Shown here: one piece after another, positions 1-64,000 of the stretch | Numbering within the stretch: the stretch's first letter is position 1 | How the letters are laid out: the number at the start of each line of letters is the position of its first letter | Assembly (NCBI GenBank): GCA_951406725.2 | Contig: OX597817.1 | Location: forward strand, 76,446,001 to 76,510,000 | Direction of reading: 5' to 3' | Source: Octopus vulgaris | Lineage: Eukaryota | Length of the DNA: 64,000 nucleotides | Made by a program: the position numbers and the translations under genes | The notes under the pieces: generated by a model | What the model was told of the DNA's origin: nothing | Database searches by the model: none | What the model saw: the letters and a program-made list of their open reading frames with translations, nothing else

Positions 1-386
1 CAATTCTGATCAAGTATTAGGTATAAGAAAATTTGGTTGTTATTTCTAGTTGAACGGACGACCACATAGATTTCTCCAATTGGATCGTGTAATGTGGTAT
101 GGTGATACTAAGAGACACTATGCGGTAGACGTCAAACGATATGTTTCAAAATAGCGTCTTTGAGGTTCTTTGTTCAAATATTTTACTATCAGACTTAATT
201 TTTCTCTCCCCATCTCGAGTGATAATTAACTGAAATTAATTAACACCCACGTGGTTAATTATTTCAGAGCAAACAACGAAACATTAATAAAGTTGCAATA
301 AATGAATATATGAATACACATACTCAAACGTATATACATACATATATACATACATACATATATACATGTGTATATATTTATATATA

Positions 387-429
<43 letters not shown>

Positions 430-432
<3 letters not shown>

Positions 433-1230
433 TGTTTATTTGATGTGAAGTTATACATGAAAACCAGTCAACATTGAAGTGAAAGATTACTCAATACTTT
501 TTCGTTGAGTACATATTTATTAAACTTTACAAAGAAAATACTGACAGTAACTTCGAAGCTTTTGCTTGCTTGCCTTCATCAGACTGTACTTTACCGGAGT
601 TGTGTCTGGCCTCATATGATCTTGGTCAAGTTGTTTTATTTTTCGTAGCATGTAGCGATGTGTATGATAATTCAGTATATGATATCGGTGAACCAGGGTG
701 TGGTTACGTAGGAAGTGGAGACAGAGGAGTAGGGGAGAAAATTATTTATCTGTAAGGTGTGAGTTTATAGACAGTTATGGTGAGCAGATTTATTTTGGTT
801 TGGTATGAGAATTTTTTCATGATTTACGATTCAGTCAGTTCTGGACGTAAAGGTATAAAGGTGTTAATAGGAATTGTCAACTTAAAGCCTTGACATATTT
901 TTGGAGAAAGTTGGTTTCTCTCGTATTATACTGTCCACAAAAAATGCTTAGAGATACACCAGTTGGTCACACAGCATAGGCTGACTGAGATTTAGTTAGT
1001 GTTCGTGGTATATGATTTCCATAAAGAAATTTTAAACTGAATGTCTTGGTAGGATCAGGAGACTATCTTCGTATGAATATTTATTCGGATTTTCTTGTCT
1101 GTTTCTAGCTTGGTTACTTGTATTCATATAAGTGTAGATAAATGTAGGCAGATGAATGTCTGACATAGTCTCTAAGTCTATATGAATGCAAAAGGATGAT
1201 AAATTTTTCATAGGTCTATTTATGTGTGTG
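430..1230 (-). mobile_element. Possible decayed Penelope-like 3' remnant with a degenerate hammerhead motif at ~545-587
   Basis: Minus strand reads acagt-CTGATGA-a-ggc...gcttc-GAA-gtt-actgt, then AATAAA, and ends at a (TA)n tract. The GAAA/stem III part is incomplete and upstream coding similarity is weak. Confidence 0.3.
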
Positions 1231-1307
1231 TGTAAGCAATACATAAATGCAACAATATATATGCATTACCACACACATATACATCTGCATATGTATATAT
1301 ATGTATA

Positions 1308-2001
1308 CGAGAGGGTACCCAAAAGTAACCGGAAACGTCCTCTGCGGGCCAAGCCCGTTGTAGTTTGGGCTACCGCTACTAGAAGCCACTTGATGCAGCC
1401 CTCAGGCATCTGCCTGCCGACCAGTGTCGTCCTCTGAGGTCGTACTGCCACGTGGTGCGTCTTTGTTTTGCAGTACTTTTCCCCTGTTTGCCGATTTTTG
1501 AAACGTTTGAATAGCATAGATCTGTGAAAACGGCGGCCATAACAGTTGTTTTTCTTCAAACAGCTTACAAGGGTGCTGCCATGAGTAAAACACAAGTTTA
1601 CGAGTGGTTTTCATGCTTTATGAATTGTGATTAGTCGTTTGAAGACCAATCTCGTTCAGGACGACCGTCGAGCTCCAAAATGAATGAAAACATCATGAAA
1701 GTTCATGAACTGATATTGAAAGACCGTCACTGAACAATTGACGAACTTATTGATATGACTGGAGCGTCCTGGAGCTCCTGCCAACGAATTTTGAGCGAGT
1801 AATTACGAATGAAAAGAGTTGCAGCGTTAGAAGGCATCACTTCGCAAGAGTTCCTGCACTGATTCGGACTGTGGAAAACGCGTCTGGACCAATGCATTGC
1901 TTGAAATGGAGAACACTTTGAAGGAGAGAAAAGTGTAAACATGTAAAACTAAATGAATAAAATAACTTGCAAAATTCCGGTTTCTTTTGGGTACCTCCTC
2001 G
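1308..2001 (+). mobile_element. Internally deleted Tc1/mariner element (mariner family)
   Basis: TIRs cgagagggtacccaaaagtaaccggaa / ttccggtttcttttgggtacctcctcg, with TA on the left flank. Decayed N-terminal HTH region (LQTAYKGAAMSKTQVYEWF..EDQSRSGRP..LRMKRVAA) is joined directly to the C-terminus (WKTRLDQCIA*NGEHFEG); the catalytic domain is absent. Confidence 0.9.
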
Positions 2002-2002
2002 A

Positions 2003-2003
<1 letters not shown>

Positions 2004-2035
<32 letters not shown>

Positions 2036-2113
2036 TGTATGTATGTATGTATGTATGTATGTATGTATGTATGTATCTATGTATGTATGTATGTATGTAT
2101 CTATGTATGTATG

Positions 2114-2164
<51 letters not shown>
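2004..2164. repeat. (TATG)n + (TA)n compound microsatellite
   Basis: Directly visible. Confidence 0.95.
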
Positions 2165-2166
<2 letters not shown>

Positions 2167-2722
2167 GGAGCAAATAATTCCCGAGAACATATTTGTGAAG
2201 GTATCACTGATGCTATTATCTAGTGTAATAATTTAAAGATAATAATAACAGAATCAATAATATAGGCGATTATAGGTCCCAAAAAAGCACTAAATAGCTC
2301 AAAGATTAAAATTAATCAAAGGACATACTAAGTTTGTCTACCTGCTAGAAATAACAGTCAAAACTCTTATTGAAATCGCCAAAATACTCTGATAATAACT
2401 ACAGAAATCAACTGTCCGAAGATAAACGGACCAAGACAATCTCTCAGCATACATTCAATTATTTGGACTCACGTGAACCGGTTTCTGGACTGGCATAATA
2501 GCCTCACTTTCCTCAGCACGCGTTACCATGATAGAAAGCTACCAACCCATCACATTGAAGTCCGTGCTACAACCGATTCGTTTTACGCCGAATATTGGCA
2601 GCCACCAGTGTGAAAATAATTTCAATACGGAGCAAATAATTCACGAAAAAATATTTCTGAAGATCTCATTGACTCTATTATTATCTAGTGAAAAATGATA
2701 GAATAAATAATATAGGCGATTG
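2164..2722 (-). mobile_element. Non-coding hammerhead-bearing element with ~100-bp direct terminal redundancy (PLE pLTR / retrozyme-like)
   Basis: tacggagcaaataattc...aataatataggcgatt occurs at 2164 and again at 2626 (period ~462). Hammerhead-like motif at 2470-2522. Abuts (TA)n. Related sequence recurs at 37440-37920. Confidence 0.65.
2470..2522 (-). ncRNA. Minimal type I hammerhead ribozyme-like motif
   Basis: cgcgtg-CTGAGGA-aagtgaggctattatgccagtcca-GAAA-ccgg-TT-cacgtg: 6-bp stem I, intact core, palindromic stem III (AACCGGTT). The base of stem II pairs poorly. Confidence 0.6.
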
Positions 2723-2816
2723 CCTATATGAAATTGAGTAAAGTTACAACTTTATCTGCTTTCGAACATTTTTAATTCAATCGGTGGGAATCTTCTGCAA
2801 TTTGTTTATCTTCATA

Positions 2817-3207
2817 CTAGCAGTATCGCCCGGCGTTGCTCGGGTTTGTAAGGGAAATAACTATATAAGCATTTTAGAGAGTTATAGCCAAAAAATAGCA
2901 AAAAATTGCATTAAAAATGGAAACAAATGATGGTAAATATTTTTATAAATCGTTGACTCATTGTAGACATTTTTAGAGAGTTACTTCCCTTATATAATGG
3001 CGAAAAAATGCATTAAAATGGAAAAAATGATGGTAATTTTTTTTTTAAATCGTAGACTCATCGTAGACGCGCGCTAATACCCAGAAGGGCTCGATATGAA
3101 TCACGACTATAAGATACCCGGTTTTGGTTAAACTGCACCGCAAAATGTGGGAGTAGTTAGGAATCTAAATCGTAGGAGACAGACACACAACTTCACTTTA
3201 TATATAA
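2817..3207 (-). mobile_element. Non-autonomous Helitron-like element
   Basis: Minus-strand 3' end is a cccg-agcaacgc-cggg hairpin, ~8 nt, then CTAG followed by T. The 5' end lies in a TA tract. Internal ~100-bp tandem duplication (about 2870-2965 and 2968-3066). Confidence 0.7.
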
Positions 3208-3445
3208 ATATATATATATATATATGTGTGTGTGTATGTATATATATATATGCACACATACACACATATAGATTCCCATACTTATCTAGGCTACTTTTCA
3301 ATTTTTGTATTATTTTATATTATATTATATTTTGCAATGTTGTAAAAATATTATATTTCACAAAATATAATATGATATAAATTAATATAATATAATATAA
3401 TATAATATAATATAATATAATATAATATATATATATATATATATA

Positions 3446-3688
3446 TCTTTTACTGGTTTCAGTCCAGGGCTGAGTCATGCTGGTGCACCACCTGTAGTAA
3501 CTTGGTGTTGTTTGTGGTATTGTTTTTGGTGAAGTAGCAAGTTGGACGGAGCTACTCTTCTTCGTGTCTCCTGCCGCGATGAAGGTTCATCTGGTATCTC
3601 AGATAGAAACTTGTCCGGGCGTTCCTTGAAAACTTCCACATCAACACTGTAAGGTTGTCTGGCAGGATGTTGAACAATTGTGGGCCCA
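3446..3688 (-). mobile_element. CR1-type LINE 3' fragment
   Basis: Minus translation GPQLFNILPDNL..DVEVFKERPDKFLSEIPDEP (CR1-like ORF2 C-terminus), followed by a short 3' UTR ending gactgaaaccagtaaaaga. Confidence 0.7.
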
Positions 3689-4650
3689 TTTATTTATGTG
3701 TGCATATGTGTACGTTTAGATACATTTATTCCATGTTTAACGTTGTGTATAAGAAAGTGTAGCTGTGTGACAGTTTTGTCACATACACACACACACACAC
3801 ACGGCTGCACACATATAGAAACACAAGCACATACACATCCTGGACGCTTTCCCCACTCATATACATACCATTTCGCATTCACCTTTCCCTATTGAGACAT
3901 GTGCAGTCATGTTTTCCTCACTCAGTCTGCAATCACTTGGATATCAAAATAATTTACAATTAAATCATTTGGTGGTGAAGGACTTCAGATCATTAAATAT
4001 ATAGCTTTTACTGTTTTTAACTTGTTTTGGCATTTATCTACCAACTCTGAACGCATAGAGACTCAAACTACCGTCTGAATTTTGTACTGTTTTCAAATCT
4101 TTGAGGCTAGAAAGAAGAGAGAGAAGAGTATTTTGCCCGACTTGAAAAACTGACAAGTGTTTAACTATATACCTTCGTTCCCTCGCGCATTTATGCTAAT
4201 CGTTTTGCGCAGTGTCTCATTAATTAATGTTGTTGAAAAAAGAAAGTTACGAACTGTTTTATGTGTACCCACTAACATGCACACGCTCACATACGCATAT
4301 GTACTTAAAAATACAACGACGCTTCGCTGACAAATTGCAATTACGCACGTATGCGTGTACATACACACTCTCGCATGCACGCACACACACACATACGCAC
4401 ACACATACACATCCATAAACCCACCCACACACATACCCACAGAGGCATGCACACATACACACGTATAGATTCCCATACTTGTCTAGGCTACTTTTCAATT
4501 TTTGTATTATTTTATATTATACTAGCAGTATTCCAACCTTGTCTGATTTTCACGTTTTATTTACAATCTTATAATGATATATTATAAGATAATATATTAT
4601 AATTGAATAAAATAAAATGAAATAGTAGAATGTTAAATATTCATTCTGAT

Positions 4651-4695
4651 TGAACTAGTACTTTCATGCATTGAATTCTGCAATCTTCGGGTTCA
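4651..4695 (-). ncRNA. Minimal type I hammerhead ribozyme (U4C variant) in the PLE pLTR
   Basis: tgaac-CCGAAGA-t-tgca-gaattcaa-tgca-t-GAAA-gtac-TA-gttca: perfect 5-bp stem I, 4-bp stem II, palindromic stem III (AGTACT). Confidence 0.8.
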
Positions 4696-5189
4696 TGTAG
4701 TAGTGTTGACAGTCATGCTTCACAATTTTTGACTGTAGCGAGATGAGTGATTCTGTGCTATAAATACAGCTGGGTAGGCTCCAGAGTGCTAGGTTTTGCA
4801 AACTGTATTCTGACCAATCAGTGTGTAGTATCACTCAATTACTTAAGCTGATTGGTTGGTTGAGCTGATTGGTTTAGGCATCACGCTTTGTTGGACAGGT
4901 CAAGAGTCCTGTATCTTGACCCTGGCCGAAGCAGCAATTGTTGGGTTATTTTTAGAAATGTTGTAAATATCCTTTGTCAGAGATTTTTATATTTTTATAT
5001 TTCAATTGTCATCATCATCATTGTCAGCACCTTAATTATTGTTGCTAGTGGTGATGGTGGTGGCAATAGAACTTTTAACCCTAAATAAGATAATTTTCCT
5101 GCTATCTTCGTCTTGATCACCTTTAGTATTGTTGTTGTTGTTAGTGGTCATGGTCGTAGCAGTGGAAGTAATACCTCTAAGTATTATTA

Positions 5190-5774
5190 TTATTGCTTAT
5201 TTAGCTTGGGTTCGAATTTATCAATAAAATTCTTTTCTCTGATTTTCCTCTCGATTTCACTTGGGCTGTGTAATTTGTAGAATGGAAATATTATATATAT
5301 TTTCCGACCACATGTTGCTAGGTGGTTACTCAAAGGTATCTGACGGACCTCTGGGTCTCTAATCTGTTGCCGGTGTACACGTGAGCGTTCTAATAGTGCG
5401 TTTCCCGTCTGACCTACATATATTTCTTCACAATTTGGGCATTTGATGCAGTAAATTAAATTTCTGCTTTTGCAGTTCATATTCGCGTTTGTGAATATTT
5501 TCCCGGTTTTTGTGTTTATATATTGACCGGTATGTATGAATTGGCATGTGCCACATCGGCTATCATTGCATTTAGATACCGTGAATGTTTGGTCTTTGTT
5601 GCTGAGGTCAAATTTTGCCTTTGTTAGTAATGTTTTCAAGTTTTTAGGCTGTCTTTTACTAAGCACCATAGCTCGATCCTTGATTATGTCTTTTAATTCA
5701 TTACTTTGGGCAATGATTGGTAGGTTTGCTTTGGCAATGTTGAAGATATTCTGGTGACATGGGTTGTGTGTCAC
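5190..5774 (-). CDS. PLE linker plus GIY-YIG endonuclease domain (truncated; Cys-rich linker as in Neptune-like PLEs)
   Basis: KRQPKNLKTLL, CNDSRCGTC, NLIYCIKCPNCEEIYVGQTGNALLERSRVH, RKIREKNFIDKFEPKLN. The frame is open but lacks RT and a real start codon. Confidence 0.85.
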   Translation of the reverse strand: MTHNPCHQNIFNIAKANLPIIAQSNELKDIIKDRAMVLSKRQPKNLKTLLTKAKFDLSNKDQTFTVSKCNDSRCGTCQFIHTGQYINTKTGKIFTNANMNCKSRNLIYCIKCPNCEEIYVGQTGNALLERSRVHRQQIRDPEVRQIPLSNHLATCGRKIYIIFPFYKLHSPSEIERKIREKNFIDKFEPKLNKQ

Positions 5775-5790
5775 TATGAATGGTATATAT

Positions 5791-6370
5791 ATATTTAAAC
5801 ATAATATATATAGGGCAATAATAAATTATTATTACCAGTGGCCTAGCACAACGAATTAGTCATTAGACTATATATTATTCATATAGAAATACAATAAGAG
5901 GCTTCCAAATAGGAAAACGTTGTGCTAGAAAAAGCAGTAGAAATCTCAAAGCCACACGAAAAGGATAAATTCTCGAAAGGAATGAAAATTAAAAACGTTT
6001 ACCATCTCAACTATTTCCCAGACCATGGTTTCTAACTATTTCCATCAAAAAATATTCACTGAAGGCCAGTTTTCATCAGTGGGATAGCCTTTAGATTTCA
6101 AACATAAAGACCGCCAGATCCTCACGTAGAACTAACGGTTTGTATATCCTAACTTTTCAAACCACTGCGCAGACGCAGATTATACCCGGCGGCATAGAGG
6201 ATGCCGGTAAAAATTTCGAACAAATTTATCAAACAATATTTAAACATAATACATAATACATAGGGCAATAATAACGCTTTCCTATTTGAAAGCCTCTTAT
6301 TGTATTTCTATATGAATAATATGTAGTCTAATGACTAATTCGTTTTTTGTGCTAGGCCACTGGTAATAAT
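5791..6370 (-). mobile_element. Non-coding hammerhead element with direct terminal redundancy and an inverted 5' segment
   Basis: 5791-5824 is repeated at 6236-6274. 5828-5920 is the reverse complement of 6273-6370. Hammerhead at 6016-6084. Ends in (TA)n. Confidence 0.8.
6016..6084 (-). ncRNA. Type I hammerhead ribozyme, canonical core, GUC cleavage triplet
   Basis: tccca-CTGATGA-a-aact-(30-nt loop)-agtt-a-GAAA-ccatgg-TC-tggga; palindromic stem III (ACCATGGT). Confidence 0.85.
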
Positions 6371-7165
6371 GTCTAAGGAAGATGTCTAAGTACTGCTAGA
6401 TCATGTGAATTCTATAAAGCCATCCATACAATTCACAATGGAAAAGGAAAAAAATCAGTTAGCATTCCTAGATGTATTAATAACACGCGCTAAGCATGGG
6501 TTCAGGACATCCGTATACCGCAAGCCAACCTTTAGTGGACGATACCTTAACTTCAATTCCTACCATCCATACAGTGTAAAGAGAGGGATTACTCAGTGCC
6601 CGAAATATTGGACAAAGAATATAAATAGCGATCCTGATACACACCACGAAGAAATGATGAAGCTAAGTAACAATCTATTAAGCAACAACTACACCAAAAA
6701 ACATACTACCCACTCCAATCAGAAAGAGGAGAGAGCATGAAACCCATTAACTGACAACAGCCTGTCTACCCTATGTGAAAGGCTTTTCGGAAAAGATACA
6801 TAAGATATGCGGTCCGTATAGAAGAGAATATAACCAAAAGCTGTGTGTGCTTCATCCCATGCAGTTGTGGTAGGTTATTCAAAGGCGAAACATGCTGCCA
6901 ACTCAAAATAAGGGTGGTGGAACGTAAAAAAGCTGTGACACGAGGAGATATTGAAAAATCGGGTATAGCTGATCATGTATGGAAAAACGGAGACTACCTT
7001 TCCTTGTGGGATAAAGTTAAAATAACAGACAGAGAACACCACTGGAAAATACGAAGAGACAACAAATATGCTAGAATACATTAACCTCCTAAGCATACCT
7101 AGTGCAGATATGAGTTGAATATGGGAACCGGTATTAAGGAAGGATGCAAAAATATTAAGTTTATA
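6371..7165 (+). pseudogene. Decayed Penelope-like RT thumb plus GIY-YIG fragment (Penelope/Poseidon-like)
   Basis: IQFTMEKEKNQLAFLDVLI..TSVYRKPTFSGRYLNFNSYHP, then IPCSCGRLFKGET..LKIRVVERKKAV..SGIADHVW; frameshifts and deletions. Confidence 0.85.
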
Positions 7166-7194
7166 AACCCTAAATTCACTCTATAATTGCCCAT

Positions 7195-7267
7195 GGGCAT
7201 ATAGCGTAATGGTTAAGAGCGTGAGCTACTAACCCCATGATTCCCACTTCAGTTCCAGGCAGTGCCT
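7195..7267 (+). other. tRNA-like (Pol III promoter-like) segment just 3' of the PLE ORF; not an intact tRNA gene
   Basis: gggcat...gtgcct acceptor-like stem, A box TAGCGTAATGG, degraded T-arm/B box (cttcagttcc). Confidence 0.55.
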
Positions 7268-7273
7268 TGAATA

Positions 7274-7315
<42 letters not shown>

Positions 7316-8879
7316 AATAATGATAACATACCTCAGGAATGAGAACCTAGGGTTGAGTTCAAAAATTCTACCAAGACTATCTGGAGAGTAAATCAGCGGA
7401 AACGTTATGGTTACAACATACAAGATGAGGACACACACAGGTCCAATGAAAATAATGTAAATAATATATATATATATATATATATGCTCTACTAATGCAT
7501 ATTGAGTTCGATTCTTGCTGCTCTCTCTCTCTCTCTCTCTCTCTCTTTATATATATATATATGTGTGTGTGTGTGCGTATAATATATGTATACTTGTGTG
7601 TATTTATGCGTGTATACGTTAAGTATCTATGTATAGTGACAGACATACTGTGAGTGAGAGAAAGAAGAAAGGAAAAGATATATATATGGATTATGTCATT
7701 TCTTTAGATTAACTTTAAGCTTCTTAGTAAATTAATTAGTTATTTTATCAGCTGAAATGAAGTTACAAATTAGTTTTTCAAACTACACCTACTATTTTAT
7801 CTTGTATGTATCTGTAAATATTCTTTTTTATTTATTTATCACTCTTGTCAGGAAAAGACATTGGTTTTGAAATGAATTTTGCTATTTCAATTTTCTCTTA
7901 TATGTATTAACTCTGTCAAGCACAACAGAAAAGTTAGAAGATTAGAAATATATGTAAGCTTCTGGTTTTCTAGATCCTGACACTGTATAGATTCTTATAG
8001 TTAAAGTTATTTTGACTTTAGATACACTAATAGTAAGTTTCTCTTTTGTGATTTTAGTCCTTTGCCTGAAATATGTATCAGGTGATACACAAGACTATAT
8101 TTTCTTGGCGTCTAGGCATCATATGCAATACACATTTCATATTTTTGAAACCTAGAATGTAACTCGGGTCTTATGAAAAAGAAGTTTTATATTGCTCAGA
8201 ACGGATGAAACAAGGACTTACTTAAGGTCTGAAGACAAGCGTGGACGCCTAGGACAAACTCATGAAAATGCATTGGACAGGCAAAAGGTTATATGGTAAT
8301 ATTGAGGTGACTGATTAAGCATCAAAGAAATTGGGTTAAATGCATGAATATCACAAGTGCTAGTTTTCCTGTCCCACAGAACCTTTCCAGCTTAATAAGA
8401 AACCTATATCATGTGTGGTGCTGTACATGGTAGATGGGTAATAAGGTCAGAATGGACTGAGGCTGTTACAACGTGAGTTTTTTTCGAAGGAGAAAACATT
8501 TCTCTCAAGCTATGCTAAAGAAAATAATTGTTGAAAATAGATGAACACCCTAAATCTAGTTCACCCTTACTTTAAAATATAGTGTTTTGGCAACATTAGC
8601 AAAAAAAAAATGTATGAACAAAAATACAAAAAAAAAATTTTAAGTAAGCGATAAAAGTGACAGAGGAAATAGTAAGCATCTGATGAGTCAAATCTACAGT
8701 GCACACTCAAATCTCAATTTAGGATATTATTCTTCCGCTTATGTCATAAAAAATCCTGAAAAAGAATAATCCTTGCTTCCTTAATTAGATATAGTTTAGT
8801 TCAGTTTCAATCTTACGAATGAGTTATAACTCTACAGTTTTCCTTAGGATAACGAGTTTCTCTGTTTTTAGTATGCTAC

Positions 8880-9205
8880 GTGAAGGTACGTGACTTAGTA
8901 GTTAGAGTTTTCGGCTCATGATCGTATGGTCATGAGTTCGATTTTCATTGGCGCGTTGTGTTCTTGAGCAAGATATTTTATTTCACGTTCCTTCAATCCA
9001 CTCAGCTGGCAAAGATGAATTGTTCCTGTATTTCAAAGGGCCAGCTTTATCACATTCTGTATCACGCTCAATCTCCCTGAGATCTATATTAAGGGTTCAC
9101 GTGTCTGTGGAGTGCTCAGCCACTTTTACATTAATTTCTCAAGCTGAGTCTTCCATTGATCGGATCAACTGAAACCCTGAACCTCGTAACCGATGGAGTG
9201 TCAGT
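8880..9205 (+). mobile_element. tRNA-derived SINE (CORE-like central domain)
   Basis: A box tgacttagtagttag, B box gagttcgattt, then ttgtgttcttgagcaag...tttcacgtt...ccactcagctgg. Related copies at 29905-30152, 32170-32305 and 55490-55790. Confidence 0.75.
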
Positions 9206-10639
9206 TCATTATGCTATATTGAAATATATTCGAAATAGAGTAGAAAAGCTGACTCGTTGACTTTCCTCTGTTTTCCTAATTCTTTTTTTTTTTTTTTTTC
9301 ATAGAAAATACTTGAATTAAATAAACATCGTGTTTCAATTTAGCTATAACGTACATGAAGACTTGTACCGAAATGTTGGAGGTTTGTATTCTGTGAGCAA
9401 AACTGACAGCTTGTTATTTCTGTGGGAAAATATACTTTAAAATCTCAATTTGGTTCTCACCGAAATCTGTAAATCTCACCGAAAAAGGTAGGGGAAAAAG
9501 ATCGCAGTAAACCGCAGCAGGGGCATTGAGAAATTAATAACTATTTAGTTAATTGTAGTGATTGGTCAAAACCTTCTTTAGATACAAGTGTGTGAGAAAA
9601 CAACCTGGCCAAAATCTTCGGATATAAGTGAGTGAGGAAACAATCAAGGAGAGAGATTCAACGAGGTCGCACAATCTGTTGGAAACAGCAGCAAGAGCCG
9701 CCTCAATTTTTGCTCTATCATCACAAATAAAAAGATACTACATTAAAAAGTAAGCCTGTTATAAGCAAAAAGACGAGATTGTTATGTCTGGAATGGCTTT
9801 GATCATAATTCTTCCTATTTTGAGCTAACGTGAACTTAAACAATTTACTTTCTGTGCCGTCAAATTCATGAATGATCCCCGGAGTCTCCTTTGACAAATG
9901 CTTTAGGTTAGTCGTGGGATTTTTATGGAAGAATACTAAGGTGGCTTTTTGTTACCTTCTATTGGGTATATTCTTTTGGGTATATTTGTTTTTTCAAGAC
10001 ATCATTTTGTCGTCTAAATACAGACAAGTTCTCCACAAGCGATTATACACCCAGAACGTAAAAATCGGGAACAAATAAAGCGATGCATTTTATCCAACGA
10101 TCATACATTTCCACCAGTTATACCTCTCAAGATCGGTATATTTCCATATTGATCCCGAAAGGGTAAAATATAAAATTAAGCTGGGTGTGATTTGAACATA
10201 GAGAGTAGAGAACCTGAACAAATATTGTAAGGCATTTTGTCCAACAATCTAATAATTCTACTGATTCACCGCTCTGTACCAATACTTTATTTTACAGAAC
10301 TCCAAAATGATATAAAACCAAGTTGATCTCGTCGAGGTTTGAACGCAAAATTTAAAGAACCTGAATAAATACTTGTTTCTCATTTAGGCAAAAGGCCAGC
10401 AATTTTGTGGGGTGGAGCTAGTCGCTACCATCAACCACAGTATCTGATAGGTACTTTATTTCATTGATCCTGAAAGGATGACAGGGGATTTGGACTTCCG
10501 AGGGATTTGAAACTACAACGTAAACAATGCGACAAAGCAAATAACAAAAACAAACACATGTCATGGGGATGGGGCTCTTTTAAGCTGACCTATCCAAAGT
10601 GCTCCACATAAAATATTACTCAATGATATTTCTACTTTT

Positions 10640-10769
10640 CACTAATTTATGCGACTCTTCTGCAAGTCACTAATTCATGTGACTCTTCTACAAGTCACTA
10701 ATTTATGCGACTCTTCTACGATTCGCTAATTTATGTGTCTTTTCTATGATCCACTAATGAATGCGAGTC
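10640..10769. repeat. 28-bp minisatellite, ~4.5 copies
   Basis: Unit cactaatttatgcgactcttctRcaagt, increasingly diverged to the right. Confidence 0.85.
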
Positions 10770-11560
10770 ATCATTTAGCTAAATACAAGACGCCATATTT
10801 CTAGAAAACAGGACACAAATGTGTGTTGTAGTAGCATTAATCTCTCTTTTAACTTTACTAGCGATATACATTAAGGTCGAGGTTTCAATATAAAACAGAA
10901 ATCAATTTGATGGAATCATGTTTTCATAACTGAATCATTCTCTTAAATGAGTTAAAATAATAAAAAATTAAAGAAAACCAATAATAGCTTAAATTTCTTT
11001 AAAATGAACTTCTATTTTTTAATATTCATCTGACTCCCCTACGAGCCTAAATTTCCGCATGGTCTAAGCAAAATCCCGGATGTCTTTATAATGGCAACGG
11101 CATATTTTGAGTTTTAAACTTCTGACAACAAACCATTCGTTAAAGACAAGATGGATACACAGCTTCCTTCGGTCGAGCACATTCGTGACGTGAATTTCGT
11201 ACAAGCTGGCAATTTACTGGAAATATCTAGTAGCAACATGAACAACAAAAATAGTAACATTATAAACTACCAGCAGCAGCAGTGGCACCTACACTAACAT
11301 CATAACAACCAAAGTACCAGCAACAACTACAACATGAACCACAACAATAATTGAAAGAAGAGAAAATAACATCAATAGTGCAAGTAGTTATGGTCTTCAG
11401 TGACCATCAAATGGTTTCCTAGTTAAAATAAATCTCTCAAGCTCAGATCTAACCACTAAAAGAGTTTAAGGTCAGTTTAAGGTTCATACAACACCTTATG
11501 ATATTTGATAATATTGCAAGTACAACCAACATCGTTCTGTCTCCTTCTCTTTCCCTTTCC

Positions 11561-11596
<36 letters not shown>

Positions 11597-11674
11597 TATA
11601 TATATATATATATGTGTATTCATGCATACATATCTATGTACAAACAAACACATAAATACACACACATATAAAGC

Positions 11675-11757
<83 letters not shown>

Positions 11758-12950
11758 TACGTACAAATATGTGTTTATATATGTACACACACATACGCGC
11801 ATATATATGTTCATGCAATATATATATATATAATACATTTATGCTTATGAAATATAAATAAGCAAATATACGTTTGTATAAATATATCTTACACATAAAT
11901 ACACGTAGACGGCCGCATACATACATAATAATACATAAATACTTACATATACACACACACATATATTTGTATATACGTACATACATACATATGTATATAT
12001 ATATATATATATATACTCATATATATGTTTGTATGTATATATTTATGCAAACATATATGCATACACAAACATACACATGCACACACATATACCCGTGTAT
12101 ATAAACCTGCGAATTTGAAAAACACTTTCATCTCTTTGTAATGAAAATGTCGATATTGTAGTTTGGAAATCGGTGCAGGGAACTATATTACGAGGGACTA
12201 AGGTCAAAGGTTTTATAGAACGTTTATGTCAGCAGACAAGAGATAGCAAACCAGCCGACTGTTGCGGCCGACATGCTACAATAGACACGACCCGCAATGT
12301 AAATGAACGCATATACACCTATACAACCCCGGTCGCATAGAACTATAAGCACGTAGATATGCATATATACACATATAGACATACATAAAGATCTAAGATA
12401 AAATAAATACACACCTGCTTATGGGTGTGTTTCTATGAGAACGCACATGTATATGTATATGAAGGCACACATACATACATACTTATATAAAGCTTGTGCA
12501 TACTTATAAATGTATATTCATGTATGTGAATGCTTTATATGTGTAAGTGCTTGTATACATGTACATATAAATAACCATATACTTGCAGATACATGTATAT
12601 GTATATGCATATATATATATATATATTTATTTATATATATGTATACATATAGGTATACGTATATATACAGGGAGAAAGAGAGAGAGAGAGGGGGAAGGGT
12701 GGAGAAACAGACGTACGTGCTCTTACACAAATAAGTATATATGTTTGTATAGAGAACCAGATACAGCTTATTTGCGTATACGTATGTATTCATAACGTGT
12801 GTAATTACTTAGACATAGGCATACACCATTATGTTTATAAAGACTGTACATTTCCGGAATAAATGTGTACTGAGTCTGACTGAATCTGATAATTTTTACT
12901 AATAAATAAGCAGTCTGTGTGGGAATATATATATGTATGTGTAAGTATAC

Positions 12951-13053
<103 letters not shown>

Positions 13054-13162
13054 CACACACACACACGCGCGCAGGAAAGAAATTTATTGTATTCCACACG
13101 GGTAGAAATATAGTAAGAAGTTGAAAATGCACTGGGAGTCTTTTAGAATATTTATTTTTAAA

Positions 13163-13204
13163 AGCTTAACCAGTTTCACAGTTTGTTTCTGATTTTCAAA
13201 AGTT
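13163..13204 (-). ncRNA. Decayed hammerhead-like motif
   Basis: aactt-ttgaaaa-t-cag-aaacaaa-ctg-t-GAAA-ctgg-TT-aagct, followed by AATAAA. The core has two substitutions relative to CTGAAGA. Confidence 0.4.
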
Positions 13205-13350
13205 AAATGAGATAGAAAGACGTGGGACTCTACCACAAGTACTGTCTTCCTTCTAACTGGAGTTTGAAAATTCCCTCGCTTTCATGGAGAGAACATGGCT
13301 CAAATTAGCATCTGTTTATGTTGCAATTTGATACAAAGAGGATCATTCCC

Positions 13351-14090
13351 TTATTTTGTTAATGTAATTTCTACAGATATTCTATAGAAAGGATGGCTAG
13401 CACTAAATTTTGTTACAACGTTTCGTATCGAAACGTCAGATGTAAACAAACAACGAGATCGAAGTAACGAGATCAGGTAATGAACTTATATGCCATATTT
13501 CGGGAATTTTGCCCATTCACCAGCACCCACGTAACCCGTTTTCGCCCCCGTATACATTAGTTATACAGCTACCGCATATAGCGCGGTGTTATGTTATTGA
13601 ATATATCAATTTACATATTAAACGCATTCCTGGAAGCTGGTACATAAATATTAATGGTTCGTAGGTACATGGTATTTCGTTATGCAAACATAATATGCTA
13701 TAAAGTATATTAAATGTTTTATAATTCAATACTACGTTCTATTGTGTTAGCAGGGCTTTTTACATTATTTTGTTAAGATTATGTCTACAGATATTCGATA
13801 GAAATTATAACCAGCATTGACTTTTGCTACAACGTTTCGTATCAAGATGTTAGATGTAAATAAACAATTAGATGGAAGACAAAAATGAGTATTGAGCGTA
13901 TATGCCATATTTCGGGAATGTTTGCTCCTTCATCAGCACCCATCTAACTCGTCGTCGCCTACGAACACATTGCTTATATAACCACTGCATACAGCTGTGT
14001 TAAGTTATTGGACATACCAATTTACATTCTAATATACTTTATTGTATATTATGCTTGCATAACGAAATATCACGTTCCTACAAATCATTA
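13351..14090. repeat. Old diverged tandem duplication, period ~414 bp
   Basis: ttattttgttaa..ctacagatattc..acaacgtttcgtatc..tatgccatatttcgggaat..cagcaccca present at ~13351 and ~13765. Confidence 0.85.
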
Positions 14091-14247
14091 AGATCCATTT
14101 ATTAGCCTCAGAAGTATTTGTAAATTCCTCGTTTTGTCCGTGCGTTAATGTCATGTGACAGTATTTTTTGTTCCGAATGTTAAAGCTGATTGCAGTTGAG
14201 TGAACGTGTCTAGTGACGGTCCCAAGCAACCAAGTTCTGTATATTTA

Positions 14248-15143
14248 TGAAGTGGTGTCAAAAAGTTCCCGGCCTAGTTATGCTTAATAAAAAATAACTT
14301 ATTTACCTAAGTTTTTGGTAAATAGTCACCTTGCACGGCAATACATCGGTACCACCGTTCTTGCCACCTTTGGAATCGGGCCTGGAAGTCGTTTTCCGTA
14401 AGCGAGTCAAGGACCTGCGATTCGCTCTGGATCTCGACAACGGTGTTAAAACGCCGACTTTTGAGGTGCATTTCCATCTTGGAGAAGACATGGAAGGCTG
14501 CAGGTGCTAAATCGGTGAATAGGGAACGTGCGAAAGTAATCCCATGTTGTATTTGCCGAGAAATTCATGAGTGAGGAGAGCTCGGTGACAGAGTTCAATG
14601 TCGTCGTGAAGAATCCAATTTGTCGCGCTCCACAGATCAGGTCGCTTTCGCTGAATCTCCTTCAAACGTTTTGAAACGTCGTAGTAGACCCTTCAATTGA
14701 TGGTCTGGCCCTAGGGCACGAATTCTCGATGCACAATACCACATTTCTGTAGGTGATGTTCTCAGCAGGTCTTCTAGATAGGTCATCGTCTTCCAGGGAG
14801 GTTTATCCGCTTTTCAACACCTGGGTTACTCGAAACATTGCGAATGACCCATTGCCTCATCGCCAAAGTTTGCTGAAGCATGCTCAATATCTCTACAGCA
14901 GACTTCCCATGTTTAATGCAAAAATATACCTTGGCTCTTAGCTCATGTCCATGATAAAATCGCAGACTATAGCATACACGTGATGAAAAATACACAAATT
15001 TCACAATGTGCAAAGTAAACACAATTTCAATCGGCACACTGCTTCATGAAGGTCCCTAGTAGCTCTCACTGCACACGTAATTGTGTGCCGCCAACTGTTG
15101 CCGCGCTACAGAACTAGTCTGGGAATTTTTTGATACCTCATTG
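14248..15143 (-). mobile_element. Decayed, internally deleted mariner element
   Basis: TIRs tgaagtggtgtcaaaaagttcccggcctagtt / aactagtctgggaattttttgatacctcattg, both flanked by TA. Peptides ELRAKVYFCIKHGKSAVEILSML, a frameshifted PYS-PDLAP, and FQRWQERWYRCIAVQGDY. Confidence 0.9.
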
Positions 15144-16269
15144 TAGTCTTTCAAGTGGTAGAGTAGACAGGAATTGCTTGTCTGTAGTCATTATATCATT
15201 TTAGATCTTTATTGTCCGTGGGTTAGTGTTTATGTGGCTTTTTAATATTATTTCTTCGTGGTTTGTATTTTTGTGTAAATATATTTCTTTTGTTTATTTA
15301 TGTTTGAATTGTGGTCTTTTTTGAATAAAGCTACAACGAGAAGTCTTGGAAATTTGGGAACTTATTTGTCGTGAGGTCTAGGCAGCAAAAGTAAACCAAA
15401 AGTTAGAGTTGTCATGTTCCCTTGCATGTGATTATTGAGAGTCAAAATATCGAGGTTGTGTGAATTTCGTATGTCCATTAGCTGAATGGATATGATTTGT
15501 ACGTATATACGTAAGCATAAAAAATTGTTCTCCATTAAATTTGTTAGCGTAGTGCGAGAAAAAGAATCATGATTATACCCAAAGTTAAGGTTGTTTGTGT
15601 AAATCCAACATGCCAAGTGGCAAAATGTATATACTCACATATTTATACACGAATATATGTTCGTGTGCGTGCATATAAAATATATTCATGTAAAGTAATG
15701 TTTAAAATGTTTGAGTACATTCAGACATGAGAAGACTTTCTGTTGCGGAAATAGACACGGGAGAAAATTCGTCTTTCACAGATATATATGAAAACACATT
15801 GAACTATGAATGACACCGAGGGAACATAAGGCGCATGCTTTTGTGCGTTTTTCATGACTATTTATATACGCCTACATATATACTTTGTAATCACACACGC
15901 GTATATTTCACAGACATACTTCAACTTCACACACATATATTTCACACACACACATATATATTATTTCTAATATTAATAAGTATGTTGTACTAAACTTACA
16001 GTCCTTATGAAACAGCAGAAACATGATATATGTAACTCATGCCAGGAGCCTCATCTTCACATAAATCTCTTCCTGTAATTTTTCTTCTCCCTATTAGTAG
16101 TGTAGACTGTTCTAAATACATACATAGCTACGTACATAAATACATACATATATGCGTGTATGCATAAATACATGCTTACATACATACATCATGATGTATG
16201 TGTGTATGTCTTTGTTTTGTGTGTATGTATATATATGTGTGTGAGTGTATGAGTGTGTGTGTATGTGTA

Positions 16270-16535
16270 TGCATCCATACATGCATCTTCAACACTCCTG
16301 CCGAAGACAGCACATGAGGTTTCTGCAATTTCTTGCTGAAGAGCTTGCATAGATAATTTATTCACAGTGATCAAATGTGCATAAGCTCGTTCCATCCATC
16401 AACTCGACTGGACAGGTGCACGGTGTACAACATGCCACATGTTGAAGTGATCGCAGGTCAACTTGAAATGAAGTGTTTTCCTCAAAAATACAAACGACTG
16501 TGTCCGGTCTCGCGATCGTGAGTGAAACACTGTAA
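16270..16535 (-). mobile_element. Decayed SINE; body also copied at 21165-21382
   Basis: caacttgaaatgaagtgttttcctcaa central domain shared with other SINEs in the window; tail runs into simple repeat. Confidence 0.6.
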
Positions 16536-18059
16536 TATAGCGTTGCAATTACTCCTTGTAATAAATACATGGTGATTCTACAAGGCATTGTTGTACTTAG
16601 ATGATCAATGTAACAGTTGGAGTCATGATGTTAACTTCCAACAATTTTTACGATCAATGTTATAAATCACATTCTTTATTTGTAATGTGGTCTCGGTTTT
16701 ACAGATGTATGGTTTGTTACTGATGAACATGATTTTGCTTTCAGAATTTTGTTGTGTTTTATTATGGTTAGTTTGTTGTTTTGTATGATGCATTTTGTGT
16801 TCTGTTTTATGAGATTTTTCATATTTCCAGCTGTTCTATAGTTACTATGCATTTAATTCATATAATATATTTTGTGTATTTCTTATGTCTGCTGCCATTT
16901 TTGCATTGTATTTGCGCCTTCATTATTCTGTGGATCGCTGGATATTTGTAGAATTTAATTAATTGCTTGACTTTTCACGAGATCTAAGAATTTAGTTTGA
17001 AATCTATGCAAAATTGACCGGTTAATTGCGTATGCAAATAAAGTCTATTGTGCCATTTTTATCGATTTCGAATAAAATGAAATTGACAAAATTTAACATA
17101 ATATTGAACATTTATTTAATTTAATGTGAAAATTAGTGATTCCCGTGTCAGGCGAGTCAAATGTATTCAAGTTATTCTCAACAATTTAGTGAATTAAAGG
17201 TTAAAATATTACTTTATATAATTGAAATATTTTTCTTTCTTTCTTTTTTTTTTGAAGAAATAAATCTTCATTGTGGATGATATAAAAACATGATTTTGAA
17301 TAATGCAATGAATAGACGCCATTTTTTGTTTTGTTTTCAGTATCAAGTCCGTGATCAACACTATTAAATTTGTCTTAACCATAGTTGCTATCATTAAATA
17401 AATTAAAGAATATGAAATCATTGTCAGAATCTATTAATACGGCTTATATTGAGTGAATTAAGGATATCAAAATAAACTGCAAAAAAACCTCATAGGAGAC
17501 CAAACTACTGTTATGCCCGTAGATATCATTAAAATATGACTTTGAGTGATTGGAGGATAAGTAAGCTAGATGTATCATTTTGTGCTGTTATGATTAAGGA
17601 AAAAATGGATTCAGCTTTTGGCACAAGAACAGCCATTTTGAGGGAACGATGCAAGTCGATTTCATCGACCTCAGTACTTGACTGTTTTCTTTGTTTTATA
17701 GATTACGGAGGGATGAAAGTCGACCGCAGCAGAATTTGAACTCAGAACGTTATGAGCCGAAAAAAATACCGTTAAACATTTTGTTTCCGACGTGCTAACG
17801 CTCCTGCTGGCTCGTTGTCAAATGATAATGGGATAATGAGTAAAATAACAACACAGCTGCTGTTGTTGAAACATGAAACCGCTTGATTTGAGGGCATTTT
17901 AGTCAACTTAATTCATACATACACCTTTTGTCTTCTACGTGTTTCAGTCATTAGACTGTGGACGTGTTGGGGCAAAAACATGTAGGCAATAGGTGTACAT
18001 ACGTACGTGTGTGTATGTATGCGTGTTTGTGTTGCCCATATATATATATATATACATAT

Positions 18060-18186
18060 ATAAACCAAGTTCAACGTATTTCACCCAAATTTGACGTCGA
18101 TGTTACTTAGTTTGGTTTGAAATAAAGAACTTGATTAGCATTATAATCCTAAATTAATCCCGGGCAAAGCCGGGTTATACTGCTAG
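18060..18186 (+). mobile_element. Helitron-like 3' end fragment
   Basis: cccgg-gcaaag-ccggg hairpin, 8 nt, then CTAG-T; same terminus type as 2817. Confidence 0.6.
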
Positions 18187-18419
18187 TAGATATATAAGCT
18201 TGGACTAAGTAGAACGTAAGTAAACTTTATGTACACAGTTATTGTCTTGTAGAGTAGTGAGCTTGATACTCTTGAGCTAGTAATAAATTTACGTGTCACA
18301 TTCTGCGCCTTAAAAGGCCTAATGTGTTGATGTTCAAATCATGTTCAGTCACATAATCATAAATATAATAAACGCGAAGATGGCGTTTTAGTTATAGAAC
18401 TTCCAGAGTTTCATGAAGT

Positions 18420-18655
18420 GACAAAATATAATATTACCAGCGATCGAGAAGCATAAACAACGTTGATGTTTGTTGGGAAGACACTTCCGATGACATATAA
18501 TAGCAGCGAGATCAACTGGATGGGCAGAAGAATATTTACCATATAACTGAGGGAATTTGACAGAGACATAATCCGAAAGAAGAGAATAAAACTGTATTGT
18601 TTATTGACAATTTTACTGTTTATCCAGCTGCTGTAAATCTTAAACAGTCCAAATA
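18420..18655 (+). pseudogene. Tigger/pogo transposase DDE-domain remnant
   Basis: IEKHKQR*CL..KTLPMTYNSSEINWMGRRIFTI*LREFD..KTVLFIDNFTVYP resembles the pogo IGK..PRCF..LP..Y..N..AWM..F..WL..FD..LL.DN..AHP pattern. Confidence 0.6.
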
Positions 18656-20333
18656 TATTCTTACTAGCATTATGAAACAGTGTTCTGGTCAGAAAATACT
18701 TCTATATATCAATTACATCAATGTAAATATATTAATTGATATTATATTAAAGTTAATTCAGAAGTAATAGCAAATGATTTTACCGAGAATATCACATTAT
18801 TCAATCTAATTAAAAAATCACAGAATAGTCTTAACCGTTTGCCTGTCCAAATCATTTTCATAATTTTGGTAGCGCTTGTTTCCAGATTTTTAGTTAGCCA
18901 TTGTTTCATACGCTCTGAGAGAAAAAGAATAAGCTTTCTTTTCTTTTCGTGGCTGAAAAAATAAATGGGAATCATATAGAAGTCATGGGTGTCAAGATAT
19001 ATATCTTATGTATCATATATGATACACAGAACAGGTAAAATTTTCAGGCTTTTACAAACATTTTAGCGCTACAAAAGAAGAGAAAGACGTGATGCCCCTT
19101 CTGGCCATGATGACAGAACATGAAGATAATATAACCCAAAATGACGATCTGGAGTGTTGCAACAAACCAGTGAATGAAAAACATCTGGTTCACTTTATGA
19201 ATGATTATACCAAATCAACAGATTATAATATTTTTCTTCTATTGGCACAAAGTCTGGAAACTGTGGTGAAGGACGAAGCTAGTTAATGACATCGACGCCA
19301 GTGCTCGATTGTTACTTATTTTATCTATCCCTGAAGGATGAAAGGTAAAGTCAGAACGTAAAGCCGAAAGAAGTATTTGTCCGGCAAGCTATTCAACCAA
19401 CTCGCCAACTTAAATAATTTTTCTACTATAGACACAGGGTCTGAAATTTGGTGGGTAGTGGGCTAGTCGAGTGCATTGACCTCAGTGCTCATCTGATATT
19501 TATTTTAACGACACCGAAAGGACGAAAGGCGAAGTCAACCTCGTTGGAATGTGTACTCAGAACATAAAGACGGGACAAAATACTGCTAAGCATTTTTCCC
19601 GGTGTACTAACGATACTGCCCGCTCACAGACTTCAACAGGCAATAATAATGGAAACGAAGAGGACGTCGGTAAAGATACGATGATACATATCTCAACAAG
19701 TGTTAGGTTCGGTCTTTCAACGATGAAAATAATCTGAGACCATTTTAACGGTATTCTACGCTGCAGGAGACTTGTGCAAATCGACAATAGATACAATACG
19801 GAACTAGACTCCATAATGATATTTAAAATATTTCATACTTGTGTAAATAACAAATTTATGAATTTAATTTATTCTTTTATTTGGTGTTATAAAGGAATCA
19901 GATTAAAGCAGTGAAACTTCATCAAACGAGAGCAAAATTCTACTCCGAGACAAACCTAAGACATAATTATTTTATTAGAATCTTATTTAGGTATCTTGTA
20001 ACTCAATTAAATGTATCATTTGAAGACATTCGTTGATATTTTTCAATATATGAAACAAATAAATATTATCATATTCCATTACTTCAAGCAGACATTTATT
20101 CACATATTTTGCATAAATTCAAAATACCAAGGTAATAAAGGTAACTCATTGTTTATAAGATATATCATATACAGGCGCAGATGTGGCTGTGTGGTAAGAA
20201 GCTTGATTTCCAACCACATAGTTTTGTGTTCAACCTCACTGTGTGGCCCCTTGGGCAAGTGAGCTCTGCTGTAGCCCCGGGACCACCACTACTACTACTA
20301 CTACTAATAATAATAATAATAATAACAGTAATA

Positions 20334-23300
20334 TTCTTTTTTACTAAAACGGTTATGCCGAGAAACATGACTACCCAAAAAAAAAACATATAAAGGCGAT
20401 TTTCGATCTATCAGCCTACGACATCATAAATATATCTATTCGAAGAACGAGGAAGCGGTGTCAGGTCAAAAAGTCAACTCTCAACAAACAGACTCGTCTT
20501 CTATTGCCACTGTCAATACCTTAATGACAAACCAAAATTCATGCCGGTTCGGCAATCACCCGGGACAACAAGGACCGCGTTACCTACTGGGGAAATAGAC
20601 TGGGATCGAAAAGTCTGCTCGGTAACCAGATCCAGGAGAACCCTAACACTAGACCTGTGGTGACGCCACCAAAAACATTACCAAAACAAAACGCATAAAA
20701 TGGGCTAGAGAGGATTATAGAGATGTGCTGAAAGCTTTCTATACAGCCCAACTAAACCCAAACAATGACGTCATAATGCAAACTTACATTTCATGGAGAA
20801 ACTTAGTAGGCAATGAAGTTCACAGATATACAGATGCAAATAAACTAAGTAATGTACGTAGAGACATCATTAAAAATAAAAGGTTAATTGACACTGAAAT
20901 TAGCCTAATTAGGACACAAATATCTTATCGTAGACCAAATGAAAACAGCAACAATGTAGCTAAAATAGGTAACAGGTGCACAGAACCCAGTGTACGAGCA
21001 GTACATCCCAACGAGGAAGCCGAAGAAAGAATAGCGAAGGACAGATATGCAGGAAAAGAGGAGAAAGTAGACCTACTTCAAGAACACCAGAATAGTTAAG
21101 ACACAGAATTTGAATTGAATAATAAAGAGTAGTTCATAGAATAAGGAAAAAGAGAGAACTCTGAACATGCATCTTCAACACTCCTGCCGAAGACAGCACA
21201 TGAGTTTTCTGCAATTTCTTGCTGAATAGCTTGCATAGATAATTTGTTCATAGTGATCAAATGTTTGTACAGTACATAAGCTCGTTCCCTCCATCAAATC
21301 GACTGAACACGCGTACGGTGTGCAACATGCCACATGTCGAAGCGATCATAGGTCAACTATTTCTTCAAAAATACAAACGACTAAGAATAAGAATAAGAAA
21401 AAAGAGAGAACTCTGCAAGATTGTGTCTACTGACATCATGAATAGAGAACCACTGGTAAAGTTATCAACCAGCATAAATAAAACAACATAATCATGATAT
21501 ATAATGTTGCTCTTAGACAGATCTTAGGTAATAGGGGAAATGACCTAACAGCCTTGAATAGCATCATCTATTCCACTGTTCAAGTAGGTATCAGGTCAAC
21601 ACAGAAAAAGACCAGCCATGTCAATAGACCTCCTAAGTGGAAAGTAGCAATACAAAAAGAGATTGAATCTCTGCGGGCGGATGTATCAGTTCTCGATGAA
21701 CTTGCTAGAGGAGTAAATGTTCAGACGAAACGAGGTAGAAATATCAAGCAAAAATATAAAATCAGGGAACACTTGAAACAACGAATACAACTGAAAGCCC
21801 AACGGCTTAGAAGGTATGACAAACGAATCAAATTTTATCGACAAAATAAGATAGTCAAGTCGGATGCAAAGAAATTATATAGGGAAATTGGCAAAAGTAA
21901 GACAGAAGTAAAGGAGCCACCTAAGACTGGGGAAACGGAAGAGTTCTGGAAGAAGATATGGAGCAACAAAAAAGAATATAATGCTAAAGCTGACTGGATA
22001 GAGCATAATAAAGTGAAACTAGATGAAGTTGAAGAGCAGAAATGGGAGACAATAGAAATAGAAGAGCTAAGATGTGTTTATAGGAAGTTTCACAAATTGA
22101 AAACCTCAGGACTGGACCGAATTCGTAACATCTGGCTAAATTGTCTCACAGAAATACACCAAAATTTCGCTGCATCTCTGACTGATGTCATCCAGAACTT
22201 AAAGCAAATACCTGCCTGGTTGACCGAAGGAACAACATATTTCTACCAAAAACTCACCAAAGAACTACCGACCAATAACATGTCTCAACACCACCTAGAA
22301 GATCCTCACATCCATATTAACTGACAAAATATACACTTTCCTTGGACAGAGATCTCTCTTTCCACCAGCTCGAAAAGGTTGCAAAGTGAATTCTTATGAG
22401 TGCAAAGATAAGTAAAATGACTGTGAAGAATTGCTGGAGCAAATACAAGAACCTGAGTATGGCATAGATAGACTACAGGAAAGCGTTTGATAGTGTCCCA
22501 CATAATTGGATACTCAAGGTCCCTGAGATATATAAGATCTCTCCTGTAATTTCCAAATTCCTACAATGTAGCATGGCCAAGAGGAACACACGTCTCCTTC
22601 TAAACAATAGTAATGGGATGAGCCAAACAAATAACATCAACATCAAACGAGGCATCTTTCAATGTGACTCATCTCCATTTGCAAGGTACATATCTCACTC
22701 TCAAACGAACTAAATAACAGCGGCTATGGATTCAAAGTTTACAATACGACAATAATCCATATGGACGATCAGAAGATGTTTGCTAGAAATGACAAAAAGC
22801 TAGTGGGGCTGCGAATAACTGTTAAAGAATTCAGTAATGACATCGGAATGGATTTTGACCTTGATAAGTGTGCTAAAGCAACTTTTGTAAGAGTCAAGCT
22901 CAAGCAAACAGCTTCCATTATATTAGATAGCGACACTACCATCAAGGAACTTGACTCACAAGAAAATTACAAATACCAGGGGATAAACGAAGGAGATGGT
23001 ATACAACATGTTACTATGAAGGAAAAACTAAGAAAAGAATATTACAGGAGAATAAGACTCATACTAAAAATCGAATCGAAGCTATTAACACCCTAGTACT
23101 TCCAGTAGTCCAATACAGTTTTAACATAGTTAACTGGAATCTTACAGAGCTCCAACGCCTGGACAGGAGGACATGAAAACTACTAGCTTCTAGAACATGC
23201 ACCTCCCAAAAGCAGATGTTAATCGTCTGTACCTACCTAAAAGTAATGGAGGAAGAGGAATGATGCAGGTAGAACTGTGCTATAAGACCTTCTCAATAGC

Positions 23301-23659
23301 AATGAGCAGATACTTATCAAGTACAGAGGACAGGACGCTGCGATATGCGTGCAAAAACAGAAGCAGCAAAAAATCACATTCTATTGTCATGGAAGCTTGC
23401 AGATTCGCAAGGGAAATTGGCATTAATCCTGAAATATTTGAAGAACCTGAAACCACTGCCACAAAACAAGCAAAATGGATCAAACACACTGCTTAAAGGA
23501 ACGAGCGGAAACAAATTGACGATCGGTGGAGCCAGAAGCCTCTATCTGGACAGCATATACTTCAAAATCGAAATGCTGATGTAGATCAAGCAACAACGCA
23601 TCAGTGGCTGAGAAGTTTAGGACTGAAAGTTGATACTGAAAGTTTCATATTGGTGGCAC
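20334..23659 (+). mobile_element. Decayed R4/Dong-clade non-LTR retrotransposon (N-terminal region, RT, thumb; no 3' end)
   Basis: Starts after an (ACT)(AAT)n tract. Peptides ANKLSNVRRDIIKNKRL, PPKWKVAIQKEI, QRLRRYDKR..YRQNK, IDYRKAFDSVPH, KRGIFQCDS, MDD, IGMDFDLDKC, YKYQGI, HLPKADVNRLYLPKSNGGRG. Many frameshifts. Confidence 0.9.
21165..21382 (-). mobile_element. Headless SINE fragment inserted in the LINE with a 26-bp flanking duplication
   Basis: Matches 16279-16499. Flanked by agaataagRaaaaagagagaactctg at 21138-21163 and 21390-21415. Confidence 0.85.
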
Positions 23660-24911
23660 TCTTAAAATCTTTTAAAATCAAAGCTCAACTCAAGGAACCT
23701 TGTGACTGTCATCAGCATATGGACTGTTGCTGTAGTCCGCTATAGTGCACCCATCGTGAAATGGTCACAAGCGGAGATCAGCCAACTCGATCGCAGTACC
23801 CGAAAGACAATAACAATACATGGTGCCCTCCACCCTAAAGCTAATATACACAGGGTTCTACATGAAGAGATGTGAAGGTGGAAGTGGGCTGATTAGCATA
23901 CGTGAGTGCATCAACGGTGAAAAAAGAAACATGGCAGAATATTTGGTAAACAGCAAAGAAGACCTGCTACAGTATGCTGCTAGTGAAGAAGGAGTTAACA
24001 AAAATGGACTTGAGGGTGCTCATAAATTCCGATCAAGAACAGCCAACGAGAGAGAAGAAATCCTACTCCGTATGAAATCACATGGTCAGTTCCACCGTGA
24101 AACCAACAAATTAAAAGACCAAGAAGCATCATGGAGGTGGCTCAATAAGGATGACATAAAAAATAATATTGAAAGCGTAATCGTCGCTGCCCAGGACAAG
24201 GCATTGAATACCATCGCAGTGAAACAGAATATATACCGCACGAGTGCATCGGACCTCTGCAGAATGAGTGGGAAGAGGGTCGAAAACGTGAGTCATATTG
24301 TTAGTGCTTAGAAAAGTCTTGCGCAGAAAGAGTAGAAGCGTAGACACGACATAGTAGCCCAAAACCTCCACTGGCTACTATGCCGTAAGTATGGATATAA
24401 GGTTACAGGTGCTTGATACAGGAAAAGGTAATGGACGAAAAGGGGATGGCAAAACTCCTCTGGGACTTTGATTTCCAGACAGACAAGGTGTTAGAGCACC
24501 GAATGCCGCATATAGCAACCTTTAAGAGGGACAAACAAGAGTGCCTAATCATTGACGTAGCAGTGCCAGGAGATCAATGTATCGTCATGAAAGAAAGAGA
24601 AAATGTTGATAAATATGGAGACTTGAGGATTGAGATCGCTAAGATGTGACGGCTACGAGAGTCGAACATAAAGCTTAGCCTATTGTCATCGGAGTATTGA
24701 GTTCAATACCACCCAATCTGGAAAAAACATCTGAAGACCTTAGAGATTCTCTACAATCTTGATGTATTGCAAAAGTCGGCATTACTTGGAAGTGCACTCA
24801 TATTGCGTAAAGTAGTGCCTGTCTGAGGTCTTGACAAACAGTGCAAACCCCCGGTAAACACAATATCTTCAATCAACAACCTCACGATATTGCATACTCT
24901 GCGACGTCTAT
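23660..24911 (+). mobile_element. Second R4/Dong-family element: thumb, decayed zinc knuckle, restriction-like endonuclease, 3' UTR
   Basis: LKSKLNSRNL..VRYSA..LDRSTRK..HGALHPKA..EGGSGL; CRMSGKRVENVSHIVS..RHD; LLWDFDFQTD..HRMPHI..CLIIDVAVPGD..KYGDL; LQKSALLGSALILRKV; (AAC)(AAT)n tail. Confidence 0.9.
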
Positions 24912-24941
24912 AACAACAACAACAACAACAACAATAACATC

Positions 24942-25438
<497 letters not shown>

Positions 25439-25456
25439 GTAATAATAATAATAATA

Positions 25457-25845
25457 TCCATTAGTTGCTACAAGAACGATTAAGGGGACAATACAGCGAC
25501 AGACAAAGTCTTGGGGTTTAAATATAATGATGAAAAAAATAAGTATACACGGTATACACTGAAAACGGAGGGACATATGCATAACATAAAAAAGTAAATA
25601 AAAAGAAAAAATGGCGGGGAGGATGATAGAGCTGTGGCCCTCGTGTTATAGGAAGGCATCCATGGATATTCGAGGAACCCCACTGTCTGAGATTTTTCCT
25701 GAAACCTCAGGAACAAGTGTCCTCTCCAATTTCTTGTCTCCGACTCACAGATCTACGATTAGAGATGTACCATCCACTCTTGCTATTTTCGCAACTTTCA
25801 CTCACCTTTCAATATACAAACTCGAGGGCAGCACTTACCTCTCCA
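25457..25845 (-). mobile_element. Possible L1/Tx1-like LINE 3' fragment in the opposite orientation
   Basis: Minus strand VER*VLPSSLYIER*VKVAKIARVDGTSL followed by a T-rich UTR. Clade assignment is tentative. Confidence 0.35.
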
Positions 25846-25974
25846 CTCTTACGCATATTGCGCAAAGTACTGTCTGTTTGAGGTCCTTGTTGCGACTTTA
25901 CAGACAGTACAAATCCCCGGTAGATACAATATCTTCAATCAATATCACAATATTGGATAGTCTGCGACGTATTA

Positions 25975-25975
<1 letters not shown>
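25846..25975 (+). mobile_element. 3' tip of the same family as 23660-24911
   Basis: catattgcgcaaagta..tgaggtc..ccccggtagatacaatatcttcaatcaa..ctgcgacgt matches 24799-24910. Confidence 0.85.
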
Positions 25976-26005
<30 letters not shown>

Positions 26006-26188
26006 TTAATGATGATGATGATGATGAGGAGGAGGAGGAGGAGGAGAAGGAGCTGGACGACGACGACGGCGACGACGATGATGATGATGATGATGATGAT
26101 GATAATAATAATAATAACAACAACAACAACAATAATAATAACAATGACAATAACAACAACAACAATAATAATAATAATAATAATTATA

Positions 26189-26679
26189 AATGCCCTGGTG
26201 CAGTACCAGGCAGAGGTACTCATGGCTTCTGATCTTAACTGATTGGAAATGTTATCATGTACATTGTTTTTTCTTGGTATAAAAGATGGGCTCATGACCC
26301 TTAGTGGCTGACGATATGTGCACCTCTGATCACGAGCAGAAGTAGTGGGGGAGTATCATAACCAAGTGTTGAGAGGAAGTCTTTGGGATTTGAATAATTC
26401 ACCTCTTGAAACATGGGTGTTTTCTTCAACATCCTTAAACAACCCTTATTCAGTGACCTTTTGAGCAGGATGGGTTACTCCACCTGAAGAGAATTCTAAC
26501 TGGGCTCCACCTGCAAGGTCATGCGCTGTTATCTTGATATGAACTTACCATATCGCGCACATATGGTTGTGATGCATGTGCTGGTGTATCCTTATCAGAT
26601 GGGCAGTCATGATGGGTATACTGGGCTTCGAATATTTTACCCGAATGCCACTTTGATGGCATGCACTGCTCTCTCACTC
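26189..26679. mobile_element. Unclassified ~550-bp (AAT)n-embedded repeat, copy 1 (~70-bp internal deletion)
   Basis: Collinear with 26763-27318; both end ...gcactgctctctcactc(AAT)n. Confidence 0.8.
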
Positions 26680-26762
26680 AATAATAATAACAATAATAAT
26701 AATAATAATAATTGATGCAGTACCAATGCCCTGATGCAGTACCAATGGCCTGATGCAGTATA

Positions 26763-27318
26763 AATGCCCTGATGCAGTACCAGGCAGTGGCTCTCATGTC
26801 TTCAGATCTTAACTGATTGGAAGTGTTATCATGTACATTGTTTGTCTTGGTATAAAAGATGGGCTACAGCAAATATTCTGCTCAATACCACAGATTTGCT
26901 TGTCAGTTGTTTGACCTTAACCAGTTGAGCATGTCCCTTAGTGACTGACGATATGTGCATCCCTGATGACGAGCAGAAGTAGTGGGGGAGCATCATAACC
27001 ATGTGTTAAGAGGGATTGTTTGGGGTTTGAATAATTCACCTCTGGAAATATGGGTGTTTCGTTCAACATCCTTAAACAACCCTAATTCAGGGACCTTTTG
27101 AGCGGGATGGGTTACTCGACCAGCAGAAAATTCTAACTGGGTACCACCTGCAAGGTCATGTGCTGTTTATCTTGATATTAGATCACCATGTCGCGCACAT
27201 ATGGGTGTGATGTATGTGCCTGGTGTATCCTTATCAGACGGGTAGTCATAGTGGGTATACTGGGCTTCGTATATTTTACCCCAGTGTCACTTTGATGGCA
27301 TGCACTGCTCTCTCACTC
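26763..27318. mobile_element. Unclassified ~550-bp (AAT)n-embedded repeat, copy 2
   Basis: Tandem homolog of 26189-26679; preceded by a 19-bp stutter of its own left end. Confidence 0.8.
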
Positions 27319-27507
<189 letters not shown>

Positions 27508-27562
27508 CCTTTCTATTATAGACACAAGGTCTGATTTTTGGGCGTGGTCGACGGCGGCAAGT

Positions 27563-27617
<55 letters not shown>

Positions 27618-27690
27618 TAACAATAATAATAATAATAACAATAATAATAATAGCAATAATAATAATAATAATAATAATAACAACAACAAC

Positions 27691-27752
<62 letters not shown>

Positions 27753-28222
27753 TAATAATAATAATAATAATAATAATGATGATGATGATGATGATGATGA
27801 TGATAATAACAATAATCATCAACAGTAATAACAGCGACGACCAAACTTATGAAAAACCGAATGATTGAAGCAGCAAACACCTTACAAGTGGAAAATGAAA
27901 ACAACGAAAGAAAAGCGAAGAACAAAATCGTAAACCAACAGTAAACAACTAGTAAATATCAGATGGTGCGTGGCGAAGGCGAGAAATGAAAATAGTCCAA
28001 AGTGCAAAAAGTCAACAATGCGCAACTCTATCTATTAACGTTGGAATGCAGCAACCAATTTAGTGTTATCAGCAATTCAGAAGGTACGTAAAAACTGTAT
28101 GGATTTTTGTGTTTCGTTATTGATCTAAAATAAACGGAAAGGCCTGCTATCGATACATACGTGTGTGTCTGTGCATACATACTTACATACATACATTCAT
28201 ACATACATACATACATACATAC

Positions 28223-28312
<90 letters not shown>

Positions 28313-28424
28313 CTATACATATATACGTACGTACATTCACATAAACAGAAATATACATATATGTTTGTGTGTGTATATATATATATATATAAATACACAC
28401 ACACACACGTGCACACACATACAT

Positions 28425-28483
<59 letters not shown>

Positions 28484-28562
28484 TGTATATACAGGCATAC
28501 ATATATACATACAAATTTGCATGTACACACAAACATGTATATCTCTGTATATGTGAATGTAC

Positions 28563-28603
<41 letters not shown>

Positions 28604-30229
28604 AGTATATATGTATGTGTGTGTATGTATGTACGTACGTATGTATTTATGTACGTATGTGTGTGTGTGTGCTTGTATGTATAATTTTTTGTTGTTTATG
28701 ACTGCGGAATATCTCCTCCAGTCAGCTATCTTTCATAATAACTTAATATATATGACCTTGCTGAGAGAGTGAATGGGTGAGAGACAGACAGAAAGAAAGA
28801 GAGTGAGAGATGGAAAGGGATGGAGGCAGGGAGAGCGAGAGCGAATGAGAAAAGTGATAGATGGATAAATAGACAAATAGTTAGAAAGAGAGAGAAAGAG
28901 AGAGAGACAGACAAAGAGAAAAAGAGAGAAGGCGAGAGAGGAATAATGATTAATTTTAAGAGAAATTATAAAGGAAATTTCCGAATAAGATTGGCTTTTG
29001 TGGGTTTTTTTAGGAACCTCTGTAGTAAAATTATAATGGTATAAAAATAAAATTAGGTCATATTTTTGTAGACTTTCCTGGATTAGATTCCGGGTTACTC
29101 ATTGTCTCATTATCTTTAAAATAATTTCTATTGAGTTGCTTGGTATATTATTAAAAGTTCAGTTAAGGCAGTGAGCTGGCGGAATCGTAACTGCACTGGA
29201 TAAAATGTTTAGCAGTTTTTATTTCGGATTCTTTACGTCCTCAGCTCATATGCCACCGAAATCGACTTTGCTTTTCATCAGTTCGGGATCAATAAAAGAA
29301 GTATCATTTAAACACTAGGGTTGATTTATTCGATTGAATCCTTCCTGAAAATTGCAGGCCATATACTAAATAAAATAAGGAAGAATTACGTATTAAATGC
29401 TCAGTTAGCTCAGATGGTGAATACGGGACCAAGCTCCCTCTATCGTTGCTCTACTATTTTAAAACTAAACCGACTGGATAAATCACGTTCAAACCTTCAA
29501 ATGCAAAAAACATTAAACGCGAATTCTTCAGATACTGCTACTATTGCTCATAGAGGTCAATTGCACTTTCCTAAAACATCTACACGTATCTATTGTAAGA
29601 CACTAAATAAATTTATGTATGTAGTATCACAGTTATATTCCTGTATAATGTATGATTGTGTCACCGGCGTATAAGCGTACTTGTGATAGGAACAATCGAA
29701 TGATACCTCAACTGCTTGTTTTAATGGCTCACTGAAATAAAGCGATAGTACTCGCGACGTTTTTCAGGGTTCGATACAGGTGGCAGGTTAAGGAAGTCTT
29801 TCCGAAATCCTGCAGCAGACTGACCTTCGATAAAAGTCCCTGGGCTAGGGATTAGGTTTGTTATCCAAATAGATTAGGTGGTATTTGAACTTTATTTATT
29901 ATATTTGCGCCCTTTTAAAGCCTAGCCAAGATCATGGGCCGGGTTTCCCGGTTTCTATGGCGTATGTGGTCCCCAGCTGGACGGAAGCCAGTCCATCGCA
30001 GCGTTACTCATTATTGACAGCTGAGTGGACTGGATCAACAGGAAATTAATTATTTTGCTCAAGAAAACAACGCATCACCCGATCCAGGAATCGAAACGAC
30101 AATCTTACGATCATGATGCTGACACCCTAACGACTAAGCCACGCGCCTCCACTGGTATTTGAACTTAGGACGCAATAAATTTTGTCCTGTAACGATTGTC
30201 AGTTCAATCCTATTGACTTTTAAATTCAT

Positions 30230-30600
30230 CTTTTATCTTTAACCTGTTTCGGTCATTAGACTGCGACCATGCCTTGTAGAATTTTTAGTCGAATGCATCA
30301 AACCTAGTATTTATTTTTTTAAAAGCGCGGCACTTACTCTATCAGTCTCTTTACACACCAGCACCAGTTGTCAAGCGGTGTTAGTGGGACAAACACAAAC
30401 ACAAAGACGCGCGCTCACACACACAAACATACATATATACGATGGGCTTTTTGTTTCCGTCTACCAAATCCATTCACAAGGCTTTGGTCGGCTCGAGGCT
30501 ATAGTAGAAGGCACTTGAGCAAGGTGCGACGCAGTGGGACTGAACCCGAAACCATGTGGCGGGTAAGCAAATTACGTACCACGCAGCCACTCCTACGCCT
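30230..30600 (-). mobile_element. tRNA-derived SINE (family of 57821-58216)
   Basis: Reverse complement of the ggcgtaggagtggctgcgtggt..gggttcagtcccactgcg head and ..gcatggtcgcagtctaatgacc tail. Confidence 0.85.
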
Positions 30601-32339
30601 ATCAGACTTCACAATTTCTACTTAACTATACTCTTTAAATTTTTTTTTTCTTTTATCGAACTAAACTGATAACTTATATATTTTAGTAGTGGCCGACCAC
30701 ACAGAATGCGACTATCTACCAGTTTTAGCTTTTTACTTGTTTCAGTCATTGAACTGCGGCCATGCTGGGACACCGCCTCGTAGAACTTTAGTCGAACGAA
30801 TTTCCCCCAGCACTTATTTAAAAAAAAATTCTATCGGTTATTTGGCTGAAGCGCTAGATAAGAGGATGTAAACAAACAAACACCGATTATCAGTGTTGGC
30901 GTTGGTGGTGAACAAAAACAAGCACAAGCACAAACATACACATACCTAGACATATATATATATATATTTATATATAAATATATACAAGCACACACATGTA
31001 TGTATATATGTATGCATGTATGTATGTATGTATGGATGGATGATTGGATGGATGGATGGATGGATAGATGAATGGGTGAGCGGATAGATGAATGGATATC
31101 TGTATAATCGTATGAATGTATGGCTGGATGGATGTACGGATGTATGTATGTATGCATGTATGTATGTATGGGTGGATGGATACATGCATGCATGTAAACG
31201 ACAGGCTTCTTTCAGCTTTAGTCTACCAAATCCATTCAGAAGGACTTGTTTGGCCCGGGACTATACGAGAACATACTTGTCCATGGTGTCACACCGCGGG
31301 ATTTTGCCGAGAATCATACGGCTGACAAGCAAACTGCGATTGCATAGCTTGTTCCAATTATTTTTTGTAGTCTATTATTTACTGTCACTAATGATGCTTG
31401 AAAATACATGAATATCATAAAATCATAATTTTTGTGTCATTCTATGTATCTTTGCCACCAGTATTGCTATGTCTCGTTGTCTGTGCACACATGCAACAGG
31501 CGGCATATTTGAGGGAGTCGTGAGCGAGTGGTACAAACCACATCACAGTGTTTGTTCCTGCCCGCTGTGTTCAAATCCTATGAAAGTCACCTTACCCTTT
31601 TTCTTTTCAGGACCGATAAAATACAATACCGGTGGAATAGTAGAGTTGCCAAAGTATCGGATAGGCGCTTTGTGGATTTGTTCCAGCTCTTTGTGTTCTA
31701 ATTTCTTTGACCACCCGTTTTAACACTACCTCATTTTCATTGTATCTTTACCAGAGCTCACATTTTTGCAAGCAATCTTGACAGGGCACTATTTTAGGGA
31801 TAACACCATCATTTTCTCCCCGACCAATATTCGTGTTCCATACGTATAAAGGAGCCTGCCTGAGTTACTGTTTATATTTCCTTAACTGAATTGTCACTTA
31901 GAGATACCAGGTTGGTATCACAAGTTGGCTGAATTTACTGCTGTATTTCAGCAAGATAATTGTAAATTTAGTGTGGTGTTAGATTACGCATCATCCTTCG
32001 GCGTGGTTGAACAACCAGCCCCAAACATTTGGGATTCACAATACGAGTTATGCTGTTTATACTTTCGGTCGCTGAATACAAAACGTCGCTCGCATACTTC
32101 CTTTCGGGTGGTTTTCCTGAGTCATTATATTACCCTTGTATGCCAAACTGTTGCAAGGTTACTCGTTTACTGCTGAATGCACTGGAGCAACGGGAGATGA
32201 AGTGCTCTGCTCAAGAATACAACACACAGCCGGTCTGAGAATCGAAAACCCAATCTCGCGATCGTGAATACAACGCCCTAACCACTAGGCCACACGCGTT
32301 CACTACACAAGATTACACGGTGACGTGGTCTCTTTCGTT

Positions 32340-32835
32340 CAGCATAATTAGGACAAGGACAAGTCCGGTTAAGTGCTTTTACCTTAGATATCATATATCT
32401 TGAATGTCGGGTAATGACCGAAAGAGTAAGATATCGAATAAAAGCAGCCGAAACGTGGCGCACCGAAGGATCTCTGGAGTGACGTTACTCGGCAAGTTAC
32501 GTACCTGGAAGATCAGATCAGGGAATCTCTTCAGTTCGAGCCGCTACTTCGCCGCATTGAGAGGTCATAGGTTCGGTACTACGAACATGTGATTAGAATA
32601 TCAAAGGAAAGAATAGCAAGACGGATTCTTCAAACCAAGCCAACCGGCAAGAGACCTAGGAATAGACCAAAAACAAGATGGCTGGATAATATCCATAGTT
32701 TCAGTCAGCCATTCTTGTGAATTCATCCGGGTAGTGTAGTGACAGTTGAATATGATGGGACCCTAAGGAGGAGTTGCCTTAAGACTCTACCTACTACGAC
32801 TCACTTACGAAGAGAAGACATAGATGTATGGATTG
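32340..32835 (+). mobile_element. RTE-clade LINE 3' fragment
   Basis: VMTERVRYRIKAAE..RRISGVTLL..YYEHVIRISKERIARRILQTKPTGKRPRNRPKTRWLDNI; short UTR with a simple-repeat tail. Confidence 0.85.
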
Positions 32836-33856
32836 ATATTACATCAAGACGGACCGTTACTACTCTCTCGATCGACAGATAGGGTATGGGATTTATTAAC
32901 ACTATTTCTTCTATAACGCTTATAGAGTGTACGGAGCAACTTGAAATGAAGTGTTCTGCTCAAGAACACAACGCACAGCCGGTCTGGGAATCGTTGATGC
33001 ATTTCATTTCTTGGGCAGATTTACACAGCATAAATGTTTATTCCGTAAGGTTTATATTTAGTCTTATTTTACCTTACAGTGTCAATCATTTTAATAATGG
33101 CATATCCTATCTGTAATTTACAATGCTTTATTCTATGTTATGCTTTTTAAGTTACCAATTTTAATTAAACATTTATTTGATCATTTCATGATTTTTCTTA
33201 AGGGCAAAAAAAAAGTAGATTTTTATCTATTCCACTCCGAACATATAATTCAATCATGCTTGAATCTTCGAAATTCCACATGGTATTATACACAATTATC
33301 GTTCATATTAAGGGAAAGAGAGCAAACGTGTTTAAAACACGTTGTTAATGCTAATGTTATTGAACGAAAGGAGAGCTTCATATAAGAGTCAGTAGGTTCC
33401 AGCACACAAAATAGATGTGTCTTCGTTATTTAACCAATTCTCACTAAATTGTACATCTCCCGCAGCTGTTTCTTACTTTCCTGTAGCGAGAATGTGTCAG
33501 ACAGTATCCGGTGATCTCTCAGAATAGAAAAACCGACCGGAATATATCTGGACTTCATCCTGTATAAGTGTCGGGAGAAGATATGAGCTGGACCGGTATC
33601 AATTCAAAGCAGACTTTCCTTCTGATAGTGGTGTTGTTGTTGTTTTTGTTGTGGTTGTTGTTGTTGTTGGTGGTGGTGGGGCAAGTAGTGGAGTCGGTGG
33701 TGCTCGTGGTAGTATTTTAGTGGTTGTAGTGGCAGTGAAGAGGTTGAGAAAGTCTTTACTCTCCGGACGTAGTGGTTGGTAGTCGTCTTTTGATGCAATC
33801 TCTAATCAGAAAAGTCTTAAACGGATGCTCATCTACTATATATAATATATATATAC

Positions 33857-33951
<95 letters not shown>

Positions 33952-33984
33952 AATATATATATACGTATGTATGTATATATATAT

Positions 33985-34019
<35 letters not shown>

Positions 34020-34625
34020 CACATATATACATAGATATACTTACAGATCTATCTATACATCTATACACGCACATACACAATATAAATGCAAGAATACACT
34101 CACACCCACACACACACACACATACACACAAAAGACAGATACTGACAAACATATATTCAAGTGTATATCCGTATGTATGAGAACATCGAATATATTTGTG
34201 TGCGTGTATGTATATATATATATATATATATATAATATATGTGTGTGTGTGTGCGTGCGTGCACGTGTGTAGTTATGCATATATATATACATGTATATAT
34301 ACATATATATGTATGCATGTATATACATATATATACTTATGCACACACATACATACACACACATATATATATATATATATGCGTATGTCTGAGTCTGTAA
34401 CAGCTACACAAACATATATGTAAAAAACAACATACCAATACACGTTTAGACACTCACACGCATACATAAGTACATACATTTGTATATGTATTTGTATATA
34501 CATGCACGCACATATTTTACACACACACACACACATATATATTATATATTCTTGCATCCATGCATATATGTGTGTGTCTTAAGCGTATACTTATGCAGTC
34601 AATATTTACGTACATCATACAAACT

Positions 34626-34661
<36 letters not shown>

Positions 34662-35534
34662 CTTTTATGCACGTATGTATGTATGTATGTATGTATGTAT
34701 GTACGTATATTTGTAAACGTTGTGGAGAAGTAACTCACTTTGAGATGAGGGTAAACAGCGAATCTTAGATGGGGAAACAAATCAAAGGTTGCAAGAGAAA
34801 TCAGCAAAAGAAAATAGACAGGATTTTGAAACAAGCTGTTAATGGAGCATAGAATAGAACAAATGAACCTGAACGATATTTTACACTTGGCATCAAATTC
34901 TGTTGATCTTTTCTCTTTTATCTTATAGAATCAATTCCTGAAATCGTTGGCCAAATATGCTAATTTCATGGAGAAAATATTATAAATAATTAAATAAATA
35001 AATATTAGTTTCTATAATTAAATAAATATATGTATACAGACACACACATACATACAATCACATACACACTCATACATGCATATATGTATATGGGTGTATA
35101 AATAATATCTATATATATATATATATATATATATAAATATACAATTTATATTTATATAAAGTTCGATTATATATACACACATGCGTAAATAAATAAATAT
35201 AAACGTTATATATAATCCTTCATTCGTTTATTCTTTTATTTGTTTCAGTCATTTGACTGCGGCAATGCTAGAGCACCGCCTTTAGTCGAGCAAATCGACC
35301 CCATGACTTATTCTTTGTAAGCCTAGTATTTATTCGGGCTCTTTTGCCGAACACCTACGTTACGGGGACGTAAACACACCAGCATCTGTTGTCAAGCAAT
35401 GTTGGACGGACAAACACAGACTCACAAACGTATGCATCCAAACAAATATATATATATATATCTATATATATAAATGTATATGTATATATGTATATATATA
35501 TATATACATACATATATATATATGTATAAATATT

Positions 35535-35598
<64 letters not shown>

Positions 35599-35603
35599 CA
35601 TAT

Positions 35604-35634
<31 letters not shown>

Positions 35635-36636
35635 TCTTTCCGTAGCGGGACGCCTTTATACGCCCCGTGAATGATCTTGATGACTACCTGTACTAACACA
35701 TGTTATCTACAACAATATTTTGTTTAATAGTTACACGTTTCTGATTATTTTGCAGCAAGTGTAGATTACGTGTTTTGTAATTTCGCATTGCGTAACCAAT
35801 CGCTTTATGTTAATGAAACGTACGTATGATGATTTAATTATTCATCTTATAATCAACGTCTCAAATGTTGCCTTCGTACACACATAAATACCCCACAAAC
35901 ACACACACATGCACACACATACACATACATACATATGAACAATGAATTCCACCCGGATAAAATCATCCACTTTTATTTAAGGAAACGAGAACAAACAACA
36001 TTCCTCAGAAACAGTTAAAACAATGAAAGAAATATGCACAATTCTTACAATTTAAAATGACAAACTACGTCACATAGTGTACTTTATTTTTTTTTTTAAA
36101 TACACATTATTGTGTTAGGTGTTAAGCTACCTCTCACAAAATAATAACTTACCAAAGCTATTTAACATTCGCTTGGCCACCGAATTTAAACTTTTTTGTA
36201 GAAAGTGCTCTCTGCTACTCATATGAATCTTGACCTGTCTTAAAAAAATGCCGATGCCAATATACTACGGAACTTTGGCATAAAATCAGACCAGGAGATG
36301 GCACATAATAAGTTTGGCATGATAGTCTATGACAAAAATGACAATAGTTTCCTATTAATCGATATAGAAATATGAAATGATGCTACTGTTTTGCAGAAGC
36401 GAGAAGTTAAGATAAAGTGGAACAATATCATAAAGAGTTACGAAGCAGAAAGACACATAATTTCCGTTCTTGAAAATGTTTATTGTGCAATATTATTTCT
36501 GCAGTCTGTCTCAACGAATCTGGATGAGTTGCTTCATTTAGCAGGAATCAACTCAATAGTTTTCGGAAACCTGATATGATGACCTAACTGACTTCTGGCG
36601 ACATGTTATTTATTGTTATTATTTAGCACCCACGAA

Positions 36637-37440
36637 AGGCGGCGAGCTGGCAGATTCGTTAGTACGCCGAGCAAAATGCTTAGCGGCATTTCCTCTGTCC
36701 TTAGTGGTATTTCGTCTGTTCTGAGATCAAATTCCGCCGAGGTGGCGGTTGAATTTGGATGCCTTTCATCCTTTTGGGGTCGATAAATTAAGTACCAATT
36801 TTATACTTCGGTCGATGTAATGGACTTACACCCATCCCCGAACTTTCGGCCTTATGCCAACATTTGAAATCGTTATTTAGCCCCAAGAAAGGCAGTGAGC
36901 TGGCAGAATCGTTTGCACGGCGAGAAAAATGCTTAACGGTATTTCGTCTGTCTTTACTTTCTGAGTTCAAATTCCGCTGCGGTCGACTCATCCTTTCGGA
37001 GTCGATAAGAATAAGTACCAGCTTTGTACTGGGGTCGATGTAATCAGCTTATATCCTCTCCCGAACTTGCTGGCCTTGTGCCAAACTTTTAAACCATTAT
37101 TTGGCCCCACGAAGTGACAAGTTGGTAGAAGGCGTTGGACAAAAATTTTAGCGGCATTTCTCCCAGGTCTTTTACGTTCTGAGTTTAAATTCGGCGCGAT
37201 CAGGTTTGCCTTTCATCATTTCTGGGGTGATAAAATAAAGTACCAATTAAATACTGGGATCGATATAACTGACTTGCCTTCTCATAATTACTGGCATTGT
37301 GATGAAATTTGAAACAAAATGTATCGAGCTGACAGAATCGGCAGAATGTCGGACAAAAATCTAAGCTTTTATTCTAGCTCTTTACGTTCTGGGTTCAAAT
37401 CTTACCGTGGTTTACTTTATCTTTAATCATTTCAGGGTCG
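36637..37440 (+). mobile_element. Head-to-tail cluster of four tRNA-derived SINEs (ggcggcgagctggcagaa family)
   Basis: Starts near 36637, 36890, 37110 and 37325, each with a gagttcaaattcc-type B box and the gcctttcatcctttcggggtcgataaa..aagtacca domain. Confidence 0.85.
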
Positions 37441-37915
37441 TTATTTTCAGCAGGTTGACATACTGAATATGTCGACCTGCAGGAAATAACAGTCAAAACT
37501 CTTATTTAAACTGCTGATAAATAACACTGACAATAACCACCGAAATCAACCGTCTGCGAGCATACGGGTTTTTCAGCGATTTAAATAAGAGTTTTGACTC
37601 TTATTTCCAGCAGGTAAACATACTTAATATGTACTTTGATTAATATAAATTTTAATCCTTCAGCTATTTAATGCTCTTTTGGGCCTGCAATCGCCTATAT
37701 TATTACTTCTGTTATTATCAATTTTATTATTTTATCCTAGATAATAATAGAGTTAATGTTATCTTATGGATGATAGATTGGTATGTTAATGGATGATAGA
37801 TTGGTATGTTCAATGATTTCGATTGTTTTTGTCAGTGTTATTTTTTGGCGGCTTAAATAAGAGTTTTGACTGTTATTTCCAGCAGATAGACATACTCAGT
37901 ATATTTAATCCTTTG

Positions 37916-37920
<5 letters not shown>
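37440..37920. repeat. Rearranged copies of the 2164-2722 family (one forward and two reverse partial copies)
   Basis: ctgc.ggaaataacagtcaaaactcttatttaa forward at ~37483 and reversed at ~37580-37612 and ~37853-37885. Confidence 0.75.
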
Positions 37921-37980
<60 letters not shown>

Positions 37981-38021
37981 TATTATATATATATATATGT
38001 ATATATCTTTGATTTATATAT

Positions 38022-38072
<51 letters not shown>

Positions 38073-38109
38073 TTATTATGTATATATATGTATATATATA
38101 GATATATAT

Positions 38110-38277
38110 ATACGATAGATCGGTAGCCACTACACATTTTTTCTCTCCTATTTTCTTTCTGTGTTCCTTTCTGTGGAAGAGCGTAGGCTCGAAACATAAA
38201 AGACTTTTACAATTCCTGAGCGTTATACTAATACATCTGTTTGTTTAGTCTTTTAGGTTTTTTTTTTCGTGAATTCA
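38110..38277 (+). mobile_element. Short hammerhead-bearing element between (TA)n tracts
   Basis: Homologous to 61863-62050; contains the hammerhead-like motif at 38167-38202. Confidence 0.75.
38167..38202 (+). ncRNA. Minimal hammerhead-like motif, variant core CUGUGGA
   Basis: cttt-CTGTGGA-a-gagc-gtag-gctc-GAAA-ca-TA-aaag. Confidence 0.6.
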
Positions 38278-38482
38278 TATATATATATGAAATTAGAAAT
38301 ATTGCATTTCTAAATCTCTCAGAGAGACTTATACAGTAGCAGCACGATAAAGTGATGGTTTGTTACTAACTTAATGTAGCAGAACTTAAGGACACAGAAA
38401 ACTTGTGTCGCGTAGCCAACTGGAAACGTCGTTTCTTGGGGCTAAATAGCACTAGCATTGTTCCCTTTTTTGGGACTGCCAC

Positions 38483-38513
<31 letters not shown>

Positions 38514-38748
38514 ATATCTATATATATATATATATACATATATATGTTTGTGTGTGTGTGTATAAACATATCGTGTAAGGCAAAGAACTAAATGATTTCC
38601 AAGTATCACTACTTGGTTTGACTTCATTATTACAACTAATACGAATCGATGCCAGTACAAACTAGCCGCTACTGACGCCACTTATACATACATACATACA
38701 TACATACATACATACATACATACATACATACATACATGCATACATACA

Positions 38749-38823
<75 letters not shown>

Positions 38824-39525
38824 TGTATGTACGTATGTATGTATGTATACCAGAATTTTAAGAATTTCGCGTCTTGGGGTCTTGGGTGTCCCTGCTACTG
38901 TAGGACATTTTTTTTTGAACAAGTGTCTTCTACATTAGCTTCATGAAAGCCCAGGCTGTTTGTGTAAGGCTGTGCAGACAGAAATTATAGAACGGTAGCG
39001 ATTAAAATGTAACTGTAATTCGAATGCTCAACCTTGCTATACACCAAGTCACACTGAGTCTATTTGGGGATTACGATAATGGCACAAGTAAACGAGAAAT
39101 AATCACACTTACACGATTCTTCAATGAATACGCAGTTCTGTCGAACAAACAAATGGAACACCCATATGCAAGATATTAAGGAATTATTTTCTCTAAAGAA
39201 GTAACAATTAAACAAAATGCAGCACCAAAAATGTCCATAATCTTTTAGAATGATCGGCAAACAAAAGGCGACGTCAAATAAATTATACAGAAAAATGTGG
39301 ATAACATAAAATATACTGTAGGCTGTTTATAACATAAAAGATACGGCACTATAAAGCCTAATCATGTTTATCTAGTGTTCTTTAATGGTAATCTGTTTTC
39401 TTCTCTGCCTCGATACTTAGAATACAACACTAGCGCAGATAAATAGATAAGCAGTAGTGGATACAGGTATATATATATATATTTATATATATATTTATGT
39501 ATATATTTATATATATATATGTATA

Positions 39526-39568
<43 letters not shown>

Positions 39569-40611
39569 ATATATAAATAAATACGTACATATATATGCAT
39601 ATATATTCACATACATACACCCACACATATAATCTATGATTTTGTAGACACCTTTGGGTGTTATGTGTATGAATATATATGTATATATAGATAGATTTAT
39701 ACATATATAATATATATGTGTGTGTGTGTGTATATTTGCATGTATGCATATGTAAAAGTATGTGTGCATATATATATATATATATGCAGGGAGAGAGAGA
39801 GAGAAATAGTTTGTGTGTGAAGAAAGGGAGAGAGTGGGAGACATGAAGGCAGAAAATGAGAGAGAGGTTATGTGTGAATGGATGACCGTTCGAATGACGA
39901 AAAATTACTTTATAGTATTAGCTTCCACACTTTACGTTCTGAGTTCCAATTCTGTCAACTTTTGCATTCTATATTTTCAGGGTCGCCAAGAAGTACCAAA
40001 CGAGTTTTGGGACCGGTGGAATCGAAGAACTCCTTCTCGACGGCATTTCTGGCTTTGTGCCTCAATCAGAGACTGTTATGCCAAGGTGATAAAGTAACAA
40101 AGTTGTTAGATCAGAGAACAAAATATATCACGGCATCATTTTCTGTTTTCTGCACTCAAGGATTCAAATCCCTCTGGATTCCTGGGGCTAAAAACAACAG
40201 GAACACAATCTTCTATAGGACCGCCACATTTAGTTGACAAATATATTTTATGAATAAACAGACAGGGATAAATAGACAGATAAATAAATAAATGGAAGAA
40301 AAAGTTCAAAATCTAAGTTTGGGGGAGGAGTGAAATTTGAGCTCCTTATTAAACTTTATAACATTAATTATTAGACATTAATGTTTGTTTCTCATAAAAT
40401 GGTGTATATTTAATTTACATTAATTTATTTGGGATTATTTAAGGGAAACACACGTAAAACGCAAATTATTTTCACTTTAATGTTTTTGTCTGTATTTAAT
40501 TCAGATTTTCATATGTTCATCAGTTCACTACAATCTCTTCAAAGTAAAAAAAAATCAAAAATTTAAATTGGGAGTCAGGGAGAGGTTCAGTGGGGTATGG
40601 AATTTAATAAT

Positions 40612-40740
40612 TTTTGTCAGTGTCCATGTTTCACTGCCATATAATAACACTGATTCGACAGTTATAATGAACAGCTTTTTTTCTGATTTGCCTGACAATT
40701 TAGAGTTCCAGTTAACAGATAGGGGAAAGGCCTTCAGATA
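40612..40740 (-). pseudogene. RTE-clade RT thumb remnant
   Basis: KKLFIITVESVLLYGSETWTLTK. Confidence 0.75.
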
Positions 40741-41612
40741 AGAAGATTAGCTGTGAATATAAAAATAAACAGTCCTGCACCAAACATACGTAAAGGAGTA
40801 AAACTCAATGATGAAAAATCTCATCCTTGAACTGCAGGAGGTTGGTATGCGGTGGATGCAAGCTTCAATAAACTGATTCATTGGATACACGTAATTTCTG
40901 ACTCACCGGAGATCCTGTCTCTACTAATGAGCAAATGCCATCTACAGGAGGAGTATACCATCTCTGCCAGTATTAAGGTCAAACTGACAAAATTCCTTTC
41001 TTAACTAAAGTGTGAAATAGATTTTTCATAGACAGATGGGTGACATACCATCTCCAGCAAATCCAGTCAGATACATCCTCTCATCCCCAATGGTGTGACT
41101 CCTTAGCAAACTCTGCCATAAATTAATATGCCCGGTCCTTCGTTCTCTGAATCTGAACCATCCAAAATTTTCTTTTTACCCATGCCCCCTTCCCCAAGCA
41201 GTTGTTAGTATACAGATATTAAAACCGAACATCAACCGCACAGCTCTCGCCCCTACTTCATTAATATGATAAGAATAGGATATTGCTGTAACAACGTCCT
41301 CCTGATTAGATCATGAGAAAAACATTTCTATACTGAACTCACTCGTGTACTCACTCCATTTTCTTCTTTTTTATTTCATTTCAATTTACTATTTCTGTTT
41401 CTTTCATTCTTCCTTCTTTCTTTGCTCTGTTTCTCTTCCTCCGTTCCTTTCTTCCTTCCTTCCTTCCTTCCTTCCTTCATTCATTCATTCATTCATCCCT
41501 TCCTTCCTTCTTTCTTTCCTTCCTTTCTACTTCTCTTTTTTCGCTTTCTTTCCATATTTTTTCTTTCTACCTTCTTTCTCTCCTTCCTCCCTTCATTATT
41601 TTCTTTGTTTTT

Positions 41613-41668
<56 letters not shown>

Positions 41669-42837
41669 TCCTTCCTTCCTTCTCACTCTCTCTCTCTCTC
41701 TCTGCATGTCTGTCTGTCTGTCTCTCTCTCTCTTCTTTCAAGGTTATCTGCTCATTGTTCATTACTTCAAAATTACTAAAAATGTAAATAGGCAACCAAT
41801 ATGCCTTTTCTGTCACAAAATAAGTACATGGAAAAGAGCTATTGGTAAGCATAAATATACAGCAGAACCTCAGCCCACCTATCGGAAATATAGATTACTG
41901 ATTTCAACAATAAGATGACAATTTTGTTACATATATAGCCGATTGGATCAACTCTCTTTCCTCATTATACGTCTGGTACCTTTGTTTTTATATTAGTATT
42001 TTATCGTTTAAGTGATTTTAGAGGACAGTTTGAAAGTCCTTCTCTAGGCTCCGTAAAAGCATGGCATTCTAACCACCACTCCACAATTTATGTCTCTTAA
42101 TACACATGAAAACAAAATTGGCAATATCATTAGACATGAAAGACATTTTAAGAAAGCTAAAGATAAAGATATTGCATATATATATCTTCCACACACATTC
42201 ATACACACACATAAGGACAAATACATATACATAGATACACACATAGACGCACACATAAATACATGCTTACAGACGTACATTCATGTCTACACAAATATGC
42301 GCACACATGCAGAGTCTACAGTATGCTTATCAGTTGTCATGTTATATTGTAAAGCCGATATCAACCAAATGTATGCTTTTACTTCTAATCCTTCATAATC
42401 CCATTAATATTCTACGATTATCTGACAATGTAATTGCATTAAGAGTATTTTGTTTATGAAGTCAAATAAGTCACAAATTTTATGTTGGTGCTGTTGTTTA
42501 GCCCCAAATTAAGCAGAATTATGATGAAAGAAATTCCACCCATGACCATTCCGTCTATACATATAGACAGCTTGGTGTGCGGTATTCAATATGTTAATTG
42601 ATTCATAATACAGTGCAAAGTAATTTGAGGGAGATTTCGTTGCTGCTTCTATGTCATTGCGATCACATACACACGCAACACATATTTAGAGTAAAAGTAA
42701 AAGAATATAAATTACACATATAATTTATGTTTTAATTGTGCTCAGCAGCTGTTTCATTGGGATAAACAGTATTTAAATGTATAATTACAAATGTGCTAAT
42801 GCATAATTAATTCATTTTAATTACTTTAATCTGAATT

Positions 42838-43243
42838 CTTTTACTCTTTTACTCTTTTACTTGTTTCAGTCATTTGACTGCGGCCATGCTGGAGCACCGC
42901 CTTTAGACGAGCAAATCGACCCCGGGACTTATTCTTTGTAAGCCCAGTACTTATTCTATCGGTCTCTTTTGCCGAACCGCTAAGTTACGGGGACGTAAAC
43001 ACACCAGCAACGGTTGTCAAGCAATGTTAGGGGACAAACACAGACACACAAACACATACACACACATATATATATACATATATACGACAGGCTTCTTTCA
43101 GTTTCCGTCTACCAAATCCACTCGCGAGGCATTGGTCGGCCCGAGGCTATAGCAGAAGACACTTGCCCATGATGCCACGCAGTGGGACTGAACCCGGAAC
43201 CATGTGGTTGATTAGCAAGCTACTTACTACACACCCACTCCTG
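42838..43243 (-). mobile_element. Near full-length tRNA-derived SINE
   Basis: Reverse complement of the 57821-58216 family, with an internal (TG/TA)n tract and a (gtaaaaga)n tail. Confidence 0.9.
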
Positions 43244-43758
43244 TTGAGCACAAAATATGAACATTATATGAAATTTACGCTTTTTCTGCTTTTATTCTAA
43301 ATAAGCTACTCTTAAAGGTTCTTTTAGCAACAAATGTATATACATGAAAGTCGGTTCCACTTGGATTTACTGCTATGTAAGAACATGTTAGTGATTAACG
43401 AACAGTTATTTAATGAGGTCTTAATTGCCGTGGCTATATATTCTGATGTTTATACTTCAATTCTGTGTGTGGATATATGTGTGTGTGCGTGTGTAGACAG
43501 ACATATAGATAGAGAGGTGGGTAGATAAGTTAAATGCAATAGTTGAGGCATGAAATATAAAATATGTAGATATGTATACATGCAGATTTGGAGACTTTCA
43601 GATGATGAATTTTTAAGTATAAATATATGGATATTTGAATTAATAGATCCAACTTACACAGAGTACAAACGTCAGAGAAAGTTAAAGGGGTAGAAGGAAG
43701 GTGTAATAAATCCAACAGCTGTTTCTGGAGTCTCGGCGATCCATAATAATGTTGGTAT

Positions 43759-43804
43759 ATTTAGTTCATCACAATATGTGGCCGCATACTGAGATGAACT
43801 AAAT
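43759..43804. repeat. 46-bp spacerless imperfect palindrome
   Basis: atttagttcatcacaatatgtgg|ccgcatactgagatgaactaaat; 20 of 23 positions complementary. Confidence 0.9.
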
Positions 43805-43945
43805 CTATTCATTCAAACGTTGATTACGTCGAACGTAGTTACTAAACCATCTTGTTTTTTTAACAGCTTGACAGAATATGAAATAATTAATATTTCGGCT
43901 ATGAAATTTGGGTAAATGTATTTCACGAGACTTTTTTTGTTTTTA

Positions 43946-44001
<56 letters not shown>

Positions 44002-44050
44002 TTGCTGCTGCTACTGCTGCTGCTGCTGCTACTACTACTACTACAATTAC

Positions 44051-44089
<39 letters not shown>

Positions 44090-44395
44090 GAAGAAGAAGA
44101 AGAAGAAGAAGAAGAACAACAACAACAACAACAACAACGACAATAATAATAATAACAATAATATTTTTTACTAAAGGCACAAGGTCTGAAATTTGGGGGA
44201 GGGGGACAGTCGAGTACATCCACCCCAGTGCTCAACTGTTATTTTATCGACCTCGAAATGATGAAAGGCAAAGTCAACCCTAGGAGAATTTGAACTCAGA
44301 ACGTAACGACGGACGAAATACCTATTTCTTTACTACCCACAAAGGGCTAAGCACAGAGAGGACAAACAAGGACAGACAAACGCATTAAGTCGATT

Positions 44396-44757
44396 ATATA
44401 CCGTTAGGTTATGAGATTTAGTGTTTTCGAATCATCTTAGTTTGCTGAGATGATCCGAAAACACAACACCTAACGGTATATCATTTCTACCCCACTGGTG
44501 AGATTATATTGTAATTTAATCTTTTAGGCTTAATTGAAACAGCTGTAAGAGAATATGTTGGATTTTTGCAGATAATAAATTATATTAATGCTATATCTCC
44601 ATGTCCTAAATGTTCTCTTTGAATATCTATAAACCAAGATTTATATTTAAACCTATTATTTTTTTAATATAATTATTAAAAAAATACTAGGCCACGAATC
44701 AGTAATTCATTGGATATTACTATCCCTTAAAGAGGCTAATTTCACCTCTAATTAAAT
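44396..44757 (+). mobile_element. Hammerhead element with a 5' fold-back hairpin, interrupting a SINE and ending in (TA)n
   Basis: Hairpin at 44396-44481; hammerhead-like motif at 44491-44551; subterminal ctaggccac shared with the 5791-6370 element. Confidence 0.65.
44491..44551 (+). ncRNA. Decayed type I hammerhead motif
   Basis: ccca-CTGGTGA-gatta-(24 nt)-taatt-GAAA-cagctg-TA-agag: palindromic stem III; A6G change and weak stem I. Confidence 0.55.
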
Positions 44758-44767
44758 ATATATATAT

Positions 44768-44826
<59 letters not shown>

Positions 44827-45730
44827 TACATACATCAGTTGTAAGCGAGTATGATTTTAGTAGCTTATACCATCCTTTCGCTAATTCTTTTACGGGATTG
44901 TGCAGTCGAGACCCAGACAGAGCGCCTTTTCAAACCCCTTATGGTTACGTTCCTTGAAAATTTGAGAATGTTACCAGCATGGCTAAGAATTGTCGCTTCT
45001 CTTAAACTAAAGAACGAATTATAGTGCCTTACATTTCCAATATACTTTTGCCATCCAAAAGCCTGATATAGCTACTAAATACCTGTCCAATGAAAGAGAT
45101 AATATAACTGTTAAATCCCTAAGGTATTGATTATATCACATTGAAACCTTACACATGTATAGCATACGCCTAAAGATAGCATCTGTATTCTACATTCCTA
45201 TGTCGTATGACATTATTTTTTATTCAAAACTATCCAATGAAAGAACTCACTTATATTAAATAAAAATATTGATGTTGGATATATTAATAAATATTGCATA
45301 AGAAACATGTGTTTAACCCTCTCATGAATACTTTTACAAATATAACAGTCATAATGATATAATTCTATGAGACAGAGAATAGAAAATAACTCATGCTTTG
45401 AATGTCAGATACCCAGCAGATATAAACATTTCATTCCGAAGTGAAGCGTACAATTTTTCCACCTACGTTTTAAATTTACATTCTTGCCCATATCAAACTG
45501 TGTGACGTTAGGTAAAGAAAGAGATCACCACGTATGGTGCAAATACATTCTGTAAGCTGAACAGTAAAATTCATCTTGGTATTCATTACTGCGGCTTTTA
45601 TTTTTAAATCTAAACACATTGAGAGAACTTTGTTTCTCAGTTAGAAACCAGCTACAAGAAGTGACACACAAAAAAAAAATTAAAAAGGAAGAACAGCCAC
45701 CGCATACATACAATCATAACACACACACAC

Positions 45731-45796
<66 letters not shown>

Positions 45797-45819
45797 CTAT
45801 ACTCACTTCTGCCTTTCAC

Positions 45820-45852
<33 letters not shown>

Positions 45853-46169
45853 TGTGTGTGTGTGCGTGCATGTGTGTGCATGTGTGTTTAAAATACATAA
45901 AGTATTAATGAGAGTTAGACCTAGACCGAATAACTCACTTTCCTTTCTTTTTTACCATCGCGGTACAAGGAAATAGAAATATACGTTTCGAATATTTTTA
46001 TCTTAATCTCTGAAGTTGTGTCACCAATAATTCTTAGAATATAGCATCCAAATGGTTAATAACATATTGTTTACGATTAAACATGATTTGAATATTAATA
46101 TTGCAACCTGATAGCGTTCCAGCAATAGCTCATACGTCGCTTTGTTTCATTCAATATGTGTACTTCCTT

Positions 46170-46540
46170 AAGGCGATAAGCTCGCAGAAACGTTAGCACG
46201 CCGGGCGAAAATGCGTAGCCGTATTTCGTCCGCCGTTACGTTCTGAGTTCAAATTCCGCCGAAGTCGACTTTGTCTTTCATCCTTTCGGGGTCGATTAAA
46301 TAAGTACCAGTTACGCACTGGGGTCGATATAATCGACTTAATCCGTTTGTCTGTCCTTCTTTGTCCTATCTGTGTTTAGCCCCTTGCGGGTAGTAAAGAA
46401 ATAGGTATTTCCTCTATCTTCACGTTCTGTGTTCAAATAGCGCCATGGTCGACTTTGCCTTTCATTCTTTCGCGGTCGATAAATTAAGCACCAGTTACGT
46501 ATTTTCCCTAAATTTCAGGCCCTGTGCCTAAAGAAGAAAA
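46170..46540 (+). mobile_element. tRNA-derived SINE with an internal duplication of its B box/central domain
   Basis: acgttctgagttcaaattccgcc..gtcgactttg..aagtaccagttacg at ~46238 and again at ~46422. Confidence 0.85.
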
Positions 46541-46927
46541 AAATGTGTCCTTCCTTTTTGATAAGAGCAGTGTAGAATTTGAGAAGTGTTTCACATTTAT
46601 TTCTAGTCTACAAATAGGCTGCATAAACACTGGATGGCAGAGGCTCTCTCGTTGGCTTCTATGTATCTCAATGTTTATTTTACAATCATTAAAAAGTATT
46701 TACTAACACACCAACATAGTATGGATATTTGAATACAACATTCTGTAGTTTAAAGAAGTATAATCTTTTTTAATGTTAAAAGCACGTATGATCACGTTCT
46801 GACATGAAACCACCAAGGGATACAAACTTACTTCAAACGCCCAGCAATAGAGCTTGTGTATAGAATCTACTACTACTACTACTACTACTAATAATAATAA
46901 TAATAATAATAATAACCACTACTACTA

Positions 46928-46985
<58 letters not shown>

Positions 46986-47329
46986 ATTCTGCTGCTGCTG
47001 TTACTGAGGTAGTTGCTGTAAATAGTAGTAGTAGTATTGTTATTATTTTTTTGTCATTATTAGGTGGCGAGCTAGCTTAATCGTTAGCACGCCAGGCAAA
47101 ATGGTTAGCGGGATTTCGTCCGTTTTTACATTCAGAGTTCAGATTCCGCCGAGGTCGACTTTAACCCTTCATCCTTTTTGTGGTCGATAGCATAAGTACC
47201 AGTTGAACACTGGTGTCGATGCAATCGACTTCCCCCTCCCCACAAAATTGCAGGCCTTGTGCCTAGTATAGAAAAGACTATTATTTGTTCGTTGACTGTA
47301 GTTGATTTCATCATACACCTCTGATCGAA

Positions 47330-47690
47330 TGGACAGCAACACTAGATGATAACATAACCAAAAAGAAGAGTTACATTGGGTTATGTTAATACTTCTTCAA
47401 AAGTCGCTATGCTTATCACATATCTTTCTTCCGGCACAGGAACAAAAGCAAAGCCACTAAGTTGGCTGGCCACGTAAGGGGTTTCAAGTCTAACACCACT
47501 CCACATATAATCAACTAGAAAATAGTTGAAAAGTCCACACCATATGTCAACGAATAAAAAGAAATGTAACCCGTGCGTAGCTGTAAAACCAGATCTAAGA
47601 ATTCCACCGCATACTGAATTCCGGAACTGAAATTTTCAACGGATGTAAACATACAGATAAGTTCCTGATTGCAAATTGGAGAAGAAAAAA
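47330..47690 (+). pseudogene. Decayed PLE GIY-YIG C-terminus (Naiad/Chlamys-like motif pattern)
   Basis: KKKSYIGLC*YFFKSRYAYHISFFRHRNKSKATKLAGHV..*KIVEKSTPY..KCNPC..LNSGTEIFNGCKHTDKFLI. Not in the ORF track. Confidence 0.7.
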
Positions 47691-47896
47691 CCCACCCTAT
47701 ATGGATTGAGCAGCCGTACAGCAGACTCTAGGCCCCTATACGTTCAGCCTTAGAATGTCTTACGGTCAAAGGGGACATAACTCCTTTTATTTTCGTTTTC
47801 CGGTGTTTCAAGCTTTCACCTTTTACCTATATTTTCTTCTCACCTCTTCTAGTAAAAGTATAAACTGATTTACAAACAATATATATTTTTTTTTTT

Positions 47897-48083
47897 TTAC
47901 TTGTTTCAGTCATTTGACTGCAGCCATGCTGGGGCACCGCCTTTAGTCGACCTCGGGACTTATTCTTTGTAAGCCCAGTACTTATTCTATCGGTCTCTTT
48001 TGCCGAAACGCTAAGTGACGGAGACGTAAACACATCAGCATCGGTTGTCAAGCAATGCTAGGGGGACAAACACAGACACACAA

Positions 48084-48140
<57 letters not shown>

Positions 48141-48305
48141 TACGACAGGCTTCTTTCAGTTTCCGTTTACCAAATCCACTCACAAGGCTTTGGTCAGCCC
48201 GGGGCTATAGCAGAAGACACTTGCCCAAGATGCCACGCAGTGGGACTGAACCCGGAACCATGTGGTTGGTTAGCAAGCTACTTACCACACAGCCACTCCT
48301 GCGCC
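47897..48305 (-). mobile_element. Full-length tRNA-derived SINE
   Basis: Same family as 42838-43243 and 57821-58216. Confidence 0.9.
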
Positions 48306-48309
48306 TATG

Positions 48310-49790
48310 CATCCCTACCCACATACATACACGCACACCTACTCACACACACACATACACACACACACATACCCGCACACACACACACATACATACATAC
48401 ACACACATACCCACTTCAGACATACACACACACAGACATACACCCATACACCCACACTCACACGCATACACACACACACATACACACGCACACGTACACA
48501 TACACACACACACACACCTACATACATACATTACACTTGTATACACACACACTTACATTCATACACACACACACCTACACAGCCATACCCTCACTCAGAC
48601 ACACACATCTACCTACACACACACACAAACACACACTGACACACACCCATACATACATACATCTACACACTCACGCCTACACACATACATACACACATAC
48701 AAAAACACACACACATACACATACACACACATACGCACACACGCATATACTTATACACATGCACACACACACATATATACATACACCCATATACATACAC
48801 ACACACATACCTACATACTCCTATACATACTCCTACACACACACACACACACATACACACTCACACAAACATACACACACACATACTTACACACACACTC
48901 CCCTGCACGCGCACACACATGCATGACAAACACCCATACACTCACACTCACATACGCACACACCAACATAAACACGCACACGCACACACACACCTACACT
49001 CCCACACACATACACACGCACCTACATACACACACGCACGCATACACACGCATACACACATACATTACACACGTACACACACACCTACATACACATGCAT
49101 ACACACACACACAAACATGCACGGACACACCCAGACATACATACATACACCTATATACACACGCCCACACACCTACATACACACACATATACACACGCCC
49201 ACACAGCTACATACACACACATACATACACACATACACGGACACACCCATACATACTTACATACATACACCTATACACACACGCCTACACACCTACACAC
49301 ACACATGCATACACACACACATGTACGCACATACACACACATATACGCACACACATATATACCCACACACATGCACACACACACACATACGCACATACAT
49401 GCACGCATGCACACGCGCACACCTACACGCATACACACACACACACGCACGTACACATACATACATACACACACGCATACATACACCCATACACATACAT
49501 GCATCCTACACACACATACATACACACTCACACATACATACACACACACGCACTCACTCACACACCTGTATGTTCGCGCACACACATGCACATACACACA
49601 CTTCCCCACACCCACACGTACATACATACACACTCATACACATACACACACACACACACACACGGACATACATCTATGCACACACATATATACACACATA
49701 CTCACATACATTCATCGGACACACTGCCACCCAGACATACACACAGACACACTCACACATCCACACACACACATACGTACGCGCACACTC
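48310..49790. repeat. ~1.5-kb degenerate (CA)n/(CATA)n low-complexity tract
   Basis: Directly visible; source of the long His/Thr ORFs. Confidence 0.95.
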
Positions 49791-50528
49791 GCAGGCGCGC
49801 GCACACACGCGCTTGCGCCGGTTCGCGCACGCATGCGCGCCGCATGCACCTCGCCCTTGGACCCGACGAGACCTCCCGCCCGTTCCTGGGATGTCGCTTG
49901 TCGTTGGGTTTTCCCACGCCCGTCTCCGCGGGACCACTCTTCCATCTTCCCCTCCGCTGGAGTCTTTTCCTAACCCCCCCTTTTTTTTTTTTCGTTACAC
50001 ACACGCGCACACATATACACACATTGCTTAAACATATACATTACTCTTACACACATTCAATCTACTCGCCACTAATACTACCACGACACTGGACACACAC
50101 ACACACTACTACTCAACACACGCTGGCACGCTACATACGCCCCCACCCCTTCCCTCCCTCCCTTCCTCCTTCCTCCCTTTTCTCACTACTGACCTTTGTC
50201 TGCTATGCTGCTGCTATGCTGACCACCGTCTCGCCCTACCTCACACGCCTACACACAGACGCACACACTAACACATACATATATTTTTTGTTTTTTTTAC
50301 CTCGCCTCACACACACACATACACACACGCACACGCACACACTCACACATACACACACATCTGTTGCGTTACCAACCTTGTCTCCACTCTTTGCCTTTAA
50401 AAACCCACTTTGCTCTTGTTATCGTAAACATCCGCCTTTCACCATGTGCTACTCCTAACACCAGTCGTTTTTTCTCTATCTCCGTTGCCCGCTCCGGGAT
50501 CTTTCTTTCCTCTCTCTTCCTTCTTTAT

Positions 50529-50563
50529 GTTTCCGACGAAGAGCTCCGCTCGAAACGTCATAC
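50529..50563 (+). ncRNA. Minimal hammerhead motif (U4C, extra A after A9), GUC triplet
   Basis: gttt-CCGACGA-a-gagc-tcc-gctc-GAAA-cg-TC-atac: palindromic stem III (ACGT); ~95 nt upstream of a (TA)n tract. Confidence 0.7.
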
Positions 50564-50649
50564 CTCCCTGCTTCCATTTCCTGAGCGCCTATTAATAATA
50601 ATACTGTAATTGTTCCATTGTTGTTGTTTTTTTGTTTCCCGTTTGGATT

Positions 50650-50699
<50 letters not shown>

Positions 50700-50711
<12 letters not shown>

Positions 50712-51000
50712 CGTTCTTTCTCGAGCCATGCCTGGCTCATAAAGCTCGGTGTCCCGGTTCCTTGGCATATAGCTTCCCCACCTAGACGGGACGCCGGTCC
50801 GTCGCAAGTGAGCTGCAAGATGCAGGAGGAAAGAGTGAGAGAAATTGTGGCGAAAGAGTCAGCAGAAGTTCACCATTACCTTCTGCCGGAGCCGCGAGGA
50901 GCTTAGATGTTTCGCTCATAAACACACACATCGCCCGGTCTGAGATTCGAACCCGCGATCCCTCGACCGCGAGTCCACTGCTCTAACCACTAGGCCATGG
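50700..51000 (-). mobile_element. tRNA-derived SINE
   Basis: Minus strand A box tggcctagtggttagagc, B box gggttcgaatctc, (AAC)n tail; tail related to 29905-30000. Confidence 0.85.
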
Positions 51001-51386
51001 TCATATGCCTCTCTCTCTCTCCATTCTCTCTCTCTCTCTCTGTGTGTATATGTGTGTGTATGCGTGTGTGTGTGTGTGTGTGTATACATGTATGTAGATG
51101 TCTTATATTGAATTAAGCATACGTAGCATTTGAAATTTTCTGCTGAATTCTATTTTCAGTGTAATTATATATCGAAATCAAAATAAAAGACTGAGAAATT
51201 TGGTATATTTCAAATTCCATGTTACATGCGTTCCATTACAGGATAGGAAGTAGATTTTCATTTTTTAAATTATACTATTATTTCAGTTTATGTTTATCGT
51301 TAATCTTTTACTTGTTTCAATCATTGGACTAAAGCCTTTATGGAGAACCGCCCTGAGTTTAGTCGAAGGGTTTAATCGAACCTAGT

Positions 51387-51430
<44 letters not shown>

Positions 51431-51507
51431 GACTGGTACTTATTTTCACTCTCTCTTTTATCAAATAAGTTGTCAAGCGGAGGTGGAGGCATAATTTTAA
51501 ACACAAG

Positions 51508-51563
<56 letters not shown>

Positions 51564-51707
51564 ACACACACAGAGTTTGTGGTACAGATCCACTTCTCTC
51601 AAAGCTTCTACTTTTGAAAATCCGATTGAGTAATGTTAATATGAATAATAAATCTTTTTAAAAACACGCTCTGTGCACTTTCAACTTCATTAATTTGTAT
51701 ATGCCTC

Positions 51708-51838
<131 letters not shown>

Positions 51839-51981
51839 TTATAAGTAAGGGCAAAACAGAAAATTTCTAAAGCCAAAATCTGTCGAAAATAGACAACGTC
51901 AATAACCATGTAATTTATCACTAACAGGCACGCATTTCGAAGAAAGCCGATAGAAATTTCTAAAAAATCCCGTTATTACCA

Positions 51982-52034
51982 TATCGGACCGATTTCAGAC
52001 TTAGTTCATAAGAACCTTACCTTCATCAGTGATA
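51982..52034 (-). ncRNA. Hammerhead motif in a short element (51836-52120) flanked by (TA)n
   Basis: tatca-CTGATGA-agg-taag-gttc-ttat-gaac-taag-tct-GAAA-tcgg-TC-cgata. Confidence 0.65.
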
Positions 52035-52147
52035 AATGCGCTAAAAGAAATAAGTGAAATACTTACTCATACCCATGGAAGAAGCGAGCACCAAGCCATG
52101 AGCACAATTAAGTACCTCAAATATATATATATACATATATATATGTG

Positions 52148-52640
52148 TGTGTAAATATATGCTCGACATTTTGGCAGGGAGTTTCCGTCTACCAGATCTA
52201 CACATAAGGTATTCTTCGACCTGGATTCGTAACAGAAGAAGACACTTCCTCAAGTTGCTGCGCACCGTGACTGAACCCGAAACCATGTGGCAGCAAAGCA
52301 AACCGTCTTAACCACACAGCCACGATTGTGCCCATAGCTAATATCAACGACCTATACTTATAATTATATCTATTTATATTTATTTATTTATATATCTGTG
52401 TAAATATATGCTCGACATTTTGGCAGGGAGTTTCCGTCTACCATATCTATACATAGGGCATTCTTCGACCTGGATTCGTAACAGAAGAAGACACTTCCTC
52501 AAGTTGCTGCGCACCGTGACTGAACCCGAAACCATGTTGCAGCAAAGCAAACCGTCTTAACCACACAGCCACGATTGTGCCCATAGCTAATATCAACGAC
52601 CTATACTTATAATTATATCTATTTATATTTATTTATTTAT
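52148..52640. repeat. Recent 249-bp tandem duplication of a SINE head plus flank
   Basis: gtaaatatatgctcgac at 52151 and 52400; only a handful of differences. Confidence 0.95.
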
Positions 52641-52994
52641 TTATTTATTTTGTCTGCATACAGGTAATATTAATATTTTCACAAACCCACTGATACACTT
52701 CAGTAATTTTCTTCTTGTATTTCTCCTCTGTTAACACCTCCTGAGTTATATAATGGACTGGCTCAAATTTCTGCGCCTACCTCATACAAAACCTTTCATA
52801 ATCTGTTCCAAAACGTTTTGTTTACATAACTTTCCCGCCTATCCTTGCCAGTTTTCGTCTTCTTTATATTTTTCATATGATATTATATAAACATAACAGA
52901 TGAGAACAGCGTTAATTTTGTCATTATTATCCCCCCCAACCCCATCCACCTCCATTATTTGCACCATGAATGCCAACAACTTCCTTTCTAAAAT

Positions 52995-53006
52995 TATTAT
53001 TATCAC

Positions 53007-53084
<78 letters not shown>

Positions 53085-53340
53085 TATCATCATCATCATC
53101 ATCAGCAGCAGCAGTAGCAGCAGTAGCAAGAGGATAGTAGGCAACCGCATCTTCATCATTATCATCATCTCCATTATCACCATCACCACCGTCGCCGCCA
53201 CTACAACTACCACCACCACCACCAACAGCAACAACAACAACAACAACAACAACAACACTACCACCACCACCACATCACCTCTATCATTGTTATCGTCATC
53301 ACCGTCGTCAACACAGTCGTCGTCATCATTATCGTCATCG

Positions 53341-53394
<54 letters not shown>

Positions 53395-54241
53395 CCATCA
53401 TCATCGTCATCGTCATCATCATCATCCCCATCGTCGTCGTCAGCATCATCATCATCATTATCATTGTCGTCGTTGTTGCCGTCGTCATCATAATCACTGG
53501 CACTGTCGCCATCGTCACATTCGTCGTCGTCGTCGTCGTCGTCATCATCATGATCATCACTATCATCATCGTTACCTTGATCCTCAACGTCATCATCATC
53601 ATCACTACCATCATCGCTGTTATCATCATCACCATCATCATCGTGACAGTCACCATCATCACGATCCTGTTTTACATCGCCCTCATCACCTCCACTGTAA
53701 CACTGCCATTATCATCCCCCACCACTTCCATGCGCTACCACATCATCACTACCGCCACCATGAAAACCAGCATCACGACTTTTATTAGTTCCATTGCCCC
53801 CAAGACAATCAGCAACATCATGCACATGGTGATTCATTGTTACGTAACCACTAGCAACACCATCACCAACGCAATCGTTAAAAACTCCTCGTTTCACATG
53901 CGCCACTATCGACGGGACCATCAACACCAAACATTAACACCAGTATCAAGCAATATCTAGCCAAATCGTCACCATCCTCATCCTCATCATCATCATCATC
54001 ATCATTATTATCATCCTCATATCCTACACGACGACGACGACCACCATCACCACCACCACCAACATCATTATCACCATCATCGTCATCATTGTCATTATTA
54101 CAACCAATAACTTCTACCATCAAGTATAACAAACTGCCACCGCCACCGGTGCCACTCACCGTCACCGTCACCGTCTCTAACACCACACCAACATCACTAC
54201 CAACACAACCAGTACAGCCGCCATCATCATCATCATCATCA
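52995..54241. repeat. (ATC)n/(ACC)n/(GTC)n trinucleotide low-complexity region
   Basis: Directly visible. Confidence 0.9.
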
Positions 54242-54289
54242 ACCCAAATTGCTAGATTACTCATTTCACACTATCAAATTCCTTTCTCA

Positions 54290-54762
54290 AATTCCTTTCT
54301 CCCACGTTTTGAGTTCAAATAATAGCAGATAGAAGTCCTTAAATTAACTATCAGTAACACACTGAGATCAGTTCAAGGAACCATATACTTCCTCTCCCTC
54401 AAAAAAAAAAAAAGGAATAAATAAGAAGGAAAACCCCATCACCACCGTCACTTTCATAAACGCCACCAACCAAAAATATTGGTTTTGTTTTCAGTTGATT
54501 CCGTTGGCTTACCACACATTTTGTTTCAGTTCATTTCAAGAATATGTGCTTTTAACACCCACTTCCATCCTGTTGTTTTCTTTCTTTCTAGTTTCTGCAT
54601 ATTTATATAGACCATTTTTTTTTCCCGACAAGGCAGAGCGCCAAATTATATACTGAAAATAAGTGTATGGTTCCTTGAACTGATCTGTGTATGTTTACAA
54701 ATAGTTAATTTAAGGACTTTTTTCAGGTGTTATTTGAACCCATAACGTGGGAAAAAGAAATT
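54290..54762. repeat. Inverted repeat, ~100-bp diverged arms, ~270-bp spacer
   Basis: cccacgtt..ttcaaataa..aagtccttaaattaactat..agatcagttcaaggaaccata versus its reverse complement at 54661-54762. Confidence 0.85.
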
Positions 54763-55027
54763 CGATATTACAAAATGCATAATTCTTCGTTCTTTCGTAC
54801 TTGCCAATTAGTGATTCTATGAATATATACTGAATGATATCAACAAAGATTAATATGAATTGATTCTAATGAATATAAAACAGAAGAAAACGTCATTCTG
54901 CCCTCTAAATGTAGTTATGAAGTTTGATGTAAATAAACATATCACTTTTATTATTTGTCTGAGTGTTATACTTATAATAGTTTCGACCAATAGATCGAGA
55001 ATGATAATTGTTTTTCAAATAGGTTTA

Positions 55028-55790
55028 AAAGAGTAAAGACGGGATCTTTTCGGTTTGAACGGCAGTTTTTTCTAGCAGTGTCATATGAAATTGTCATCCA
55101 TAATTATGACCCTAGTATCGATCTATTGCATTTCAATCTGTTTTAGGGTTAGTTAGGGTTACTTAGAGTTACTTAGGGTTAGGGGTGGGAGGAAGGGTAT
55201 CTTTCTTTCTTCCCAAATGTAAATAAATCCAATCTGTTTCTTAAACGAGGGACATATTCATACGGCACAATGTTTTTTTACCTCAATAGACGACATTGAT
55301 TGGTTGAAATTGCAGAAATTGAAGTAAACAACAAAAAATATCTTACAAACTATAGAATTTTCTCAATAAAGCCAAGAGAAAAAGATGTTTTATAAACACA
55401 TTCTTCCAGTATACGAAGTTTAAAAGTGTTTAGTTACGTGGAAATTATCTTAAAAAACTGCCGTTCAAACCGAAAAGATCCTAAAGACGCCCTTCGGTCA
55501 CGAAGGAATTTGGGATTGTACCTATAAATTTCCCACGAAGGCAAAGACTAGCAGTCGCCCATGCATACCCAGTGTCCTCTCTCTACGCCACCAATGTTGT
55601 CCAAGGAAAAGGCCAATACAGCTTAGACTAGTGACATTGCATCTCATTTCTACAGCTGAGTGAACTGGAGCAACGTGAAAAGAAAGTGTTTGTTCAAGAA
55701 CACAACACACAGCACGGTTCGAGAATCGAAGTCGCAACCTCCCGATTGTAAACCCGACGCGCTAACCACTGAGCTGTGCATCTTCACATA
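55028..55790 (-). mobile_element. tRNA-derived SINE interrupted near its 3' tail by the MITE
   Basis: Head agctcagtggttagcgcg..cttcgattctc at 55720-55785; body continuous across the TSD. Confidence 0.75.
55042..55481. mobile_element. MITE with ~29-bp perfect TIRs and an 8-bp TSD; contains TTAGGG-like repeats
   Basis: TIRs ggatcttttcggtttgaacggcagttttt / aaaaactgccgttcaaaccgaaaagatcc; TSD taaagacg at 55034-55041 and 55482-55489. Confidence 0.95.
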
Positions 55791-55974
55791 TGTAATATAT
55801 AGGTATCGCTGTAGGATCTGAATTTACAGTGGAGAGTTAGTCGATTACATTGATCCCAGTATTTGACTGGTACTTTATTTTATCACTCCCTGGAGGATGA
55901 AATGTGAAGTGGACCTCGGCGTGATTTGAACTCAGAACTTAAAGGGTCAAAAGAAATATTTCTTGTCTATAATA

Positions 55975-56570
55975 ATCCTTTCTATTGGAAGCACAAGGCC
56001 TCAAATTTGGGGGAAGGGGTTAAGTCGATTACATCGACCCCCCAGGGTGTCAGTGGTACTTAATTTATCGATCCCGATAGGATTAAAGGCAAAGTCAACC
56101 TCGGAGGAATTTGAACTCAGAACGTAGCGACGGACGAAATACATACCTATTTCTTTATTACCTACAAGGGGCTAAACATAGAGAGGACAAACAAGGACAG
56201 ACAAATGTATTAAGTCAATTACATCGACCCCAGTGCGTAACTGGTACTTAATTTATCGACCCCGAAAGGATGAAAGGCAAAGTCGACTTCGGCGGAATTT
56301 GAAGTCAGAACGTAGCAGCAGACGAAATACCTATTTCTATTTCTTTACTACCCACAAGGGGCTAAACACAGAGGGGACAAACAAGGACAGACAAACGGAT
56401 TCAGTCGATTATATCGACCCCAGTGCGTAACTGACACTTATGTAATCGACTCCGAAAGGATGAAAGGCAAAGTCGACCTCGGTGGAATTTGAACTCAGAA
56501 CGTAGAGACAAATGAAATACTGCTAAGCATTTCGCCCGGTGTGCTAACGTTTCTGCCAACTCGCCGCCTT
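55975..56570 (-). mobile_element. SINE with a ~190-bp internal unit repeated three times
   Basis: agtcgattacatcgacccc..gtactta..gaaaggcaaagtc..gaatttgaactcagaacgtag at ~56022, 56212 and 56402; a single head at 56520-56569. Confidence 0.9.
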
Positions 56571-57609
56571 TTTCTTCTCTATAATAATGGTTAATAATTT
56601 AGGTATAAAGTTATTAATTTTTAAGAAAGAGGTAATTCAATACCATCAACCCCAGTACCAGACTGGTACTTTATTTCATCGACCCCGGAACAATGAATGG
56701 CGATCTTTAAAAAATGCTTAGCCACACTTCATCCACTTTTGCATTGTGGGTTCAAATTCCATCGAGATCGACTTACCCTTCATCCCTTCGAGATTGATAA
56801 ACTAAGTACCACTTGAACACTGAGGTGCATGTAATCGACTTACCCCCTCCCCTCAAAATTTTGGCCTTGTGTCAAAATAGAATGAATTTTTCCTCTTATT
56901 GTTATTTAATCTAAAATTCTTTGACGTATTTTTGATGTTGGATTTGTTCTGTGGGATTTCTTCATTGTTTTGTTTATTTTGTATTTTTTCCAACATAATT
57001 TAAATTCATTGAGTTTTCTTTTAATGCTTAGAAATCGAAAGAGAACTGTTACACATCATTTTTCATTTAAGCAACAATATTTTTATTCATTATTTATTAT
57101 TTATTATTTATTATATATTATTTGTTTCTGCGTTAGTGTTAGTAACATTGTTTCTTCAGTATAGCCGCTAAACAGCCGTTTACAATGCTGATAGTGGTGG
57201 GAAATATTTCTTAAGACGGTGATGGTTGTCTTGTTTCTTCATTGGCAGAAGAAAAGTAAAGACAAATACCCAAAAAAAAACAAAAAAACAACAACAACAA
57301 CAAAAAGAACCAATGCATCAGCAGCGAAGTGGAAGAGGAGTTACAGCGTCAGGCAGAACACTTGGACGTGTTTGTTCTGACTCGTTAGTTTCTGAGTTCA
57401 CTTCCCGGCGAGGTCATCTTTGCTTTTAATACATTCGAGGATCTATAAAATAGCATCAATCCAAAACGGTGAATTAGTGGAAAAGTAGGAACATCTGACC
57501 GGATGCCCTGTGGTATGTTCTGAGTTCAAATTTATTCCGTTGCCAGGATACAGCTTAGTTTTTCGATTTGGGAATACCCGCTTCCTCTCTCCTATTAGGC
57601 TAAAATATA

Positions 57610-57818
57610 CAAGGGGATACTGAAACGTTCCTGATTTTAAGAGTAGCGCAAAAGGCCTGATTCGAGGCCAAACCTTCCGAGTTCTTTTGCAGGGATTAGA
57701 AAATTGAAGGACCGCTGCAGTAAGTGTGTGAGTCTGAGAGAGGAATATGTTGAATAAAAACCTTAATTAACTGATCTTCCAGTATTTTCTTTTACTCCTA
57801 GTCAGGAACTTTTCGGCA
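57610..57818 (+). mobile_element. Miniature mariner derivative; right TIR truncated where a SINE begins
   Basis: TA-caaggggatactgaaacgttcctga ... tcaggaacttttcggcat; retains the transposase C-terminus QGLE.LKDRCSKCVSL...EYVE*. Confidence 0.75.
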
Positions 57819-57820
57819 TA

Positions 57821-58216
57821 GGCGCAGGAGTGGCTGTGTAGTAAGTAGCTTGCTTACCAACCCATGGTTCAGGGTTCAGTCCCACTGCGTGGCACCTTGG
57901 GCAAGTATCTTCTACTATAGCCTCTGGCCGACCAAAGCCTTGTGAATGGATTTGGTAGACGGAAACTGAAAGAAGCCCGTCGTATATATGTATATATATA
58001 TATGTGTGTGTATGTGTGTGTGTTTGTGTGTCTGTGTGTCCCCCCAACCGATGCTGGTGTGTTTACGTCCCCGTAACTTATCGGTTCGGCAAAAGAGACC
58101 GATAGAATAAGTACTAGGCTTACAAAGAATAAGTCCTGGGGTCGATTTGCTCGTCTAAAGGCGGTACTCCAGCATGGCTACAGTCAAATGACTGAAGCAA
58201 GTGAAAAAGTAAAGAG
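57821..58216 (+). mobile_element. Full-length tRNA-derived SINE (octopus OR/OK-type, tentative)
   Basis: A box tggctgtgtagt, B box gggttcagtcc, CORE-like ccttgggcaagt, internal (TG)n, tail ccagcatggctacagtcaaatgactgaa. Confidence 0.9.
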
Positions 58217-60172
58217 TATCTCCTCGTAAAAACCAAAATGATAAAATAACGGGACAAAAATCAGTAAAATTAAGTGTCGGCAATCCTTTCTGCCATAGAT
58301 ACAAGGCCTGCAACTTGTATTTATTTTTATCGACCCTGGATAGATGCAAGGCAGAGTCAACCACTGCTGGATTTGAACCCAGATAAGGAAAGATGGACGA
58401 AATGCCGCTAAGCGGTTTATTTGGCGTGTTAATGAGACTGTCAGCTCACTGCCTTATAACAGTGTAAATAATTGTTTCAAATTTTTGGAACAGGGTCAGC
58501 AGTTTTTTTGAGGGAAGTGGGTAGTCAATCACATCGACCCCAGTACTTTGCTGGTTATTATTTTATCAATCAAAAGCAAAGTTGTCTGCGGCAGAATTTA
58601 ATCTCAGAACGTAAAGACGGGTGAAATACTGCTAAGCATTTTGACAGCCTGCGAATGAGTCTGCCTGCTTACCGCTTTCAAAATAGCGTAAATAATACAA
58701 ACAATATCAAGCAGGCCCCCATACATCAGCCCTAGTGCTCAACTGGTACTTATTTTATCGACCCCAAGACGTTGAAAGGTAAAATCGACTTCCGCTGAAT
58801 ATCAACTCACAACTTGAAGAGCCGGAAGAAATGCCGCTAAGCATTTTGTCCGACTAGCTAACAATTCTGCCGGCTATCCACCTTTAAGAGAAATGCTGGT
58901 CCCAGTGGGAGATATTCATGATTAACCATTATGATAAATCATTATGATTTGTCATAAATAGGGCGGCGAGCTGGCAGAATTGCTAGGGTGTTAAAAAACG
59001 AAAAACCTGCTATATTTTTTCCCGGTTCTCTATGCTCTGGATTCAAACGCGCTGAGGTCAAGTTTGTTTTTCCCTACCAAGTATTGGGATCAACAGTATC
59101 GATCAAGTCCTCCCCTCAAAACTGCAGCCCTTAATCAGAAATCAAACCATTATGATTTATCTAAAAGATAAACCAGGATTTTCCTGAAAACATTAAATAT
59201 TTCTCCTCCTCATAAACATAACAACAACGTAATTTCATTGCTGAAATTCCTGATGAATCAATTTTTGTGATTATTGTTTAATTTAGGAAAAGTTTGTTCA
59301 GCTGTCTAATGAGGCAAAGCATTGTCGATGACAAGACACGAACCAATACAGTTGCATTTTAACATCTTTAACCATTGTCACTTTGCATCGTAGACGATTC
59401 ATGTTGGACACATTTTAAAGTTTTCTTTGGTTTTGTTACGCAAAACAGGTGTGAAAGTAACCATATTCTCCTGGTTTCATTATTCCATTTTCCTTAATAA
59501 CAGCAACGTTATTTGTAAATTTGTTGTGATGAAGTCGTAGACTCTGTTCATGAAATTGTTTTTGTGTTTTTCAAAATGCCAGCAGCTGTTACATTCTCAT
59601 ACACTTCCAAATATCAAGTGCTCGAACATTTTCGAAAATATTAAAATTTAAAGAATTATTATCAATAAATAAACGAAATAAATGAATGAAAGGTATTTTA
59701 AAAATGAAAATAGAAAGATAGAGAGAATGGAATTTCTTCTTTTCTTTCTAGAAAAAAATGAAGTGGAGTAATAGGAAATCTAATCTATATAATTTCATCA
59801 AATTAGCATCCTGGGTAGTCCTGTTGTTGCAGTTACGTACAAAGGAAAACTCTTTGAATGCTCAACTTTCTCTAGATATAGCAGCCAAAATCTTCCTCAG
59901 ACCACACTCTACTATCATCGGAAAGAAAGGGTATGCTGGATAATGTAGGCCGAAATGCACTACGACCATGACTTGATATGACTTGATAGCGTGCGCCATG
60001 TATTATGGATCCACCAATATATTTTCGGTGCCTATGTAGTCGCGAACAGACAAAAGGTGATTATCGGTCCTCTCACCTTTCACCAAGTGAAACATCAAGG
60101 ATTTGACAACTTGTGAACAAGAGAGCGGTAATTTTAGTCGAGTGGACTGGAGTAGTGTGCAATGAAATGTCT

Positions 60173-60424
60173 TGTCGCTTAACCCAAGTTAGCCCTCACC
60201 GGACGAACCTATTATCAATGACATTATAAACATATTGTGCAGGCACGTAGTCGCGTGTTTAGTGTATTTTGCTGAGTATCATAAGGTTTTGGGTTAGATT
60301 CCTAGACCAGGCAGTACATTGTCTTTGAAATACACGAAACACGCGGCTACGTGCCTGCACAATGTGATTATAATGTCACTGATAATAGGTTCGTCCGGTG
60401 AGGGCTAACTTGGGTTAAGCAACA
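60173..60424. repeat. Near-perfect inverted duplication, ~97-bp arms, ~58-bp spacer
   Basis: gcttaacccaagttagccctcaccggacgaacctattatca..gtgcaggcacgtag.cgcgtgttt.gtgtattt mirrored at 60328-60424. Confidence 0.95.
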
Positions 60425-60532
60425 GCAGAACTAATATGACTTCAACGAGTCACTAAAATCAATCAGACTTGATCTTGTCAAAATGTATAAAGTTTATACT
60501 CAAACACATAGATACAAATCCAACATGTAATA

Positions 60533-61001
60533 CAGTACCAGACCTCTTATCAGGCTTTCAGAAATCGGGAATTTCCAGAAATCCAGGAATACTATGTGCT
60601 GCCTTGTAATATATGTACTGTTCCTTATATTGACGAAGCAGACCCTATTTTTGTTGTTTAATTTGCATTAAGCGTATATATATAAATTGAACATGGTCTG
60701 CTTTAGAATTGAATTAATTTGTATCTGTATTTGTGAAATAAAATAATGCTCTTTACTTTATTTACTTAATTTAATTTTCATCTTGAAATATTTTAAGAAT
60801 TTCAAGTGGATTAATAAATATCAAACACACCCTTCTTTAGAATTGTATAAATTTGGATCACTTAAATATAATTCAACTCTGCACTTCTCATAGTTTATTT
60901 TATATTTTAAGTACATATTTGGACTGTCTTTAGAAAACCGAAATTTCCAGAAATCCGGAACATCTCCGTTCCAAGATTGCCGGATAATTGGTCCGGTACT
61001 G
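60533..61001. mobile_element. Tigger/pogo-type MITE
   Basis: TA-cagtaccagacctcttatcaggc ... gccggataattggtccggtactg-TA; subterminal aatttccagaaatcc repeats near both ends. Confidence 0.8.
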
Positions 61002-61019
61002 TATATTCATACATTTTTA

Positions 61020-61480
61020 TAGCCAATACGTAAAATAGACTTCGCGTTGGTTTGACGACCAAGTTGTGAGTGGAGTAGTCATGAGTGTAGGAGCGGCATT
61101 AATTGAGCATCGTGACAAGTAGGTTATTGTTGTATAGATGGAAAAGACTGGAGGGAAAAACCGAAACCTGGTACATGTCTGATTTAATACGATGATGGAT
61201 AGAAAGAGTTCCGTTAATGCATGAAGCGATAGTGTAATCTGAGAGGCAGCCACGGTTCCAAGAAATGAGAGATAGGCAAAGCCCACAAGTGAGAAGATTT
61301 GAAAGGAGATTCTCGTGCCAGATGCAAGCGAAAGCTTTGCTAACGCCGAAGGCAATAACATAGCTTTTAACAACATTTTTAATGTAAGACCCCCAATTGG
61401 TTAGTGACGGAGAAGATTAGGTAACTAGTAGATCTGATGATGATTTTAGGTACTCGGAGTTGAGAAAGACGGTTCTGCAA
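61020..61480 (-). mobile_element. Possible highly decayed LINE 3' fragment
   Basis: TRFRFFPPVFSIY weakly resembles the FF.R...WN motif of CR1/L2/Jockey ORF2 ends. Confidence 0.3.
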
Positions 61481-61748
61481 TAACTTGCTGAGTGACCTGT
61501 ATTAATGACTTTGCTTATGGAGATCAATGTATGCGCCGTGCATTAGCTCACTCCCTCCATCAGATCAACGTTGCTTGAACAGGTGCACGATGTACCACAC
61601 GTCGGGTGTCGAACTGATCACAGAGCAACGTAAGATGAAGTGTTTTGCTCCAAGAACACATCACACCACCCGGTCCAAGTGGTTTTATGATGTAATCTAC
61701 GGATACATAAAAAACTTCTACTATCATAAGTTTACACATTTGCGTGCG

Positions 61749-61779
<31 letters not shown>

Positions 61780-61781
<2 letters not shown>

Positions 61782-62054
61782 TCGTTTTGGGATCACCACT
61801 ACTTTATTATCTCCCCTTCTTCCTAGCTCTCCTGTATGACCCTTCTGTCCGGCATTCGCCATGATAGATCGCTAGCCACTACGCATTCTTTATTTTCTGT
61901 CCTTGTTTCTTTCTCTGTGTTCCTTTCTGTGGAATAGCGTAAGCTCGAAACGTTAAAGACGTTTTCACTTCCCGAGCGTTAAACTAATGCATTTGTTTGT
62001 TGTCTACACCACCTGTCTTCGTCTTTTGTTTCTTTTTTTCTGTGAATTCTCCCT
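61780..62054 (+). mobile_element. Short hammerhead-bearing element between TA-rich tracts (family of 38110-38277)
   Basis: Shares gatagatcg.tagccactac, tgtgttcctttctgtggaa and ttcc.gagcgtta.actaat. Confidence 0.75.
61923..61958 (+). ncRNA. Minimal hammerhead-like motif, variant core CUGUGGA
   Basis: cttt-CTGTGGA-a-tagc-gtaa-gctc-GAAA-cg-TT-aaag; palindromic stem III (AACGTT). Confidence 0.6.
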
Positions 62055-62362
62055 ATGTATGTATATATGATTGTATATATATGTATTTATATATATATAT
62101 ATTTCTTTATTGCCCACAGAGGGCTAAACGCAGAAGACAAACAACAGGATCAAGTCGATTACATCGACCCCAGTGCGTAACTGGTACTTATTTAATCGAC
62201 ACCGAAAGGATGAAAGCAAAGTCGATCTCGGTGGAAATTGAACTCAGAACGTAACGGCAGACGAAATACCGCTAAGCATTTCGCCCGACACAGACTCACA
62301 TGCCTGCTGACATGTGCCCTCGTGTGTATGTGTGTGTGTGTGTGTTTGTCTGTGTGTGTGTG

Positions 62363-62406
<44 letters not shown>

Positions 62407-62892
62407 CGCACATGAACACAGATGATAATGGTCGTAGCTCCTATGGACGAAATATTTAATCTCAGAGTGCACAAAGATGCAACACTTTGTCGAAGCTATG
62501 CCTTTACATTTATATGAAGTGAACAAGCTGCAAGAAGGGACTTCCAATATAGGACATAAAAATCTGGACCCGTCTGATAAAAAAAAAATGTACCCCACCA
62601 TGGCTGACCTCGTTTTAAACATCAATAAACACTTTAAAATACATTTTTATTTTCTTCACAAATCTGTAGAACATATTTTCATCTCTTTTTCGTTTTCCTT
62701 CTGTTCATTCATTGATTCATTGATTCATTCTTTCATTTTGTTCTTGCTTCTTGCTTTCATTCTCTTTTTCTTCTTCTTCATATTTCTGTTCTTACATATA
62801 TTTTTCTTTCTCTTTCATATACTTCCCATCTTGTTCTCTTTCTTTCTTTCATTTTATTGATTCCTTTTTCCATTTTCCTTTCTATCTTCCCT

Positions 62893-62963
<71 letters not shown>

Positions 62964-63156
62964 CTCTCTGTCTCTGTCTGTCTGTCTGTCTGTCTGATCT
63001 CTCTCTCTCTCTTTCCTTCTATATCACCTCTCTTTATCTATATATCTTTCTTTTCCCTCTCTTCTCACTGTCAATCCGTTATTGTTTCTCTCTCCCTGTT
63101 TGTCTGTTTCTCTGTCTGTCTGTTTGTCTGTTTCTCTGTCTGTCTGTCTGTCTCTC

Positions 63157-63191
<35 letters not shown>

Positions 63192-64000
63192 CCACTTCTT
63201 TCTCTTTTCCTTCTGTTCCCTGTCTTACTACTTCACTATCTCACCGTTTTACTTCCCTAACTATTTGCTTACCTAACTGACTTGACGCCAAGGTAAACAA
63301 AGACTAACCAAACCGATAACGGCTCCTCAGTCTCTACCCCCCCCCCACCTCACGCACCTTAACACATAATCACCACCAACTCCAGAACAATCGCTGCAAC
63401 CGCCGCTACCGCCGCCGCCGTCACCATCACCACCAACAGCAACAACAACGACAACCGCAGCAGCAACAGCAGCAGTAGGAACAACAACAACAACAACAAC
63501 AACAATAGCAACAACAACAACTCTAAGAACAATCACACTAGAAATGTTAGTCTAATCTTTGTGAAATCACACCCAACTACTTTAAAAAATAAAGGATGTA
63601 TCGTGTATCTGCAAGATTTAGTCTTAGAAGATAAAAGAAAATGGAATGGTCACAGTTGGAATGCCTCCTGTTCATAACTGCTCTTTTAGGGCTAATCAAC
63701 AGAGCAAAATTTTATGACACCGCTACCACCACCACGACTACTACCACCTACCACTTACTACTAACACCGACACCACCATTATCAGCATCAAACCAAAAGA
63801 CCACCACCAACAATTCCACCACCAGCATCACCCGTCCTCACCACAAGCACTACAATGGGAACCGCTATCACTACCACTTCTACTACAGCCGCTACCAATA
63901 TTAAATCCATTATCAAAGCCATCACTACCAACAACACCACCATCAAGAACACTAACACCACCACCTCTATTAATGCCAAGACCGCCACCACATCAAGAAG

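What the first reader, a model, noticed from the sequence alone, without database searches (positions are those of the whole stretch)
5791..6370. Best-preserved hammerhead element: X(inverted)-Y-body-ribozyme-X-Y architecture
Seen on the minus strand: an inverted copy of segment X (6370-6273), then Y (6274-6236), a body with a canonical CUGAUGA/GAAA/GUC hammerhead, then X (5920-5828) and Y (5824-5791) running into (TA)n. The period is ~445 nt. The redundant 5' part is flipped at the X/Y junction. Established: PLE insertions often show partial tandem and inverted 5' pLTR segments. Inference: a PLE-type integration footprint on an element with no ORF. A transcript would also fold X onto inverted X, enclosing the ribozyme in a ~95-bp duplex.
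Basis: partly seen in the sequence, partly recalled or inferred. Interest (0 to 1): 0.75.

Follow-up and report, generated by a model that had tools for sequence, protein, structure and literature searches.

The report
Hammerhead retrozyme with Penelope-type two-armed insertion
This is one aged copy of a 445-base non-coding repeat that carries a predicted self-cutting RNA motif and is scattered through an animal genome, often as two back-to-back arms ending at two fixed points, likely pasted in by a Penelope-like retrotransposon enzyme; it is a new member of a known kind of element.

Summary
The described sequence is real: inverted X (6370-6273, 93% to X), Y, a 445-nt period and an intact type I hammerhead core with predicted cut at 6021/6020. 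It is one copy of a dispersed, ORF-less repeat family. The ribozyme shows compensatory changes, and all three common stem III variants are palindromes, so it likely works as a dimer. Copies are 5'-truncated, usually end in (TA)n, and 49 of 102 have a head-to-head second arm of variable length, so X is not a TIR. In 39 of 43 scorable two-armed copies one arm ends at a long site and the other at a short site; an intact Neptune-type Penelope-like element in this genome does the same (8 of 8). This copy's exact X flip is atypical and probably a damaged arm. No autonomous parent was found; cleavage and expression are untested. Verdict: new member of the animal non-LTR retrozymes. This scan already noted the same end rule on other DNA, including this genome.

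The parts
5791..6235 (-). One full 445-nt unit (u1 = 6235, u445 = 5791), non-coding, 34.6% GC; ends at the family's long 3' end
   Evidence: folds better than 100 of 100 shuffles, z -3.6
6009..6091 (-). Type I hammerhead motif: core CUGAUGA (6079-6073), long stem II, GAAA (6032-6029), palindromic stem III ACCAUGGU (6029-6022), predicted cut 6021/6020
5828..5921 (-). Segment X (u315-408), part of the unit's 3' region, not a terminal repeat
5869..5885 (-). Family short 3' end site (u351-367), where many other copies stop and run into (TA)n or (CT)n(TA)n
5814..5836 (.). 10-bp hairpin whose loop is the X/Y junction (u400-422)
   Evidence: -8.3 kcal/mol
5791..5824 (-). Segment Y (u412-445), end of the ~80-95-nt tail between the short and long ends
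6236..6274 (-). Y of the preceding unit: direct partial tandem, 5' end of the main arm
6273..6370 (+). Inverted second arm X' (u315-408), head-to-head with the main arm through a 2-nt overlap; outer end non-canonical, no (TA)n
6371..6375 (+). 5-nt filler that makes a 9-bp duplication of a nearby stretch of the neighbouring element; likely a repair scar
   Evidence: interpretation inferred
5784..5790 (-). Remnant (TA)n target/tail; 3-nt overlap with the element that follows
4527..5786 (-). Neighbour, not part of the repeat: 5'-truncated 3' piece of a very young Neptune-type PLE (Cys linker, GIY-YIG, 3' UTR), over 99.7% identical to many genomic copies, lacking its last bases and (TA)n
6376..7270 (+). 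Neighbour, not part of the repeat: older, broken PLE RT-endonuclease fragment (Poseidon-like by recalled motifs only), cut just after the catalytic YxDD codons
   Evidence: Pfam gave no hit on two pieces

Best explanation
This is an aged, dispersed copy of a 445-nt non-coding repeat with a type I hammerhead motif, likely a non-autonomous retrozyme that is predicted to self-cleave as a dimer and was probably copied into AT-rich DNA by a Penelope-like element's enzyme acting in trans. Shown: unit, motif, covariation, 5' truncation, (TA)n ends, head-to-head arms, and one long plus one short 3' end per two-armed insertion. Inferred: a more-than-unit RNA (circle or uncut multimer) is bound by a PLE RT-endonuclease; both target strands are nicked; one 3' end primes at the long site (u445) and the other at the short site (u351-367); the two cDNAs stop early and are joined head-to-head through short overlaps. 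Inferred for this locus: the second arm later lost its outer part together with flanking DNA, leaving X' and a filler scar, and a young Neptune-type element then inserted into the (TA)n tail.
For: Family: 40 scored places in G000, the best 30 at 89-95% identity apart from the window itself; 45 exact hits of a ribozyme 20-mer against 543 of an X 19-mer, controls 0, i.e. strong 3' bias. Of 102 family loci, 49 are two-armed, 14 direct partial tandems, 39 single; 82 of 102 main arms have a simple-repeat run at the 3' end; 39 of 43 two-armed loci with both ends scorable are long+short (binomial p 1.6e-8). The intact Neptune-type PLE next door gives 8 of 8 long+short. Ribozyme: the 12 core positions differ at 4 of 354 cells against 375 of 8873 elsewhere (p 0.0015); position 7 varies U/A/C; 47 cells change on both sides of a pair against 12.9 in shuffles, 91.5% of cells pair against at most 46.5% when slid; common stem III variants ACCAUGGU, ACCGCGGU and ACCGUCGGU are all self-complementary, pair as dimers and do not fold alone. 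One clean two-ribozyme tandem dimer, spacing 434 (L071). The main arm here is longer than one unit and runs through the predicted cut; only 4 of 151 arm 5' ends lie within u213-219. Literature: PLE partial tandems, inverted 5' copies and a tail at one end (PMC8557442, PMC3846280, passages); both-strand nicking and two internal start sites in vitro (PMC11167929, parts 1-2 of 4).
Against: No autonomous PLE sharing sequence with the unit was found: PLE protein hits lay near 5 of 82, 4 of 40 and 1 of 30 loci, all downstream or on the other strand, and my one candidate junction (L104) failed in the 29 other copies of that element. Long tandem arrays, typical of described retrozymes, were not seen; the 45 ribozyme hits include one clean dimer. 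The A.A apposition and A-U (not G-C) first pair of stem II may weaken cutting; the active-type fold costs 8.5-9.5 kcal/mol over the predicted minimum in the unit and the whole locus. Covariation counts come from a few related subfamilies: pairs changed on both sides, 8 against 6.0 shuffled, are not significant (47 of 500 shuffles reach it). This copy's inverted arm fits neither end class, and the deletion invoked is not proven. The loci were picked by match to the body or to X, so the proportions are not genome-wide estimates; end classes were called from BLAST ends.
Confidence: 0.8

Rival explanations
1. The repeat is only the cut-off pseudo-LTR end of an autonomous PLE whose full copies I did not find.
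For: PLE copies are mostly 5'-truncated and their pLTRs carry such ribozymes (PMC4209133, parts 1-2 of 4). Genome searches score only the best 40 candidates, and I examined about 150 loci of the wider family.
Against: Where copies extend upstream of u1 they continue into the unit's own 3' end, never into an ORF; L071 holds two ribozymes 434 nt apart with only unit sequence between; no shared non-unit upstream sequence beyond common repeats among 102 loci.
Confidence: 0.1
2. At this locus the X flip arose at insertion by L1-style twin priming on one RNA: a second primer annealed at the X/Y hairpin just ahead of the first cDNA. This concerns the locus history only and is compatible with the family reading.
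For: The inverted arm ends at u408 and the main arm begins at u412, 3 nt apart, with a 2-nt overlap at the inner junction, the geometry of twin priming (recalled).
Against: Only this locus of 49 two-armed ones ends at u408; both breakpoints fall on a hairpin where other arms also stop; the outer junction has a filler duplication, no (TA)n, and the neighbour's upstream part is absent from window 1-9000.
Confidence: 0.3
3. X and X' are terminal inverted repeats of a DNA transposon (MITE) that captured a hammerhead-like stretch.
For: Two ~95-bp inverted copies flank a non-coding body.
Against: X lies inside a circularly permuted unit and is followed by Y; inverted arms differ in length and breakpoint from copy to copy; among the first 100 listed X hits I counted 15 close inverted pairs, all pointing outward, with spacings of about 60-660 nt; no target duplication is evident.
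Confidence: 0.01
4. The repeat and the flanking Neptune fragment are one chimeric reverse transcript made by template switching, which would identify the mobilising enzyme.
For: 5'-truncated Neptune-type pieces join the 3' end of an arm at four loci (window, L085, L104, L187) and meet one head-to-head at L188.
Against: Here the Neptune piece is over 99.7% identical to other copies while X and X' already differ by 3 substitutions and an indel, so it came later; three different Neptune families are involved, as expected for elements sharing a (TA)n target; at L188 both arms have long ends, against the rule.
Confidence: 0.05

Closest known systems
Animal non-LTR retrozymes (Cervera & de la Pena 2020, PMC7229834, passages; Li, Clavereau & Pollet 2026, 10.64898/2026.07.22.740005, parts 1-3 of 5)
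   Same: Short, low-GC, non-coding unit with one type I hammerhead; monomers and dimers; proposed to depend on PLEs.
   Different: Mostly dispersed 0.1- to 1.5-unit copies rather than arrays; about half two-armed with fixed ends in (TA)n; no matching pLTR found; circles and cleavage not shown. The parts I read do not describe the insertion footprint or cephalopods.
Endonuclease-positive Penelope-like element insertions with inverted pLTR and tail (Arkhipova et al. 2013, PMC3846280; Craig et al. 2021, PMC8557442; passages and section 11)
   Same: 5' truncation, partial tandems, head-to-head inverted copy, tail at one end, (TA)n bias in several clades.
   Different: No ORF; the tail is about 80-95 nt, not 30-40; the papers say 'often' or 'optionally' at one end, whereas here it is 39 of 43.
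Minimal and palindromic-helix-III hammerheads of metazoan PLEs (Cervera & de la Pena 2014, PMC4209133, parts 1-2 of 4)
   Same: Type I, short palindromic helix III suited to dimers, extra base after A9, long helix II.
   Different: A second extra A before G12 (A.A apposition kept in both sister families), A-U instead of G10.1-C11.1 in this family, and a 40-nt helix II region; the sister family mostly has U3 with G8.
Poseidon element of Anolis in vitro (Frangieh et al. 2024, PMC11167929, parts 1-2 of 4)
   Same: Two internal start sites for reverse transcription that define the tail; both strands nicked and extended; AT-rich targets.
   Different: That element is autonomous; the pairing of one start site per strand was not reported in the parts read; its ribozyme was dispensable for insertion in vitro.

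Membership tests
Animal non-LTR retrozyme | Type I hammerhead in the unit | tested here: met
Animal non-LTR retrozyme | Short non-coding unit, GC under 45% | tested here: met
   445 nt, 34.6% GC, longest ATG frame 32 codons
Animal non-LTR retrozyme | Tandem units with at least two ribozymes somewhere in the family | tested here: met
   L071, spacing 434; this locus itself has one ribozyme; no long arrays seen
Animal non-LTR retrozyme | Expressed as linear and circular monomer RNA | tested here: inconclusive
   only contigs of runs guessed to be RNA were available
Animal non-LTR retrozyme | Self-cleavage | not testable with these tools
   needs in vitro assay
PLE-type hammerhead | Intact core CUGANGA / GAAA / NUH | tested here: met
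PLE-type hammerhead | Short palindromic helix III | tested here: met
   three common variants, all self-complementary
PLE-type hammerhead | G10.1-C11.1 closing pair | tested here: not met
   A.A then A-U in this family; A.A then G-C in the sister family
PLE-mobilised insertion | 5' truncation, partial tandems, inverted 5' copy | tested here: met
PLE-mobilised insertion | Tail at one end only; AT-rich or (TA)n target | tested here: met
   39 of 43; same in an intact PLE, 8 of 8; not met by this copy's own inverted arm
PLE-mobilised insertion | Sequence shared with an autonomous PLE's terminal repeat | tested here: inconclusive
   none in the Neptune-type and Poseidon-like families examined; other PLE families, e.g. 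Hydra, not examined
Autonomous PLE | RT and GIY-YIG ORF within the element | tested here: not met
   the flanking ORF pieces belong to other families
MITE / TIR DNA transposon | Fixed terminal inverted repeats with target duplication | tested here: not met

The most novel reading that the evidence does not exclude
The one-long-one-short rule is a built-in property of Penelope-type integration: an asymmetric enzyme dimer primes the two nicked target strands at two different fixed sites of one RNA, and this retrozyme is a small circle copied by both halves at once. The family would then be a natural, countable record of the unresolved step that makes PLE inversions, and its A.A-closed, palindrome-conserving hammerhead a distinct dimer-only variant.
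Probability: 0.35. Interest if true: 0.6.

Novelty: new member of a known kind. Interest (0 to 1): 0.38.

Why it matters
The element type is known, and this copy is old and damaged. What is useful is the family's footprint: it ties an ORF-less ribozyme repeat to Penelope-type integration by shared insertion anatomy rather than by sequence, and it turns the qualitative 'tail at one end' into a near-strict rule that an in vitro PLE assay can test. The conserved palindrome in stem III is direct comparative support for dimeric cleavage. I found no paper on cephalopod retrozymes or on this rule in searches; supplements of those papers were not read and the library lacks most subscription journals.

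Tried and rejected
Rfam: no hit at gathering scores in the window, and only two chance snoRNA hits (E about 6.5) on 5700-6500. Flanking ORFs as parts of the element: rejected, none of 29 other loci shares them and they belong to separate large families. Young Neptune-type element as parent: its 4271-bp unit has no similarity to the repeat and no canonical hammerhead core by my pattern or model. L104 as a true pLTR-ORF junction: rejected, 0 of 29 other copies have the unit upstream; eight longer copies of that family have unrelated 3' UTRs. Two hits 3.7 kb apart on C1 as an autonomous unit: a local duplication with no PLE ORF. Expression: no RNA holder listed; contigs of runs guessed to be RNA cover the family but cannot show level, strand, ends, circles or editing. 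Empty allele or longer arm at this locus: no listed contig bridged the junctions, which proves nothing. Pile-up of 5' ends at the cut site: not seen (4 of 151). The constrained-fold figure had an indexing error and was replaced. Nine regex hits (of 73) were chance matches or shortened copies and, with four more near-duplicates or long-insert copies, were left out of the 60-row alignment. A genome-wide search with the RNA model was not available, so copy number rests on exact patterns.

Full report
Observation. The minus strand reads inverted X (6370-6273), Y (6274-6236), body, hammerhead, X (5921-5828), Y (5824-5791) and a short TA run. X and X' are 92.9% identical over 98 columns and Y repeats at a spacing of 445. 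The hammerhead core starts at 6079 and the predicted cut is 6021/6020. A descriptor passes 3 loci in the window against 0.04 in shuffles. Rfam does not recognise the motif. No second copy of this family lies in the window.

Setting. G000 has 2.8 Gb in 227 contigs. The AT-rich, microsatellite-dense sequence looks like a cephalopod genome; that is my inference, and earlier scan notes say the same. On the 3' side, 5786-4527 encodes a Cys linker and GIY-YIG domain and matches 40 scored places at 100% over 606 nt. The full element is a 4271-bp unit with two long ORFs, the second with RT and GIY-YIG. Its CX4CX2C linker fits the Neptune clade as described in PMC8557442 (passages). It joins the TA run through a 3-nt overlap and lacks its own last bases. 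On the 5' side, 6376 onward is an older RT-endonuclease fragment, 85-87% identical to other copies, cut just after the YxDD codons, with a 5-nt filler that duplicates 9 nearby bases. I call it Poseidon-like from recalled motifs only. Neither flank is shared by the 29 other loci first examined.

The family. The body finds copies at 88-95% identity on many chromosomes. An exact ribozyme 20-mer occurs 45 times and an exact X 19-mer 543 times, the 3' bias of reverse-transcribed, 5'-truncated copies. I mapped 102 loci: 62 picked by body or ribozyme, and 40 picked from the first 100 listed X hits. Upstream of the first base of the unit, copies continue into the unit's own 3' end, so the unit is circularly permuted. 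L071 holds two ribozymes 434 nt apart. The unit has no ORF. A sister family at about 70% identity has the same layout (273 exact hits of a 21-mer). A stem III pattern has 903 hits against 51 in the control, and 22 of the 30 loci returned belong to this wider family.

The ribozyme. In 30 aligned copies the 12 core positions differ at 4 of 354 cells against 375 of 8873 elsewhere. Position 7, the free position, varies. Across 60 rows from both families, stem I (CCCA/UGGG, CCUA/UAGG, CCUG/CAGG, CCCG/CGGG) and the base of stem II (AACU/AGUU, GACU/AGUC) change on both sides: 47 cells against 12.9 shuffled, though these trace to a few subfamily events and the count of pairs is not significant. Among 73 pattern hits stem III reads CCAUGG in 38, CCGCGG in 7 and CCGUCGG in 7, with most of the rest one change away. 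With the flanking A and U all three are self-complementary; they pair as dimers at -11 to -14 kcal/mol and do not fold alone. This matches the dimer design described in PMC4209133. Against activity: an A.A apposition precedes stem II, the first pair is A-U rather than G-C in this family, and the active-type fold is 8.5-9.5 kcal/mol above the predicted minimum in context. PMC4209133 reports low in vitro activity for such motifs, and the 2026 preprint saw cleavage in 1 of 9 dimers.

The footprint. Of 102 loci, 49 have a head-to-head inverted arm, 14 are direct partial tandems and 39 are single. 3' ends fall in two classes, short (u338-372) and long (u409 or beyond, mostly u445), usually followed by a simple-repeat run. 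Of 43 two-armed loci with both ends in these classes, 39 have one of each (p 1.6e-8); 6 more, including this one, have an end in neither class. Inner junctions mostly overlap or are spaced by a few bases. The intact Neptune-type element shows the same rule in 8 of 8 two-armed insertions among 24 stretches read, although it has no canonical hammerhead, so the rule belongs to the PLE machinery and not to the ribozyme. [quoted passage not shown] Arm lengths and spacings vary widely, which rules out a TIR element.

Mechanism. Inferred: a PLE protein binds a more-than-unit RNA of the repeat, nicks both strands of a (TA)n target, primes one strand at the long site and the other at the short site, and the two incomplete cDNAs are joined head-to-head. 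The template must be a circle or an uncut multimer, because arms such as this one (about 480 nt) exceed a unit and cross the predicted cut; arm 5' ends do not pile up there (4 of 151). The data do not separate circle from multimer, or one RNA from two.

This locus. The main arm is typical: long end, TA, 5' end at the X/Y hairpin. The inverted arm ends at u408 without TA, alone among 49. Either it was primed there (twin-priming geometry, about 0.3), or it is the inner remnant of a longer arm deleted together with the neighbour's upstream part, which the filler scar and missing TA favour (about 0.7). X and X' differ by 3 substitutions and an indel, whereas the Neptune piece is nearly identical to its family, so that piece inserted later. 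The X/X' duplex would form in a read-through RNA, but nothing shows such an RNA or a role for it (searches are uninformative).

Partner. Not found. PLE protein hits near family loci are downstream or on the other strand. The candidate at L104 failed. Three Neptune-type families share the (TA)n niche and repeatedly land on arm ends; L188 is a head-to-head join with an older relative of the young Neptune, but both ends are long.

Verdict. A real, ordinary-class element: a new family of animal non-LTR retrozyme with a clear PLE footprint. I derived the end rule before consulting earlier scan notes; those notes report the same rule for other families in this and other genomes, which is not independent evidence. 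Interest 0.38.

Noticed in passing
window 4527-5786 (-); full unit in L066: A very young, probably active two-ORF Neptune-type PLE (4271-bp unit, 40 of 40 scored places identical over the part matched, 1317 first-look candidates) with tandem and head-to-head copies and no canonical hammerhead found; a ready candidate enzyme for in vitro work.
   Followed up: partly
window 13936, 52029 and 2516 (minus strand, core start): Three more hammerhead-like motifs unrelated in sequence to this family; 13936 and 52029 pass the descriptor, 2516 has a palindromic stem III but a weak stem II.
   Followed up: no
L103-L122, L203-L232: Larger, older sister family (about 70% identity) whose ribozyme mostly has U at position 3 with G8, sometimes U3-A8, and the same A.A apposition.
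   Followed up: partly
L155, L157, L158 (3' UTR): An older Neptune-type family carries a hammerhead-like motif with a U3-A8 core and palindromic stem III near its 3' end in some copies; read by eye only.
   Followed up: no
L188: Head-to-head join, with a 5-nt overlap, between a repeat arm and a Neptune-type 3' fragment, both ending in (TA)n; co-insertion or later deletion.
   Followed up: partly
L071: Tandem dimer in which both ribozymes share a 17-nt deletion that shortens stem II, so the short form was copied as such.
   Followed up: no
window 20653-25163 (+): Broken long frames that look like a non-LTR retrotransposon RT gene ending in (AAC/AAT)n; judged from recalled motifs.
   Followed up: no
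window 52122-52644 and 56020-56521: Tandem duplications of 249 and 190 nt made of common SINE-like repeats.
   Followed up: no
runs X17, X18, X19 (organisms A, C, D): Contigs from three coded organisms cover both the repeat family and the young Neptune-type element, so both may be shared by related species.
   Followed up: no
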